Source of the DNA: Candidatus Poribacteria bacterium | GTDB taxonomy: Bacteria; Poribacteria; WGA-4E; WGA-3G | DNA: 64,000 nucleotides | Reading direction: 5' to 3' | Assembly (NCBI GenBank): GCA_964291315.2 | Contig: OZ219750.1 | Span: forward strand, 224,001-288,000 | In this document: positions 1-64,000 of the stretch, one piece after another | Layout of the letters: every line of letters starts with the position of its first letter | Numbering within the stretch: the first letter of the stretch is position 1 | Program-made: the position numbers and the translations under genes | The notes under the pieces: model-generated | What the model was told of the DNA's origin: nothing | Databases searched by the model: none | Seen by the model: only the letters and a program-made list of their open reading frames with translations

Positions 1-141
1 TTGTATGTGTGTTTTGATAGTATATGAGCACAATGGTTGCAATCACTGTGATAACTAGCATACGATTCAGTTCAAATACAGTAACGGTTGGGAAAGTTAA
101 CGAGCAGCGAAAGATCGTTATAGTGTTTGTAAGCATCCGTA

Positions 142-712
142 TTATCTCCATTGTTCTGTTGAGTTGTTCTTTACCCCACATAACTCTTCAATTGCGTTAG
201 TACCTGCTTTAAAGTTGGGATATGTAGACAACATCTCGCTGAAGGTATCCAAGTCTTCAGGGGCATCATTGAGTTGAATCAATTTCCGCAAGGCTTGCAG
301 AAAGACAGGAAGCTCTCTTGTGAGCTCTACCGCATCCGCCTCAAACTCCATCCGATGCCAGACGCATCAGACCAAACTGCACAAAGAAAGCCATCACACC
401 CACCAACACAAGCCAATACAGCTACAGCGGGATACCCGGGAAAACCTAAAAGAAACATATTCAGACGTGCCAACAACAAGTGACCGAACAATACAAGCAA
501 CCTGCTTGAGCAGATGCCGATGCTTCAGATGGCCTAACTCATGCGCGAAAATCACCACTATCTCGTCTGAACGCAGATGATCCAACAGATAATCTGTCAC
601 AAATACCGAATGCCACTGCGGGACAATACCGGTAACCTAGGCATTCGCCAACTTGTGGTTTCTGGTTTGTAGTCTAGTGATATTTCGGTAATCTATGTCT
701 GCTTTTTCTGCA
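142..712 (-). pseudogene. M48 (HtpX/Ste24-like) zinc metallopeptidase remnant
   Basis: Minus strand reads ...KLANA*VTG...VFVTDYLLDHLRSDEIVVIFAHELGHLKHRHL (HExxH; in-frame TAG at 637-639). The downstream ORF 142-351 gives EFEADAVELT...LQALRKL...STYP, the M48 C-terminal motifs. No intact 5' end. Confidence 0.8.
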
Positions 713-730
713 GGTTGGTACAGTCATTTG

Positions 731-878
731 CTGAGTGTGCTATATTTGCTGCCGCATTCTCCGGGTCTCAATCCGATTGAACACGCCTTCGGGAATATAA
801 AGAGACATTGGCAATACAATCATAATCAAACTGTGGAAGATATGATACCGATGTATAAATAATTAAGGAATACACTAT
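731..878 (+). mobile_element. IS630/Tc1-family transposase C-terminal remnant with probable right end
   Basis: Frame 731-862 reads LSVLYLLPHSPGLNPIEHAFGNIKRHW..., matching the IS630 LPPYSPDLNPIE motif. It abuts and truncates the M48 gene. Confidence 0.7.
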
Positions 879-1337
879 GTGAGAGGAATTCTACAGTTAT
901 TAATGGTATGGTAATGAATAGGAGGAATTGTGTTTTATTACGTTTCTTTTCACATCGGATAGCGCCTCGTATCTTATTGAGTGTTGGATGTCACCAATGC
1001 TCGGATAACGTTAGAAATCTCATACCTGAAGTCTTGAGGGTGGGCGGCGGCCCTCGTTCGATCAGATGTCTTATGGCGGCTTTTGTGTATTGAATACCTA
1101 TTCTCTACGCAGCAGGCATTTATCGGGCCTCCGTTATCGGGGATCACAGAAAATAACGTTCAAAAATTCAGATATTTTATTTTTTTAGACCGGAATGCAC
1201 GTTTTCTGCTTAAAACTTCGGCTTTAATAATAAAGGGTAAGAGCTTTACAAACGCTTAATTTTCATAAGGTTGCACGGTTGATTAAACCCAATACGAGTG
1301 CATGCATAATTTAATTCTTCTATTAGGAGGTAGTTTC

Positions 1338-3041
1338 GTGGAGAGAGAAGACGATGTTCAATTGATCTGCAGAACTCTATCGGGGGATGAGGCTGCGTTT
1401 GGTCTCTTGATCGAGAAGTATCGAAAACGTATTCACGCCCTTGCCTATCGGAAGATAAACGATTTCCACTATGCGGAAGAGATCGTGCAAGACAGCTTCC
1501 TTACGGCATACCAAAAACTGCCGACCCTCAAGGATCCGAGTAAATTTTCAGGGTGGATTCATACTATCGCCAATTGGCTTTGTATTGATTGGATACGAAA
1601 ACAGAATCGGCTGTCAGAGCAAAAACTTACGATACAGTCGCTAGAGGACACATGCATGGAAGAAATTGAGGAATCTTCTTATGCCGATTATATATCGGAA
1701 CGGCAGATAGCAGAGGAATCTGAGTATTGCTATCAACTTGTAGAGAAACTATTGGAAAAATTACCAGAAAAAGAACGGACGGTTGTAACGCTCTATTATC
1801 TTGACGAGATGTCAACGAAAGAGATTGGAAAATTCCTGGGGGTGTCGGTGAATACAATTACAAGCCGACTCCAACGAGCACGGAAACGCTTACAAAACGA
1901 TCAGGAGTTCTTCGGTCATTTACAACTATCAGATAATCTGAGGGAGGATATTATGAGTCAATTAGATCAACTTCGCAACACGTTCGATTCATTCATCGGA
2001 CAAGTAAAGACTGATCCCGCATCAAGAGAGGATATTCTTAAAGAGGCAGGCAAACAGATTGAAGGTGCACTTGAGGGTGAAATCACACCGGATTTGGTTC
2101 ATTTTGCTGTAGATGATATATACCCGTATATGGGCAAACTGGGAATGGAAAACAGCCTATCTCTACTCCATAAGTATATGAACGGTGTTTTAGATGATAA
2201 GGAGCGTTTTTGGACGCATAACAATTTAGTCAACACCCTTGCTTATCTTGGCAAAGATAGGGAGTCTATTGAGGAGCAGCTGCGCCTTTATTGTTGGGCA
2301 TGCAAGCAGTCAGAAAGATATGTGTTACGGGTTGTGTGCAACCTGAGCAATGCTGGTTGTTGGGCGGCGGAAGCTCGTGTTGATGATTGGATTCAAATTT
2401 ATGAGAAGGCTTCTGAACGTTTAGAGAGTCCTGAAGTGAGTCAGTACAGCCGTTGCGATTTTCTGCAAATCGGAGCAGAGATATTGCGAAGGAACGACCG
2501 GATAGACGCGGCGCTTCTCGAAATAGAAAAGTTAGAACGTGCTAATGGTGAGCCTGGTTGGAGGTCTTATTTTAGATTCTGGTTGGCTGTGAGAACGAAT
2601 CGACTTCTGTTGTATAGCAAGCACGAAGATCGGTTCCGTTTCGATCAAGTTTGGATGGACACAAGGACGTTTATCGAAGGGGAAGTACAAAAACGGAATG
2701 CTGGTTATCCGGTAAATGTTTCCGACCTTGTTTGGGCTGCTCACAATGTTGGCTGTTGTCTGGTATGGACGAAAAAGTATAGCGAAGCGAAACGTATGCT
2801 ACAAATCGCTGTCGATTTGGAAAATGACAATCACTATGGTTACTTCCAGCTTGCTGTGAGCATCTGGGCATCTGAGAAAGATCGAGAGAGAACCCTACAC
2901 TACTTAAAGGTGGCTCAGGACACTTATGTGGTTAGTTCCTATAATTATCGGGATTCGTACTATCCGTTTTTCCTTGAGACCACTGAATTTTCGGATGTAA
3001 AAGATGATCCAGAATTCCTGAGGGCCCTGGGACAGAAGTAA
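1338..3041 (+). CDS. ECF (sigma-70 group 4) sigma factor with ~360-aa C-terminal helical/TPR-like extension
   Basis: sigma2 (AEEIVQDSFL...FSGWIHTIA) and sigma4 (LPEKERTVVTLYYLDEMSTKEIG...NTITSRLQRAR) motifs. AGGAGG at 1325-1330 favours GTG 1338 over ATG 1302. Confidence 0.9.
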   Translation: MEREDDVQLICRTLSGDEAAFGLLIEKYRKRIHALAYRKINDFHYAEEIVQDSFLTAYQKLPTLKDPSKFSGWIHTIANWLCIDWIRKQNRLSEQKLTIQSLEDTCMEEIEESSYADYISERQIAEESEYCYQLVEKLLEKLPEKERTVVTLYYLDEMSTKEIGKFLGVSVNTITSRLQRARKRLQNDQEFFGHLQLSDNLREDIMSQLDQLRNTFDSFIGQVKTDPASREDILKEAGKQIEGALEGEITPDLVHFAVDDIYPYMGKLGMENSLSLLHKYMNGVLDDKERFWTHNNLVNTLAYLGKDRESIEEQLRLYCWACKQSERYVLRVVCNLSNAGCWAAEARVDDWIQIYEKASERLESPEVSQYSRCDFLQIGAEILRRNDRIDAALLEIEKLERANGEPGWRSYFRFWLAVRTNRLLLYSKHEDRFRFDQVWMDTRTFIEGEVQKRNAGYPVNVSDLVWAAHNVGCCLVWTKKYSEAKRMLQIAVDLENDNHYGYFQLAVSIWASEKDRERTLHYLKVAQDTYVVSSYNYRDSYYPFFLETTEFSDVKDDPEFLRALGQK

Positions 3042-3084
3042 GTTGTGCTAATTCAGGTAATTGTAGCGTGATCTTGATAGAAAT

Positions 3085-3430
3085 TTAGGTTTTAGGGCTG
3101 CAGGGTCCTGTATGTCCGTGAGGCGCTCCCATCTGAAAAGTCGCGATGCGCTTGTTATCACCGCCGCGCCCTCTGGGGGCATCCACAAAGGAGATACCAA
3201 TACCTGCACTGAGCCTTGCAGAGAGGTTCTCTAACAATTCCAAGACTTCTTGTTGCAACCGTACAAAACGGGAATAACTCAGAAGTTCTAGAAATGCCGC
3301 AGCCCAATAGACCCAGACGTGCCGAAGATAGAAGTACTTAAATGTGCTATACCCGCTTTGATGGAAGGCGATGAGTATTGTCAGCGCCTCGCTCGGATGT
3401 AGTCTCCGCGGCCGCGCCTTTCTGAACATA
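3085..3430 (-). mobile_element. IS982-family transposase remnant (truncated)
   Basis: SEALTILIAFHQSGYSTFKYFY...LLSYSRFVRL...GISFVDA..DNKRI is typical of the IS982 N-terminal half; the rest of the DDE domain is missing. Confidence 0.8.
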
Positions 3431-3568
3431 TGAGAAAACTCTTTTTCCGAAAAGTACAAGAGTATTATTATATCAAAAAGTTTCTCTTTAGACAAAGAAA
3501 ACACGAAGCTATTTATCAAGCTCACATTATTGTAAGTGGTTTTATCCAAAAAATAAAAGGGGCATTCT

Positions 3569-3856
3569 ATGTACCTTAACTATAGTATGTCACAACAAAC
3601 TGCCAACGTCATCGCATGTTGTATTCTTATCGTTGGTATTGCAGGTTGCTTCCTTTTAGACATGTATATAGGTCGTTGCAGGGGGCCATGCGGAAGACTC
3701 AGCATCAAAACGGCTCACGAAAGAGAGTGTAGGGCTGGACACAATTACTACTCATGTGCCCCTCCGGATCAAGTGCGACAACATGTGAACTGTTCACCGT
3801 GGCAGGATGACTTGGGAGGAAACAGCATTCTTAAACCGCCCATTAATGACAGATAG
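3569..3856 (+). CDS. Small hypothetical membrane-anchored Cys/His-rich protein
   Basis: 95-aa ORF with an N-terminal hydrophobic helix followed by CRGPC..H..EC..GH.YYSC...H.NC. Confidence 0.5.
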   Translation: MYLNYSMSQQTANVIACCILIVGIAGCFLLDMYIGRCRGPCGRLSIKTAHERECRAGHNYYSCAPPDQVRQHVNCSPWQDDLGGNSILKPPINDR

Positions 3857-3859
3857 TCA

Positions 3860-4072
3860 GTCGAATACACGCTGTTTCAACGCTTCAAAAGGCTCACGCA
3901 AGGCGTGACGACGTTGTTAATCTCCCATAGGTTCTCTACGGTGCGCATGGCTGACCGGATACTCGTCTTGGAGAACGGGACCATTATCGAGGAAGGCAGC
4001 CACGAAGAACTCATGAACAAAGCAGGGCGATACGCCACATTATATCGACTGCAATCTGAAAAATACCAATAA
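3860..4072 (+). pseudogene. C-terminal fragment of an ABC transporter ATP-binding protein
   Basis: Reads [52 protein letters not shown]...* (H-loop and tail). No Walker motifs or upstream start. Confidence 0.85.
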
Positions 4073-4188
4073 CAGGCGTTTGAAAACGTTTCCTATCGAA
4101 CGGACGCATGCGGCTCTTTTCTGTCTTTGTCTGCTGCGGTGTACAATAGGACCGACGCCGGGTTTCCAGCGTCTCCCCTTAACAGAGC

Positions 4189-5460
4189 GTGCTTATGAAA
4201 CTGCGTGATGTTTGCATGAGCGGGGTGAAGCCCCTTTGGCAAAATAAACTCCGTTCCGGTTTGTCCATCCTCGGGATTGCCATCGGCATTGCGAGTGTGC
4301 TCTGCATGGTGGCTATCGGCGAGGGTGGCAAACGTATCATTGCGGACAACCTTGAAAAAATGGGCGGGGCCAACCAGATCGCCTTCTGGACCCGGATGAC
4401 GATTTGGAAGGGACCGCGGCTCGCCCGGCGGACGACGGAACGCTATACACTTCAAGACGCTGCTGCCATCGAGGCAGCTTGCCCCGAGGTGCTATATGTT
4501 TTGCCGAAAGTAGAAACCTTCCGTCTCTTTGTGAGCAGCCGAAACGGGAGTCAAGCGATCACGCGCTTAGAAGGTGTCACCGCGGACTACGCTACCGGGA
4601 TGGGGTGGGACGTTCACGCGGGCCGGTTCTTCTCCGATGGCGATATAGAAGCGCGCAAGCAGGTGTGCGTCTTGGGCAGCAACATCGCCCGTGAGCTGTT
4701 TGCGAACACATCGCCCCTCGGCCAAGAGGTGAAGGTTCGGTATCAGCGACTGCACTCACCGCTCCGGCTGCGCGTTATCGGAGTGATGGCAGCAAAAGGC
4801 AGCAGCCTCAGCGACTCGTATTCTTTAGATGATGCGATTTCCATGCCCGTGACGACCTATCAACAACGCGTCAAAGGATCTCGCCACGTGGACTACTTGA
4901 TCGTCTTTTTTCGAAAAGACGCAGAGAGCCAAGTGGTGATCGATTCGGTAAAAAACACGCTGCGGAAAAGACACCGAGGCAAAGACGATTTTATCGGCGT
5001 TTGGATGGCGACACTGACGGCTCACCGACTCTTCCACATTCAAAAAGTGATAACATTCACCTTGGGCAGCATCGCGGGGTTCTCGCTATTCGTCAGCGGT
5101 ATTGGGATCATGAATATCTGTCTCGTCTCTGTCGCGGAAAAGACGAGACAGATCGGTTTACGGAAAGCAGTAGGGGCGAAACGGATAGACATCTTCTATC
5201 AGTTCTTGGCGGAATCGATCGGACTCTGCCTCTGTGGCGGGCTGCCCGGCATCGGCGGCGGGTGGGCTGCAGCACACGGAATGACATGGATTGCCACGCG
5301 GATTCTGCCCGTTGTGGAGACGTGGCCCGTTGCGGTCTCCGTGCCGTGGATACTGACAACGGTTCTTTTCTTATTTCTCCTGGGGATAGGTTTCGGGGTC
5401 TATCCCGCAACGCAGGCAGCACAGATATCACCTATGGAGGCCCTCAGTACCGAGAATTAA
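4189..5460 (+). CDS. MacB/FtsX-family ABC transporter permease
   Basis: NKLRSGLSILGIAIGIASV, periplasmic GRFFS..D, SGIGIMNI.LVSVAEKTRQIGLRKAVGA and YPA..AA.ISPMEAL motifs. Confidence 0.93.
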   Translation: MLMKLRDVCMSGVKPLWQNKLRSGLSILGIAIGIASVLCMVAIGEGGKRIIADNLEKMGGANQIAFWTRMTIWKGPRLARRTTERYTLQDAAAIEAACPEVLYVLPKVETFRLFVSSRNGSQAITRLEGVTADYATGMGWDVHAGRFFSDGDIEARKQVCVLGSNIARELFANTSPLGQEVKVRYQRLHSPLRLRVIGVMAAKGSSLSDSYSLDDAISMPVTTYQQRVKGSRHVDYLIVFFRKDAESQVVIDSVKNTLRKRHRGKDDFIGVWMATLTAHRLFHIQKVITFTLGSIAGFSLFVSGIGIMNICLVSVAEKTRQIGLRKAVGAKRIDIFYQFLAESIGLCLCGGLPGIGGGWAAAHGMTWIATRILPVVETWPVAVSVPWILTTVLFLFLLGIGFGVYPATQAAQISPMEALSTEN

Positions 5461-5809
5461 ACGTTACAAAACGTCTCTGAGGTATCAAACTCACGTGAGT
5501 TTAGGTGGTAAGGGCGTTTTAGCAGGCATCCAAAAAACATTCAAGTTGTCGCAGACGAGTTGCCGGAAAAATCAAACTGAAAACTTGAAGTCAAGGGATG
5601 TGCAAAGGTTGCGCGGTTGATATGTAATTACGGGGGTGGGAAAGCTTGGCTCTTGTGTTATACGTCTGCTATGAGGTGCTAGGTCATACGTAAGTGAGAC
5701 ACGCTAGAACTATCACGTAACGTGATGGCCGTATATCTTACAAGCCTTGGGAGCACCGGATCAGACAGTGGGGATTTTTAAAGACGCAAATCCTGTACGA
5801 TACGGAAAT

Positions 5810-6907
5810 CTAATAATCAGCGATAGAACCGTCTGCTAATCTATTATCAGGCCAGGTGAAACGTCTCCCTGCTTCTTGGCCTACTTCAATCACCCGCGCC
5901 TCATCCACGGTAACTCCTAAGCCCGGTCCTTCTGGCAGCGAAACGTAGCCTTCGGCATCCATCTTCCATGTCTTGTGAGCAACTCCTTCTGGGAGAACGT
6001 TTTCATAACCCTCATGAATAAGGAAAAATGGTACTGCAGCGGATAACTGAAAACTTGCAGTCAAACCGAGATAGGACATCGTACAGTGGGGTGCGATCGG
6101 AACGTGATGGGCCTCTGCAAGTGTAGCGACCTTTTTAACCTGTGTGATTCCCCCGCCGTGTCCACAGTCAGGTTGAAGGATATCAATCACTTGTGCTTCA
6201 AGGATCTCACGGACCTCCCATATTGTGCGATCGCGCTCCCCTGTTGCCAGCGGGACGGGGACGACTTCTCGGATCTTGTGCATCACTTCAATATTGCCGG
6301 GTACCCATGCTTCCTCTAAGAAGAGTAAGTCGTCTGATTGTAGATAACTGGCGAACTGTTTAACGATAGGCGGCGGTAAACAGCTATGTGCATCAAACAT
6401 CACAGCCCCATCAGAACCGACTTTTTCTCGCGCTTTTTGCACGCGCTGCACTAAGTCAGCGATTTCATCGGGAGTACCAGCAAAGGGTTTGGAGCCGCCG
6501 GGCCCCGTTTTAATTGCTTTTGGACTCGGATACTTCCAAATTTTATCGCGGCAGGGACCGCCAAGTAAGCGATACACCGGCACGTCCCACAATTTTCCGG
6601 CTATGTCCCACAACGCCATATCAATTGCGGAGATAGTATGCAGCATCAAACCACCCCCTCGGATGTTACGATGTGCGCGGAACAAACGTTGCCAATGATG
6701 TTCAATCCGCGTCGGGTTTTCCCCGATAATCAGTTCTGATAAGGAACGCGCCAATGCACAGGTTACGGTTGTTTCCATGTTGTTGATCTCACCCCAACCT
6801 GTAACACCCATATTGGTTTCAATTTTGACGTAGGCCTTCATCCCCATTGGAAAAGCTTCAAGGTTTGTCACTCGAATTTGAGAACTTTTATCTTCATAGT
6901 CTACCAT
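5810..6907 (-). CDS. Mandelate racemase/muconate lactonizing enzyme family (galactonate dehydratase-like)
   Basis: SAIDMALWDIAGK...PVYRLLGG, DAH, EE, ATGER, DILQPD..HGGGI, APH. Start placed at ATG 6907. Confidence 0.9.
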   Translation of the reverse strand: MVDYEDKSSQIRVTNLEAFPMGMKAYVKIETNMGVTGWGEINNMETTVTCALARSLSELIIGENPTRIEHHWQRLFRAHRNIRGGGLMLHTISAIDMALWDIAGKLWDVPVYRLLGGPCRDKIWKYPSPKAIKTGPGGSKPFAGTPDEIADLVQRVQKAREKVGSDGAVMFDAHSCLPPPIVKQFASYLQSDDLLFLEEAWVPGNIEVMHKIREVVPVPLATGERDRTIWEVREILEAQVIDILQPDCGHGGGITQVKKVATLAEAHHVPIAPHCTMSYLGLTASFQLSAAVPFFLIHEGYENVLPEGVAHKTWKMDAEGYVSLPEGPGLGVTVDEARVIEVGQEAGRRFTWPDNRLADGSIADY

Positions 6908-7009
6908 ACGGGCACTTCCTTTCGTTTCTTTTATGTTTACACATACCTCAAATTTTGTCAAGCTTCGGATAGAATTATTTAGCGATATTTAGGATGTCAC
7001 AGTTTTCTC

Positions 7010-7038
7010 TTGACAGAATGCACAAAAATTGATAAAAT
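7010..7038 (+). promoter_or_regulatory. sigma70 promoter for the oxidoreductase-Rieske-cytochrome b operon
   Basis: TTGACA (7010-7015), 17 bp, extended -10 TGaTAAAAT (7030-7038); AGGAGG precedes ATG 7069. Confidence 0.7.
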
Positions 7039-7068
7039 CCATACCCACTACAGAAGGAGGATCAAAAG

Positions 7069-8133
7069 ATGGCAAATCAGACATACCGAATCGGAATCAT
7101 CGGATGTGGTGGGATGGGCAGGTCCCACTCCAGAGCATGGAAAAAGAATTCTGATGTACAAGTTGTCGCGGCAATGGACATCTACACAGAATCCGCGAAA
7201 CGGGTCGCCGATGAATACGACATTCCAACTACCTATACCGATGTCGACGAAATGCTATCGAAAGAGGATCTCGACATCGTTAGCATCACAACGTGGCAGG
7301 GGCCCCGTGCAGAAGCCGCTGTTGCAGCAGCTAGAGCTGGCGTAAAAGGGATTATCGGAGAAAAACCGATGGCGGTTTCACTTGGGCAAGCGGATGCTAT
7401 GATTGCCGCCTGTGAAGAAAATAGTGTTAAACTGATCATTGGTCACCAAGGTAGGTACGCACCTACAAATATAGAGACACGCAGGCTCGTCTCAGCAGGA
7501 GCGATTGGCGAACCGACAACTGTTCATCACCGCGCAAAACAGCATGCCGGTCTGTTGAATACAGGGACACATGCTATCGACGGCTGGCGCTTCATTTTGT
7601 CGGATCCAGAAACATTATGGGTTATCGGGCAGACTTCTCGCACCACCGACCGTTGGGAGCGCCGTACGATTTGTGAAGACCTCTGTATGGGTTTGGTCTG
7701 TTTTGAAGGCGGTGCACGCGGCATCTACGAAGGCGATCTGCCGGAACCCTCTGTCTCGATGCCGAAAATTGTTGGAACAGAAGGGCAAATCCGCAATGGA
7801 CCCGACGGCACACTTCTGCTCCAAAACGGAGAAGCAAAGGGATGGCAGACCATCACCCCACCCCCAGAACCTAAGAACCAATTTCAGGAACTCATTGAGT
7901 GGATCGAGGGTGACATTTCTGACCACCGCGGGAGCGGTTACCAAGCACGTTATACGCTTGAAATTATGTTGGCTATCTACGAGTCGCTGCGGATTAAGAA
8001 CGTCGTCAATATGCCGATGGAAACCAAGGAACTACCGCTTGAACTTATGGTTAACGACGGCACGTTACCGGTCCTCGAAGAAGGGCAATACGATCTGCGT
8101 GCACCGTTTGAGGGGCAAACCCGGCAGCGGTGA
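7069..8133 (+). CDS. Gfo/Idh/MocA-family oxidoreductase
   Basis: IGIIGCGGMG Rossmann motif, EKPMA motif, GTHAID. Confidence 0.92.
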   Translation: MANQTYRIGIIGCGGMGRSHSRAWKKNSDVQVVAAMDIYTESAKRVADEYDIPTTYTDVDEMLSKEDLDIVSITTWQGPRAEAAVAAARAGVKGIIGEKPMAVSLGQADAMIAACEENSVKLIIGHQGRYAPTNIETRRLVSAGAIGEPTTVHHRAKQHAGLLNTGTHAIDGWRFILSDPETLWVIGQTSRTTDRWERRTICEDLCMGLVCFEGGARGIYEGDLPEPSVSMPKIVGTEGQIRNGPDGTLLLQNGEAKGWQTITPPPEPKNQFQELIEWIEGDISDHRGSGYQARYTLEIMLAIYESLRIKNVVNMPMETKELPLELMVNDGTLPVLEEGQYDLRAPFEGQTRQR

Positions 8134-8148
8134 TCGATGGAGATATCG

Positions 8149-8619
8149 ATGGAGAAAAAAGAAAGCCGCCGCTCATTTTTAGAGATCGCGACGGCGTTCA
8201 TTGGTGGTACCCTGAGCGTTGTCGCCGGAATCCCACTTATTGGCTTTGCGATTTCACCCGCTTTTAAGAAGCCGGAGTCGAAATGGGTAGATTTGGGACT
8301 TGTCGCCCGGCTCAAAAACAGTCGTTTTAAAAAGGTAGATTACACCTTCACTGCAAAAGACGGTTGGGTCAAAGCAACGAAAAAACGTTCTGTTTATGTA
8401 ACCGACACCGGCAATGGAGAATGGAGGGTCTTTTCGCGAACTTGTCCGCACCTGGGTTGCCTTGTCCGGTGGGATGATCAGAAAGAATCTTTCCTCTGCC
8501 CGTGTCATGGCGCGATATTCGATAAAACAGGAGCCGTTATTGCTGGTCCACCGCCAGAGCCTTTGCAGAAGCTTGAAACCAAGGTAGAAGCAGGTGTCCT
8601 ATACGTAAAGGAGGCGTAG
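8149..8619 (+). CDS. qcrA: Rieske iron-sulfur protein of a quinol:cytochrome c oxidoreductase (QcrA/PetC-like)
   Basis: Tat-like SRRSFL plus TM helix; CPHLGC and CPCHG boxes; GPPP. GGAGA favours ATG 8149 (alternative 8137). Confidence 0.9.
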   Translation: MEKKESRRSFLEIATAFIGGTLSVVAGIPLIGFAISPAFKKPESKWVDLGLVARLKNSRFKKVDYTFTAKDGWVKATKKRSVYVTDTGNGEWRVFSRTCPHLGCLVRWDDQKESFLCPCHGAIFDKTGAVIAGPPPEPLQKLETKVEAGVLYVKEA

Positions 8620-9765
8620 ATGCGGCGATTTCTCAAAGAACGTCTGCTGTTATCAGAACTTTCTGATCACTTACGCAAACCACTGCCGAAACATATCAAT
8701 CTGCTTTTCTCACTTGGCAGTTTGGCAATGTTCCTGCTCCTGCTCCAAGCCGCTACGGGTGCCTTTCTAGCGTTATACTATTCACCTTCACCCGAACACG
8801 CTCATAACGCAGTTACTTATATCAGTGAAGAGGTTCCGTTTGGTAAATTTGTGCGCGGCTTACATCATTGGGGTGCGAGTGCGATGGTCATCATCGTTTT
8901 TCTGCATTTGCTCCGTGTTGTGCTCTATGGTTCCTATAAAGCCCCGCGTGAACTTACTTGGATCGTCGGCGTTTTTTTGTTATTAGTCGTGCTCGGCTTT
9001 GGATTCACTGGCTACCTGCTTCCATGGGACGAGAAGGCATATTGGGCAACGGTTGTTGGTGTCGAGATCGCTAGCACTGCCCCCGTGTTAGGCGATTTTA
9101 TGGTGAAAGTGATGCGCGGTGGAACGGAAATAGGTGCAGTAACGCTGTCTAGGTTCTACGCGCTCCACACCATCTGGCTGCCGTGGTTAGCTTTCGGCTT
9201 GGTCGGTGTGCACCTTTTCTTTGTTCGATATTACGGTTCGTCAGGTACACCGCAGAACACCGCTAAAGAGATGAAAGCAGGAAAACCTTTCTATCCGGAT
9301 CAGGTATTCGAAGATGTCGTCGGCATGTTGATTCTGTTTGCTGTGCTGGCATCTGTGGCGCTGTCCGTGCCGGTTCCGCTTGAATCTGTGGCTGATCCAA
9401 CAAATGCGGACTACGATCCACGCCCGGAGTGGTACTTCCTGTTCTTGTTCCAACTCCTAAAGTACTTTCAAGGCCCCTTTGAAGTGATTGGAACATTCGT
9501 AATTCCAACAGTGGGTATGCTGCTTCTCCTCTTGCTTCCGTTCCTAGACAAAAGCGAGCGTGTCATCCTCTGGAAACGTCCAGTAGCATTCACAATCACA
9601 AGCGTTTGCGTTGCAGGGATCGTAACGCTTACAATCCTCGGCGCGAACTCGCCAAAACTTGAAACCCAAGAGATACCAAAATCTATAGAACAACCGCAAA
9701 CGCCTAAGCTACCAGAGACAGAAGATGTCTTCGACTTTCAGCTAACGGAAGAAGAGTTACAATAG
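8620..9765 (+). CDS. qcrB: Cytochrome b (b6 + subunit IV fused) of a Rieske/cytochrome b complex
   Basis: RGLHHWGAS..HLLR, GYLLPWD..AYWA, RFYALH...H, PFYPD and the PEWY Qo motif; abuts the Rieske stop codon. Confidence 0.92.
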   Translation: MRRFLKERLLLSELSDHLRKPLPKHINLLFSLGSLAMFLLLLQAATGAFLALYYSPSPEHAHNAVTYISEEVPFGKFVRGLHHWGASAMVIIVFLHLLRVVLYGSYKAPRELTWIVGVFLLLVVLGFGFTGYLLPWDEKAYWATVVGVEIASTAPVLGDFMVKVMRGGTEIGAVTLSRFYALHTIWLPWLAFGLVGVHLFFVRYYGSSGTPQNTAKEMKAGKPFYPDQVFEDVVGMLILFAVLASVALSVPVPLESVADPTNADYDPRPEWYFLFLFQLLKYFQGPFEVIGTFVIPTVGMLLLLLLPFLDKSERVILWKRPVAFTITSVCVAGIVTLTILGANSPKLETQEIPKSIEQPQTPKLPETEDVFDFQLTEEELQ

Positions 9766-9899
9766 TTTTCTTGTTAATCGTTCATCAGTACGCATCATAA
9801 AATTTATGAAATAAACATGATATATTCGCACGAATTCTTTCGTAGACTGTATTAACTTTCTGAAATCAATACAACGGAAAACATATCCTCATGAAAAAC

Positions 9900-10111
9900 A
9901 TATATCCTGAGAGAAGATTTTTGCACCTAATGGACCTCAGTAAAGAAACAAGACTGATAAAGGATATTCTTGAAAATCCCCTCAAGCTCGCTTCAGCCAT
10001 AACGACATATCTTGTTGGACAGAAGATAGTATTCCATTGAAGACATTGTCAGAAAAAGCACAGTACATCAGAGATTTGCTATTTTTGAAAGCATATTATG
10101 AAAAATCATGA
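9900..10111 (+). pseudogene. Decayed ORF remnant upstream of the methyltransferase (possible restriction endonuclease relic)
   Basis: AT-rich. Start-less frame 9974-10111 (PQARFSHNDISCWTEDSIPLKTLSEKAQYIRDLLFLKAYYEKS*) overlaps the MTase start by 14 bp. Identity is inferred from context only. Confidence 0.3.
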
Positions 10112-11438
10112 TTTGACAGAGCAATTCACATTTTTCGCTACAGATACCGAATCTGAACTTTCAATAGACGATATTGGGTCTGATAGGGTAGAATTGGTTT
10201 CATTCCGGGAACTCGTTCCTGAAATCAGTGATACAAGCTACTTGACACACGGTATTTTTGCTTATCCGGCGAAATTCATTCCGCAGGTTGTTCGATACGC
10301 TATTACGACCTATACAAAGGAAGGGGATTGGATCGTTGATCCGTTTTCTGGTTCAGGAACGGTGGGGGTCGAGGCGTATCTGTGCAAACGCAACGCCTAT
10401 CTTCTCGATCTCAACCTACTCTTGAATCACATGATGCCACTCAAGGTCTACGGTGGGAAGGAGCGGTTGCAGGAAGTGGAATTGTACAGATTGTTGGGGG
10501 ACATGAGAAAAAGTGAAGATCAATTTAGCCCGTCTTGGTCAAATGTCTATTACTGGTATCCGTCTGAGATCTTAGATATGTTATCTCGCTATTGGGGTTT
10601 CATCCACAACAGAGATAATGGAGTCTATTCGTCTATTATCAAATCAGCATTGTTGAAGGTTAGCAAACGTTTTTCCTATACGGAGGATAAGACCCCTAAA
10701 CTTGCCAGATCCAAGCGTAAATTGCGGGCTATAGAGGAGCTGCTTAAAGCAGATTGGCAAGCACAGTTAGATGAGATGGTTCACAAGCTCTGCTTGAAAA
10801 CATTAATAAGTCTGAACGATTTTGTGATGCACACAGAGCAGCAACAAAACAAGGTTGCCCCGGAGGTCCATTGGCATGGCGGTGTGGATTCCTCTTATGT
10901 GGTTGTCCCGCGGGCGTGTGATGCGCTTATCACATCGCCTCCGTATCTCCAAGCACAAGAATACATTCGTTCTACAAAAATGGAGCTGTTTTGGTTGGGA
11001 CACACTGAGGAAGAGATTAGAGAACTCTCACGGCTTGAAATTCCGTATCGAAAAGCAGATCGGATAATTGAGACAGAAAGCTTGAATAAAGTCAGAGAGC
11101 AACTTACCCGAGACGACCTCCGAAAACGGTTGGACTCCTATTTTTGTCATACGGTCAATGCCCTTGAAAGTTCCATGGCTCAGTTGAGACTAGATGCAGC
11201 TGCTTGTATCTTCGTCGGCAATCCGCGGATTGACGGCATAGTGGTCGAGTTGTGGCGAATATTGGCAGAATATTTTACGGAACGTGGATTTGTGTTTGAG
11301 AGGGTGTACGAGGATCGGATTCAGACCCGGCAACTTTTCGGGGCGCGAAAGAATAAGAACCCGGATGGAATGAAATCGGAATTCCTTCTGATCTTGAGGA
11401 AACATACTATTTGTCAAGTAGATCCTCAGCAATACTAA
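10098..11438 (+). CDS. Amino-DNA methyltransferase (N4-cytosine likely; alpha motif order)
   Basis: YPAKF (motif X), DPFSGSGT (motif I), ITSPPY (motif IV). Confidence 0.9.
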   Translation: MKNHDLTEQFTFFATDTESELSIDDIGSDRVELVSFRELVPEISDTSYLTHGIFAYPAKFIPQVVRYAITTYTKEGDWIVDPFSGSGTVGVEAYLCKRNAYLLDLNLLLNHMMPLKVYGGKERLQEVELYRLLGDMRKSEDQFSPSWSNVYYWYPSEILDMLSRYWGFIHNRDNGVYSSIIKSALLKVSKRFSYTEDKTPKLARSKRKLRAIEELLKADWQAQLDEMVHKLCLKTLISLNDFVMHTEQQQNKVAPEVHWHGGVDSSYVVVPRACDALITSPPYLQAQEYIRSTKMELFWLGHTEEEIRELSRLEIPYRKADRIIETESLNKVREQLTRDDLRKRLDSYFCHTVNALESSMAQLRLDAAACIFVGNPRIDGIVVELWRILAEYFTERGFVFERVYEDRIQTRQLFGARKNKNPDGMKSEFLLILRKHTICQVDPQQY

Positions 11439-12228
11439 CCTGTTTTCTGAGGTACGATATATCATTGGCGCGAGCTAAGAACGCTTCTAGATAACGACGC
11501 ATCATGAGCGTATCCCCATTTTTTTCGTATGTGCGGGCAAGACGATAATATGCTTCTGCATCGCTGTCATCAAGCGATAAACCTTTTTCGTAGGATTGGA
11601 TCGCGCGAAGGAAGTCTCCTGTTTCTTCGTAAGCAAGCCCGGTATTAAAATAGAGATTAGCGTCCCCGGCTTCCATTTCAAGTGCTGCCTCGTAATGTAG
11701 AATAGCTTCGTGATACATATCACGATAGAGGTATGCATCTCCGAGGTTGTGATAAGCATCAACGAATGTCGGTTCCGCTTCAACGGCGCTGCGAAAAGCG
11801 GTGAGAGCCTCCTCAAACCGGTTAGTCATATCGTAAGCATAGCCGAGGTTATTATAGAAGGCGGGATTTCCGGGGCCAAACTCGAGTGCGGCGTGAAACA
11901 TATCAATGGCGAGGGTAAATAGGTGGAGATCAATATAAATCAAACCGAGATTATTATAGGCGTGCGCGTGTTGGTCATCAAGTGCGATAGCACCTTGAAA
12001 GGCATCTATTGCTTTCTCATGTTCTCCTAATTCGTGATAGGCTTTTCCGAGCTGAATATATCCTTCTGCGTCTGTCGGGTTCAGTGCTTGTCCCATTTCA
12101 AGCTTTAAAACATCACGCTGAAGTTCCAGCTTCTGTTGCTGTGCCGGATCAGGGGTCCTGCAGCAGAGAAACAAAAGGCAAATGAGTAACATGGAGAGAT
12201 ATTTATGATTATAGATACACATACACAT
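11407..12228 (-). CDS. TPR-repeat protein, probable lipoprotein
   Basis: LLICLLFLCC signal; repeated AYNNLG/FYNNLG/AYHNLG/LYFNTG TPRs. Alternative start 12192. Confidence 0.85.
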   Translation of the reverse strand: MCMCIYNHKYLSMLLICLLFLCCRTPDPAQQQKLELQRDVLKLEMGQALNPTDAEGYIQLGKAYHELGEHEKAIDAFQGAIALDDQHAHAYNNLGLIYIDLHLFTLAIDMFHAALEFGPGNPAFYNNLGYAYDMTNRFEEALTAFRSAVEAEPTFVDAYHNLGDAYLYRDMYHEAILHYEAALEMEAGDANLYFNTGLAYEETGDFLRAIQSYEKGLSLDDSDAEAYYRLARTYEKNGDTLMMRRYLEAFLARANDISYLRKQVSIAEDLLDK

Positions 12229-13038
12229 TTCTGCGATCCAACCCGCCTAGAAGGGGTGCCGTGGCCTAATCCCGGTGATGCGCTACTCTACCGACGCGTT
12301 ATGCCTGAAGATTACAAAACACTTGCAGTTCCCGAAGGCGTAACGGGCACAGTTGTCGTTGAGGCAAGCAAAAGGCTTGAGGATAACCAGTGGATTCTCG
12401 ACCTTGCTGCAGAAGATCCCTTCATTGTTGGGTTCGTCGGACATTTGGAACCGACGGCTGATTTCCAGGATAATTTGGATCGGTTCTCTGCGAATCCGCT
12501 TTTTCGAGGGATACGGCTCGGCGCGGGACATCTACGATCAGTTGGTGCCCCAACGTTCTTGGTAAATATTGAAAAATTAGCAGCGAAAGAACTCGCTTTG
12601 GACCTGCTAATTAACCCTAAAGCCCTATCACTTCTGCCAGCATTGGTTGAACACATCCCTAAGATTCACATTGTCATTAATCATATTGCTGGTGCGCGAA
12701 TATCAGATCAACCTCCTGATTCAGCTTGGGTCTCCGCAATCCGTGAAGTCGCTCGCTATCCGAGTATCTATTGTAAGGTGTCGGGCCTCACAGAACAAAC
12801 AGGGCAAATCCCCGCACCGACAGAAGTCACCTATTACACCTCAACAATAGATGTCTTATGGAATGCGTTTGGTGAAAACCGACTCATCTACGGGAGCAAT
12901 TGGCCTGTATCAGAGCGTTTTGCATCTTATGCAACTGTTCAACAGATTGTAAATGACTATTTTAGCACAAAAGGTGAGGCAGTCAAAATGAAGTTCTTCT
13001 GGCAAAATGCTGAGGCTGCCTACCGACTATCGTTGTAA
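12205..13038 (+). CDS. Amidohydrolase_2 family protein (L-fuconolactonase-like)
   Basis: IIDTHTHF, VINHIA, CKVSG, RLIYGSNWPV. Confidence 0.9.
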   Translation: MIIDTHTHFCDPTRLEGVPWPNPGDALLYRRVMPEDYKTLAVPEGVTGTVVVEASKRLEDNQWILDLAAEDPFIVGFVGHLEPTADFQDNLDRFSANPLFRGIRLGAGHLRSVGAPTFLVNIEKLAAKELALDLLINPKALSLLPALVEHIPKIHIVINHIAGARISDQPPDSAWVSAIREVARYPSIYCKVSGLTEQTGQIPAPTEVTYYTSTIDVLWNAFGENRLIYGSNWPVSERFASYATVQQIVNDYFSTKGEAVKMKFFWQNAEAAYRLSL

Positions 13039-13073
13039 AACTGTGGTAACTGTCACATGCTGATTGGTAGCTT

Positions 13074-13643
13074 TTATGCTATCCAGCGGATGAACTCGCC
13101 AGGCGGTTGCCGTTTCGGTTTGCCGATGTCAGCGGGGTAACCGGTGTAGAAGAAACCAATGATATATTCTTTTGAAGAATCAATAGCGAGCACTTGATAG
13201 GTGCTCTCTTCCATTGTGATTCTACCGGTGCTCCACTGCATTCCGACCCCGGCATCCCATGCAGCGAGTTGGACGTTTTGCATTGCACAGCACACAGCGG
13301 CATAATCTTCGCGTTTGCGTTGTTCATCACCTTTTTGTATGCAAGAAACTGCAATAATCGTCGGCTTAGACATGAACTTCTCGTAAGCTAGTTCACCGAT
13401 TTTCTTGAGATCTTCGGCATCAACGTGCCCGGGGGTATCCTCAATCTTAATTTCGCGGTAGCGGTCTGCAAGGATTCCCTTCGTCTTCTCACCAATCACG
13501 ATAAAACGCCAAGGCTCGGTGATGTGGTGATTGGGTGCCCATATTCCGTAGCTAAAAACTTGTTCAATGACATGGTTCGGTACTGGTTCCTGTTTGAACT
13601 TGAAAATGGTGCGTCGTGAAAGGATCACGTCTTTAACATCCAT
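13074..13643 (-). CDS. Nitroreductase family protein (YdjA-like)
   Basis: SRRTIFKF, WAPNHH.TEPWRF, QNVQLAAW..GVG.QWSTG; GGGAGG RBS. Confidence 0.9.
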   Translation of the reverse strand: MDVKDVILSRRTIFKFKQEPVPNHVIEQVFSYGIWAPNHHITEPWRFIVIGEKTKGILADRYREIKIEDTPGHVDAEDLKKIGELAYEKFMSKPTIIAVSCIQKGDEQRKREDYAAVCCAMQNVQLAAWDAGVGMQWSTGRITMEESTYQVLAIDSSKEYIIGFFYTGYPADIGKPKRQPPGEFIRWIA

Positions 13644-13743
13644 CGTTCATATCCTCCCTATATAATTGAATTATATTGTATTAAGTGGTTAATTGCAAAC
13701 TGTGGCACTTTAGTCGGCACTCTATCGATTTTTGCTGAACCAT

Positions 13744-14532
13744 TTAATGCCACCCAACGAGTTGCAAATAAGTTTGCCAGAGGCTATCTCCACATAAAAG
13801 TACAAGCACAGCGGCCCCCGCGAGAAAGGGCCCATACGGGATGGGGCTCTGACGACTCTTTATGCCGTAGATAATTAAGACAGTTCCAACAATTGCCCCA
13901 CTAAAAGCAGAGAAGGCTATCACCATCGCTAGTTCTGGCCAGGCGCCGAGGAAGAGCCCATTGAGAGTCATCAACTTAATATCCCCGCCACCCATCGCCT
14001 TTTTACGTAAGACGGCGCTCCCAATCACCGCAATCAACCATAACATCGTACCACCGGCAAGTGTCCCAATTACTCGCGTCAGGAGATACCAAATATCGGC
14101 GCGTTGAAACGTAATTCCACAGACGATGCCGAAACCGAGAATCAATCCGGTCCCGATGAGAACATTCGGAATAATATAGTGCTGTGCGTCAATAACAGCA
14201 ATTGGAACAAGTAAAGAAATAAAAACGAGAGCAAGTAAACTTTCGAGGCTTACCCCGAAGCGAACGTACGTTGCTAGGAATAGGAGGGCAGTTACAAGTT
14301 CAACACATGGATATAATAGTGAAATGTCGGTGTTGCAGTGTCGACAGCGCCCACGTAGAAACAAGTAGCTCAAAATCGGGATGGTATCAAGAGATTTTAT
14401 CGTTTCTCCACACTCTGGGCAAAAGGAACGAAGTGGTGAATGAATTGACAAGCAGTCACGTGGGATCCGATAGATACAAACATTGAGAAAGCTTCCGATG
14501 GCTGTACCTAATAGAAAAACAAATACCCACAT
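13744..14532 (-). CDS. pilD: Prepilin peptidase/N-methyltransferase (A24)
   Basis: IGSFLNVCIYRIP, two CxxC pairs, ID....IIPN, MGGGDIKL, IPYGPFL. Real start ATG 14532, 1 nt after the upstream stop. Confidence 0.93.
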   Translation of the reverse strand: MWVFVFLLGTAIGSFLNVCIYRIPRDCLSIHSPLRSFCPECGETIKSLDTIPILSYLFLRGRCRHCNTDISLLYPCVELVTALLFLATYVRFGVSLESLLALVFISLLVPIAVIDAQHYIIPNVLIGTGLILGFGIVCGITFQRADIWYLLTRVIGTLAGGTMLWLIAVIGSAVLRKKAMGGGDIKLMTLNGLFLGAWPELAMVIAFSAFSGAIVGTVLIIYGIKSRQSPIPYGPFLAGAAVLVLLCGDSLWQTYLQLVGWH

Positions 14533-14533
14533 C

Positions 14534-14968
14534 TTACCACCAATATTTTTCCCCGAGTCGCGCATCGGCATGGTAGACTCTACTGATTTCAGCGATACCG
14601 CCGACCCGATACTTTTCCGGAACGCGTGAGTGCTTCTTTGCGATTCCAACCTTATAAGCGTTTCTAAGAAGGATATAACTGCCGCCCCACGGTGTTTCAG
14701 GGATAGACTCCATATAATTTCCACGCCATCCGTCGACCCCAGGGTCTGTAACCAGTGCGCCCAAAGTTGTGGGATAACTTTCTGTGTGTCTGAAGTACTT
14801 TTTAATAGCAACAGCGATAGTTTCGACATCTCTATCTGCTGTGCTCACCTTACGATACTCCAACCATGGTGGAAAAGAAGACGCGCCAATCCCCAGGAGG
14901 ATGATCACAAGGATAAGCAGTTGAGAGCGAGTCATTCCGCTGTCTTCACTTATGTTTTTTCGTAGCAT
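14534..14968 (-). CDS. GspG-like pseudopilin / type IV pilin-like protein
   Basis: Class III leader MLRKNISEDSG|MTRSQLLILVIILL; T2SSG-like YPTTLGALVTDP....WRGNY......PWG. Confidence 0.75.
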   Translation of the reverse strand: MLRKNISEDSGMTRSQLLILVIILLGIGASSFPPWLEYRKVSTADRDVETIAVAIKKYFRHTESYPTTLGALVTDPGVDGWRGNYMESIPETPWGGSYILLRNAYKVGIAKKHSRVPEKYRVGGIAEISRVYHADARLGEKYWW

Positions 14969-15023
14969 TTTTAGTTTTAAAAACACCGCTTGAGAGATAG
15001 GAACGTCATGTTTCCATCTTAGT

Positions 15024-16439
15024 TTAATTGCCAGAGCTTGGACGGGAAATACCATACTTGTTCATTTTTTTGTACAGGTTACTTCGCTCGACCTCTAATG
15101 CTTCCGAAGTTCGCCGGATATTCCAATTGTTTTCTTCTAAAGCAGCGAGGATGCATTGTGCCTCGGCATCATCTATCATCTGACTCAGAGCGATCCCAGG
15201 TTTGTAGATCGGTGTACTCGGAACAGCATCCCAGGATGCCCCCGGTCTGGGCGTGGGGGATACAGAGGGGTCGGATGTTAAAGACAAGGCTTCAACGACA
15301 TCAGGGGCCATCACGACCTCTCGGTTCACCATAATGAGAAGGCGTTCGACGATATTTTTCAACTCCCGGATGTTCCCGGGCCAATTATAACTCTTAAACA
15401 CAGCATAAGCTCCCGGATCGATAACTTTTGGTGTAGATGCCATGTCTAATTGCAGACGCTCAGCGAAGTACTGCACTAACAAGGGGATATCCTCCCTGCG
15501 CTCGCGCAGTGGAGGTACTCGAATAGGCACGACATTCAACCGGTAAAAGAGATCACGTCGGAAGCGTCCCTTCTCAATCTCTTCAGAAAGAGGCTTGTTC
15601 GTTGCCGCAATAATCCGGACGTCGACTATTCGAACCTGATTGCCGCCAAGACGCTCAACTTCGCCGGTTTCAATGACACGGAGTACCTTCGCTTGTGCTT
15701 TCGAGCTCATATCTCCAATTTCATCGAGAAAGAGGGTTCCACCGTGGGCAAGTTCAAAACGTCCTTTTCTTTGGGAATCAGCGCCCGTGAACGCCCCGCG
15801 TTCGTGCCCAAAGAGCTCACTTTCAATGAGTTCATCCGGTAGGGCTGCACAGTTGAGCGAAATAAAGGTTTTTCTGGAGCATTTGCTCTGTTGATGAATA
15901 GCATTAGCAACGAGCTGTTTACCTGTGCCGTTCTCACCAGAAATCAAGACACCAAGTTTACTTGAGGCGACTCGCTTGATTTGTGAGCGGAGGTAAGAAA
16001 TAGCAGTGCTCTTGCCTACCATCTCATCCGTTAGCGCAATTTGCGATTTCAGAATTTCATTTTCTTCCGATAAGCGTGCTATCTCTAGAAACGGTTGGAT
16101 ATTCGATAAAATCTTATCAATACTGATCGGTTTAGTGATGTACCGTTTCGCACCGAGTTCCATGGTCTTAACAGCGATTTCGATATCCTGTTGTGCAGAC
16201 ATCATGACTACATTCAACTCCGGATAGAACTCACGAAGTTTTACAAGCGTCTCAACACCATCCATACCGTTTTCCATACGGATATCTAATAGTACAATAT
16301 CTACATTGGATTTGGCACACTGCTGTAAAGCTTCCTCACCACTCGCAGCCGTCAGAGCTTGATACCCTCGCATCTTCAGCCCTTGGGACAACATCTTAAG
16401 CGTATTTTTTTCGTCATCTACAACTAGAATAGTTTCCAT
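15024..16439 (-). CDS. Sigma54-dependent response regulator (NtrC/NtrX-like)
   Basis: REC domain (ILVVDD, LLDI), GENGTGK, ESELFGHERGAFTGA, WPGNIREL, Fis-type HTH. Confidence 0.95.
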   Translation of the reverse strand: METILVVDDEKNTLKMLSQGLKMRGYQALTAASGEEALQQCAKSNVDIVLLDIRMENGMDGVETLVKLREFYPELNVVMMSAQQDIEIAVKTMELGAKRYITKPISIDKILSNIQPFLEIARLSEENEILKSQIALTDEMVGKSTAISYLRSQIKRVASSKLGVLISGENGTGKQLVANAIHQQSKCSRKTFISLNCAALPDELIESELFGHERGAFTGADSQRKGRFELAHGGTLFLDEIGDMSSKAQAKVLRVIETGEVERLGGNQVRIVDVRIIAATNKPLSEEIEKGRFRRDLFYRLNVVPIRVPPLRERREDIPLLVQYFAERLQLDMASTPKVIDPGAYAVFKSYNWPGNIRELKNIVERLLIMVNREVVMAPDVVEALSLTSDPSVSPTPRPGASWDAVPSTPIYKPGIALSQMIDDAEAQCILAALEENNWNIRRTSEALEVERSNLYKKMNKYGISRPSSGN

Positions 16440-16557
16440 GTTATTTACCCTAATCAAAACGTCCGAAGCGGGAATTCGTTTAAATTTCGCGAGCTATCAC
16501 CTGTTCTTCAGTTTCGGGTGACGTTATTTTTTCGTTCGCAGAAACCGGTTGGAAGAC

Positions 16558-18606
16558 CTATTCTGCGGCTAATTCTTCAGCGTCAATGCTTGAGTTATAC
16601 GGGAGGCGAATACGGACGGTTGTACCTACGTTCTCCGTGCTTTGACAATCCATTTCGGCACCGTGTTCCGTGATAATTCTTTTGACAATGGGCATCCCCA
16701 AACCGGTACCATTTGCTCCAGACTTTGTGGTGTAATAAGGAACGAAAAGATTCGCCATTGTTTCTTCGGACATACCGCGCCCGGTATCTCGGATTTCGAG
16801 TGAAACTATGCCTTTACTAGCTTTCGGATTCTTGCTTTTAGCTTCTAGTGTCTGGTAGCTGTTCCCTTTTTCTCCTACTACAGCACACTCTGACCGACTA
16901 CTGATTGCTAACCACTGATTGCCATTTGGTATGAAACAGGTTTTTACCTTAAGCAACCCACCATCAGGCATAGCCTCGATCGCGTTTTTCAAGAGATTAC
17001 CGAGTGCCCGGGCAGTCTGTTCGGGATCTAGCCAGAGCTGTGGCAGGGCACCTAAGTCAGTTTCAAGCTTAATCTTGGAGACCTTTTCAAGCCAAAACTT
17101 CTCATCAGAATCTTGTAGTGCGGCATCCTTGTATTTCAAATTAGCCGGTGCAGACTCGGCTTCCCGATCGGGTTCGTCGCGATGAACAGAGGGCGGGAGA
17201 TCTGAGTCTTGTTTACCCAGGTACAGGTTCAAAACGGATCGGATAATATTATTGAGTTGGGTTGGCTTTCTTTGCAGTTTCGGCATTCGAGCAAATTGAT
17301 GAAATTCATCTATTAATTTTCCGATCCGATCAACCTCCTCAATGACAGTGTCGGTGCATTCCCGAAATATTTGCTCAAAAATTTCTGGGTCCGATTTTGC
17401 TTGCTGTAGATTTTCGACAGAGAGTCGTATTGGAAAGAGCGGGTTTTTGATTTCATGTGCCACCTGCCTTGCGACATCGCGCCATGTTGCTGCACGTTCA
17501 GCTGCCATCTGTTCTTCCAAGCTCCGTTTTAACTCTCGCGCCATCTGATTGAAACCGTCGGCAAGCTGCCCTATTTCATTTCGAGAGCGGACTTTAACAC
17601 GGTGGTCCAGATCACCAGCAGCGATGTGCCCGACCCCTTCATGAAGAGTTTCGATAGGCTGGGTGATCCGACGACTGATGAGATAGCTGATGAGATAAAC
17701 GAGAGCAAGCCCACTAATACCACTTAGAAGGAGGGTGAGCATGAGTCTTTGCTGCCACTCCATCTGACGTCTATGTGAATATGCAACAATCAGATCAACA
17801 GCAGCTACTTCACTAGCTATGGCAAACGGCGAGTTGAAAGGTGTTATCCGAAAAGCTGTATATGTACTCCCCCCGTTTTCTTCCGTTCCGTGCAAAAGGA
17901 CCTCTCGATCGGATTGCGGACTAGAAAACGATTCTAACCATTCGCTCCTGCGTGTGGCTCGTGAGGCATTGTTTAACGGAAGCCAGTCTTCACCCGAAAC
18001 AGAGGGTACAGCATTAGATGTTTGAGGCTTTACTACAAGAAATATTGGATGATCGTCGGACTGGATGGTTGTTTGGGCTTCTAACCACTCTTGCAAACGG
18101 TGCCCACCTGTAATGAATCCCCATTCGCCTACTTCGGTTGCTTGAACCACGAACTGCGGGCCTATATCGCTCTGTTGTGGAATATTTCTGAGGTGTATAT
18201 GCCCTTCCTTGTTTTCTAACGAATTATATGTGTTATAGAGTCGAGAACTTCCGGCCCCCCTCAAGTCAGGATATAGAAGTTTTCCCTCTGGTGTCCCGTA
18301 CTCCAAGAAGTCAAACTCGGGAATAGGTAAATATGGAGAGGGTGGCTGTTTCTCTATAGCGCGGTGTAACTTCACATCGGTGGCTGCAGCGTGAACGTCC
18401 TTCTGAACGCTCTCAACGAAAACCCTATATTTGTTTGAAATCTGGGCTTGAAGCGTTTCAATATAGCTATAAATTTCCCGTTTAAAAGCAAGCCGAATCA
18501 GGAAATAGGTGCTCCCCAAAATAACACCGAACATCACGAGGAAGACTAAGCCGTAGGCGATAAATATTTTGTTCTGAAGCCGCAAGGCAGAGAGTCTATT
18601 CCTCAT
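16558..18606 (-). CDS. HAMP-domain sensor histidine kinase (NtrY-like)
   Basis: Two TM helices, HAMP, WRDVARQVAHEIKNPL, NLLKNAIEA, DTGRG, TTK..GTGLG. Confidence 0.93.
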   Translation of the reverse strand: MRNRLSALRLQNKIFIAYGLVFLVMFGVILGSTYFLIRLAFKREIYSYIETLQAQISNKYRVFVESVQKDVHAAATDVKLHRAIEKQPPSPYLPIPEFDFLEYGTPEGKLLYPDLRGAGSSRLYNTYNSLENKEGHIHLRNIPQQSDIGPQFVVQATEVGEWGFITGGHRLQEWLEAQTTIQSDDHPIFLVVKPQTSNAVPSVSGEDWLPLNNASRATRRSEWLESFSSPQSDREVLLHGTEENGGSTYTAFRITPFNSPFAIASEVAAVDLIVAYSHRRQMEWQQRLMLTLLLSGISGLALVYLISYLISRRITQPIETLHEGVGHIAAGDLDHRVKVRSRNEIGQLADGFNQMARELKRSLEEQMAAERAATWRDVARQVAHEIKNPLFPIRLSVENLQQAKSDPEIFEQIFRECTDTVIEEVDRIGKLIDEFHQFARMPKLQRKPTQLNNIIRSVLNLYLGKQDSDLPPSVHRDEPDREAESAPANLKYKDAALQDSDEKFWLEKVSKIKLETDLGALPQLWLDPEQTARALGNLLKNAIEAMPDGGLLKVKTCFIPNGNQWLAISSRSECAVVGEKGNSYQTLEAKSKNPKASKGIVSLEIRDTGRGMSEETMANLFVPYYTTKSGANGTGLGMPIVKRIITEHGAEMDCQSTENVGTTVRIRLPYNSSIDAEELAAE
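16818..16922. repeat. Heptamer-armed inverted-repeat element in frame inside the histidine kinase
   Basis: Minus strand GCAATCA-GTGGTTA-GCAATCA-GTAGTCG ... ACTAGAA-GCTAAAA-GCAAGAA-TCCGAAA-GCTA; coincides with a ~35-aa insertion in the HATPase domain. Confidence 0.6.
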
Positions 18607-18797
18607 TTTTGGTACTACCTGCTTTTAAATTCTAGAGATATTGTAATACGGTCGGTAGATTGTTCTTTAACGGCTTATTCAGGTTTTGGAACTCATCGGG
18701 TACTCTGCCTCGGTACTCCTTTCTAGTAAAGAGAAGCACCCCATATAGAAAGAAAACCTTGCTTCCGGTTCGAATCGAAGGGTGTTTCTATTTATTT

Positions 18798-20237
18798 TTA
18801 GGTTCCAACATGGTCAGGTCTTGATGCTAAGGCAAAAGATCGGAAATTCCGCTTATAACCTTCCACTCCATTTTGAAGGTATGTTAACTCTTTTTCACCA
18901 TTGTTGTTTAAGTGCAAACTTTGGAGTCGACCCTTTACGGCGATGGTGTCCATCAGGATACGCATAAGGTGGCAAACTGACCGGATGTCCCGTTTTAGAA
19001 CGGTTAGGGTTGCGTTAGGCACGCCATTCTTGCTGAAATCCAAAGCGGTGCCGTGGTAAGAGGCGGTCTGCATGTCTGTCATAGACATGCCTTCAAACGC
19101 GACTAATTTGTTATCCATGCCAATATCTGTCGGTATCGCTAAGTCCGGATCCAGTTCTTTCCAGTGAATAAATAGGATGACTTTATCTTTTGGCCCGGAG
19201 ATAATACCGTTAAGGATCGAATGGTTGCTAGTCGGGCCCTGGGCAGGTATGACGTTAGCTCCGCTGCTACGTTCCTGAATAGATTCCGTATAAAGCTGTA
19301 CAAACCAATCCCCGAGGCAGCTATTGTCAGCATAATTGTAAAAAATAACAGTGCTTTTTCCATAAACTTCTTCAGTCAGATGAATCCAGCGGGCGAGTTG
19401 ATAGGCAATGTTTTTTTGATGTTTGTAAGAGAGGTTAAAATCTTCATGTCCTTGTGCAACACCATTTAATGCGGACCGGATTCGAGCCTTGGGGGTTTCT
19501 CCTTTTCCGGCCGTCGCAGCGAGAAAGAACAGACCGACCGGCGAGAAAGCCGAGAATCGTCCACCAACGCCCTCCGGAACAGGAAGCAATGTTTTGCCAT
19601 AGAAAGGGGATTGCTCATGCATTCGGAACAGTGCGCTATCGCGGGCCAGCCTTGTAGTAGCAATTACCTGTTGCTGCCAATTTACATCTCCGAGTGCACC
19701 GCGGATAATCATTAGGGTAGCCATGGTCTCGGTGGTTGTGCCGGACTTACTGATGACATTAAAGAGCGTTTTGGAGAGGTGATTTCTCGATTTGAGCATT
19801 TCAAGCAAACCGAGGAGTTTGCGTGGATCAAATGTGTCCCCTGTAAAATATACTTCAGGAGCGCCACCACGTTCTTCAGATGATAGTAAGTTATGGTACG
19901 GATGGTTGAAAAAAGAGTGAAAGACACGCGCGCTCAAGTCAGACCCACCTATGCCGACAATGACAAGTACCGAAAATTCTTCGCGCGCGCGCGTCGCCAT
20001 ATCAGTAACTTGGGCAATATCCTTTTTTTGGAGATGGCTCCGGGTCCATGCGCGAAGTTGGCTTTCCAAGTCAGAGAGTGGGACTGATGCCTCTTCCTGA
20101 AATGAAGCGTGAATATCTTGCAAATCAGTGTCAATTTTCTGCTTTGCTGTTAGTGGAAACGTGCCTGCTGCCGCGTCGTCCACTGAAAAACAAATTTTTC
20201 TATCCAACAAAATATACCCCGAACTAAATTCTTCCAT
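18798..20237 (-). CDS. pgi: Glucose-6-phosphate isomerase
   Basis: VGIGGSDL, ISKSGTT.ET, VGGRFS..S.VG, QLYTES, Q.GVEGYK. Real start ATG 20237 overlaps the cupin gene. Confidence 0.85.
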   Translation of the reverse strand: MEEFSSGYILLDRKICFSVDDAAAGTFPLTAKQKIDTDLQDIHASFQEEASVPLSDLESQLRAWTRSHLQKKDIAQVTDMATRAREEFSVLVIVGIGGSDLSARVFHSFFNHPYHNLLSSEERGGAPEVYFTGDTFDPRKLLGLLEMLKSRNHLSKTLFNVISKSGTTTETMATLMIIRGALGDVNWQQQVIATTRLARDSALFRMHEQSPFYGKTLLPVPEGVGGRFSAFSPVGLFFLAATAGKGETPKARIRSALNGVAQGHEDFNLSYKHQKNIAYQLARWIHLTEEVYGKSTVIFYNYADNSCLGDWFVQLYTESIQERSSGANVIPAQGPTSNHSILNGIISGPKDKVILFIHWKELDPDLAIPTDIGMDNKLVAFEGMSMTDMQTASYHGTALDFSKNGVPNATLTVLKRDIRSVCHLMRILMDTIAVKGRLQSLHLNNNGEKELTYLQNGVEGYKRNFRSFALASRPDHVGT

Positions 20238-20589
20238 ACTTGTCCGAAAGGCGAATGATGTCTCCCTCGTCAAAGTGTCCGAACGCAATTTCAAGAATCC
20301 GGTAATCTTTGGATTCGCCGATGAGTTGATGCTTTGCGCCTTGTGGAATAAAAACAGGCTCCATTGGTTTAGGGCGATGAATCGTTCCATCCAACTTCAT
20401 GCAGGCCCCCTCATCAAGCGGAATCCACAACTCGCTCCGATGGAGATGATATTGGTAACTCACCTGCTCACCCACTCGAATTTCTAAAATTTTGACAGTA
20501 ACCTGCTGGTTGAGCACATACTGTATGAAACCACCCCAAGGTTTTTCAATTGTTAATATCTCCTGAATTTCTTTTGGTGGTAACTGCAT
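20224..20589 (-). CDS. Mannose-6-phosphate isomerase type II C-terminal cupin domain protein
   Basis: EKPWG, SYQYHLHRSELW, IPQGAKH, FDEGDIIRLSDKYGR. Confidence 0.9.
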   Translation of the reverse strand: MQLPPKEIQEILTIEKPWGGFIQYVLNQQVTVKILEIRVGEQVSYQYHLHRSELWIPLDEGACMKLDGTIHRPKPMEPVFIPQGAKHQLIGESKDYRILEIAFGHFDEGDIIRLSDKYGRI

Positions 20590-20797
20590 GATTCCTCCCG
20601 CAAATTACCGGACGCATTTATCGAAAAACTACATTTAACCGACTCATGAGTTAAAAAACGCTTATAAAAATACGATAGATAGTGTATCATATTAACATGT
20701 CACAGGTCAACTAAAAACTATTTTTTCATACCGATAATAATTTGCACTTTCACCGAAAACTAGATCAACTGTGAGGTTAATCTGGAGGACAACCTGA

Positions 20798-21844
20798 TTG
20801 TTAGAAGAATCAATCTCAAAACTTGTTGAAAATAGCATTGCAGAAAAGGTTTTTCCTGGAGCTGTCGTCCATATCTTAACCAATGAAAAGACACTTTATC
20901 ACAAGGCATTTGGCTTCCGATGTGTAAAACCGAAACGACTCCCGATGCTGTGTACGACCTTCTTCGATTTGGCATCGCTTACTAAACCTATTGTTGTTGG
21001 GACGCTCTGCATGCAGTTCGTTGAAAGCGGTAAGCTTTCACTCAACACACCGGCAGAGAAATACTTGCCTGAGTTTAAACACCGGAACGTAACGCTTGCT
21101 CACCTGTTGACGCATACTTCGGGACTTCCTGCATGGCACCCTACCTATCTACGTGCTGCGTCTCATGAAGCAGTAATCCCTTATCTCTCTGAGGTTCCAT
21201 TGGGGTTCGAGCCGGGTGAGAAAGTGGTGTATAGTTGCTTGGGCTACATCGTGCTCGGGAAACTGTTGGAAAGAGTAGCTAGGCAATCATTAGACAAATT
21301 AGCGCAGAGGTGTATCTTCATGCCGCTCGGCATGGAATTAACACGGTTTAACCCGCCGCAAACGTGGCATGAATATTGTGCAGCGACAGAGGATTCCAAC
21401 AGTTTTGAACGCAGGATGGCGAACTACGAACGCTACGACTGGCGAGAAGGGGTGATTGTTGGGAGAGTCCACGATGAGAACGCGCATTTCCTCGGGGGCA
21501 TTTCAGGGAACGCCGGACTCTTTTCCACATCAAGAGACCTCGGGAAATTCTGTAGGATGTTGATGAATAACGGTGGCGATTTGCTCCGTTCGGAAAGTCT
21601 CCGGATTATGCGACAAGTTGCTTCAGCAGACGGGGGGCGTCGATGCATTGGATGGGCCGTAACAGACGATGAGTGTCTCTATCATACCGGCTTCACTGGC
21701 ACATCAATCCGGATATGCACGAAAAGAAAGCTTGCAGCGATTCTGCTGACGAATCGGGTACACCCTGATGCTAATCGACACGGCATTATAGAATTTCGGA
21801 AAATGTTTCACAATCTCATATACACAGACACGTGTGCCAATTAG
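20798..21844 (+). CDS. Beta-lactamase-family serine hydrolase (AmiE/YbbE-like)
   Basis: FDLASLTK (SxxK), LLTHTSG, YSCLGY, VHDENA, GNAGLFS, HTGFTG, LTNRVHP. Confidence 0.9.
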   Translation: MLEESISKLVENSIAEKVFPGAVVHILTNEKTLYHKAFGFRCVKPKRLPMLCTTFFDLASLTKPIVVGTLCMQFVESGKLSLNTPAEKYLPEFKHRNVTLAHLLTHTSGLPAWHPTYLRAASHEAVIPYLSEVPLGFEPGEKVVYSCLGYIVLGKLLERVARQSLDKLAQRCIFMPLGMELTRFNPPQTWHEYCAATEDSNSFERRMANYERYDWREGVIVGRVHDENAHFLGGISGNAGLFSTSRDLGKFCRMLMNNGGDLLRSESLRIMRQVASADGGRRCIGWAVTDDECLYHTGFTGTSIRICTKRKLAAILLTNRVHPDANRHGIIEFRKMFHNLIYTDTCAN

Positions 21845-21847
21845 TGA

Positions 21848-23038
21848 GTGAACCAAATGTCTTCTATGAAAATTGAATTGGGATTGACTGTCTTACTTAC
21901 AGAGAAGCGCGACTGGATTCGCGGTAAATCGATCGGACTTCTTACGAATCATACAGGTGTTGATGCTGCCTTACGGAGCAACTATCGACTTTTCGTAGAA
22001 GCTGCTAATTGCCAACTTGCAGCGATTTTCTCGCCGGAGCACGGGCTCTCGGGGGCAGTGCAAAATGGGATAACTATTAACAACATTAGTAAAAATCTAT
22101 CGCTTATGCCCCACGGAAACGTGCCTGTTTTCAGTCTGTATGGACAATCTATGCGTCTGCCCCCGGAGCAACTTGAAGGTATTGATACTCTTGTCTACGA
22201 CATACAGGATGTCGGGGTACGCTACTATACCTATATTTCAACATTACTTTATGCGATGGAAGCTGCAAGCAACTATGGTGTTGAATTTATTGTCGCTGAC
22301 CGACCTAATCCGATCACCTGCGCGGCTGTAGAGGGAAATGTGTTAGCAAGTGGTTTTGAATCCTTCGTTGGAATACATACGATACCTATCCGCTACGGTC
22401 TTACAGTCGGGGAACTGGCAATACTCTTGAAGTCGGAACGGGTGCCGTCATGTCGGTTAAAGGTCGTATGGATGCGCGGATACAAACGCCGGATGTGGTA
22501 TGATGATACTGGTTTTCACTGGGTACCGCCGTCTCCGAATATACCAACCCTCACAACGGCTGTGCTCTATCCGGGCTTATGCCTATTTGAAGGAACAAAT
22601 ATGAGTGAGGGACGTGGAACGACAAAGCCCTTTGAATATATTGGTGCCCCTTGGTGTGATGGTGAAAGATGGACACAAGTGCTGAATGCCTTGCATTTGC
22701 CCGGGGTCCAATTCCGACCTGTCGTTTTTACTCCGGCACCCATCACCAAGAGCACAAAACACGCCAAACAGACTTGCAACGGTGTTGCGATTCATATTAC
22801 CGACAGAGAGCATTTCCATCCGGTAGAAACCGCCCTCTATATGTTATCTACCCTTACGTTCGAATACAAGGATCGCTTCACCTTCTCAGCTCCGCATTTT
22901 GATAGGTTAGCAGGAAATAGTTGGCTTCGAGACACCTTGCTAAGTGGAAAATATGTGGATGAAATGCAGAAACAGTGGGTTGGCGAACTCCATCACTGGA
23001 CTGATAAGGCAAAACAGTATCACACATATAAAGAATAG
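21848..23038 (+). CDS. namZ: Exo-beta-N-acetylmuramidase NamZ (DUF1343/YbbC)
   Basis: GLLTNHTG, FSPEHG, DIQDVGVRYYTY, DRPNP, PPSPNIPT, SEGRGTT.PFE. Confidence 0.9.
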   Translation: MNQMSSMKIELGLTVLLTEKRDWIRGKSIGLLTNHTGVDAALRSNYRLFVEAANCQLAAIFSPEHGLSGAVQNGITINNISKNLSLMPHGNVPVFSLYGQSMRLPPEQLEGIDTLVYDIQDVGVRYYTYISTLLYAMEAASNYGVEFIVADRPNPITCAAVEGNVLASGFESFVGIHTIPIRYGLTVGELAILLKSERVPSCRLKVVWMRGYKRRMWYDDTGFHWVPPSPNIPTLTTAVLYPGLCLFEGTNMSEGRGTTKPFEYIGAPWCDGERWTQVLNALHLPGVQFRPVVFTPAPITKSTKHAKQTCNGVAIHITDREHFHPVETALYMLSTLTFEYKDRFTFSAPHFDRLAGNSWLRDTLLSGKYVDEMQKQWVGELHHWTDKAKQYHTYKE

Positions 23039-23163
23039 GGATCAGATAGCAGCCAAGTAGAAATTAGTATCAGCCAGAGTGTTTTATATTTCGCATTCCA
23101 CAACAGCTATGCACTAGTGTCTGAAAGGAGCACATAGCAACGTGTACTGAAAACTATAAAAAA

Positions 23164-24363
23164 ATGACAGAGTTCTACAAAATTCTCGAAAAGGATAAAA
23201 AATATATTCTTGGTTTAATGTCTGGGACTTCAGTTGACGGTATTGATGCAGCCATCGTCGAAATTAGCGGACATGGATTAAAAACTGTTGTAAACCTGAT
23301 TGCTTTTGAGATATTTCCGTTCCCGCCTGGGGTGCAGAAACGCATCCTCGCTCTCTGCTATCCCGATACCGGGCGCGTTGACGATATCTGCAGGATGAAC
23401 TTCTACATCGGACATCTCTTTGCAGAGGCTGCTAAACATGTCTTACAAAAAAGCGGAATGTCCGCTAGTGACATCGCTCTTATCGGTTCCCACGGTCAAA
23501 CAATTTATCACCTTCCGAGAGCTAGAAACGCCGACCCTAGTGTTTCTCGTTATCCTTCAACACTTCAGATTGGCGAGCCGGCGGTCATCGCACATGAAAC
23601 GGGGATTCCAACCATTGCTGATTTTCGGGTAGCGGATATGGCAGCAGACGGACAAGGTGCACCGTTAGTTGCATATCCAGATTACTTACTGTTCCGTAAT
23701 AGCGTTAAAACCGTGGGGCTTTTGAACATCGGAGGAATCTCAAATCTCACAGTACTTCCGGCGAACTGTACGCTCGACGCTGTTTCGGCTTCGGATACAG
23801 GCCCCGGGAACATGTGCATCGATGCGGTTGTGAGAGAGATCACGGAAGGAAGGGAATACTATGATATATCAGGTATGCGCGCTGCACAAGGCACCCCATA
23901 TCAACCTCTCATCAACGAGTGGTTAAAGCATTCATTCTTTCAATTGGGTCCACCGAAGACAACGGGACGTGAGGTGTTTGGAAACGCTTTTGCAATGGAA
24001 TGTTTGACAGCGTGCCGCAAACACGGACTCACAGATAATGACTGTATTGCGACACTAACCGAATTGACAGTCCGGACGATCACAGGCTACATCGCACAAT
24101 TTGTAGCAAACCAGAATCAGATAGATACACTCTACGTAAGCGGTGGCGGGGTCCACAACCAAACCATCATGCGGGGACTCAGTGAGATCTTGATGGATAC
24201 ATTGGTTGAACCCGTGGACAATTCTGGTATCTCGTCGTGTGCAAAGGAAGCAATCGCGTTCGCAATTCTGGCAAATGAAGCACTCCATGGAAAAGCTGGA
24301 AATCTTCCTTCCGCTACTGGTGCCTCTGCTCGAAAAATTCTAGGGAAGTTTGTGCATCCATAA
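23164..24363 (+). CDS. anmK: Anhydro-N-acetylmuramic acid kinase
   Basis: GLMSGTSVDGID, GSHGQT, DFR..D....QGAPLV, LNIGGISN, DTGPGN, PKTTGRE, KEAIAFA. Confidence 0.95.
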   Translation: MTEFYKILEKDKKYILGLMSGTSVDGIDAAIVEISGHGLKTVVNLIAFEIFPFPPGVQKRILALCYPDTGRVDDICRMNFYIGHLFAEAAKHVLQKSGMSASDIALIGSHGQTIYHLPRARNADPSVSRYPSTLQIGEPAVIAHETGIPTIADFRVADMAADGQGAPLVAYPDYLLFRNSVKTVGLLNIGGISNLTVLPANCTLDAVSASDTGPGNMCIDAVVREITEGREYYDISGMRAAQGTPYQPLINEWLKHSFFQLGPPKTTGREVFGNAFAMECLTACRKHGLTDNDCIATLTELTVRTITGYIAQFVANQNQIDTLYVSGGGVHNQTIMRGLSEILMDTLVEPVDNSGISSCAKEAIAFAILANEALHGKAGNLPSATGASARKILGKFVHP

Positions 24364-24430
24364 TAGCTTTTGGATACCGGTTGTCGGGGAAAATTTCATT
24401 TTTCTTTCACTGTTAACCGCCGATTGCTAT

Positions 24431-25462
24431 CTAAAACCGAATCCTAAGGGATATCCGATGGCTGCCGCCTAATGCTGGATGGTTCGCAAATGCATAATCT
24501 AGACCTGCCCCTGCCCCTGTGACGAACCGAAGATTCAACCCAGCACCGGTGGTTAATTGATAGATACTCTCAAGGCTGCCATGCAGCTCAGCGAGGCCAA
24601 TCCGTAGGGCAATCAAGTCAAACAGCGTCCATTCAGCCCCGGTGTGCATCTCAACACCGTCTTTAATATAGGTATCTAACGCAAGGATAAATACACTTCG
24701 GAACACGCTGAGCTTATGCGTTGTTGCAATGCTGATTTTGAGATGAGGTGGTATTGTTTCAGTGTAGGATGTCTGATCTGCTGACGGTGGCGGTGTGTTC
24801 CAATAAAGCTTTGTCTGGAAGGCATCGCTTGCTTGCAGACCGAGCGTCAGCTGATGTGGCTTTTCTGGGTTTGTCATTCCAATGAAACCGATGTCCACAC
24901 CGCCACCAACGGCGTTTGTCCTCCGATAGCCGCTCATGTAAAGAAGTTTGAGCGTGCCCCCACCCTGAAAATCTATACCGTAGAAAGATGGCAAACGCCA
25001 GCCCGACCCAAAAAGGAAAGCGTTGTCTGTATTGTTAAAAGTACCTACAACCTCAGGGCGATTTGTCGCTCCGACGGGACGACTAGCAACTGGCAGCCCA
25101 GTAATCGGAATATCATCAACGCCGACGCGCAGCCAACTCACCCCGATCGCTCCTCGGTTTTTGAATGGGTATATACAACTGACAAAATCGTAAGCATCCT
25201 CTCTGTTGAGCGTAGAGTGCATAAAACTGACTTCGCGTAGGGTTAGTCCTCCTAACGCAGCAGAATTCCAGTATGGTGCGTAAGCGTCAGCACTCAAAGC
25301 AGTTCCTGCTCCTCCCATGGCAAGAACACGTCCACCAACCCCAAGAGTCAGGAAATCAGCTGTGTATTTCGCGTCTGCGGTTAAGAGTCCAACACAACAT
25401 GCAATTATAGACGCGATAGAGCAGAAAATATGTTTTTTAGGGTGTTTCATCTTTGTCGCCAT
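24431..25462 (-). CDS. PorV/PorQ-family outer-membrane beta-barrel protein
   Basis: Signal peptide; FL.LGVGGR.LAMGGA..A...DA.A.YWN.A.L N-terminal motif; ends LDYAF..HPALGGSHRISLRIRF with terminal Phe. Confidence 0.8.
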   Translation of the reverse strand: MATKMKHPKKHIFCSIASIIACCVGLLTADAKYTADFLTLGVGGRVLAMGGAGTALSADAYAPYWNSAALGGLTLREVSFMHSTLNREDAYDFVSCIYPFKNRGAIGVSWLRVGVDDIPITGLPVASRPVGATNRPEVVGTFNNTDNAFLFGSGWRLPSFYGIDFQGGGTLKLLYMSGYRRTNAVGGGVDIGFIGMTNPEKPHQLTLGLQASDAFQTKLYWNTPPPSADQTSYTETIPPHLKISIATTHKLSVFRSVFILALDTYIKDGVEMHTGAEWTLFDLIALRIGLAELHGSLESIYQLTTGAGLNLRFVTGAGAGLDYAFANHPALGGSHRISLRIRF

Positions 25463-25557
25463 CGTCTCTCAGTAGAATGGCTCTCAGTTGTAGGCTTTCG
25501 TTCACCAAGATCTTCTTGCGGACTGTTGCCGGTTATTTCGTCGCCCCCTGATAACCA

Positions 25558-28500
25558 TTATCGCAATTTCATCATTTTGAGTATTTCTGTGATGTCTTTT
25601 TCACCGTTTCGCTTGATCTGGAGTTTCGCGTAGTAAACACCATTCGCTACCTCAATACCGTTGGCATCCGTACCATCCCATTCCACCATGAGGAAGCCAG
25701 GGGTGGCTGGCATCGATAACTCGCGGATGAGTCGTCCACCTAGCGTATAAATTTTTACAACTAGAGAATCTGCAGGGGCGGTTAATTCACAAGTGAGCGT
25801 AGTTTTGCGGGGAAACGGATTTGGGTAGTTCAAAAACGATAAGAGTTGTAGCGTGGCGTGAACCCGGAATGTACTGCTCTCTGTGTCAGTATTTCCATGT
25901 ACATCGCTGGCCGTTAGTCGAATTTCATACTCTCGCGGTTCCAGTTCAGGAGATAGATATGTTAAAATAAGCTGATTTGATCCGGGGTGATGGGTCAACT
26001 CATATGCTTCCGGATCGATTGCTTCATAAGAAAAACCATTTCCAAGTTCTAACAAGAGCGGATGGGTGAGATAATCGATTCCACTCGGATCGGTTAGCGT
26101 TGCTCCAATGAGCGGTTCAGCATCTACTGCATCCCCTGGGACAAAATGTTGCTGATTGCCAATTGTCAACTGTATGTCAGGTGCCACAGTATCGTCACTG
26201 TGTAAAAGTGTAACCGTCCCGAGCTGGCCCGTCGTAGCTCTAACGGTACCGACAGACCGGGTTTCAAATCGAAACCGATCGCCAGAGGTAAAGGAACGCT
26301 TTCCTTGTGTGATCTGAAAACGCAAACCGTAAGGCTCATAAAAGAAGGGTTGTTCGACAGTTCCGCGGTGTGGTTCATTTTCATCTTGCGATCGCAGAAC
26401 ACCGGTTTTTTCGCCTTCAACCTGAAACTCCTCGTTGGAAAGAAAAAAGATAACCCATCGATCTTCGGGCATCGTAGTGTCTGTTGGAAGTTGAATGTAA
26501 CTGACTGTTCCGGACCCTCGATTAAGATCCCCGAATCCAGATGCATACCAACGCAGTTCACGCTGTGAAGTGCCCTTGAGCCCCTGATCAGTATCCAGAG
26601 GCTGCTCAAGAGAAGTTATGTTGAAAGTCCAAATATCACCGAAACGGAAAGGCTCTTCGGAATCAGTTTCCATATTAATCGCAAATCCGTATCTAAAATT
26701 AGGATAATCCGTACTGAAACCTATCAATTGCTCACTCGGTGCAATCACTGCTAATTCTTCCAGTACCTGTGTGTTTTCCCTGTATGGTGCGTGAAGTAAT
26801 CGATAGGTTTGAGGGCCTGTAAAAAGTAGAACGTATTTTCCAATCGGGGCGCCATCGGGATGGATGCGGATATTTCGGAGCTTGCCCTGCCCAACGTTTT
26901 CTGCTTCTATATCGGTTACCTGTAACCTTTGCTGTAAGTTTCCTGTTGTATCGGTCAATACTTGAGAGGGGAGCCGGATCCAGTTGCTGAGCGTTGAACT
27001 CCACTGGTAAACACCTATCTCACGGGATCGGGATTCGACTGCGGTCTCAATCGTCGCGGCTGTATCCGAGCCGTCAGTAACCTCCTCTGCACTTCCTAAT
27101 AATTCTTTAGCAAGCTGCGTGCCAAGTGCCCCAAGATCGAAACTGAAGTCAATTGCCATTGGAGAAGTTAACTGGATCGAACCTTGGGCATTACGATCAA
27201 CAATATCATCATATGTCTGAGTGCCCTCTCCTGTACCTGTATCAATGAGGAGCTCGTAGCCGTAGGTGTTACCGGGGAGTGGGACACGCTTGGTGGAGGT
27301 GTTGTCGGAAACCGTCCTGCCGTCTGGCTGCATCTCACCCATAACAGTAAACATGTTGTTCCCCGTTGGTAGCTGGTAGCTGGTAGCTGAGAGCGTAGCA
27401 ACCTGAAGCACAGTTCGGTTTTGAAGTACGCCAGGCGGCACGGTAACAACACAGTTTCCATCCAAACTGGTAATCTGATTTGAGAAGTCCGTTCCTATCA
27501 CCCCCATATCAACGGAGATTCGTCGATAGGCAATATTATCATCCTCTTCGTTTTCAAGGACTTTGCCTGGTTGATCCGATTCACTGAAGTTTGGATCTAC
27601 ATAGACAAATATGTCGTGGATGCCGAGAGGCAGCCCGCTAAGATACTCCGAATGTCTATCCACAAATGGTAAATTCGTCGTTAGTGGGAGTGTGGCCGTC
27701 GCAATTGGCAGCGTATTCAACGGATCAGATTCGTAGACCTCTCTCTCCGCAGATTCACTTTCGGAATTTGCCAATGGAGTGCGTTGTACCCAATCTTCAG
27801 GTTGAATTTGAGCTATTCCAAGAAAATTAGCATCGTTATTGGCGATTGTATCGCCGTCAACATCCGGATTTCCATAAAAAAAAGCAACTTCAACAGGTAT
27901 TTGTATTTCTTCTCCTTCCGTCTGTACGTCTGCAGAGAGATACCAGTGTTGCGCTTCGGTGTTGTAGCCATATCTAATAGCATCAACTCTGTCTACTTGT
28001 ACAACGGAGAGATTGGGATATGCATACGGATAGTAGCGTAACGCCTGACTCTTAACCGTATTACCATCTATGTCCGTGACTTGAATGTCATATCGGATGA
28101 CAGAACCATCTGTTGGGGCATCAAAAGGCTCAGGCACTGTCCACCATCCCTCTGCTGCTAAAGGTGGTGGTGCTTGGATGAGATTCACATTTTCCCACTG
28201 TCGGAGTGTGGGGTTCCGCCAATTCAAGAGTGCTGAGGCTACTTGTTCTTTTTCATCGGAAACCTGAACAGAGATACGAAATTTGTTTTTGTCGACTAAT
28301 TCTGTCCGAATATCAAGTATCTTTGGAATGTTGACTGTGAAGCTATCACCACCAACAGCGACTGTTGTGGGACTCTGTGCATAGTACTCAACATGGGCGT
28401 CGCCGCTAGCAATGTTTTGTGGGACAGCAAAGGTTACCTCCGGGTAGGTGCCGTTGCTGATGTTAAGCGTTTTAGTTAAAATTACATCACCCGTATAGTA

Positions 28501-31500
28501 ATTCACAGGGCCTGAGATACCTTGTGCTACCACCGTTTTTCCAGGAAATAAAGCTTTAACGGTGAGTGCTCCGTTAAAAACGGTGTTCTTAACAAACCGT
28601 TTCGTACGGTGCAGAACATCGTAAGTGGCGGTATGAACGTATCCTGGAGCTATTCGGAGTGTATCTCCCGGCGCGACCGTTTTTGTCTCGATACTAGGTA
28701 GAATCTCGCCGTCAGCGAGAGCGAGTTGTAAAGCTGGGTCTCCGAAGAGCGTATACTCCATCATGACATCAATCTGCCCCGTGCCCTCTGTCATTAGAAG
28801 TTCCAGCTTTGAATCAAAACTTAGGGGTCCCAGTTGGCGAATATTCCGTTTAAAAAGCATATCAAAGATAATGCGATTCAAGGCATCATTTCCGCTGCCA
28901 TAGGTGAGCCGTGTGGCACTCAGCATACCGATAATGCCGCCCCTCTTTTTGCGTAACAATTTTTCCGCCATGCTCGGTTCACCGGGCTTATCAAAATAGC
29001 CATTATAGCAGCTGAGCACCAACATGAAAGGGATTTTGGCCGTTTCTTCGACCTCTTCAACATCAGCGTTGTCGAAAATAGATTCGTGTGTCCAAACGGT
29101 CCTGCCGCCGTGGCCGGCGTATTGTGCTAAGACTGCGCCTTTCCCGAGCGCGTTGATAATCCTATCTCGGGCGACGTAGCGGGGCAAGATGTTTGAATAA
29201 TCGGTTGGACGTGCCTCAACTTCATCAATAACATCTTCAAGGAAGACTTCAATGGTTTCATAACCCAATCGGGTGTGGTCCTTAGCGATTTCGTTGAGAC
29301 TCTTTTTGAAGATAAAATCCCCAGAATTGCTAACTTCGTCGTCAGCGACGGAAATAATCTTTCGCCGCCAATCTCCACTTGGTGGGTTCTGTTCATAAGC
29401 CAAGATTTTATCAACAATAGTATCGGCTTGATCGATAGTTTCAACGCTGAGTCTTCCGATGTAGAAATCCGTGAACTCATCGTGCCCAGAAACGGTGGCA
29501 TACCAGTGATCGGACGCAGTTCGACCAAAGGAATCGGTTCGAATGTAGTGTGTTGGAATATAGCCATCGAGTTCAGGAGGATCCAGGTGAATTTCCGTGT
29601 CAACGCCGCGAAAATCGAAGGTCCCGTCGCCAAAAAGGACAACATAAGTCAGGGCAGGTGGTGCCCAAGATTGATAAGCATGGGTTAGAAACGCCTTAAT
29701 TGCCTTCGGACTGACCGCTCCACCGCCAAATGTATTATATATATCGTCAGTTGTAACGATCTTTGTGCGGTATCCGCCTCCCCCAGGTGTTGCGCGCCAT
29801 GCTGCTAATCTCTGTGCTGCTGATAGGAATTTCGCGTGCGTTATAATTAAATAATCCACGCCGTGATTTATAGCTGCTAAGTCTGTAGGTGTGATAGTCT
29901 CAACACGTTCTGGTTGGCGCAAAGCAGCATCGGAAACGGCGATAAACTGAGCGTTTCGGGTATCTGACATCTGAAAAAGTGCTTTAGCTTTATACGAACT
30001 GCGGTTTTCTATGTCCGTTTCTATGGTGATACCTTGCATCCGAGCAGTGAGAATATTACCATCTGTCTCAAATATATGTATTCTTGGGTCTCGGAATGCT
30101 TTAATTTCATATTGGAGTTTGCGTCCACCAGTCGGTTTCGCTTGGGGATCCGCATCAGAAGTAGGTGAGGTGAACCACAATTCATCTGCCACAGCTCGGA
30201 AAAGACGGGTGTACTCAACAGAAAAACGGTTGAGATAGACATGATACGGATACCGGGTGGTGTCCTCATCGATATTGTCGTCAACACGCGCAAGAGACAA
30301 GACGTTCAGCTCGCCTCTACTGCTGTCTTTAAGCGTATCCCAAGCACGCAAGGTGCGTTCGACTGTCAGTGTATCTTGCTGCTCCCATTTTGCAAATTCT
30401 ATTCGGACACCATTGATAGCGACTAAGATTTCATGTGATACCGGTGTGCCCCCCTGCAGGTCCACCGAAACATGTATCGGATCAAAACTTTTGGCAATAT
30501 CATAAAGCGGAAATTCAAGGATCATTTCACCGACATTGCTTCCATTTTTGATACCATCCCAGTACCAGAAATCCAGTGCTTCGAACCATCCATGTTTATC
30601 ACCCGGCGAAACGACATCTGTATACACGAATTCAAGGTTGTTCGTAAGGTAATTCTCTTCAAAGGTCACTTTAGAGCGAAAGGTGGGAACCTGTGTTGCA
30701 GTCGGGTCGGTCGGACTAGCGGTGATCTGTGGGACCCGCGCTGGAATACGCCCTGTATTGTCAAGCGTGAGCCAATAGATATTCCAACGGCTATAGGGGT
30801 TTTTCGGTTTATGTCCGAGGAAAAAAATCGTGTCCTGCACATCAAAACTGCCATCGTTTGCTCCACTGATGTAGACAGGGATTTCTCTGTTTTCATGTGA
30901 GAGTCGAAGCTTCGATGGATCTGTTCCGACAAGTCTCACGCCCCAATTCTGCTGTAGGGCACCTCCTGTTAGTGAGTAGATGCCGGTTTCTTTGACGAAC
31001 AGCTTATAACGAACTTCCCCGGTGTCCTCGATAGGAACGGGTGCTGGTGCAGCAGGGATCGACGAACGAGGTAATCGGAAGCTGCGCGCCTGCTCAGCGT
31101 TGAGAAGTTGATGGGATAAGGCACGTTCAAAGGCTTCTGATTCTGGCACAGCTATGCTTGTATTATATGCCTTAGTCTGAAATTGCGATTCCAACCCTTG
31201 ATATGCTAATGAAGTTCCCTGTTTTGGCTTGGAGAAACGGATGGTGACCGTGAATTGCGAATAAAGACGCAATTGGTGGGATTTCGGTAAATATTGCACC
31301 GGATATAACGCCAATGCAATGACGCGTTGATTCCGAATATAGCCTTCCCGTACGACGCGGGCAAGAGGGAGCCCCGGATATGAAAGAGTCGCAGTATTTG
31401 ACTGATAGGCACTCCCACTTTCTGTCCAGCGTTGTGTTGCTGAGTATTGTGTGCGCCTGTGTGCGTCGAAAACAGAGACCGGCATGAGACGGACACCAGA

Positions 31501-31860
31501 GCGTGTCTCAGCGGGGGCTGCGGAAATATCAACTGCTTCTATTTCAACCGACGCGGGGAGACCTAACATCAACCGTGTGACAGGAACTTTCGGATTGCCT
31601 GGTTCATCAGTGAAGCGACAATCGGCGTAACCAACCTGTTGGTAACGGACATTGTCTCGAATTACCTCAGAGATGGATAGTTCTGGTAAAGTGAATTGAA
31701 CCGTAATTCCGTTGTCTGATGTAACCTGCGTGATGTATGCGGACGCGCTACATATCGTGAAAAAGAAGAGTATCTGGATGCTGAGTATGACACCAAGCCT
31801 AAGCTGTGTAAGCAATGACTTGTGCTTTGTTTTCATCTGTTGTAGGAATGCTTGCGTCAT
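25558..31860 (-). CDS. C25 (gingipain) family cysteine peptidase, PorU-like, with propeptide and C-terminal T9SS type A sorting/FlgD-Ig domain
   Basis: Signal; propeptide (EPGNPKVP); DYLIITH, YVVLFGDG, SDHWY, IGRL, YAGHGG (His), LSCYNG (Cys), YTLFGDPA; CTD NYPNPF...KIYT..GRLIR...WDG.D.NG..VANGVY...K. Confidence 0.88.
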   Translation of the reverse strand: MTQAFLQQMKTKHKSLLTQLRLGVILSIQILFFFTICSASAYITQVTSDNGITVQFTLPELSISEVIRDNVRYQQVGYADCRFTDEPGNPKVPVTRLMLGLPASVEIEAVDISAAPAETRSGVRLMPVSVFDAHRRTQYSATQRWTESGSAYQSNTATLSYPGLPLARVVREGYIRNQRVIALALYPVQYLPKSHQLRLYSQFTVTIRFSKPKQGTSLAYQGLESQFQTKAYNTSIAVPESEAFERALSHQLLNAEQARSFRLPRSSIPAAPAPVPIEDTGEVRYKLFVKETGIYSLTGGALQQNWGVRLVGTDPSKLRLSHENREIPVYISGANDGSFDVQDTIFFLGHKPKNPYSRWNIYWLTLDNTGRIPARVPQITASPTDPTATQVPTFRSKVTFEENYLTNNLEFVYTDVVSPGDKHGWFEALDFWYWDGIKNGSNVGEMILEFPLYDIAKSFDPIHVSVDLQGGTPVSHEILVAINGVRIEFAKWEQQDTLTVERTLRAWDTLKDSSRGELNVLSLARVDDNIDEDTTRYPYHVYLNRFSVEYTRLFRAVADELWFTSPTSDADPQAKPTGGRKLQYEIKAFRDPRIHIFETDGNILTARMQGITIETDIENRSSYKAKALFQMSDTRNAQFIAVSDAALRQPERVETITPTDLAAINHGVDYLIITHAKFLSAAQRLAAWRATPGGGGYRTKIVTTDDIYNTFGGGAVSPKAIKAFLTHAYQSWAPPALTYVVLFGDGTFDFRGVDTEIHLDPPELDGYIPTHYIRTDSFGRTASDHWYATVSGHDEFTDFYIGRLSVETIDQADTIVDKILAYEQNPPSGDWRRKIISVADDEVSNSGDFIFKKSLNEIAKDHTRLGYETIEVFLEDVIDEVEARPTDYSNILPRYVARDRIINALGKGAVLAQYAGHGGRTVWTHESIFDNADVEEVEETAKIPFMLVLSCYNGYFDKPGEPSMAEKLLRKKRGGIIGMLSATRLTYGSGNDALNRIIFDMLFKRNIRQLGPLSFDSKLELLMTEGTGQIDVMMEYTLFGDPALQLALADGEILPSIETKTVAPGDTLRIAPGYVHTATYDVLHRTKRFVKNTVFNGALTVKALFPGKTVVAQGISGPVNYYTGDVILTKTLNISNGTYPEVTFAVPQNIASGDAHVEYYAQSPTTVAVGGDSFTVNIPKILDIRTELVDKNKFRISVQVSDEKEQVASALLNWRNPTLRQWENVNLIQAPPPLAAEGWWTVPEPFDAPTDGSVIRYDIQVTDIDGNTVKSQALRYYPYAYPNLSVVQVDRVDAIRYGYNTEAQHWYLSADVQTEGEEIQIPVEVAFFYGNPDVDGDTIANNDANFLGIAQIQPEDWVQRTPLANSESESAEREVYESDPLNTLPIATATLPLTTNLPFVDRHSEYLSGLPLGIHDIFVYVDPNFSESDQPGKVLENEEDDNIAYRRISVDMGVIGTDFSNQITSLDGNCVVTVPPGVLQNRTVLQVATLSATSYQLPTGNNMFTVMGEMQPDGRTVSDNTSTKRVPLPGNTYGYELLIDTGTGEGTQTYDDIVDRNAQGSIQLTSPMAIDFSFDLGALGTQLAKELLGSAEEVTDGSDTAATIETAVESRSREIGVYQWSSTLSNWIRLPSQVLTDTTGNLQQRLQVTDIEAENVGQGKLRNIRIHPDGAPIGKYVLLFTGPQTYRLLHAPYRENTQVLEELAVIAPSEQLIGFSTDYPNFRYGFAINMETDSEEPFRFGDIWTFNITSLEQPLDTDQGLKGTSQRELRWYASGFGDLNRGSGTVSYIQLPTDTTMPEDRWVIFFLSNEEFQVEGEKTGVLRSQDENEPHRGTVEQPFFYEPYGLRFQITQGKRSFTSGDRFRFETRSVGTVRATTGQLGTVTLLHSDDTVAPDIQLTIGNQQHFVPGDAVDAEPLIGATLTDPSGIDYLTHPLLLELGNGFSYEAIDPEAYELTHHPGSNQLILTYLSPELEPREYEIRLTASDVHGNTDTESSTFRVHATLQLLSFLNYPNPFPRKTTLTCELTAPADSLVVKIYTLGGRLIRELSMPATPGFLMVEWDGTDANGIEVANGVYYAKLQIKRNGEKDITEILKMMKLR
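27312..27394. repeat. Heptamer-armed element in frame inside the C25 peptidase
   Basis: GTTGGTA-GCTGGTA-GCTGGTA-GCTGAGA-GC at 27365-27394; weaker opposing arm CCGTCCT-GCCGTCT-GGCTG from 27312. Confidence 0.6.
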
Positions 31861-31901
31861 TTTTCGTGTTGGTCTTCAACTCTTGGTTATCAGAGGAACA
31901 A

Positions 31902-32885
31902 TTATCTTACTTTCAAAAGGATTTTACCGAAATTGCGATTCGCTTCCATGTATTCATGGGCATGTTGTGCTTGTGCTAGCGGAAAAACAGCGTCGATAAT
32001 TGGTTGGAGTGTTCCGTTTTTTAACTCGGGTAACCATCGCCCGATGAAACGCTGCGTAATTGCCGTTTTTTCGTCAATAGCCTGAGGTCTCATGACCGAA
32101 CCGATGATCTGCAGCCGGTTGCGCATTACTGTGCCGAGGTTAATCTCTGTGGTCGCGCCAGCGATTAATCCGACTTGTAGGAGTCTCCCGTTTGTCTTGA
32201 GTATCGATAGGTTCCGCTCAAAGTACGGAGCACCGATAACGTCCAAAACGACATCAACCCCTTTTCCATCAGTTAGTTGTTGGATTTCGGTGGCAAAATC
32301 GGTTGTTTTGTAGTTAATACCTTCTATTGCCCCGAGCTCTTTGCACTTGTCAATCTTTTTTTTTGTCCCTGCGGTGACAAAAACCTTCGCCTCCGCATGC
32401 CTTGAGATCTGAATTCCTGCACTACCGACACCACTGCCCCCAGCATGAATCAAAATTGTTTCACCGGCTGCCAACCTACCGAGTGTGAAGATATTTTCGC
32501 TTGCTGTGAAAAAGACTTCTGGCACTGCAGCAGCTTGTTCAAAACTCCACGCATCAGGTATAGGTATTGCCATACGGTGGTCGATAACAGCCTGTTCTGC
32601 ATAGCCCCCACCTCCAACAAGTCCGAAGACGCGATCGCCTTCCGAAACTTTGCTGTCCACGGTGTCGCCAATTGCTGAAACCGTGCCAGCAATTTCCAGT
32701 CCGAGGACCTCGGATTCACCAGGGGGCGGTGGATATCCGCCGCGTCGCTGAATCAGGTCTGCGCGGTTTAAAGCCGTAGCGTGTACATCTACTAGAAGTT
32801 GTGTTGGTGTTGGAGTCGGTGATGGCACATCGTCTATTTGTAAGACTTCCGGTCCTCCATCTCTTCTTCTGATAATTGCTTTCAT
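31902..32885 (-). CDS. NAD(P)H-quinone oxidoreductase, PIG3 family
   Basis: NRADLIQRRGGYPPPPG.S..LGLE, GGGYAE, LIHAGGSGVG, GKILL. Start ATG 32885. Confidence 0.93.
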   Translation of the reverse strand: MKAIIRRRDGGPEVLQIDDVPSPTPTPTQLLVDVHATALNRADLIQRRGGYPPPPGESEVLGLEIAGTVSAIGDTVDSKVSEGDRVFGLVGGGGYAEQAVIDHRMAIPIPDAWSFEQAAAVPEVFFTASENIFTLGRLAAGETILIHAGGSGVGSAGIQISRHAEAKVFVTAGTKKKIDKCKELGAIEGINYKTTDFATEIQQLTDGKGVDVVLDVIGAPYFERNLSILKTNGRLLQVGLIAGATTEINLGTVMRNRLQIIGSVMRPQAIDEKTAITQRFIGRWLPELKNGTLQPIIDAVFPLAQAQHAHEYMEANRNFGKILLKVR

Positions 32886-33199
32886 TTCTTTTTCCGAATC
32901 TTTTGCCTTCAACGCAGCTACATGCTTTTAACTTTGTAAAAACTATCCTAGTTCAAAGGTAGGTCATAAAGGATTCCATTTTTCGGGCAACCGTTTTGCA
33001 GCTAAACAGAGTTTCCAATTAATTCATGTTGGTTGTACATTGTCTCGGTTTCCTTCAAAAAAACAAACTGTTTTTCAACAAAACGGATAGGAAGGTCTAT
33101 CACAATTATCTGTTCTTGGGTTCTTGAGGTGATAACAGCGATATTGACGAAAACTCGGCGGAAGTCGCATCCAAGAACCGGGACCCTGGAAAAGAAAAT

Positions 33200-33228
33200 T
33201 ACAACCTTTTGAGTTTATCAACGTCTAA
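33200..33228 (+). promoter_or_regulatory. Candidate ECF-sigma promoter (AAC-N16-CGT type)
   Basis: TACAAC (33200-33205), 16 bp, CGTCTAA (33222-33228), ~35 bp before ATG 33262. Confidence 0.5.
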
Positions 33229-33261
33229 AAAAGATAGAATAACTAAAGAGAGGAAAGCACA

Positions 33262-33735
33262 ATGGGGAAAAGAGGCAAAAGGACCTCCAAGAAGTTGACA
33301 GCGCGGCACTTCAATCCAGTGAAATCAAAAATAGAATCTATCAGCGAGTGTTTTGATCAATTACGGCACGGACTCCCCGCAGAGATAGAAGAATATATTG
33401 AGGGTGACCGAATTACGCAATCTTATATCAAAAGCTGCTTCCTGATGATTATTCAGCGCGCCGTGGACATCAACAATGTTATCATAGAATTTAGCGGACA
33501 AACGCCGCCACTTCAAAAGCACCACAGTTTTCGTGCCTTACATCAGAACAGCACTATTGATAAAGAAACACTAAATTTTTTCATTAAGGCTCTAGACTAC
33601 TACGAAAAAATCGCTAATCCGTATCATGAGCTCCCGCCATCTGAACTCTACAATGCCTCTCGCCAGCTTTTGAAGTATGGTGAAGCTTATACTAGCCAGA
33701 TTGAGAATTTCTTTTTAAATCTTTCACCAACTTAG
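33262..33735 (+). CDS. DUF86/HepT-like HEPN-domain protein with degenerate active site
   Basis: IIQRAVDIN..II.....PP......F..L......I pattern typical of HepT; the expected RN..vH.Y is replaced by YEKIANPY. Confidence 0.6.
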   Translation: MGKRGKRTSKKLTARHFNPVKSKIESISECFDQLRHGLPAEIEEYIEGDRITQSYIKSCFLMIIQRAVDINNVIIEFSGQTPPLQKHHSFRALHQNSTIDKETLNFFIKALDYYEKIANPYHELPPSELYNASRQLLKYGEAYTSQIENFFLNLSPT

Positions 33736-33765
33736 GTAGTATTAGCCCGTTGTCATGTATGGAAC

Positions 33766-33833
33766 AGGCGCGGTTGCAAACCCTAACTTCAGTTCTCTGT
33801 CGCGTTTGAAGCAAAAGGTTGCAAACCGTGCCT
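33766..33833. repeat. REP-like inverted repeat / bidirectional terminator between convergent genes
   Basis: AGGCGCGGTT (33766-33775) pairs with AACCGTGCCT (33824-33833); GGTTGCAAACC occurs twice. Confidence 0.5.
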
Positions 33834-33847
33834 ATGAATTATACTAT

Positions 33848-34612
33848 CTAATTAAATTCAACGACACCGCCGGTTCCCTTCAGTATAATATCTGGTTTAA
33901 GCAGAATCTGTTCTTCTTCCAATTTTAACCCTGTCGGATGGAGAACGTAGGCGATTCTGAGCGGGAGGTATTTTCCCAAATCAGCGAGCATATCTATATC
34001 GCTTTTAAAGATTATCTGTTCGCTCTGCTGTGTTTGATAGGCATACCAATACTTGAGATAAGAGCGAATCCGGTTGCTAAAAATAAGCTCTGAGGACTCT
34101 GAATCAATAACCTTGACTCGGACACGACCAATGGCAGTCAGACGGGTACGAATGTAGGTGGATGTTCCGGAAATTCCGCCCTGTCTGCCTTGCTTCATTA
34201 GGTGTTGATCGTAATCTTTCCGAGTTAATTTTGGTTCCTCAACCATACCGATGATGATCATATCAGCGTCAAGGGCTTGCCCAAGTTTCGCTGCTAATGC
34301 CGGATCGATATAAATCTGATTCAATGTCAAGCCGAGCTCTGTGAGTTTATCGTCTATCGGTTTAACTTTGTTCGAGATGTCATAGACCCATTCTGCCTCT
34401 TTGAAGATAAGTTCAAAACGGGTTGCGAGATTGACGGTCATACGCGACCCTAATTTGTTAATATCTTTCTTCTCCGCAAAAAACGGGGTGACAGCAATAC
34501 GTTTTGCATCACTGATTGGTGGTGGAGTCGTGATCTTAATTTCGCCGCCATTGCAGCTTGCGATTGTCAAACAGAGAAGTGGTGTAAGTAGAATTGTAAA
34601 GAAACGTGTCAC
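33848..34612 (-). CDS. Hypothetical lipoprotein (possible CsgG/TolB-N-like fold)
   Basis: AGGAGG then GTG 34612; lipobox TIASC; RIAVTPF ... AAKLGQALDADMIIIG pattern. Confidence 0.7.
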   Translation of the reverse strand: MTRFFTILLTPLLCLTIASCNGGEIKITTPPPISDAKRIAVTPFFAEKKDINKLGSRMTVNLATRFELIFKEAEWVYDISNKVKPIDDKLTELGLTLNQIYIDPALAAKLGQALDADMIIIGMVEEPKLTRKDYDQHLMKQGRQGGISGTSTYIRTRLTAIGRVRVKVIDSESSELIFSNRIRSYLKYWYAYQTQQSEQIIFKSDIDMLADLGKYLPLRIAYVLHPTGLKLEEEQILLKPDIILKGTGGVVEFN

Positions 34613-34820
34613 TGAAGTGTGCCTCCTATAATTTGTCGGTGTAGTTTCAAACCAAATTTTCTGACCGTCACAGTCAAAAACTTGCCTTAACTTCACTCTA
34701 TGTACTTCCAAAAATCTTTTTCTTCACTCCCACGCTGGGGGAAGCATACCAAATTTACAGAAATAGGTCAACTTTTATCCGATGTGCCAGTCAGAGTTTC
34801 CATCGATTACTGGAAAAAGA

Positions 34821-35792
34821 CTACTCGGAAGCCGCGATCGCTAATGCTCGAACCTCTCCGAATTCATGTGAGAGTTTCGTCCAAGAGTCCCCCGAGTCTG
34901 TACTCCGGTAAAGCTGCCCACTCACACTACAAGCAACAAGAAGGTTGTTGACGTTCGGGTTGTGAGCGAAGCACCAGATTGTGCTGTTTGCAGTTCTGCC
35001 AATGTCCGCGCGGGTCCAGGACTTGCCGGTGTCGCGTGTTGAGAAAATACCCCCTTGGTCGCCCGGGGGCCCGTTTCCTGCTCCGATAAATACACGACCT
35101 GCATCACCATTTAAAAAGAAGGCTGCACGGCAATAAGGCCAAGGATAATGTGCTTTAACATTCAGTGGTATCCACTGCTGTCCCATATCTGTTGTTACAC
35201 AGACATCGTTATTTGTTGCAGCGACGATCATCTTTGGGGAACCCGGGATGACACACAGTCCATGGATATCTAAGCTACTGAGGCCCTCACTCCGCTCGGT
35301 CCATGTTTCCCCACCATCTGTGCTGATATGCATTCCATCAATTTCAATGCCTATGTAGAGCGTTTGCGAGTCGTCGGGATCAATCACGAATGTTGTAACA
35401 CGGGGCACAATAGGGATACCCTTACACTCTTCTGATAAATCAATGTTAAGTTGTTTCCAATTAGTACCACCATCAATAGATTTAAAAAGTGCCGAAGGGC
35501 ACGTTCCAGCATAGACTGTATTTGGTGCGTTCGGATCGACAGCGATTGCCCAAACCTCCCGTCCGTCGATAGGACTTGGAAGGCGGTGCCACGATTCGGC
35601 AGCATCGTTGGTCTGGAAGATACCGTTTTCGGTGCCAGCGTAGAGAGATCTTGGGTTACTGGGGTTGACGGCTAAGGCACGAATATCGGCTTCAGGAAAA
35701 AGTCCGTTACTCGTCCTGCCCCAAGTATCCCCGTTATCAGTGCTGCGCCAGACGCTTTGTCCAATAGTTCCTGCATAAAGTATAGATTGCAT
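34821..35792 (-). CDS. BNR/Asp-box repeat beta-propeller protein (Ycf48/VPS10-like)
   Basis: Repeated S.D.G.TW Asp-boxes (STDNGDTW, SIDGGTNW, STDGGETW, STDSGDSW). Confidence 0.85.
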   Translation of the reverse strand: MQSILYAGTIGQSVWRSTDNGDTWGRTSNGLFPEADIRALAVNPSNPRSLYAGTENGIFQTNDAAESWHRLPSPIDGREVWAIAVDPNAPNTVYAGTCPSALFKSIDGGTNWKQLNIDLSEECKGIPIVPRVTTFVIDPDDSQTLYIGIEIDGMHISTDGGETWTERSEGLSSLDIHGLCVIPGSPKMIVAATNNDVCVTTDMGQQWIPLNVKAHYPWPYCRAAFFLNGDAGRVFIGAGNGPPGDQGGIFSTRDTGKSWTRADIGRTANSTIWCFAHNPNVNNLLVACSVSGQLYRSTDSGDSWTKLSHEFGEVRALAIAASE

Positions 35793-35970
35793 CTTTTTCC
35801 CTTTCTGAAGCTCCTAATTGGGTAGTCAACAGAACAAAAAGCACGTTTCGCTAACCATAAGTTAGAAGCGATTCCCTGATTCGAGACGGAGCGTTTGCCC
35901 TAAATCTTCACGAAATGTCCTCTAAATTTGGGCTTACCTACCGTTTGTTAAAAGTTTTCTGCCTATAATA

Positions 35971-37677
35971 TTACTCGATTAATGTCCCTGTGTCAACAAC
36001 CCTTGAATCAATCGATATCTGATATACAACAGATTTGGGTTCTATTTCTGGTTCCAAGAGAAATGAGAATCGATACAATTGGTTCTCCTGAGAACTCTGC
36101 GCGACTTCATACATTGCTTGTTTGTCTCTATGTACCTGTTCTGCTTTGTTGTCGTGGAGCATTAAGGTTACCATCGGTGTTACTCCGACAAGAGGTTCGC
36201 TCGGTTTAGTGATGATATCCCAGTACCGAGGATGCACTGAATTAGGAAGGGCAGTTGTGACAAAGGTAATATGAGCTCCACGTGTTGCACTGTATTGATA
36301 CTTTTCACTTTCTGAATAGGTGCTGGGCGTATCGGTATGGCGACTCGGTACTAAGACCGCTTCTGAAACCGTGTCCGGTAGTACAAGAGACCCCTTGTTA
36401 CTTGCAGACAACGTTATCTCTCGGATCTGGACAACACCCGTGTTGTGGAATTCAATCGCATGGGCGGAGGTATCCGGCACTGAACCACTAGAAAATCCTA
36501 GAGTTAACCGGCTAGCATTTTCAAAGCCGATGTAGTCCGCTGAAAAATTGTGCAGTTTTCCATCCTCTGCCCCACTTGGGTATGAACGATGCCAACGGCG
36601 GGGCGCTAAAGAGAGACGAACAGACTGATAGTCTGACAAATAATTAGCGAGTTTCCATGAAATAAAGAGTTCGGAAATTGTTTTGTGGATGCCTTGCGAT
36701 GCAAGGACATCAATGATACCGGTGAAGGATGCTCCGCGGTTTTGAACGATTTTAACCAGTGTCTCTATACCTCCGTATTGTTCATGTAGATATAGCATCC
36801 ATAAAAAAGCAGCACCGTAGTGTGGTAGTGGGTCAATACCGCTCTCAGGCCAGGCGATGAGCGAAATAGACGGCGCTTTCTCAAATGCAATTATATGTTC
36901 TTGGGTTGAATAGCCACATAGAAATGATGCGTACACCGCACAGCCTTCATCAACCCAAGTAGCTTCTTTTGGGTCGTGTCGCCAATTGATGATATGTTGA
37001 AACTCGTGGGCGATAACATTATGAGCAGTTTCGCTGTTTGGATTCAGCGGGTGGGTATCAATATATAGTATTTCCGCTTCATTACTTCGAATCGGGAAGC
37101 CGCGAAACCCGGGGTGTCTCAGAACGCCTCGGTTCTGATCCGCCGGATTGAAAAAGCCTGCTGTATACTGACCTGTGTGATCCATGTCTCGGATGTTGAG
37201 TAGAAGTAAGATAATTCTTCCATTCCCATCAATATCGGGTGGGTCCCCAAAGCGATCTGTCAATGTTAGGTAAATTCCGCGTTGCGGATTTGCTGGCACA
37301 GCAGTGTCAAAAGCATGGATGGCCGTCTGAACGGTTGCGGTCGTAACGCGTGTTTTCCACTCAGTATTTTCAACAAAAATGTAACAAAAATTGCCGATGC
37401 CGCGCAAAACCGCAGAAACGGCGTATTGTCGCATACTTCTAAAATCGGGAACAAAGAAAGTCCGTTCTGTACCAATAGGCAGCACTGGAGCAGCAGGCGG
37501 GACAGGAGCCGCTGCCATCTTTTTAGGTGTTTGGGAGAAGGAATGTGGCGTATCAGTATCCCCGAATCCATCTCTTGTAAATGACAACTGAGGTGTACCA
37601 CAAATGTATCCTGAACTCCCGTTAGGAAAGCCGATAGGTAATAGCATAGCGATGAAAAGCAGTGTTATTTTTTTCAT
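35971..37677 (-). CDS. Secreted zinc metallopeptidase (M30/M6-like)
   Basis: Signal peptide; PPDIDGNGRIILL; AHEFQHII (HExxH); WVDEG; YGAAFLW..YL.EQYG. Confidence 0.75.
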   Translation of the reverse strand: MKKITLLFIAMLLPIGFPNGSSGYICGTPQLSFTRDGFGDTDTPHSFSQTPKKMAAAPVPPAAPVLPIGTERTFFVPDFRSMRQYAVSAVLRGIGNFCYIFVENTEWKTRVTTATVQTAIHAFDTAVPANPQRGIYLTLTDRFGDPPDIDGNGRIILLLLNIRDMDHTGQYTAGFFNPADQNRGVLRHPGFRGFPIRSNEAEILYIDTHPLNPNSETAHNVIAHEFQHIINWRHDPKEATWVDEGCAVYASFLCGYSTQEHIIAFEKAPSISLIAWPESGIDPLPHYGAAFLWMLYLHEQYGGIETLVKIVQNRGASFTGIIDVLASQGIHKTISELFISWKLANYLSDYQSVRLSLAPRRWHRSYPSGAEDGKLHNFSADYIGFENASRLTLGFSSGSVPDTSAHAIEFHNTGVVQIREITLSASNKGSLVLPDTVSEAVLVPSRHTDTPSTYSESEKYQYSATRGAHITFVTTALPNSVHPRYWDIITKPSEPLVGVTPMVTLMLHDNKAEQVHRDKQAMYEVAQSSQENQLYRFSFLLEPEIEPKSVVYQISIDSRVVDTGTLIE

Positions 37678-37858
37678 CTATCAGTGATTAGTGGTTATTG
37701 CTTAGCAAATATGGTGAATTATAGAAATATATTAACACATTTGTGGAGTCAGTTTTCTAACCACACGGATATAGTTATTTATTATTTGTTGCCAGTTATC
37801 AAATGTCAGTTAGGTAAGAGAATCTTGTGGTTCATGGCCGGCCGCTGACTGCTAAACG

Positions 37859-39589
37859 CTATCTACCGGCTTTGAAGGCATCAAATTTTTGACGCAATTC
37901 CACGTTGTCTGGTTCGAGTTGTATGGCTTGTTCTAGAGCTTGCAATGCCTTTTTCTTTAAACCTTTTTGTCGATAAGCATCTGCAAGATGCAAAAAAACT
38001 ATAGGTGTATCTGGAAGATAATGGATTGCCAGTTCCAATTTCTCTATCGCCGCATCTAGTTTTCCTTGTTTGAAATAAATAAGCCCCAAACTATCAAGGT
38101 ACGCCCCAGATGTTGGTGAGCTTTTTAGTGCGCGACGGACGAGTGCCGCTGCCTCATCCAAGTTGATACCTTGTTCAGCATAGAGATAACCTAAGGCGTT
38201 ATAAACATCTGGCAATTCGATTTTTGAAGACAACTCAATGGCCCGACGAAGGTAGGTTTCTGCGCGTTTGCGGTCATCTAACATCTGATAGGCCATTCCG
38301 ATCCCGGAAAGAGCATCGACATAATTAGCGTCGATTGCTAGCATCTTTGAAAAGGTTTCAACGGCCTTCTGTGGTACGTTGAATCTAATATAGATCTGCC
38401 CGAGTGCGTAACGCATATCTTGCAGACTTGTAGTCAATGCAACGCGGTCAGCGCTTGTAACACGACGAGTTCCGTCTCTTATCGAATGAACTTGTTTTTC
38501 CAATATATTGATTGCGTGCCTGATATGAAATTCGGCTTTTTCAAAGTCGTTTTTTGCTTCATAAGCGAGGCCAATACCATAGTGTGCATCAATTTCATCT
38601 ACGCTGGTTTCAAGTAAGGCACTAGCTTCTCTCTGATTCCTGGGACTGCTTGTGTTAATCTGATTGTCTGTTTGTGCCTCAAGCTGTGTCAGAATAGCAA
38701 GAAAGGTTTTTATCGCCGCAGAATAGTTGTTTGTTTGGAGGTAAAGTTGGCCGAGGTGGTTCCGGGTGCTGAGTTGTTCTGGGAGAATGGTTACAACTCT
38801 TTCATAGGAAAGCACAGCCTCGGCGAGACGATTTTGCATCTCATAGAGCTCACCGAGCTCTATATGAAATTGAGCTTCAAAAGGCATAATCCGGGTTAGC
38901 GCTTTGAAAGACGTAGTTGCAAGTTCAATTTGTCCGAGATCCCGCGCTATGGTGCCGAGATAATAATGTGCCCCGTGATGGTCTATATCTAACTCGATGA
39001 CCTGTTTCAAAACTGCAAGCATCTCTTCTTGTAGTGCTTGAGCTCGCGCATCGCGTCTATTTTCTTGGATAGACGAAAAGACCTTGCGTCTCAATATTTG
39101 AGCGAGAAGCCATGTTGCTGGCACATTTTCAGAATTAAGATCGATGGCTTTCCTTACGTCATCCTCTGCTCCTTTGATGTTTCGGAGTGTGTTAAATCGG
39201 AGTGTAGCACGTTCTGTATAAATGAAACTTATATCATTCATCGACACAAATCTATCCGAATCATCCAAAGATTCATTGTCAAGCCCGAACTTTTTTATTA
39301 GGGCATCATAGGCAGCCTTGCTTTCGCGGATGTTTTGCTCACCGGTGCCGCAATAGACAGCCCACATAAGGTTGGTATAAAACTCTGAAGCACGCCTCAT
39401 CTCAGCGTCTAATCCTGTAACCGTATTGATAGGGGCTACTAATTCCGGGGTTTCGAATGGAACTATCATTTCCGAATTGCTAGTAGTAGGGGACGAATCA
39501 ACGCCTTTGTACTGGCTGTATCCATTATGCCCAAGGATGAAGCATGTTGTCATCAGAGCAAGGGTTATGAACATATTAAGGTGTTTCAT
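37859..39589 (-). CDS. Exported TPR-repeat protein
   Basis: Signal peptide; many TPRs; C-terminal NALGY.YAE.G.NL.EA...AYLDSLG..YFK motif. Confidence 0.88.
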   Translation of the reverse strand: MKHLNMFITLALMTTCFILGHNGYSQYKGVDSSPTTSNSEMIVPFETPELVAPINTVTGLDAEMRRASEFYTNLMWAVYCGTGEQNIRESKAAYDALIKKFGLDNESLDDSDRFVSMNDISFIYTERATLRFNTLRNIKGAEDDVRKAIDLNSENVPATWLLAQILRRKVFSSIQENRRDARAQALQEEMLAVLKQVIELDIDHHGAHYYLGTIARDLGQIELATTSFKALTRIMPFEAQFHIELGELYEMQNRLAEAVLSYERVVTILPEQLSTRNHLGQLYLQTNNYSAAIKTFLAILTQLEAQTDNQINTSSPRNQREASALLETSVDEIDAHYGIGLAYEAKNDFEKAEFHIRHAINILEKQVHSIRDGTRRVTSADRVALTTSLQDMRYALGQIYIRFNVPQKAVETFSKMLAIDANYVDALSGIGMAYQMLDDRKRAETYLRRAIELSSKIELPDVYNALGYLYAEQGINLDEAAALVRRALKSSPTSGAYLDSLGLIYFKQGKLDAAIEKLELAIHYLPDTPIVFLHLADAYRQKGLKKKALQALEQAIQLEPDNVELRQKFDAFKAGR

Positions 39590-39730
39590 TTTGTTCTCCA
39601 GGTGGCTATCGGTTGTCTGTAGTGTGCTTGGGGGAGGAAGATGCTTGCGACTGTCACAAAGTTTTTTGCTAAGATCGACAGTGCTCCGAGAGCCATTTCA
39701 TATGTTTTTAAATATTTCCTTAGAAACGTT

Positions 39731-42259
39731 TTAAGAATCGGGTTCTCTCTCAAGCAGGAAAGAAGAAAGCTCAATCTTGGCAGCATCAACAAGTGTTTCC
39801 TCGTTTTGGAGTGCCATGATGCGTACACCTTGAGTATTTCGCCCGATACGCCTGATATCCGAAACAGCAGTCCGGGTTACATATCCGTTTGAGCTGATGA
39901 GAACGATCTCATCGTTCTTTCCAACACGGTTTGCTGCAACTACTGCTCCGTTTCGGGTAGATTTGCCAATGGCAATGATTCCCTTTCCACCGCGTTTCTG
40001 TGAACGGTAGGCAGAAACAGCGGTGCGCTTGCCATATCCATTTTCTGTAACAATCAGCAAGTCCTCTTCTTCCTGATCGGTCGCGTTTTGGGCCTCTTGT
40101 TCCTCCTCAGGTTCCTCGCCCTTAGCGATGACCATCTGGGCAACGAAGTCTTCGGAGCCGAGCTCTATACCACGAACGCCGCGTGTGTTACGTCCAAGTG
40201 CTCTAACGTCCTTTTCGCTGAATCTAATAGCAATCCCTCTGTGGGTAACCAGAATAACATTTGAAGTGCCGTCCGTTACTTGTGCACCGATGAGTTTGTC
40301 CCCGTCATCAAGTTTCACTGCGATGATGCCGCTTGACAGTGTGTTCTCGAGACTAGCAAGTTCTGTCTTTTTGACAATGCCGCGCTGCGTTGCCATGAAG
40401 ACAAAAGCGTTGCTTATGGCACTATCTCTGTTAGCCGAGATGTCTTTGGGCGGAACAGGGACGTATGCGGTGATGTTTTCCCCTTGTGATAAGCGGAGTA
40501 GATTAACGACGGCGCGCCCTGCAGATTGTCGTCGTGCTTCGGGAATTTGATGAACTTTTAGCGTATAACACTTACCCCAATCTGTGAAGAACAGAATGTT
40601 CTGATGTGCAGTTGCAACAAAAATGTGTTCTAGAAAATCTCCATCTTTAGTTGAAGCTCCCTTAATTCCGACACCGCCCCGGTGTTGTTTTCGGTAGGTA
40701 TCCATAGGCAGTCGTTTAATATAACCAGCATGAGATAGGGTAACGACCATTTCTTCATCGGCAATAAGGTCTTCTATTTCAAATTCTTTGATTTCACCCG
40801 TAATTTCAGTGCGACGTTCATCACCGTATTTTTCCTTGAGAGTTTCGAGCTCTGTGCGGATAATATCGGTTACCAGTGTTTCGCTAGCAAGGATAGCGCG
40901 AAGTTCCGCGATACGGTCCAGCAGGTCGGTATATTCATTATGAATTCGTTGGCGCTCAAGGCCTGTCAGCTGGCGAAGCGTCATAGTGAGGATTTCTCTG
41001 GCTTGCTCTTTACTGAGTTGATAGGTGTCTTGTAGTTGCTGCTCCGCCGTTTGCGGAGATTCAGCAGTCTGAACGAGTTCTATGATTGCTTCAAGGTTTT
41101 GTAGCGCGAGCAGGTATCCTTCAAGAATATGACTTCTACGTTCTGCGCGCGCAAGATCGAACTGTGTACGACGACGAATCACCTCCCTGCGATGCGCAAG
41201 ATAGTGGCTGAGAATCTCCTCGAGCGTCAAAACTTTCGGAAGCCCCTCAACCAGGCAGAGTATATTTGCACTAAAGTTTGTTTGCATCTGGGTATGCTTA
41301 TACAACTGATTGAGGATAACTTGTGCTATTTCTCCGCGTTTGAGCAGTATAACGATCCGTATTTCTTTGTCAGACTCGTCTTTAATGTCGGCTATTCCGG
41401 TAATTGTTTTGCTGACGACTAAATTGTACATCCGCTCAAGAAGTTGATTTTTCTTTATTTGATACGGAATTTCAGTTATAATTATTTGTTCCCGGTCTGC
41501 TCCTGACCCGGATGCAGAAATTCTTTCTATGAATGCTTTAGCACGCATCGTTACACTGCCTCTGCCGGTGGTGTACATCTGCTGAATACCATCTGTGCCA
41601 ACGATAACACCTGCTGTTGGAAAGTCAGGACCGATGATATATTCCATAAGTGTTTGGGTATCGGCATCTGGGTTGGTAAGTTTGCAGAGAAGCGCGTCAA
41701 CTACCTCTCCGAGGTTATGCGGCGGTATGCGCGTTAAATAACCTACACCAATACCTGTTGTGCCGTTAACAAGCAGGTTTGGTAGAAGCCCAGGTAGGAC
41801 GGTTGGTTCTTCAAGGGAATCCTTGTAGTTCGGTTGAAAATCAACTACTTGTTTCTCTATATCGGTAAGCATCTCCGAAGCAATAGTAGCGAGACGACAT
41901 TCGGTATAACGCATCGCCCCCGGTGGGTCATCGTCAATACTACCGAAGTTCCCTTGTCCATCTATCAATGGATAGCGCATGTTGAACGGTTGTGCTAAAC
42001 CTACAAGTGTACCATAAATTGGACCGTCGCCGTGTGGGTGAAAATTTTTCATCACCTCCCCGACGACAGCTGCACACTTATCATAGGGCCGATTTGAGGT
42101 GAGGTTTATCTCTCCCATTGCATAAATAATGCGACGTGTGCCCGGCTTCATACCGTCGCGGACATCGGGTATTGCTCTGTTAGTATTGACGCTCATCGCA
42201 TAAGTAAGGTACGATGTTGTCAGTTCATTCTCTATATTGCGTTCTTGGATGTTTTCCAT
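39731..42259 (-). CDS. gyrA: DNA gyrase subunit A
   Basis: RAIPDVRDG.KP, HPHGD, AMRYTE, GyrA-box-like QHRGGVG, C-terminal pinwheel repeats. Confidence 0.98.
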   Translation of the reverse strand: MENIQERNIENELTTSYLTYAMSVNTNRAIPDVRDGMKPGTRRIIYAMGEINLTSNRPYDKCAAVVGEVMKNFHPHGDGPIYGTLVGLAQPFNMRYPLIDGQGNFGSIDDDPPGAMRYTECRLATIASEMLTDIEKQVVDFQPNYKDSLEEPTVLPGLLPNLLVNGTTGIGVGYLTRIPPHNLGEVVDALLCKLTNPDADTQTLMEYIIGPDFPTAGVIVGTDGIQQMYTTGRGSVTMRAKAFIERISASGSGADREQIIITEIPYQIKKNQLLERMYNLVVSKTITGIADIKDESDKEIRIVILLKRGEIAQVILNQLYKHTQMQTNFSANILCLVEGLPKVLTLEEILSHYLAHRREVIRRRTQFDLARAERRSHILEGYLLALQNLEAIIELVQTAESPQTAEQQLQDTYQLSKEQAREILTMTLRQLTGLERQRIHNEYTDLLDRIAELRAILASETLVTDIIRTELETLKEKYGDERRTEITGEIKEFEIEDLIADEEMVVTLSHAGYIKRLPMDTYRKQHRGGVGIKGASTKDGDFLEHIFVATAHQNILFFTDWGKCYTLKVHQIPEARRQSAGRAVVNLLRLSQGENITAYVPVPPKDISANRDSAISNAFVFMATQRGIVKKTELASLENTLSSGIIAVKLDDGDKLIGAQVTDGTSNVILVTHRGIAIRFSEKDVRALGRNTRGVRGIELGSEDFVAQMVIAKGEEPEEEQEAQNATDQEEEDLLIVTENGYGKRTAVSAYRSQKRGGKGIIAIGKSTRNGAVVAANRVGKNDEIVLISSNGYVTRTAVSDIRRIGRNTQGVRIMALQNEETLVDAAKIELSSFLLEREPDS

Positions 42260-42386
42260 GTTACTTTTTCTATTGACTGCGGTTAATCATTTCTAAAATT
42301 ATAAAGGAAATGCCTTGCTGATGGATCGCAGCGAATCGCAAATAAGGTGTCCTAAAAGGTATGTGTGAGGCTTCTATATGTGTAGA

Positions 42387-44930
<2,544 letters not shown>

Positions 44931-45139
44931 TTATGGTACCTCGCTATGGTTGACCAAATGGAATTAACCGTTTGTTTCTGTTGGTGCGTCCTATCGGTTA
45001 GGATAACTTTTTGTAAATAATATATATTAAGTATAACGTAATTAGGAGTAAAGTAGTTTCAACGTTGTATAAGGGGGCCTTTGTTTTGTTAACCTTATTA
45101 GGACTCTAATAAATAGGATACTCTATTTTCAGGGATTTG

Positions 45140-45622
45140 TCAAGGCTTATCTGTGCTTTGTGCCATGAATAGCTGCCGAAGCGATTTTTTCAATCTTTCG
45201 TCTGTTACGCTGGCGAGGATCTGCTCAATCTGCTCTAATTTTTCGGCAGTTGTACGATCAGGCGTAGCAGTGGTAGACGACTTGGGCGATTCGTGTTGGA
45301 TTGTTTCGTCAGAAGGTGTTGCAGTGCTCACCAGACGTAACTCTATCCGGAGATCCGTGAGGATGGGTTGATCTAGCTCTGCGTTCAGATTTGCTATAAT
45401 ACTTTCTTTGTGGAGTAAGATCTCTGTCTTATAAGGTGGATATTCAGTGTAGATTTTTAGGACTCCTTCCGAAAGCGACATAGGCATGGTCTTTGTACCA
45501 AAGGGGATGCCAAGGTGTTTCCGCCAAAGGTCAAAGACTCTCTGCTCAAGTATCTTAGGTTCCATGTCACTTTTCCGAATAATTTCTGTTAGGATGTTTC
45601 GTAGTTGCTCTGTTTTCCGCAT
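45140..45622 (-). CDS. dciA: DUF721/DciA-family protein
   Basis: W...G......T.P..L..GVL.I pattern and the recF-X-gyrB position. Confidence 0.75.
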   Translation of the reverse strand: MRKTEQLRNILTEIIRKSDMEPKILEQRVFDLWRKHLGIPFGTKTMPMSLSEGVLKIYTEYPPYKTEILLHKESIIANLNAELDQPILTDLRIELRLVSTATPSDETIQHESPKSSTTATPDRTTAEKLEQIEQILASVTDERLKKSLRQLFMAQSTDKP

Positions 45623-45640
45623 TTGTGGACCTTTTGATGC

Positions 45641-47020
45641 TTATTGTTGTAAGTAGTTTGCGTGACTGATCCGGGCGTTCTTGACGGTTAGGATGTTGGG
45701 TTTATGGAGGTGATGTACGATCGGTTCTGCATGTGTTGCTGTGATGAAGGTCTGTGCACTCAGGTTTTGGAGGACATCCAACAGATAACCTATACGTTTA
45801 TAATCTAATTCCGACGTAACATCATCGAGGAGCACAATCGGATTTCTGCCTGTTGCTGCACGAATCAATTCTAATTCCGCTAGTTTGAGTGCCAATGCAA
45901 TAGTCCGTTGTTGCCCCTGTGATCCATAAGCACGTGCAACTTCTCTGCGCGTTCCGATTTCCTCATTTTGGCATTGGTATCGTTGTTGAACTGACACAAC
46001 TTTTGTAGCTGGAAGTTGCGTCGGTTTATTTGTCCTGTCTTCGGTATTGTCAAAGGTTTCTGCTTCGTTCTCGCTTAAAAAAGTAGAAAGATAGTTCTCC
46101 AATTCAATCAAAAAATCGTCGCGGTGCGGTCCAACTAGTGTTGTCCCCCGTTGTAGGTCTGCGGGGCGTGAAGCGCTTAACATCTCACTAAATTGTGCTG
46201 TAATCTCGCTTTCGCTTGTCATCCGAACCGAACCAACTTCAGACTCAGCCAATGAATTCATGTCTGTAGATTTGAGTTCGGACTTACTATTTTTTGTCCT
46301 ATTCATTGATATATCGTTCTGTATTGATATTGAGGCAGAGCGATATGTCAACGCTAGACTTTCCTGCCCGCCCGTAAGTTTCTTATAGTTGTTCACAACG
46401 TATTTTTTTAACTCGTGAAATACTTCTAAGCGTTTTATCGTGATGCCGGTGCCATGTGTGAGCAAAAGTTTGTCCCAAGCATCTAACTGTACTGTATCCG
46501 CGAAAGTTGTACGAATCTGCTTTAGTAGTTCGTTCCGTTGTTTGAGAACTGATCTATAATTCTGCAGATGTTGTAGATAATCGCTATCAATCTGAGCGAT
46601 CATCAAGTCCAAAAATCTCCTGCGCTCGGCTGGGGCCCCTTTCACTAATATTAGAGATTCCGGGGCGAAGAATACTACGTTAAACTGCCCAATCCATTCA
46701 GAGCGTTTTGCATGAAGGATGCCGTTTTTTTTCAATTTAAATTGCCCGCGGGCCCGCTTCGATGCCTCTAGAGATAGTACATCATCGCTACTGTTTGTTA
46801 ACACCCCTTTCAGGTAAAAACCGGGTTCGTTGTGCCGAATTAGCTCAGCATCTCGTGTGGCACGGTGGGATTCAGCAGTACAAAGAAAATAGATGGCTTC
46901 GAGCAAATTTGTTTTGCCTTGGGCGTTTCCACCGATGAGCAGGTTAACCGGCTCGGAAAAGCTAACTTCACAATTGACATAGTTACGGAAATTACGCAGG
47001 ATAATGTTGTTTAATAGCAT
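45641..47020 (-). CDS. recF: DNA replication/repair protein RecF (with insertions)
   Basis: NFRNY, G.NAQGKTNLLEAI, GPHRDD, GSQGQQR, LLDDV.SELD. Confidence 0.96.
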   Translation of the reverse strand: MLLNNIILRNFRNYVNCEVSFSEPVNLLIGGNAQGKTNLLEAIYFLCTAESHRATRDAELIRHNEPGFYLKGVLTNSSDDVLSLEASKRARGQFKLKKNGILHAKRSEWIGQFNVVFFAPESLILVKGAPAERRRFLDLMIAQIDSDYLQHLQNYRSVLKQRNELLKQIRTTFADTVQLDAWDKLLLTHGTGITIKRLEVFHELKKYVVNNYKKLTGGQESLALTYRSASISIQNDISMNRTKNSKSELKSTDMNSLAESEVGSVRMTSESEITAQFSEMLSASRPADLQRGTTLVGPHRDDFLIELENYLSTFLSENEAETFDNTEDRTNKPTQLPATKVVSVQQRYQCQNEEIGTRREVARAYGSQGQQRTIALALKLAELELIRAATGRNPIVLLDDVTSELDYKRIGYLLDVLQNLSAQTFITATHAEPIVHHLHKPNILTVKNARISHANYLQQ

Positions 47021-47124
47021 TGATTTTCGGGGTGCAAAAAATTGTTCGTTGTTTTTGAGCTGGATGTGTAAGTAAAATATTTCATCCTTGTTAACTTATT
47101 AACTTGTTTGCGCCTTTTCCTAAT

Positions 47125-47400
47125 TGTACTATTCTCAATATATATATGTACTTATAAGAAGCTAGTAACAGTAGTAGGGGCTGTGGATAAGTGCATAACT
47201 CTCTTAAACCCTTATGGCCATGATAATTGCCTGTTGATAACTTGTGCATAACTTTCCGAGTTATGCACAAGTTATCAACAACATTTCCCAGTCTCCGAGT
47301 TATGCACAAGTTATGCACAAGTTATGCACATTATTTCATATAGTTATGCACAAGTTATGCACATTATTTCATATAGTTATGCACAAGTTATGCACACTTT
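47125..47400. promoter_or_regulatory. Chromosomal replication origin oriC (DnaA-box array, DnaA-trios, AT-rich DUE)
   Basis: TGTGGATAA at 47182; nine TTATGCACA (47243 reverse, 47261, 47300, 47311, 47322, 47344, 47355, 47377, 47388); two TTATCAACA. Minus strand TTATCCACA-GCCCC-TACTACTGTTACTAG then an AT-rich tract. Lies directly downstream of dnaA. Confidence 0.92.
47309..47396 (+). repeat. 33-bp tandem repeat (2.7 copies) AGTTATGCACAAGTTATGCACATTATTTCATAT
   Basis: Exact copies at 47309-47341 and 47342-47374; partial copy at 47375-47396. Confidence 0.95.
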
Positions 47401-47512
47401 TTTACAAGGTTAGCAGACAATTCAGGTTAAAAAACGCGAACGTTAGTAAAGTAAAAAAATAAAGCATTGGAATTGGCATCTGTGGTTGGTGCGTGCAAAA
47501 CTTTAAAATTGA

Positions 47513-48892
47513 TTAGCGGAACAGATCGAGGAGTATCGTAATTACTTGCCGTTCCTCGTCACTTTCATCCATTATTTTTTCTATTTGCTTACATGCGTGA
47601 ATGACAGTCGTATGGTTTTCCCTGTTAAAGGCTTGTGCGATATTTGCATAGGACATTTGCGTTAGTTCTCTGCAGAGGTACATAGCGATTTGACGGGGTT
47701 GTACCAATTCCTTGGTTCGCTTGTGAGACACGAGGTCGATTGCTTCGATACCAAAATAATCGGCAACAGATGTTTGTATTCCTTTTAATGTAGCGGATTT
47801 CCGCTGTTGTGATGAGTAGCTAGTGTTGACGTCCCCAAGGATCTGTCGAGCGAAATCTACGCTCAGGTTCTCCTTAAGTATTGAAGCTTGTGCCATAAGG
47901 CGAACGAGGGTTCCTTCGAGTTCGCGTATATTAGTTGTGACGACTTCGGCGATGTAGCTGAGTACTTCATTAGGGAGATGATTCATTCCTTGGTCTTGAC
48001 ATTTTTGTTGGAGGATGGCGATTCGCAGCTCATATTGTGGTTTATCAATTTCAGCGACCATACCCCATTCGAAGCGCGAACGCAGGCGTTCTTTGACGTT
48101 TTCCAGGTTTCTAGGTGGTCGGTCGCTGGTCATAACTATCTGGTTTGAGTTGGTATGTAGGTCATTGAAGGTATTGAAGAATTCATCTTGTGTTCCCTCT
48201 TTTCGTTCTAGGAATTGTATATCGTCGATGAGGAGCATGTCGGCGGTGCGATATTTTGTCCGGAAACCTTGTGCTGATGTTCGGTTGACGATAGATTCTA
48301 CATATTCATTCATGAAAGTTTCTGAGGTAACGTACAGCACTTTCTTTTCTGGCTGATTCGCTGAAAGCCGGTTGCCGATTGCGTGCAGCAAATGTGTCTT
48401 GCCTAGACCTACTTCACCATAGATAAAAAGTGGATTATAGTCGCCTCCAGGGTTTTCTGATACAGCTAATGCGGTTGCATGACATACTCGGTTGCCGAAG
48501 CCGACGACGAATCTATCAAATCGATAATTTGGGTTGAGACCAGTTTGTTCTTGTCGCGTTAGCGTGAGAGTGTTTTTGATCGGGGTGTTCCTTGAGTTGC
48601 TCGATGTTTCGTTCTGCGTTTCATCTGGTTCTTGATGCTCATGAGAAATTGATTCGTCTACAATGAGGGTAAGAGCGCATTGGGTGCCGATCAATGTGCT
48701 TAGGACCCGTTGAATATTGGTGCGAAATCGTTCCTCTATCCTGGTCCGCGTGTAGGTTGAAGGAACAGCTATCTTCAAGGCTTCTTTTGTAACTGAGATC
48801 GGAACTGCTTGATGGAGATAGACATCCTGCTGTGCTGCATCGCTGAGTTTTTCTAGTATTTCTAACCAAATTTCGTTTGGAGTCTGCCGCAT
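47513..48892 (-). CDS. dnaA: Chromosomal replication initiator DnaA
   Basis: YNPLFIYG.VGLGKTHL, LLIDDIQF, RLRSRFEWG, NIRELEG, PRQIAMYL, HTTVIHA. Confidence 0.98.
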   Translation of the reverse strand: MRQTPNEIWLEILEKLSDAAQQDVYLHQAVPISVTKEALKIAVPSTYTRTRIEERFRTNIQRVLSTLIGTQCALTLIVDESISHEHQEPDETQNETSSNSRNTPIKNTLTLTRQEQTGLNPNYRFDRFVVGFGNRVCHATALAVSENPGGDYNPLFIYGEVGLGKTHLLHAIGNRLSANQPEKKVLYVTSETFMNEYVESIVNRTSAQGFRTKYRTADMLLIDDIQFLERKEGTQDEFFNTFNDLHTNSNQIVMTSDRPPRNLENVKERLRSRFEWGMVAEIDKPQYELRIAILQQKCQDQGMNHLPNEVLSYIAEVVTTNIRELEGTLVRLMAQASILKENLSVDFARQILGDVNTSYSSQQRKSATLKGIQTSVADYFGIEAIDLVSHKRTKELVQPRQIAMYLCRELTQMSYANIAQAFNRENHTTVIHACKQIEKIMDESDEERQVITILLDLFR

Positions 48893-49063
48893 AAGATAAA
48901 TCCTACGTATATTTTCTGATGAGTGCTTGTAAGCCGCGCCCTGCTTACTCTATTTGTGGGCAAAAGCTTCCGGGTTATGTATTTTAGGAACACTTTGTAT
49001 GAAGTATGTATAAGCTTAAGGTCCAATAAGGCTTGCTGTTAAGTGTTAATATTTCAAAAAAAT

Positions 49064-49092
49064 ATCATACCACTTTTTGGCGGAGTTGTCAA
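49064..49092 (-). promoter_or_regulatory. sigma70 promoter of dnaA
   Basis: Minus strand TTGACA (49092-49087), 17 bp, extended -10 TGgTATGAT. Confidence 0.7.
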
Positions 49093-49211
49093 AAGTCTTA
49101 TCGAGGAAAATCTGTAGTATGGACCCCATTGGTAAAATATTCTGGACTGAAATTGGAATTTTGTCAATCCGTTTTTTCTCGATTTCTTGAGATAAAAATT
49201 CCTCGAAAAAT

Positions 49212-49240
49212 TTGACAAACGCTCAGAAATAAAGTATCAT
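49212..49240 (+). promoter_or_regulatory. sigma70 promoter of rpmH
   Basis: TTGACA (49212-49217), 17 bp, TATCAT (49235-49240). Confidence 0.7.
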
Positions 49241-49353
49241 TTTAAAAATGAAATATGATGCTCTCTGACACGGACCCTGAAAGGCATGAGATGAGAAACA
49301 GAACATAGTGCCTTTGTTCACTTCGCGCAAAGATAAGAAAAAAGGAGATATTC

Positions 49354-49488
49354 ATGAAACGCACATATCAGCCACATCGGCGTAAGCGGAAAAATAAATT
49401 CGGGTTCCGTAAACGAATGTCGACGCGGTATGGAAGGCAGACGATTGCCCGCCGTCGCGCCAAGGGCCGAAAAGTCTTAAGTGCCTAA
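49354..49488 (+). CDS. rpmH: 50S ribosomal protein L34 (not in ORF track)
   Basis: [44 protein letters not shown]; AAGGAG RBS; divergent from dnaA. Confidence 0.98.
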
Positions 49489-49519
49489 AATAGTCGCCTC
49501 GATTTGAAAACAAACACAA

Positions 49520-50761
49520 ATGCCCCGGACTTTTGAACTACCTCATTTCTACCATAGTCCCATTATTTCTGTAGTAAAACACGCCCGCCGGGAAGTTGAT
49601 GTCCGGAAGCGTGATCTTTCACCTACGGTGTTGGATTTTGGACCTGTCCGCTTTAAAATAGCTCGTCATTTCGGTTTCTGTTACGGGGTTGAAAATGCCA
49701 TTGAAATTGCTTACCGAGCGTTGGCAGAAAATCCGGACAAACGTATTTTTTTGTTGTCCGAGATTATTCACAATCCCCACGTGAACGAAAATTTAAGGGA
49801 GCGCGGGGTGCAGTTTCTGATGGATACCGCTGGTACCTTCCTGCTGCCTTTCGATATTTTAAGGTCTGATGATGTCGTTATTGTCCCGGCTTTTGGGACG
49901 ACACTTGAGGTGGAGCAGGCTCTTAGGGAGAGAGGTGTTACTCTTACTGCTTATAATACGACTTGTCCGTTTGTTGAAAAGGTTTGGCGGCGGAGTGAAG
50001 AGATTGGCAGGCAGGATTACACCGTCGTTATTCACGGAAAACGGTATCATGAGGAAACACGCGCGACGTTTTCCCACGCCCAAGCTAGTGCTCCGGTCGT
50101 CGTTATTCGGGACCTTGAGGAGGCACAAGCTTTAGCAAAGGTCATATCCGCTGAAGAAGGAACTGCCTTCTTCTTTGAAAAGTTCGCTGATCGTTTTTCC
50201 CCGGGGTTCGATCCTGCTATTCATCTCAAGCGCATCGGTGTTGTTAATCAAACCACGATGCTTGCTTCCGAGACAGAAGCGATTGCGGATTTGTTGCGTG
50301 ACACAATCAGGGAAACATACGCAGACGCCGAAGTATCGACACATTTTGCTGATACAAAAGACACCCTCTGTTATGCGACAAAAGAAAACCAAGATGCCAC
50401 CCTCGCTCTCATTGCCGATGGGGGGGATACAGCAGTTGTTGTTGGTGGGTATAACTCTTCTAATACAAGCCATCTTGTCGAGCTCTGTCAACAGTATCTT
50501 CCGACCTATTTTGTCCGGAATGCAGACGAGTTGATCAGCCCTACGCAAATTCGTCACCTTGACTTAGAAACGAAAACCGTGCGGATTACAGCAAAATGGC
50601 TCTTTCAGACAACCGAGGTTTCAAAATTAGAAACGCCTGTCGATATTGTGTTGACTGCCGGTGCCTCTTGTCCCGATGTTTTGCTCGATGAGGTATTGCG
50701 GAAAATCGTTGGGTGGTTTCCAAGCACGCATTCTGTTGAAAAAGTTTTGGGCGCTTTATAG
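49520..50761 (+). CDS. ispH: 4-hydroxy-3-methylbut-2-enyl diphosphate reductase
   Basis: FGFCYGV, IIHNP, TTCPFV, NQTT, DTLCYAT, NSSNT, TAGASCP. Confidence 0.96.
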   Translation: MPRTFELPHFYHSPIISVVKHARREVDVRKRDLSPTVLDFGPVRFKIARHFGFCYGVENAIEIAYRALAENPDKRIFLLSEIIHNPHVNENLRERGVQFLMDTAGTFLLPFDILRSDDVVIVPAFGTTLEVEQALRERGVTLTAYNTTCPFVEKVWRRSEEIGRQDYTVVIHGKRYHEETRATFSHAQASAPVVVIRDLEEAQALAKVISAEEGTAFFFEKFADRFSPGFDPAIHLKRIGVVNQTTMLASETEAIADLLRDTIRETYADAEVSTHFADTKDTLCYATKENQDATLALIADGGDTAVVVGGYNSSNTSHLVELCQQYLPTYFVRNADELISPTQIRHLDLETKTVRITAKWLFQTTEVSKLETPVDIVLTAGASCPDVLLDEVLRKIVGWFPSTHSVEKVLGAL

Positions 50762-50790
50762 CGCACTTTAGATATCTGTTCTGTAAATCT

Positions 50791-51897
50791 CTATAGTCTT
50801 GATAAAGCTTTCAATAATACCGAAGTTTGTGAGGGTGTGCCGACACTAATTCGGACATGGTTGCGCAGGTGTGGTGTATTAAAATATCGGATAAGAATCC
50901 CCTGTTCAGCTAACGCTGTCTTTAATTTCGCCGCATTTCTTCCAGTGACCTGTGATAGGATGAAGTTTGCTTCGCTTGGATACGGTTCCAAAAAGTCAAT
51001 TTTCTGCAATTCTTGATAAAGTCGTCCACGTTCTTCTACAATTTTTTTTACGTTATTTCTTAAGTAATCCACATCCGACAAGGAAACGAGGGCGGCTATT
51101 GCCGCGGCGACGTTTACATTGTACGGTTGCTTAATTTTCAATAGATGTGTGAGTATCCACTTGGGAACGATACCGTATCCTACTCGCAGTCCTGCCAGTC
51201 CTGCCCATTTACTGAATGTCCGCAGCACAATCAGGTTTTCATGTTCTAATACCCAATCCGCGCAGCTCTGTCCACTAAATTCAATATAAGCTTCGTCTAG
51301 CACAACAATCAGCGGAAGCTGAAGCAGCTGTCGAAGGCACCCCTCATCGAGCATCCGGCCGTCAGGATTGTTAGGGCTTGTGATAAAGATGATTTTGGTG
51401 TTTCTATCTTTATGCGCAAGTTCAACTATCGATTCTGTGTCTAACGAGAAGTTTTCTTTTCGATCAATCTCAATTGTTTTTCCTCCGTTAAGTTCTGTGT
51501 CGAAACTGTACATTCCAAACGTTGGCGGGCAGTTAATGACAGCATCACCAGGGGCGATGAATAACCTAATTATGAGGTCAATTAATTCGTCTGCCCCGTG
51601 TCCAACAATGATGTGGGTCGCGTCAATACCTATATGGTCGCTTAGCGCCTGACGGAGCGATATACTCTCTGGATCTGGATATATATGATAATAAGTTTCG
51701 TTTGCTAGTGCTTGATATACACGCGGTGAAGGCCCATAAGGGTTCTCATTCGCATCAAGTTTAATGATGTTTTCAGGGGCAATACCGAGTCGTCTGCTGA
51801 GGACATCAAACGGAACGATCGGTGTATAGGATGCTATGTCTGCAATATCTGATCGAATGAGGTTTTTATATTTTTTATCTACTATTTTTAAGGACAT
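50791..51897 (-). CDS. hisC: Histidinol-phosphate aminotransferase
   Basis: KLDANENPYGP, YPDP, SPNNP.G, DEAY, RTFSKWAGLAGLRVGY. Confidence 0.95.
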   Translation of the reverse strand: MSLKIVDKKYKNLIRSDIADIASYTPIVPFDVLSRRLGIAPENIIKLDANENPYGPSPRVYQALANETYYHIYPDPESISLRQALSDHIGIDATHIIVGHGADELIDLIIRLFIAPGDAVINCPPTFGMYSFDTELNGGKTIEIDRKENFSLDTESIVELAHKDRNTKIIFITSPNNPDGRMLDEGCLRQLLQLPLIVVLDEAYIEFSGQSCADWVLEHENLIVLRTFSKWAGLAGLRVGYGIVPKWILTHLLKIKQPYNVNVAAAIAALVSLSDVDYLRNNVKKIVEERGRLYQELQKIDFLEPYPSEANFILSQVTGRNAAKLKTALAEQGILIRYFNTPHLRNHVRISVGTPSQTSVLLKALSRL

Positions 51898-51911
51898 TTT
51901 TGTGTTGATGG

Positions 51912-52991
51912 TTATTGGTTCGGTTGTGGTGAAGTCCGTACTTCAACTGCTTTCGGGGTCAACGCGCCGAGGGGAGATTCCCCTTTCAGCACACGCACGA
52001 AATCGTCTGCGGTCATATCTGCCACACGTAAATTGGAGTCTTTGGTTCTACCAGCAATATGTGGTGTATGGACAACATTATCTCGATCTCGTAATTCGTC
52101 ATCAACAGGCACTGGTTCGATATCGTAGACGTCGAAGGCCCCGGCGAGTTCATCCTTTACGATCCGTTCCCGCAGTGCTTCCATATCTACGGCATGGGCG
52201 CGTGTAATCACAACAACTAAGCTTCCTCTCCGCAGGTGATAGATTCGTTCTCTATTTAATAGATGCCGCGCTGATGGAGTCGGGGGTACCGCGACGAACA
52301 CAATATCAGCCCAGTCAGCGATCGTGTCCATGTCAGTACGTTGCACATTCCATTCTTCGAGGAGTGTGTCCGGGACGTACGGATCAAAACCCATCACTGT
52401 TGCCCCGAAAACTCTGCACCATTTCGCTATTTTTCCACCAATCTGTCCGAGACCGATCACTGCCACTTTCTTGGTGCCAAGGTCCCCGTTGACAAAGTCC
52501 GGATCATCACAGAATTGGTGTGCAACGGGGAGTTTAGTACTTCCCCATATCGGATTTTCCCAATCCCAGAGCGTCTCCCGGTCTGCCATCTTTTTGTGCC
52601 ATTGGGTTGTCCGCCGCAGCGCTGACAAAGCGAGCCCGAAGGCGCATTCTGCGACTGATTGCGCCCATGCTCGCGTTGATTCAATGACAGGGATGCCGCG
52701 CGCCTGAAGTGCCTGATATGGAATACCATGTCCAGAATTATCTGTCATGGCTCCAAGCACTTTGAGTTTTGGGGCTGCTGCGATGCATGCTTCTGTCAGG
52801 TTTCCACCGAAGTGAGATATTCCGATTGTTTCGTTTAAATCAATTTGTTCATGGATTGGGTCTCGGCTGTCAGTATTAAGAACGAGCGTTATCCCTAGTT
52901 CTTCTAACCGGCTTACCATCTGTTCGTGTACAAAGGGCCAAGAAATCTCTAAGTTAGGATAACGCGTGAATACAAATTCAGGGCTTATCAT
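51912..52991 (-). CDS. D-isomer-specific 2-hydroxyacid dehydrogenase family protein
   Basis: SVAE, GLGQIG, DVYDIEP, TPHIAG. Confidence 0.9.
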   Translation of the reverse strand: MISPEFVFTRYPNLEISWPFVHEQMVSRLEELGITLVLNTDSRDPIHEQIDLNETIGISHFGGNLTEACIAAAPKLKVLGAMTDNSGHGIPYQALQARGIPVIESTRAWAQSVAECAFGLALSALRRTTQWHKKMADRETLWDWENPIWGSTKLPVAHQFCDDPDFVNGDLGTKKVAVIGLGQIGGKIAKWCRVFGATVMGFDPYVPDTLLEEWNVQRTDMDTIADWADIVFVAVPPTPSARHLLNRERIYHLRRGSLVVVITRAHAVDMEALRERIVKDELAGAFDVYDIEPVPVDDELRDRDNVVHTPHIAGRTKDSNLRVADMTADDFVRVLKGESPLGALTPKAVEVRTSPQPNQ

Positions 52992-53044
52992 AAATTTTCT
53001 TTTCCTTTAACGCCAGTGAGCTATCAACTCTTGGTGACTCACGC

Positions 53045-53067
53045 GTTGCAAACAAAAGGTTTGCAAC
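53045..53067. terminator. Stem-loop downstream of the GH2 gene
   Basis: GTTGCAAAC-AAAAG-GTTTGCAAC, a perfect 9-bp inverted repeat; no strong U-tract. Confidence 0.4.
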
Positions 53068-53078
53068 AACTACGTCGT

Positions 53079-55871
53079 TTATTGAGTGCTGATAGCCGGC
53101 TGCCGATAGTTAATGCGCAGATGTGGTCCTGTGGGGTATCTCCCTAGGCGTGCACCGTAGAGTGCAAGGCCTCCTTTCGCTTCAGCATCTGCTTTCACTT
53201 CATAACGGATTGTTAATGGGTCTGCGTTTTCATTCAAAACCAAAGATGTATCGAGTTTGATATTATGAAGGTATCCGTAGATACCGGGTTGCCCGTGGAT
53301 GTAAGAGAGCACCCCACGGGCATCCGCTGGGCAATCTGGAATTCGGATTGTGTCAATTTCAACGCCGTTAGCTGAGATCGTCACGTCCGAGGGGTGTTTC
53401 TCTGGTTCTGTTTGCCGCGCCCCGCCGTCCGAGCTGGAGGCTTCGAAGATAAGTTCCAGCTCGGTAACATCTGCTGTATTAATTCCTTCTGGCAGTGCTA
53501 TCTCATATTCGCAGTAACCTTTTCCGACCGCAGAGAAAAGTTGTTCACTCCTTGTCGGTTTTTCCCAAGAAAATGCGGACGTATTGCCAGGGGCATAGTT
53601 AACAGAAACTGATTTTGAATCACTTGATTCAACCAGCGAGGTTTCTGCTACAAAATGCTCGAAGTTGATAAAGTTACGGGTGACAACGGTTCCTGTAGAA
53701 TCTGTTACCCAGATGTGCAATGTGCCAACTGCCGGATGGATATGGGGTGCTACAAGTTCTAATTCATGCACCCGCTTCACCTGATATTGTGGGAATGGAA
53801 TCTCAGTGCTTCCTGAGACGTACCCCCGTGTAACGTGTCCGGTTGCTGACATCACGTCTAGTTGCCAATGGAGGGTTGTACCCGTAATCGTTTTGTGTGA
53901 AAAATGGCTTGCGTAGATGTCGGTCTTTATTCGTTCCCCTGGAACGACCGTTTTGCCGGGTGGGTAGTCGATAGCGATAAAGTCAAGGGCATTGATATCC
54001 AGAGAGTTGTATCCGAATTCCTTTATCGACCGATCATAATTCATGAAGCCGTTGTGTTCCCATTCGATGTCTTGTAGTTCTGTGTAGACATAACCACAGA
54101 TTTTCGGATGGAGACGAAGTTCATTAGTAAGATATTTGAAGCACCAAGATATATCCTTATCACCTGCCCCAGCTGAGATCCCGCCATATTCACTGTTAAT
54201 CAGCGGTGCATCTGTTTGTATATTACCGCCGACGTAGTTAAATGTTGAGCCTGGATACGTCTTTTCTACGACGTTCGCTATGTGTTTTTTCGCTTGTTCA
54301 TAATCATTAATATAGAAGTGCCATGAGTTGATTTCGGTTTCCACATGGTCATACAGACATGGCGAGTTGTCCTCTATCAGGCGTGTGCCATCTAATGCTT
54401 TGGCAAGGTGGTACATCTTTCGTACCCATTCTTGTCGCTCAGGCATTTCTTTGTATTTTCTGCCGCCGAGTCCCCAAGTTTCGTTGAAATTGCACCAGGA
54501 GATGATAGAGGGGTGATTGTAATCGCGCGCGATCGTTCCGCGGAGTGTCTTCTCAAACCTTGTTTGTGCTTTATCCGTATAATTTCCGAAGTTGGGGATG
54601 TCGCACATAAAGAGCATACCTAGCTTATCGGCCCAGTAGTAGAGGCGGGGTTCGTCCACTTTGATATGCAAACGTAGAAAGTTGAATCCGAATTCCTTTG
54701 CCCTTTGGATGTCCGTTCGAATTGCTTCGTCTGTGAGGAAAGTGTAAACGCCTTCCGGGTTGAAAGACTGATTGAGGGCTCCAAGTAGGTAGATAGGCCG
54801 GTTATTGAGATATATATACTGATAGTCGGCACCTGGGGCTTTTGCAACAGAAACTTTCCGCATCCCAAAGTAGGTGAAAACTCTATCGATGACGGATTCC
54901 CCAGATATTAGCATCAGTGTGACATTATAGAGGTAAGGTGTTTCCACGTCCCAAAGGTGCAGGTGTTCTCGCGGGATGTTAATGAGAATTTCATAAGATG
55001 GATTTGTAGTCTCGGATTCCTCTGTTCGTTTTCCACTAGTTTTTACTGCAGTGCTACCGTTAAAAATAGTAGCCGTTGTTTCCACAGGAGAAACGCACTG
55101 CCAGTTAAGCGTGGTTCCTGCACTTATTTCTCCGTCAATTTTGACATCAAAAGTGGCGGTGCTATTGTCAATATCTGGTGTGATAAGGCATTCTTTTATA
55201 TATGTAGCGTTTCTGGGCTCAAGGTAGACGGTTTGCCAAATACCGCTGGTGCGAGCGTACCAACCTATCTGTTTTCCGGCGAGTTGTTCGCCATGGTCTT
55301 GAGCATCATAAGCACGAACGACGATGCAGGTCGGTTCCCCAGGTGTAAGTGCCTCTGTGATGTCAAGTTCGAACGGTAGGTATCCATTTTCATGTTCATC
55401 GATATATTCCCCGTTTATCCAGACTTTTGCGTGCCAATCCACTGCGCCGAATGTCAGTATTGTCCGTTTTCCGGTCCATGTTTCTGGAACAGATACAGTT
55501 TTACGGTACCACCCGATAGTATGTCGCGGTGCTTCGCGGTAGTTGCCGCTGCGTTCAATGCCTCCATAGGTGACCTCTTCAGGGGTTAGATAGGCATTTT
55601 TGCTCAGGTAGTTTTTGTTGTCCGCTTGTTTTTCTTTTCCCCATGCTGCGAGGCTTTCCCAAGGGTAGGGAACTTGTATTTGTAATGTCCACGGGGAATC
55701 GGAAGTTAGTTTCGGGGCAAACCAATGATCTTGTTCGCCTGCGTCGTCTGGATCAAAAGCGAATTCCCATGGACCGTTGAGGCATATCCAGTCAATACCT
55801 TCTGATGTTCCACGCTGAAAGTCTGGACGCGGATACTCTGGGCGGGGTATGTCTGTGTTACTTCTTGTCAT
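53079..55871 (-). CDS. Glycoside hydrolase family 2 (beta-galactosidase/glucuronidase-like)
   Basis: PRPEYPRP, LNG.WEF, FGAVDW, SGIWQTVYLE, NHPSII.W..FNE, NSEYGG. Start ATG 55871. Confidence 0.92.
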   Translation of the reverse strand: MTRSNTDIPRPEYPRPDFQRGTSEGIDWICLNGPWEFAFDPDDAGEQDHWFAPKLTSDSPWTLQIQVPYPWESLAAWGKEKQADNKNYLSKNAYLTPEEVTYGGIERSGNYREAPRHTIGWYRKTVSVPETWTGKRTILTFGAVDWHAKVWINGEYIDEHENGYLPFELDITEALTPGEPTCIVVRAYDAQDHGEQLAGKQIGWYARTSGIWQTVYLEPRNATYIKECLITPDIDNSTATFDVKIDGEISAGTTLNWQCVSPVETTATIFNGSTAVKTSGKRTEESETTNPSYEILINIPREHLHLWDVETPYLYNVTLMLISGESVIDRVFTYFGMRKVSVAKAPGADYQYIYLNNRPIYLLGALNQSFNPEGVYTFLTDEAIRTDIQRAKEFGFNFLRLHIKVDEPRLYYWADKLGMLFMCDIPNFGNYTDKAQTRFEKTLRGTIARDYNHPSIISWCNFNETWGLGGRKYKEMPERQEWVRKMYHLAKALDGTRLIEDNSPCLYDHVETEINSWHFYINDYEQAKKHIANVVEKTYPGSTFNYVGGNIQTDAPLINSEYGGISAGAGDKDISWCFKYLTNELRLHPKICGYVYTELQDIEWEHNGFMNYDRSIKEFGYNSLDINALDFIAIDYPPGKTVVPGERIKTDIYASHFSHKTITGTTLHWQLDVMSATGHVTRGYVSGSTEIPFPQYQVKRVHELELVAPHIHPAVGTLHIWVTDSTGTVVTRNFINFEHFVAETSLVESSDSKSVSVNYAPGNTSAFSWEKPTRSEQLFSAVGKGYCEYEIALPEGINTADVTELELIFEASSSDGGARQTEPEKHPSDVTISANGVEIDTIRIPDCPADARGVLSYIHGQPGIYGYLHNIKLDTSLVLNENADPLTIRYEVKADAEAKGGLALYGARLGRYPTGPHLRINYRQPAISTQ

Positions 55872-56018
55872 GTTTTCCTTTTTATGGGTTGTTGGTTGTA
55901 TCAGCTGCGTAGTACTTGAATCACACAAGGTCTTTTAAGCATTAACCAATATACCATAAATCGTTTCTTTTTCCAATTTTTTTATTAATGCCTTGTGCTC
56001 ATTAATTTTTTATAATCT

Positions 56019-56259
56019 TTTGTTGAAGGCTGCGAAATGTGCAATGGCAGAACGACGTGTCGGAGTCTGAAGTGCGCGGAACCCCTGTGCTGGAAATAAC
56101 GCATGTGGATGCCAAAACACCACCGGTTGGTGTACCAGAGATAATACCAAAATAAGAAAAAGTTGTGAATGCTATGTCTCTGGAAACAGTTGCTCAAGAC
56201 GAACGGGAACAACAACCTGCATCGGTCGAAGTACATGCAGTGCAGGACAGTGTAGATAA
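56019..56259 (+). pseudogene. Frameshifted cysteine-rich peptide (14 Cys in ~80 codons)
   Basis: 56019-56078 FVEGCEMCNGRTTCRSLKCA, then +1 frame 56080-56259 NPCAGNNACGCQNTTGWCTRDNTKIRKSCECYVSGNSCSRRTGTTTCIGRSTCSAGQCR*. Confidence 0.5.
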
Positions 56260-56361
56260 ACAAGTACACCAGGAATGTATGAAAAAACCGGCAACCTACC
56301 TTGCTTGTTTAGTTAAAAAGAGCTATGATTTAGGAAACCACTTCCTAGCCCACTTCATTCT

Positions 56362-56500
56362 GTTAGGAGCTCTGACCCGAAGATCACCATACTCTTTACG
56401 AGCTGTAGGAGCTTCCCAATCGTTGCGGTTACATAGGTATTTTTCATACGCATTTCTCCTATTTTATATTTTCGCGTTGTAGGAGCCCTGGTCGCTCCTC
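56362..56500. repeat. Cluster of degenerate GTAG-type REP-like units
   Basis: GTTAGGAGC at 56362, GTAGGAGC at 56405 and 56479; the last forms an AGGAGC/GCTCCT hairpin (56481-56499). Confidence 0.5.
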
Positions 56501-56539
56501 TCTCAAGTTATAGACTATTTTTTCAATAATTTCAAGTAG

Positions 56540-56662
56540 CCCGGTTTAATGTAGAAATTAGCAGTGATTAGCTTGCGCCGTTGTAGGTTTCGGTCCCAAC
56601 GCTCGGCAACTATAACAAATGGTATCACATCACTAAGGACGGGTTTTGGATTGGCAAGACAA
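56540..56662 (-). ncRNA. Candidate structured sRNA of unknown family
   Basis: Nested imperfect hairpin 56540-56643 directly downstream of a minus-strand TTGACA-17-TACTCT promoter; no credible CDS. Confidence 0.35.
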
Positions 56663-56668
56663 GCGCTC

Positions 56669-56736
56669 AGAGTAGCAGCAGCTAATGGGTGTGTCAAGTA
56701 AATAATTTTGACAATTTCGGAAAAATCTATTATAAT
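56669..56736. promoter_or_regulatory. Back-to-back sigma70 promoters
   Basis: Plus: perfect TTGACA (56708)-17-TATAAT (56731). Minus: TTGACA (56697-56692)-17-TACTCT (56674-56669) with TG extension. Confidence 0.75.
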
Positions 56737-56918
56737 ATTAGAATAGATCACATTGTTTCCGAAGTCTTAGCTAAGATGGCATAAGTTGTGAGGTTTGGTG
56801 TCGGTATCAAAATGATCTTCGTCTGTGACGGAGTGTGTCGAACTATACTATTAGGTTTAAAAGTTTCGTTTACAAGTCTATATGTTCTTAGAAATTTTAG
56901 GGCTGCAGGAGTGCAATT

Positions 56919-57632
56919 TTGTTTGTTGGAAGTCTTGCATCTTCAAAACCACACATCCATATTGCTCCATCGGTGATGTGCGCCGATTTGTGTAACTTGG
57001 AAGCCGACATTCGGGAATTAGAAGTAGCTGGTATTGACATGTTGCATGTTGACTTGATGGATGGGCATTTCGTTCCGAATATGCCGATAGGCCTTGTGCT
57101 TATTCAGCAGTTGCGTCTCAAAACAGACCTCGCTTTTGACATTCACCTTATGGTGGAAAACAACGATTTTTTTGTCGAGGCAGTTGCGGAAATTGGTGTG
57201 CAACAGATAGCCGTTCACGTTGAGTCATCGACACATCTTGATAGAACCTTAGCTCTGGTTCGAACGTACGGAATTAAAGCAGGAGTCGCGCTGAACCCTG
57301 CTACTCCACTTTCTGTGTTGGATTACGTTCTTGATCGGCTCGATTTTGTGCTGATTATGACAGTGAATCCTGGGTTTGCCGGGCAGAAGATGGTGCCGGC
57401 AACGCTCCGAAAAATTGCGGAATGTCGTGCTTTTTTGGATAGGCGTGGAACCGAGCTGCTAATTGAAGTTGACGGCAACGTTAGTTTCGAGAATATCCCC
57501 AAAATGGTGTCTGCGGGTGCTGACATCTTAGTCGGCGGCACTAGTAGTGTGTTTCACAAGTCTGGTTCACGAGCGGAAAACATCCGGCGGACTCAGCAGG
57601 CGATCGCCTTGGGAATCGCTGAGAGGTTTTAA
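56919..57632 (+). CDS. rpe: Ribulose-phosphate 3-epimerase family (Rpe/AlsE-like)
   Basis: IAPS, HVDLMDGHFVPN, DIHLMV, MTVNPGFAGQ, EVDG, GAD.LV.G. Confidence 0.85.
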   Translation: MFVGSLASSKPHIHIAPSVMCADLCNLEADIRELEVAGIDMLHVDLMDGHFVPNMPIGLVLIQQLRLKTDLAFDIHLMVENNDFFVEAVAEIGVQQIAVHVESSTHLDRTLALVRTYGIKAGVALNPATPLSVLDYVLDRLDFVLIMTVNPGFAGQKMVPATLRKIAECRAFLDRRGTELLIEVDGNVSFENIPKMVSAGADILVGGTSSVFHKSGSRAENIRRTQQAIALGIAERF

Positions 57633-57798
57633 AGGACTGAATTTAATCGGGGCCGATGGGGTTTCGGGGCGAATTGTATTGTCTTTTCGGGTTTCTAGTT
57701 AGTTCCTGAAAAGTCTTTTTGCGGCGTAAAAAGGTTTCTTAGCAATTTTAGAAGGGCTTTGGCGAAGGAAGCCCTATCTAAAGTAATCGATAAATATA

Positions 57799-58854
57799 AT
57801 GGAAGCACTTGTTCTGCACGGCATTGGAGATTTACGATTAGATCAGATTGCTGTACCACATCTTGCTGAGGGGATGGTCCGCGTCCGAATCGGTTTCTGT
57901 GGGGTTTGTGGTTCCGATATACCAAGAATTTTTGTCAAAGGCACTTATAGTTTCCCCACAGTTTGCGGACACGAACTTTCTGGCATTGTTGACGCGTGTG
58001 GTCCCGGCGTTTGTGGTTTTTCTCCGAGCGATCTTGTCGTTGTTTTTCCGCTTTTCTGGTGTGGTAAGTGTTCAGCGTGTGAACATGGGAAATATGTCCA
58101 GTGTCACGACTACGACTATCTCGGTTCCCGGAGCGATGGTGCCTTCGCTGAATATGTCGTTGTGCCGCAACAAAATTTGATACTTGTTCCAGCGGGCGTA
58201 ACACTTGAAGAAGCTTCGATGACAGAGCCAGCTGCAGTTGCTCTACATGCTCTCCGTCGGGTTCAAACGTCACTTGTTGGAAAGACTGTTGCTATCTTTG
58301 GGGCGGGCCCCATCGGGTTAATGACTGCGCAGTGGGCAAGGATCATGGGGGCAGCGGAGATATTTCTCTTTGACATCGTTGCTGAAAAATTGGTGCTTGC
58401 AGAGGGATTGGGTTTCGAAAAGGTTTTTAATAGTACAAGGGAAGATCCGGTTGAAGTCGTGAACATACATACTGATGGAAAGGGTGCGCATGTCTGTGTC
58501 GAGGCTGCAGGGGTCCCGACTACCTATCGCGATGCCCTCAACAGTGTCGGGCGCGGCGGTTGTGTTGTGTTCCTCGGTAACCCTGATACAGATGTGACAC
58601 TATCTGCGGAACTTCTATCACAATTGATGCGGCGTGAGGTGAGTATTTTCGGAACATGGAATTCCGATTATAGTGCTGCAGGTAACGACGATGACTGGAG
58701 TACCGTACTTCAAGCGATGGCTTCTGGTATGCTAACGCTTATGCCCCTAATAACGCATAAAGTACCATTGGTAGATGGTGCTGACATCTTGCATAAAATG
58801 AGAGACAAAAGCGAATTTTACGCAAAGGTTTTGATTCATCCATCGGAGGTATAG
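57799..58854 (+). CDS. Zinc-dependent dehydrogenase, galactitol-1-phosphate 5-dehydrogenase-like
   Basis: CGSD, GHE, C..C..C.......C, GSRSDGAFAEY, GAGPIG, GTWNS. Confidence 0.85.
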   Translation: MEALVLHGIGDLRLDQIAVPHLAEGMVRVRIGFCGVCGSDIPRIFVKGTYSFPTVCGHELSGIVDACGPGVCGFSPSDLVVVFPLFWCGKCSACEHGKYVQCHDYDYLGSRSDGAFAEYVVVPQQNLILVPAGVTLEEASMTEPAAVALHALRRVQTSLVGKTVAIFGAGPIGLMTAQWARIMGAAEIFLFDIVAEKLVLAEGLGFEKVFNSTREDPVEVVNIHTDGKGAHVCVEAAGVPTTYRDALNSVGRGGCVVFLGNPDTDVTLSAELLSQLMRREVSIFGTWNSDYSAAGNDDDWSTVLQAMASGMLTLMPLITHKVPLVDGADILHKMRDKSEFYAKVLIHPSEV

Positions 58855-59026
58855 CGGTCCGCGATCAGGGTATTCCCCGCCCGTTCTTTCAGCAATTAGT
58901 TTTAACGGTTCGGAGTTTTACATAAAGGGTCCTTTGGGGCGATTACTTCGGGCTAATCTATATCGCTCCTATGATGGATATAAGTGATTAAAAACTATTC
59001 CTCTGATGGCTGACCACTATTAAAAT

Positions 59027-60067
59027 ATGAAAGCAGCTATACTTGAAAGTCTTGCGAGTTTAAGTGTGAAGGAAGTTCCCGAACCCGAAATTGACGATGA
59101 TGCTGCTTTAATGCGCGTTGAGGCTGTCAGTATATGTGGTTCTGATGTCCGCATTCTCCATCACGGTAACCCAAGGGTCAAACCTCCTGCTATTATTGGA
59201 CATGAAAATTCCGGGGTCATCGTTAAAACTGGCAAAAACGTAACGCGCGTCAAAGAAGGTGAGCGAGTGTCGATCGGTGCTGATGTTCCCTGTGGGCAGT
59301 GCCATTGGTGTCGAGATGGCCGCGGAAACAATTGTGCCATTAACTATGCTATCGGTTATCAAATTCCTGGTGCTTTTGCACAATATATGAAGCTCCCGCG
59401 TCTAGTTTTGGAGGGTGGGCCGGTTACACCTTTTGACGCGACCCTCAGTTTTGATGAGGCTGCGTTGGCTGAACCGCTGGCTTGCGCTATTAACGGGCTT
59501 GAGCTCGTCAACATGTCTCTCGGAAAAACAGTCGTTATCATTGGGCTAGGCCCCATCGGATGTATGATGATTGACCTCGCTCGGATTATGGGTGCCACAA
59601 AGGTGATCGGTGTCCAGCGAAGCAAGCTCCGTATGGAGATTGCGAAATTCTACGAGGCGGATGCTTATATCGCTTCTGAAGAGGAAGATGTTATTGAAAG
59701 ATGCAGGGAAGAAACGGGCGGCGAGGGCCCGGATATTGTCGTTACGACGTGTGGCTCTGTTGATGCGCATGAGCAAGGGGTTGAAATGGTCGCACACCGT
59801 GGATATGTCAATCTATTTGGTGGATTGCCAAAGACGATGCGCCCGATGAGCGTTCACTCAAATGTTATCCACTACAAGGAGTGTTTTGTCACAGGCTCAC
59901 ATGGATGTGTCCCGCGCCATCATGAGTTAGCGGTTCGGCTTCTTGAAAAAGGATTAGTGCGTGTGAAGCCGCTAATCACGCATCACTTTCCGCTCGTTGA
60001 GATTGACAAGGCGTTTGAAGCAATGGAATCCCGGAAGGGAATGAAGATTATGATACACCCGCATTAG
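59027..60067 (+). CDS. Zinc-dependent alcohol/polyol dehydrogenase (L-iditol 2-dehydrogenase-like)
   Basis: ICGSD, GHE, structural Zn Cys4, GLGPIG, N.IHYKE..VTGSHG. Confidence 0.88.
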   Translation: MKAAILESLASLSVKEVPEPEIDDDAALMRVEAVSICGSDVRILHHGNPRVKPPAIIGHENSGVIVKTGKNVTRVKEGERVSIGADVPCGQCHWCRDGRGNNCAINYAIGYQIPGAFAQYMKLPRLVLEGGPVTPFDATLSFDEAALAEPLACAINGLELVNMSLGKTVVIIGLGPIGCMMIDLARIMGATKVIGVQRSKLRMEIAKFYEADAYIASEEEDVIERCREETGGEGPDIVVTTCGSVDAHEQGVEMVAHRGYVNLFGGLPKTMRPMSVHSNVIHYKECFVTGSHGCVPRHHELAVRLLEKGLVRVKPLITHHFPLVEIDKAFEAMESRKGMKIMIHPH

Positions 60068-60084
60068 GAGAAGAAAGGGAGATA

Positions 60085-60600
60085 ATGCAGGATTTTTCGC
60101 GGTTTATTCGAGAAGTACCCGATTTTCCGAAACCTAATATTTTATTCAAAGATATCACGCCACTTTTAGCAAATCCAGCTGCTTTTCATAAAGTAATTGA
60201 TGAGTTTGTACTCCGTTATGAATCTAAAGTAATTGATGCTGTTGTTGGAGTAGAGGCGCGCGGCTTCATTTTTGCTTCTGCCCTCGCTTACCGCCTGGGT
60301 TCCGCTTTTGTCCCCATCCGAAAAAGCGGTAAATTACCCTTTGATAAGTATGAAGTCACGTATGATCTTGAATACAGTAATGATACAGTGGCAATTCATC
60401 AAGATGCGTTTTCCAAAGGCAGTAAAGTGCTACTATGTGACGATATCCTAGCAACTGGTGGGACGCTTGCTGCGTCGGTCAGACTCATTGAAAAGCTAGA
60501 GGGGCACCTCGTTGGCATCGCTTTCTTAATTGAATTGACCGAACTCAACGGTAGGGGGAAGATTCCAAACCACGATATTTTTTCGCTCATTAAATACTAA
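60085..60600 (+). CDS. apt: Adenine phosphoribosyltransferase
   Basis: PDFPKP.I.FKDITPLL, EARGF, RK.GKLP, DDILATGGT. Confidence 0.96.
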   Translation: MQDFSRFIREVPDFPKPNILFKDITPLLANPAAFHKVIDEFVLRYESKVIDAVVGVEARGFIFASALAYRLGSAFVPIRKSGKLPFDKYEVTYDLEYSNDTVAIHQDAFSKGSKVLLCDDILATGGTLAASVRLIEKLEGHLVGIAFLIELTELNGRGKIPNHDIFSLIKY

Positions 60601-60654
60601 ATTTTGCCCACATGCGGCGAAATTTGTCTTGATTCGAATTCATATTGGTCGCTT

Positions 60655-60727
60655 GCGCCTGTAGCTCAGGGGATAGAGCAGAGGCTTCCTAAGCCTCGTG
60701 TCGGGGGTTCGATTCCTCCCAGGCGCG
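60655..60727 (+). tRNA. tRNA-Arg (anticodon CCT), CCA not encoded
   Basis: Acceptor GCGCCTG/CAGGCGC; D arm GCTC..GAGC; anticodon arm GAGGC-TTCCTAA-GCCTC; T loop GTTCGATTC. Confidence 0.97.
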
Positions 60728-60734
60728 TTAACGG

Positions 60735-60842
60735 TTGATTGCTATCAGCTGTTAGAAACCATCTGTCGTTTATTTGTGACGGTAAGACGTTCACAATCGT
60801 TACATGTCTTACTGACTGCTGACGGCTGCTTGACTAACAACT
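60735..60842. repeat. Intergenic heptamer-armed element
   Basis: Left arm GCTATCA-GCTGTTA-G; right arm CTGACTG-CTGACGG-CTG. Confidence 0.55.
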
Positions 60843-60869
60843 ATTCTAATGTCTTAGGAGTAAAATTGG

Positions 60870-62831
60870 ATGTACAGATTTAATATCTGGAAAATTGTTT
60901 TAATCGTGGGGGTTTTGATATTTTCTGCGCTATACCTCATTCCTACCCCGGATAATCTCTACAATTCGTTGTATGGGAATCTCCCGCTTTGGATGCAGGA
61001 AGAGCTTCCGCTTTTTGAAGTCAGCGAAGACAGTGAAAAAAAGAGTGTGGCTTTTAAAGTGAACCTTGCAGAAGTCGAGTACCCGCAAGGGGTAAACTTC
61101 CAGGATACGACCTTTGAGCTGCAGGATATCTTCCGCGTTCATTTAAGGAATCTTGGTTTTGAGGAGACGTTTGATTATGAATTTGATACCACGGAAGCGC
61201 GCGAATTTTACGTTCGACTTGTTTCGGAGGAGGCGCTTCAAAACCCACACCTGACGCTTGAGAATTTGCATCTATATGGTAGCCTTCCTGTAATCCTCCG
61301 ACGGCTTATACCGGACAATAGGTTGAAGTTAGGTTTGGATCTCAAAGGTGGTGTACACCTTGTCCTTGAAGTAGATTTAGAGACCTCTAAAACAGCGCTG
61401 CTCCGCGAACACGCGATCTCGATTCCAGAACGTCTTCGCGCAGATGATGTTTTGTGTCGAGACGTTCAGCAGGTGGGCGGACAGGATATTCTCAATGTGT
61501 TCATAGGTATTCCTTCTCGGATCCGAACGGATGCTGCACAAAAGGCGGCTTATCTTGAGAGAGCCGGGCAACTCTTGAGCGAAATCGAATTTTTTGAGTC
61601 TCCTCGGATACAAGCTGAGACAGAGACACAATCTACATATCAACTAAAACTTAGCGAATCGGGCATACAGCAGTACACTGAACAGGCGATTGAGCAAGTA
61701 CTCATTGTGCTTCGAAATCGCGTCGATGCCTTCGGTGTTTCGGAGCCCTCAATCCGTCGAGAGGCGAACCATCCTCGAATTATTGTTGAGCTCCCGGGTG
61801 CTAAAGATTCCTCGAAACCGCTCCAAATTGTGAAGGCAATGGGCCGGCTCGAATTTAAACTGGTTAAAAAACCGTCTACTGGCGGGAGTTTATGGAGTGG
61901 AACTGCCGATACACCGCCTCCGGATAATATACCCGAAGATAGCGAAATCCGATACCATTCCGAAACCGGCGATTGGTACGTTTTGGAAAGTCCGGTACTC
62001 TTGAGCGGTGACCGCATTAACGACGCTGGCCCCTCTACCGGTAGAACTAATTTTGACATAGTTGTTTCGATGAGTTTTGATAGTATAGGTAGGCGGAAGT
62101 TTGCTGAGATCACGGGTGCCCATATCGGGGAACACTTGGCAATCCTTCTTGATGACAAAGTCCAATCTGCACCCGTTATTCAGGACCAAATTGTCGGAAA
62201 CGCTATTATTCAGGGGAACTTCACTTATGAGGAAGCCAGTTATCTCTCCAATATCTTGAAAGCCGGGGCGTTTCCAGTAGGGGTCCAGATCGCAGAAGAA
62301 CGTGCCGTTGGCCCGACCCTTGGAAAAGAATCTATTGAGGACGGTATTATTGCCGCTATCGTCGGTTTAGGGGGGGTCTTAATCTTCATGATAATCTACT
62401 ACCGTTTATCTGGGATTATCGCAATCGTTGCACTTGTTTTTAATATGCTCATCATTCTCGGGGCGTTGGCAGGATTTGGGGCAGCATTGACTCTGCCCGG
62501 TATTGCCGGACTCGTGCTCACTATTGGTATGTCTGTTGATGCGAATGTGCTCATCTTTGAACGAATTCGAGAAGAATTGCGAACTGGTAAAACTGTCAAC
62601 TCCGCGATTGCTAGTGGATATCAACGGGCATTTCTAACGATCTTAGATGCCAACCTTACGACTTTCTTTACTGCCCTTGTCCTTTACCACTTCGGGACAG
62701 GTCCAATTAAAGGATTTGCCGTAACACTTGGCATCGGTATTCTTGCAAGTATGTTCACAGCGATTGTCGTCACACGCGAAATATACGCTTGGACAGTTGG
62801 AAATAGGGACACAGAGAAACTCAGCATTTAG
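60870..62831 (+). CDS. secD: Protein translocase subunit SecD
   Basis: LGLDLKGG, RVDAFGVSEP.I, VGPTLG, LTLPGIAG, GMSVDANVLIFERIREE, GTGPIKGFA. Confidence 0.97.
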   Translation: MYRFNIWKIVLIVGVLIFSALYLIPTPDNLYNSLYGNLPLWMQEELPLFEVSEDSEKKSVAFKVNLAEVEYPQGVNFQDTTFELQDIFRVHLRNLGFEETFDYEFDTTEAREFYVRLVSEEALQNPHLTLENLHLYGSLPVILRRLIPDNRLKLGLDLKGGVHLVLEVDLETSKTALLREHAISIPERLRADDVLCRDVQQVGGQDILNVFIGIPSRIRTDAAQKAAYLERAGQLLSEIEFFESPRIQAETETQSTYQLKLSESGIQQYTEQAIEQVLIVLRNRVDAFGVSEPSIRREANHPRIIVELPGAKDSSKPLQIVKAMGRLEFKLVKKPSTGGSLWSGTADTPPPDNIPEDSEIRYHSETGDWYVLESPVLLSGDRINDAGPSTGRTNFDIVVSMSFDSIGRRKFAEITGAHIGEHLAILLDDKVQSAPVIQDQIVGNAIIQGNFTYEEASYLSNILKAGAFPVGVQIAEERAVGPTLGKESIEDGIIAAIVGLGGVLIFMIIYYRLSGIIAIVALVFNMLIILGALAGFGAALTLPGIAGLVLTIGMSVDANVLIFERIREELRTGKTVNSAIASGYQRAFLTILDANLTTFFTALVLYHFGTGPIKGFAVTLGIGILASMFTAIVVTREIYAWTVGNRDTEKLSI

Positions 62832-62840
62832 TGATTTCCG

Positions 62841-62939
62841 GTTGTTAGCTATCAGTGATCAGTTAGCAGTAGATAGGACGGGTGTTCGTTTCGCTACTGC
62901 TATAAATTGCCTTTAATTGATAACTAACGACTGGCAATT
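62841..62939. repeat. Intergenic heptamer-armed element between secD and secF
   Basis: GTTGTTA-GCTATCA-GTGATCA-GTTAGCA ... ATTGATA-ACTAACG-ACTGGCA-ATT, imperfect inverted arms. Confidence 0.6.
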
Positions 62940-63012
62940 TTATTTTTTATGGAGGGATGGTTGTCTAAGAAATGATTTTTGGATATCGGTTCAACTGACA
63001 ACTACTAAAAAA

Positions 63013-64000
63013 TTGGAATTACTCAGAAATACAAACTTCGATTTTATCAGTAAACACCGCGCTGGATTTGTGTTATCAGCGGTGGTCATCAGTATAGGTC
63101 TGATTTTCCTCATAATCCATCAAGGACCGAACTTTGGAATTGACTTTCGTGGTGGTGTTAAAATTCGGGCCAAGTTCAACAGGGTCGTTACGGAAGTCGA
63201 GTTGCAATCGAAACTTTCTGAAATCGGTTATGAACGTGCCAAGATCCAAATAGATGAAAGCAGAAACGAGGCGACTATCTCCATGGGGCACCGTCCGGAA
63301 TTTCAACAGCAGCTAGTTAATATACCCATCATGGCGGATCCGGGTGATGCAACTGCTACACGTCTACAGGTGGATAGCGCTGTCGAAAAATCACATCTCT
63401 TGGAAGTGGGTGAGACCGTTGAGCTTATTGATGGAGATCTGCGTCAGCGCAATGAGATTACCGCGCAGACCGTGGAAGATGGGGCAATTCAATTAACCTT
63501 CGCGAATCCGTTCGGGATTGATTTAAGCGAGAACGCCACCGTTCAGCTCCAAGCGAGTATCGGTAGGATTCTCACAGATGCGCTGCTTGAAGGCGGAACC
63601 GATTGGCGAGCGCTTGTTGGCGGTGTTAATGTTTCTGAAGTCGGTCCTAGTGTTGGCCGTGATCTGAAGTGGGCGGCACTGTGGTCTGTCCTCTGGTCGA
63701 TCATTATTTTGTTGGCTTACATTTCTTGGAGGTTTGAATTCCGATTTGCTATTGGAGCAATTGCTGCACTTGTCCACGATGTCCTAATTACTTTAGGGAT
63801 TTTCGCTGTGTTATCCAAAGAGATTAATCTGCCGACAGTCGCAGCATTTTTGACAATTATCGGGTATTCGCTCAACGACACAATTGTTGTATTTGACCGG
63901 ATACGAGAGAATTCCCAATCTTTGCGTGGCACCGATTACCTTACGGTGCTAAACCGAAGCATCAATCAATCGCTCAGTCGAACTTTTATTACATCTTTGA
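63013..64000 (+). CDS. secF: Protein translocase subunit SecF (partial, runs off the window; not in ORF track)
   Basis: From TTG 63013: (M)ELLRNTNFDFI...GIDFRGG...VGPSVG.DL...ALVHDV...GYSLNDTIVVFDRIREN. Confidence 0.95.
   Translation, partial: MELLRNTNFDFISKHRAGFVLSAVVISIGLIFLIIHQGPNFGIDFRGGVKIRAKFNRVVTEVELQSKLSEIGYERAKIQIDESRNEATISMGHRPEFQQQLVNIPIMADPGDATATRLQVDSAVEKSHLLEVGETVELIDGDLRQRNEITAQTVEDGAIQLTFANPFGIDLSENATVQLQASIGRILTDALLEGGTDWRALVGGVNVSEVGPSVGRDLKWAALWSVLWSIIILLAYISWRFEFRFAIGAIAALVHDVLITLGIFAVLSKEINLPTVAAFLTIIGYSLNDTIVVFDRIRENSQSLRGTDYLTVLNRSINQSLSRTFITSL

Follow-up and report, generated by a model that had tools for sequence, protein, structure and literature searches.

The spacer of 492 bp that separates dnaA from recF (47021-47512) in the window, i.e., of the whole 64-kb stretch of DNA that was analyzed, contains a phased array of DnaA boxes next to a perfect inverted repeat, and this raises the question whether the locus is a chromosomal origin of replication and whether its geometry differs from that of known origins. 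The host is an uncultured sponge-associated Candidatus Poribacteria; the relatives of its DnaA protein (56 loci, 62-83% identity) place the organism in this group. A full-text literature search for Poribacteria together with oriC returned, as judged from its listing, no paper on a Poribacteria origin. Our analysis leads us to conclude that the locus is a genuine chromosomal oriC and that it is of a kind already known from other bacteria, which allows a confident, element-by-element annotation of an origin for an uncultured candidate phylum. Within this known origin type, the use of G-variant boxes and a perfectly symmetrical palindrome are details at the level of the lineage.

All genes around the spacer are located on the minus strand in the order gyrB, DciA-domain gene, recF, spacer, dnaA. 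The dnaA gene (47513..48892, 459 aa), which is transcribed towards the origin, contains the Pfam domains Bac_DnaA and Bac_DnaA_C and scores 494.2 bits with TIGR00362 (cut-off 343.9). The recF gene (45641..47020, 459 aa) was identified with the NCBIfam model TIGR00611 (335.6 bits, cut-off 172), the DciA/DUF721 gene (45140..45622) with Pfam DciA and gyrB (42387..44924) with the Pfam gyrase B domains. The RecF protein exceeds the 339-position TIGR00611 model by about 90-100 aa, and the model matches in two stretches, which suggests that this RecF carries an insertion. The classical neighborhood is dnaA-dnaN-recF-gyrB, with dnaN usually downstream of the origin. Here dnaN is missing from the origin neighborhood and recF occupies its usual place. 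Two tandem dnaN copies (382 and 378 aa, both above the Pfam cut-off) are present on another contig (C4:2846517-2848206).

Two open reading frames in the spacer, 47091-47318 on the minus and 47244-47462 on the plus strand, were rejected as non-coding; both cross box repeats whose number shifts the sequence by 11, 33 or 44 bp among the relatives. An RNA gene in the spacer was rejected as well, the only matches being sub-threshold microRNA-hairpin matches to the palindrome (at most 28.9 bits compared with gathering cut-offs of at least 51.8). A scan for promoters and terminators gave one promoter-like and one terminator-like site, with no excess over shuffled sequences.

When DnaA boxes were counted with at most one mismatch to the consensus TTATNCACA, the locus turned out to be the densest box cluster of the 4.4-Mb genome, which consists of four contigs: 13 boxes are found here within 400 bp versus 5 at the runner-up. 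An oriC is generally marked by the chromosome's densest box cluster being next to a replication gene, and here this gene is dnaA. The exact sequence TTATGCACA occurs nine times in the 64-kb window with 0.71 matches expected, at least nine matches being reached in none of 100 shuffles; genome-wide, nine of its 35 copies are located at this locus. The cluster lies downstream of dnaA and away from its promoter. Upstream of dnaA no box cluster was found, since all 56 loci (56/56) have either no or one box within 700 bp.

Read along the plus strand, the spacer contains an AT-rich element (47127-47162), five DnaA-trios (47163-47177), the tetranucleotide GGGC, a pair of boxes (47182-47198), a linker of 33 nt, a four-box palindrome (47232-47280), 19 nt of spacer and finally seven TTATGCACA boxes (47300-47396). 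The four boxes on the AT-rich side of the palindrome center are on the minus strand and the nine boxes beyond it on the plus strand. An initial annotation of this DNA had placed the origin at 47232..47396. This interval does comprise the DnaA-box part, but the functional core at 47127-47198 with the unwinding module and the AT-rich element was left outside. Taken as a whole, it is very likely that an oriC fills the dnaA-recF spacer, that the stretch at 47232..47396 is its DnaA-binding part and that the array has been built up by duplication of units; DnaA would assemble here in two arms.

The basal unwinding system is defined, according to excerpts of PMC8287927 and PMC6669920, by at least three consecutive trios of the 3′-GAT-5′ type with a central A, situated at most 16 bp from a DnaA box. 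At the locus we find five such trios on the plus strand (TAG TAA CAG TAG TAG, 47163..47177; central A, 3′-GAT-5′ type), followed by the GGGC spacer (47178..47181) and by the box pair on the minus strand (47182..47198), which consists of a perfect TTATCCACA (47182-47190) and of TTATGCACT with one mismatch (47190-47198). The perfect box reads TGTGGATAA on the plus strand, and the second box overlaps it by 1 nt, the distance being 8 nt from start to start. On the other side of the trios the AT-rich element (TACTATTCTCAATATATATATGTACTTATA..., 47127..47162) is the likeliest site of duplex opening. It contains the least stable 30-mer of the region 46900-47650 (47127-47156, -28.0 kcal/mol, calculated with nearest-neighbor parameters), which belongs to the top 0.02% of all 30-mers of the window. 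A near-consensus box, a spacer of 4 nt, five trios and, in the AT-rich region, the least stable 30-mer thus lie in direct succession, and the search rule for an unwinding module identifies this site.

This part of the origin is conserved. In an alignment of 49 loci the trio region of the relatives appears as CCCCTACTACTACTACTAA / CTACTACTACTACTA, the motif GAGTTATCCACTTATC[CA]ACAG is kept, and so is the linker from the palindrome to the module boxes (47199..47231), which is the reverse complement of ..AAGGGTTTAAG... Beyond the AT-rich element the relatives show a conserved TTAGTA..A.TA.TAG motif and then a reverse-oriented TGTGGATAA box. Most relatives keep such a far-side box; it is degenerate or lost in the window (47100-47125) and in L001, L002 and L009.

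For the comparison of the complete locus we fetched 56 Poribacteria loci, 53 of which have enough downstream DNA and three of which are too short; together with the window 54 loci were assessed. The window and every one of the 53 relatives that could be assessed (53/53) have the phased array, the four-box palindrome and the unwinding module in the same order. The designation as oriC in the initial annotation is hence borne out by the adjacency to dnaA, the unique box cluster, the adjacent trio module with the AT-rich element and the preservation of this layout. Starting from dnaA, the conserved order is the stop codon, a spacer of about 60-120 nt, 3-9 co-oriented boxes, a step of 28 or 39 bp, the four-box palindrome, the linker, GAGTTATCCACTTATC[CA]ACAGCCCCTACTACTACTACTAA, a ATATATAT-rich stretch and usually one more box. 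In four of five closed relatives every 11-bp-spaced TTAT[C/G]CACA pair of the whole genome is situated at this locus; the fifth has TTATCAACA boxes, which are outside the scope of this pattern.

The seven co-oriented TTATGCACA boxes that had been noticed before were all recovered by exact search on the plus strand, with starts at 47300, 47311, 47322, 47344, 47355, 47377 and 47388. They constitute the arm far from the unwinding site (47300..47396) and are arranged in groups of 3+2+2, with 11 bp within and 22 bp between the groups. Two further exact copies are the inner boxes of the palindrome (47261 on the plus and 47243 on the minus strand). Tandem Repeats Finder reports a 33-bp unit in 2.7 copies at 47309-47396 with 100% matches as well as an 11-bp period in 9.0 copies at 47298-47396. 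The palindrome is out of register with the array, the step from the outer box of its right arm (47272) to the first array box (47300) being 28 bp.

The near-exclusive use of TTATGCACA had been regarded as a special property of this origin. However, sister lineages fill the same slots with TTATCCACA or TTATCAACA, and position 5 of the box is the free position of the consensus TTATNCACA. The box type depends on the lineage and varies rather little within one genome; the boxes counted on the minus strand (arrays and left palindrome arm) comprise 167 TTATCCACA, 161 TTATCAACA and 80 TTATGCACA. A shifted specificity of DnaA was rejected as the reason for these G-variant boxes. In all three box-type groups the recognition stretch of DnaA domain IV has the invariant residues HTT, and the residues surrounding them (consensus NHTTVIHAC) hardly vary, so that the G-variant boxes are no sign of a changed specificity. 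A motif containing TTATGCACA was also found by MEME in the predicted oriC of Yersinia pestis, as stated in an excerpt of PMC10225481. A recent tandem duplication of box-plus-spacer units can explain why the TTATGCACA boxes of this genome are so uniform and so exactly phased.

Nor did the phasing prove to be unusual or iteron-like. The distance of 11 bp from start to start is the array spacing of the Escherichia coli oriC, according to an excerpt of PMC6727663, and it recurs in other phyla. The array boxes of the relatives come in groups of two or three with 11 bp from start to start, and over the 54 loci 232 of 373 neighbor spacings are exactly 11 bp. The array size among the relatives is 3-9 boxes, and none of the 54 loci is without an array. 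Between the groups strict multiples of 11 bp had been claimed, but these are not conserved: the relatives show gaps of 22 bp (n=19), 23 bp (n=30) and 21 bp (n=15). Because many relatives have group gaps of 21 or 23 bp, one continuous filament that is in register throughout is not a conserved requirement.

The perfect inverted repeat was confirmed both in the sequence and by the repeat finder. Its arms (47232-47253 and 47259-47280) are complementary at 22/22 positions and separated by 5 nt. The left arm carries TTATCAACA and TTATGCACA on the minus strand and the right arm the same two boxes on the plus strand, and the center of this four-box palindrome (47232..47280) is the point at which the box orientation reverses. 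Each of the 54 assessed loci has a palindrome whose arms are complementary at 17-22 of 22 positions; perfect arms are confined to four loci, namely the window, L011, L032 and L046. In an alignment of the palindromes (55 rows, 44 of them distinct) 90.5% of the cells pair, and the arm-to-arm covariation score is 0.100 versus 0.048 in shuffles, a value reached by none of 500 shuffles. The columns that covary are those for positions 5 and 6 of the boxes and for the dinucleotide of the spacer, all of which track the box type used genome-wide at the origin. Unpaired nucleotides are found in 18 of the 44 distinct rows at the spacer column and in 30 of them at the innermost pair. Since relatedness and repeat homogenization account for the positions linked to the box type, the covariation needs no hairpin. 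Judging from these alignments, the conserved feature of the palindrome appears to be the reversal of the box orientation rather than a selected hairpin.

The suggestion that the box copy number could vary held up in the comparison with the relatives, with their 3-9 array boxes and their independent recent duplications, and also in the contig depths, which fit a variant with an extra unit. Of the 54 arrays, that of the window contains the longest exact self-match (55 nt at shift 33). Locus L034, with nine boxes versus six in its sisters, has a self-match of 54 nt at shift 44, and L035 one of 46 nt at shift 44. Because such long exact self-matches are found in separate loci, units consisting of a spacer and two or three boxes have been duplicated recently and independently. 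With their 3-9 boxes, three box variants and 33- and 44-bp duplications these origins form a natural series for the effect of the box number on initiation.

For the copy number at the read level we made use of two public runs, which consist of short contigs only; these break inside the repeat, and no record spans it. In run X1 the flanks have depths of 1003 and 995, the 55-nt repeat piece has a depth of 2000 and a 36-nt piece one of 1400. The depth of the 55-nt piece relative to the flank (2000 vs 1003) corresponds to two occurrences as in the assembly. At the right-hand junction two variants are present in this run, one with a depth of 600 as assembled and one with a depth of 400 and a C>T exchange at 47370. 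The exchange is located in the second repeat spacer, accounts for 400 of 1000 in depth and is absent from the other run. A model with about 60% of the cells as assembled and about 40% with one extra T-bearing 33-bp unit predicts the depths 2000 and 1400; a model with a variant of the same length predicts 1600 and 1000. Judging from these contig depths, the C>T exchange probably marks a coexisting strain with one more 33-bp unit, and the copy number probably varies within one sample. We consider it conceivable, but rather doubtful, that the unit number is polymorphic in natural populations and works as an evolvable dial for the DnaA initiation threshold, with the retained duplications being multiples of 11 bp. 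The contigs of both runs moreover show an extra T after 47220 at full depth (1003/1003 and 3311.5/3311.5), which may reflect a 1-bp mistake in the assembly or a linker that differs between strains. As assembled, palindrome and module boxes are separated by a step of 42 bp, which becomes 43 bp with the extra T; in the relatives it is 43-44 bp.

Several known systems resemble this origin in part. In Bacillus subtilis, incC is an oriC of the dnaA-dnaN type with a basal unwinding system (Richardson 2016; Pelliciari 2021, as cited in the excerpts of PMC8287927 and PMC6669920). The locus is like this system in having a box pair, a short GC spacer, 3′-GAT-5′ trios and an AT-rich region directly downstream of dnaA. 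Unlike in B. subtilis, recF instead of dnaN is located downstream, the module boxes overlap by 1 nt and there is no cluster upstream of dnaA.

As to E. coli, each half of its oriC comprises four sites 2 bp apart, and the DnaA oligomers on the two halves are oppositely oriented (Rozgaja 2011; Noguchi 2015; excerpt of PMC6727663). In the E. coli K-12 record R1 and R5M are on the minus strand beside the side of the AT-rich 13-mers, and R2 and R4 are on the plus strand. Both origins share the 11-bp start-to-start spacing within groups and the opposed near and far boxes, whose polarity with respect to the AT-rich side agrees: in the window as well as in E. coli K-12 the near-side boxes read TGTGGATAA on the strand on which the unwinding element is 5′. 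Unlike the low-affinity sites for ATP-DnaA in E. coli, the arrayed sites here match by sequence the consensus of strong boxes, and for this reason an ordered ATP-dependent filling is not to be assumed. The far arm is longer, with nine boxes versus four near the unwinding element, and is built of recent tandem units, and the point of reversal is a tight four-box palindrome instead of the single central R2 box.

Closely spaced arrays of R-boxes, proposed to favor DnaA-ATP oligomers, are also described for the oriC of Thermus thermophilus and Aquifex aeolicus (excerpt of PMC6727663); the likeness in consensus-type boxes and tight arrays is one by description only, and the hosts here are mesophilic sponge symbionts and not thermophiles. 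With plasmid iterons the locus has in common phased direct repeats of variable number. Unlike in iterons, the core of the repeat is the chromosomal DnaA box, the neighbors are dnaA, recF, the DciA-domain gene and gyrB, and there is no adjacent Rep gene.

The analysis shows which elements are present, in what order and with what polarity, and that they are conserved; from this we infer how DnaA could occupy the origin, open it and use the far arm. Domain IV of DnaA would bind each 9-mer box, and the gaps of 2 bp would allow AAA+ contacts between neighboring protomers, so that two oppositely oriented DnaA oligomers could assemble. Starting at the box pair, the near-side oligomer would spread to the trios on one of the strands and open the AT-rich element at 47127-47162. 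The far arm, i.e., the seven-box array, would stabilize the complex and probably aid the loading of the helicase. The array would grow and shrink through tandem gain or loss of box-plus-spacer units, which have 33 bp here and 44 bp in a relative.

The GC skew was of little help in this genome. No skew switch was found at the locus (C1:271 kb); the cumulative skew climbs across the entire 650-kb contig C1, where the plus-strand skew is positive for the genes of both strands (0.087 for plus-strand and 0.040 for minus-strand genes). Contig C4 has at least five sign changes of the skew at 200-kb resolution, and is strongly skewed in blocks around 0.6-1.0 Mb and 1.8-2.0 Mb. On the largest contig the skew reaches its minimum at about C4:2.69 Mb, a place without a box cluster, and in the 16 kb of the dnaN region no box cluster was found but eight scattered boxes. 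A second origin near dnaN or at the C4 skew minimum was rejected, there being no box cluster at either place. In the closed relatives G001 and G004 (40 samples of 20 kb each) the skew is weak or multiphasic; in G001 dnaA is situated at the end of one negative skew run and the overall minimum lies elsewhere. As the skew is multiphasic in this genome and weak or multiphasic in the two closed relatives, we take it as uninformative and not as contrary to our assignment. Because GC skew is unreliable in this phylum, the signature of boxes and trios is the practical means to locate its origins.

One could still suppose that the active origin is situated elsewhere, e.g., at a GC-skew minimum, and that the cluster beside dnaA is a relic or an autoregulatory site. 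The missing skew switch on a contig that is G-rich on the plus strand throughout and the relocation of dnaN would fit this supposition. We nevertheless regard it as highly improbable, since the runner-up cluster has five boxes versus 13, the 16 kb around dnaN offer only scattered boxes, the complete unwinding module with the AT-rich element is conserved across the phylum, the cluster is downstream of dnaA and not at the dnaA promoter, and the skew of the phylum is multiphasic anyway. That the number of 33-bp repeats is an artefact of the assembly is extremely unlikely. Indeed the repeat is bridged by none of the contigs in the two public runs, but the depth of the repeat piece, 2000 versus 1003 for the flanks, equals the two assembled occurrences, and independently assembled relatives, many of them with closed chromosomes, carry homologous unit arrays.

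The function of single elements could also be a different one. In the manner of datA or of the Bacillus clusters the array might mainly titrate DnaA or regulate its availability, buffering free DnaA with the unit number setting the threshold. Such a role is suggested by the variation between species from 3 to 9 boxes while the palindrome and the unwinding module are fixed, by the recent and independent duplications of units, by contig depths compatible with an extra-unit variant within one sample and by the consensus-type boxes, which are strong by sequence. A datA-like cluster is, however, separate from the origin, whereas the start of this array is 19 bp away from the palindrome and about 110 bp away from the module boxes. 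Moreover its orientation is fixed, as is the offset of 28 or 39 bp in 50 of 54 loci, it is present at all loci assessed, and an opposed far arm at the same position is integral to the E. coli oriC, all of which makes titration as the main role unlikely. As to the palindrome, its dyad symmetry could itself act by extruding a cruciform under negative supercoiling or by binding a dimeric regulator, and in this way gate the firing of the origin. The palindrome of the window does give a stable fold as single-stranded DNA (22-bp stem, -23.6 kcal/mol, z = -12.5), the arms are largely complementary at every one of the 54 loci (17-22/22), and the covariation extends to the spacer dinucleotide outside the boxes (0.100 vs 0.048 shuffled, 0/500). 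But perfect arms are limited to four of 54 loci, the spacer position and the innermost pair are unpaired in 18 and 30 of the 44 rows, respectively, all positions of the arms except four spacer nucleotides fall within DnaA boxes, and the covarying positions follow the origin-wide box type of the genome. A role of the symmetry as such is therefore very unlikely.

The reading that we prefer, an oriC on which DnaA would assemble in two arms, can be compared with loci from other groups. A scan for the four-box palindrome in one genome per species, covering 185,579 species, gave 73 stretches. Poribacteria or Poribacteria-like organisms account for 54 of the 73 (two records named 'uncultured bacterium' were assigned by contig or MAG identity), and 19 come from other groups. 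By eye, the full layout with arrays, palindrome, box pair and CTACTAC trios is present in five loci of Spirochaetaceae/Sphaerochaetaceae, six of Chloroflexota and one of Lachnospiraceae, and a partial layout at dnaA or dnaN in three loci (Bacilli, a Tenericutes MAG, Clostridium perfringens); the matches in Paenibacillus, Verrucomicrobiales and Gracilibacillus look like unrelated chance. The loci of Lachnospiraceae, Bacilli, Tenericutes and Spirochaetes carry, again as judged by eye, the same unwinding module beside dnaN. A Pfam run on 15 ORF fragments from ten of the 19 non-Poribacteria loci found dnaN or dnaA domains in eight of the ten: the N-terminal domain of dnaN in seven loci, three of which also have the C-terminal domain of DnaA, and the N-terminal and ATPase domains of DnaA in one further locus. 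In the three Chloroflexota loci tested with Pfam the neighboring gene gave, instead of dnaN, only PHP-domain matches below the cut-off. The recurrence of the blueprint in distant phyla supports the two-armed DnaA complex of E. coli as a general design. The blueprint is nearly identical in the Spirochaetes loci L165, L175, L194, L164 and L167 and in the Chloroflexota loci L179, L189, L201, L203, L207 and L210, and the Chloroflexota loci use TTATCAACA-type boxes throughout.
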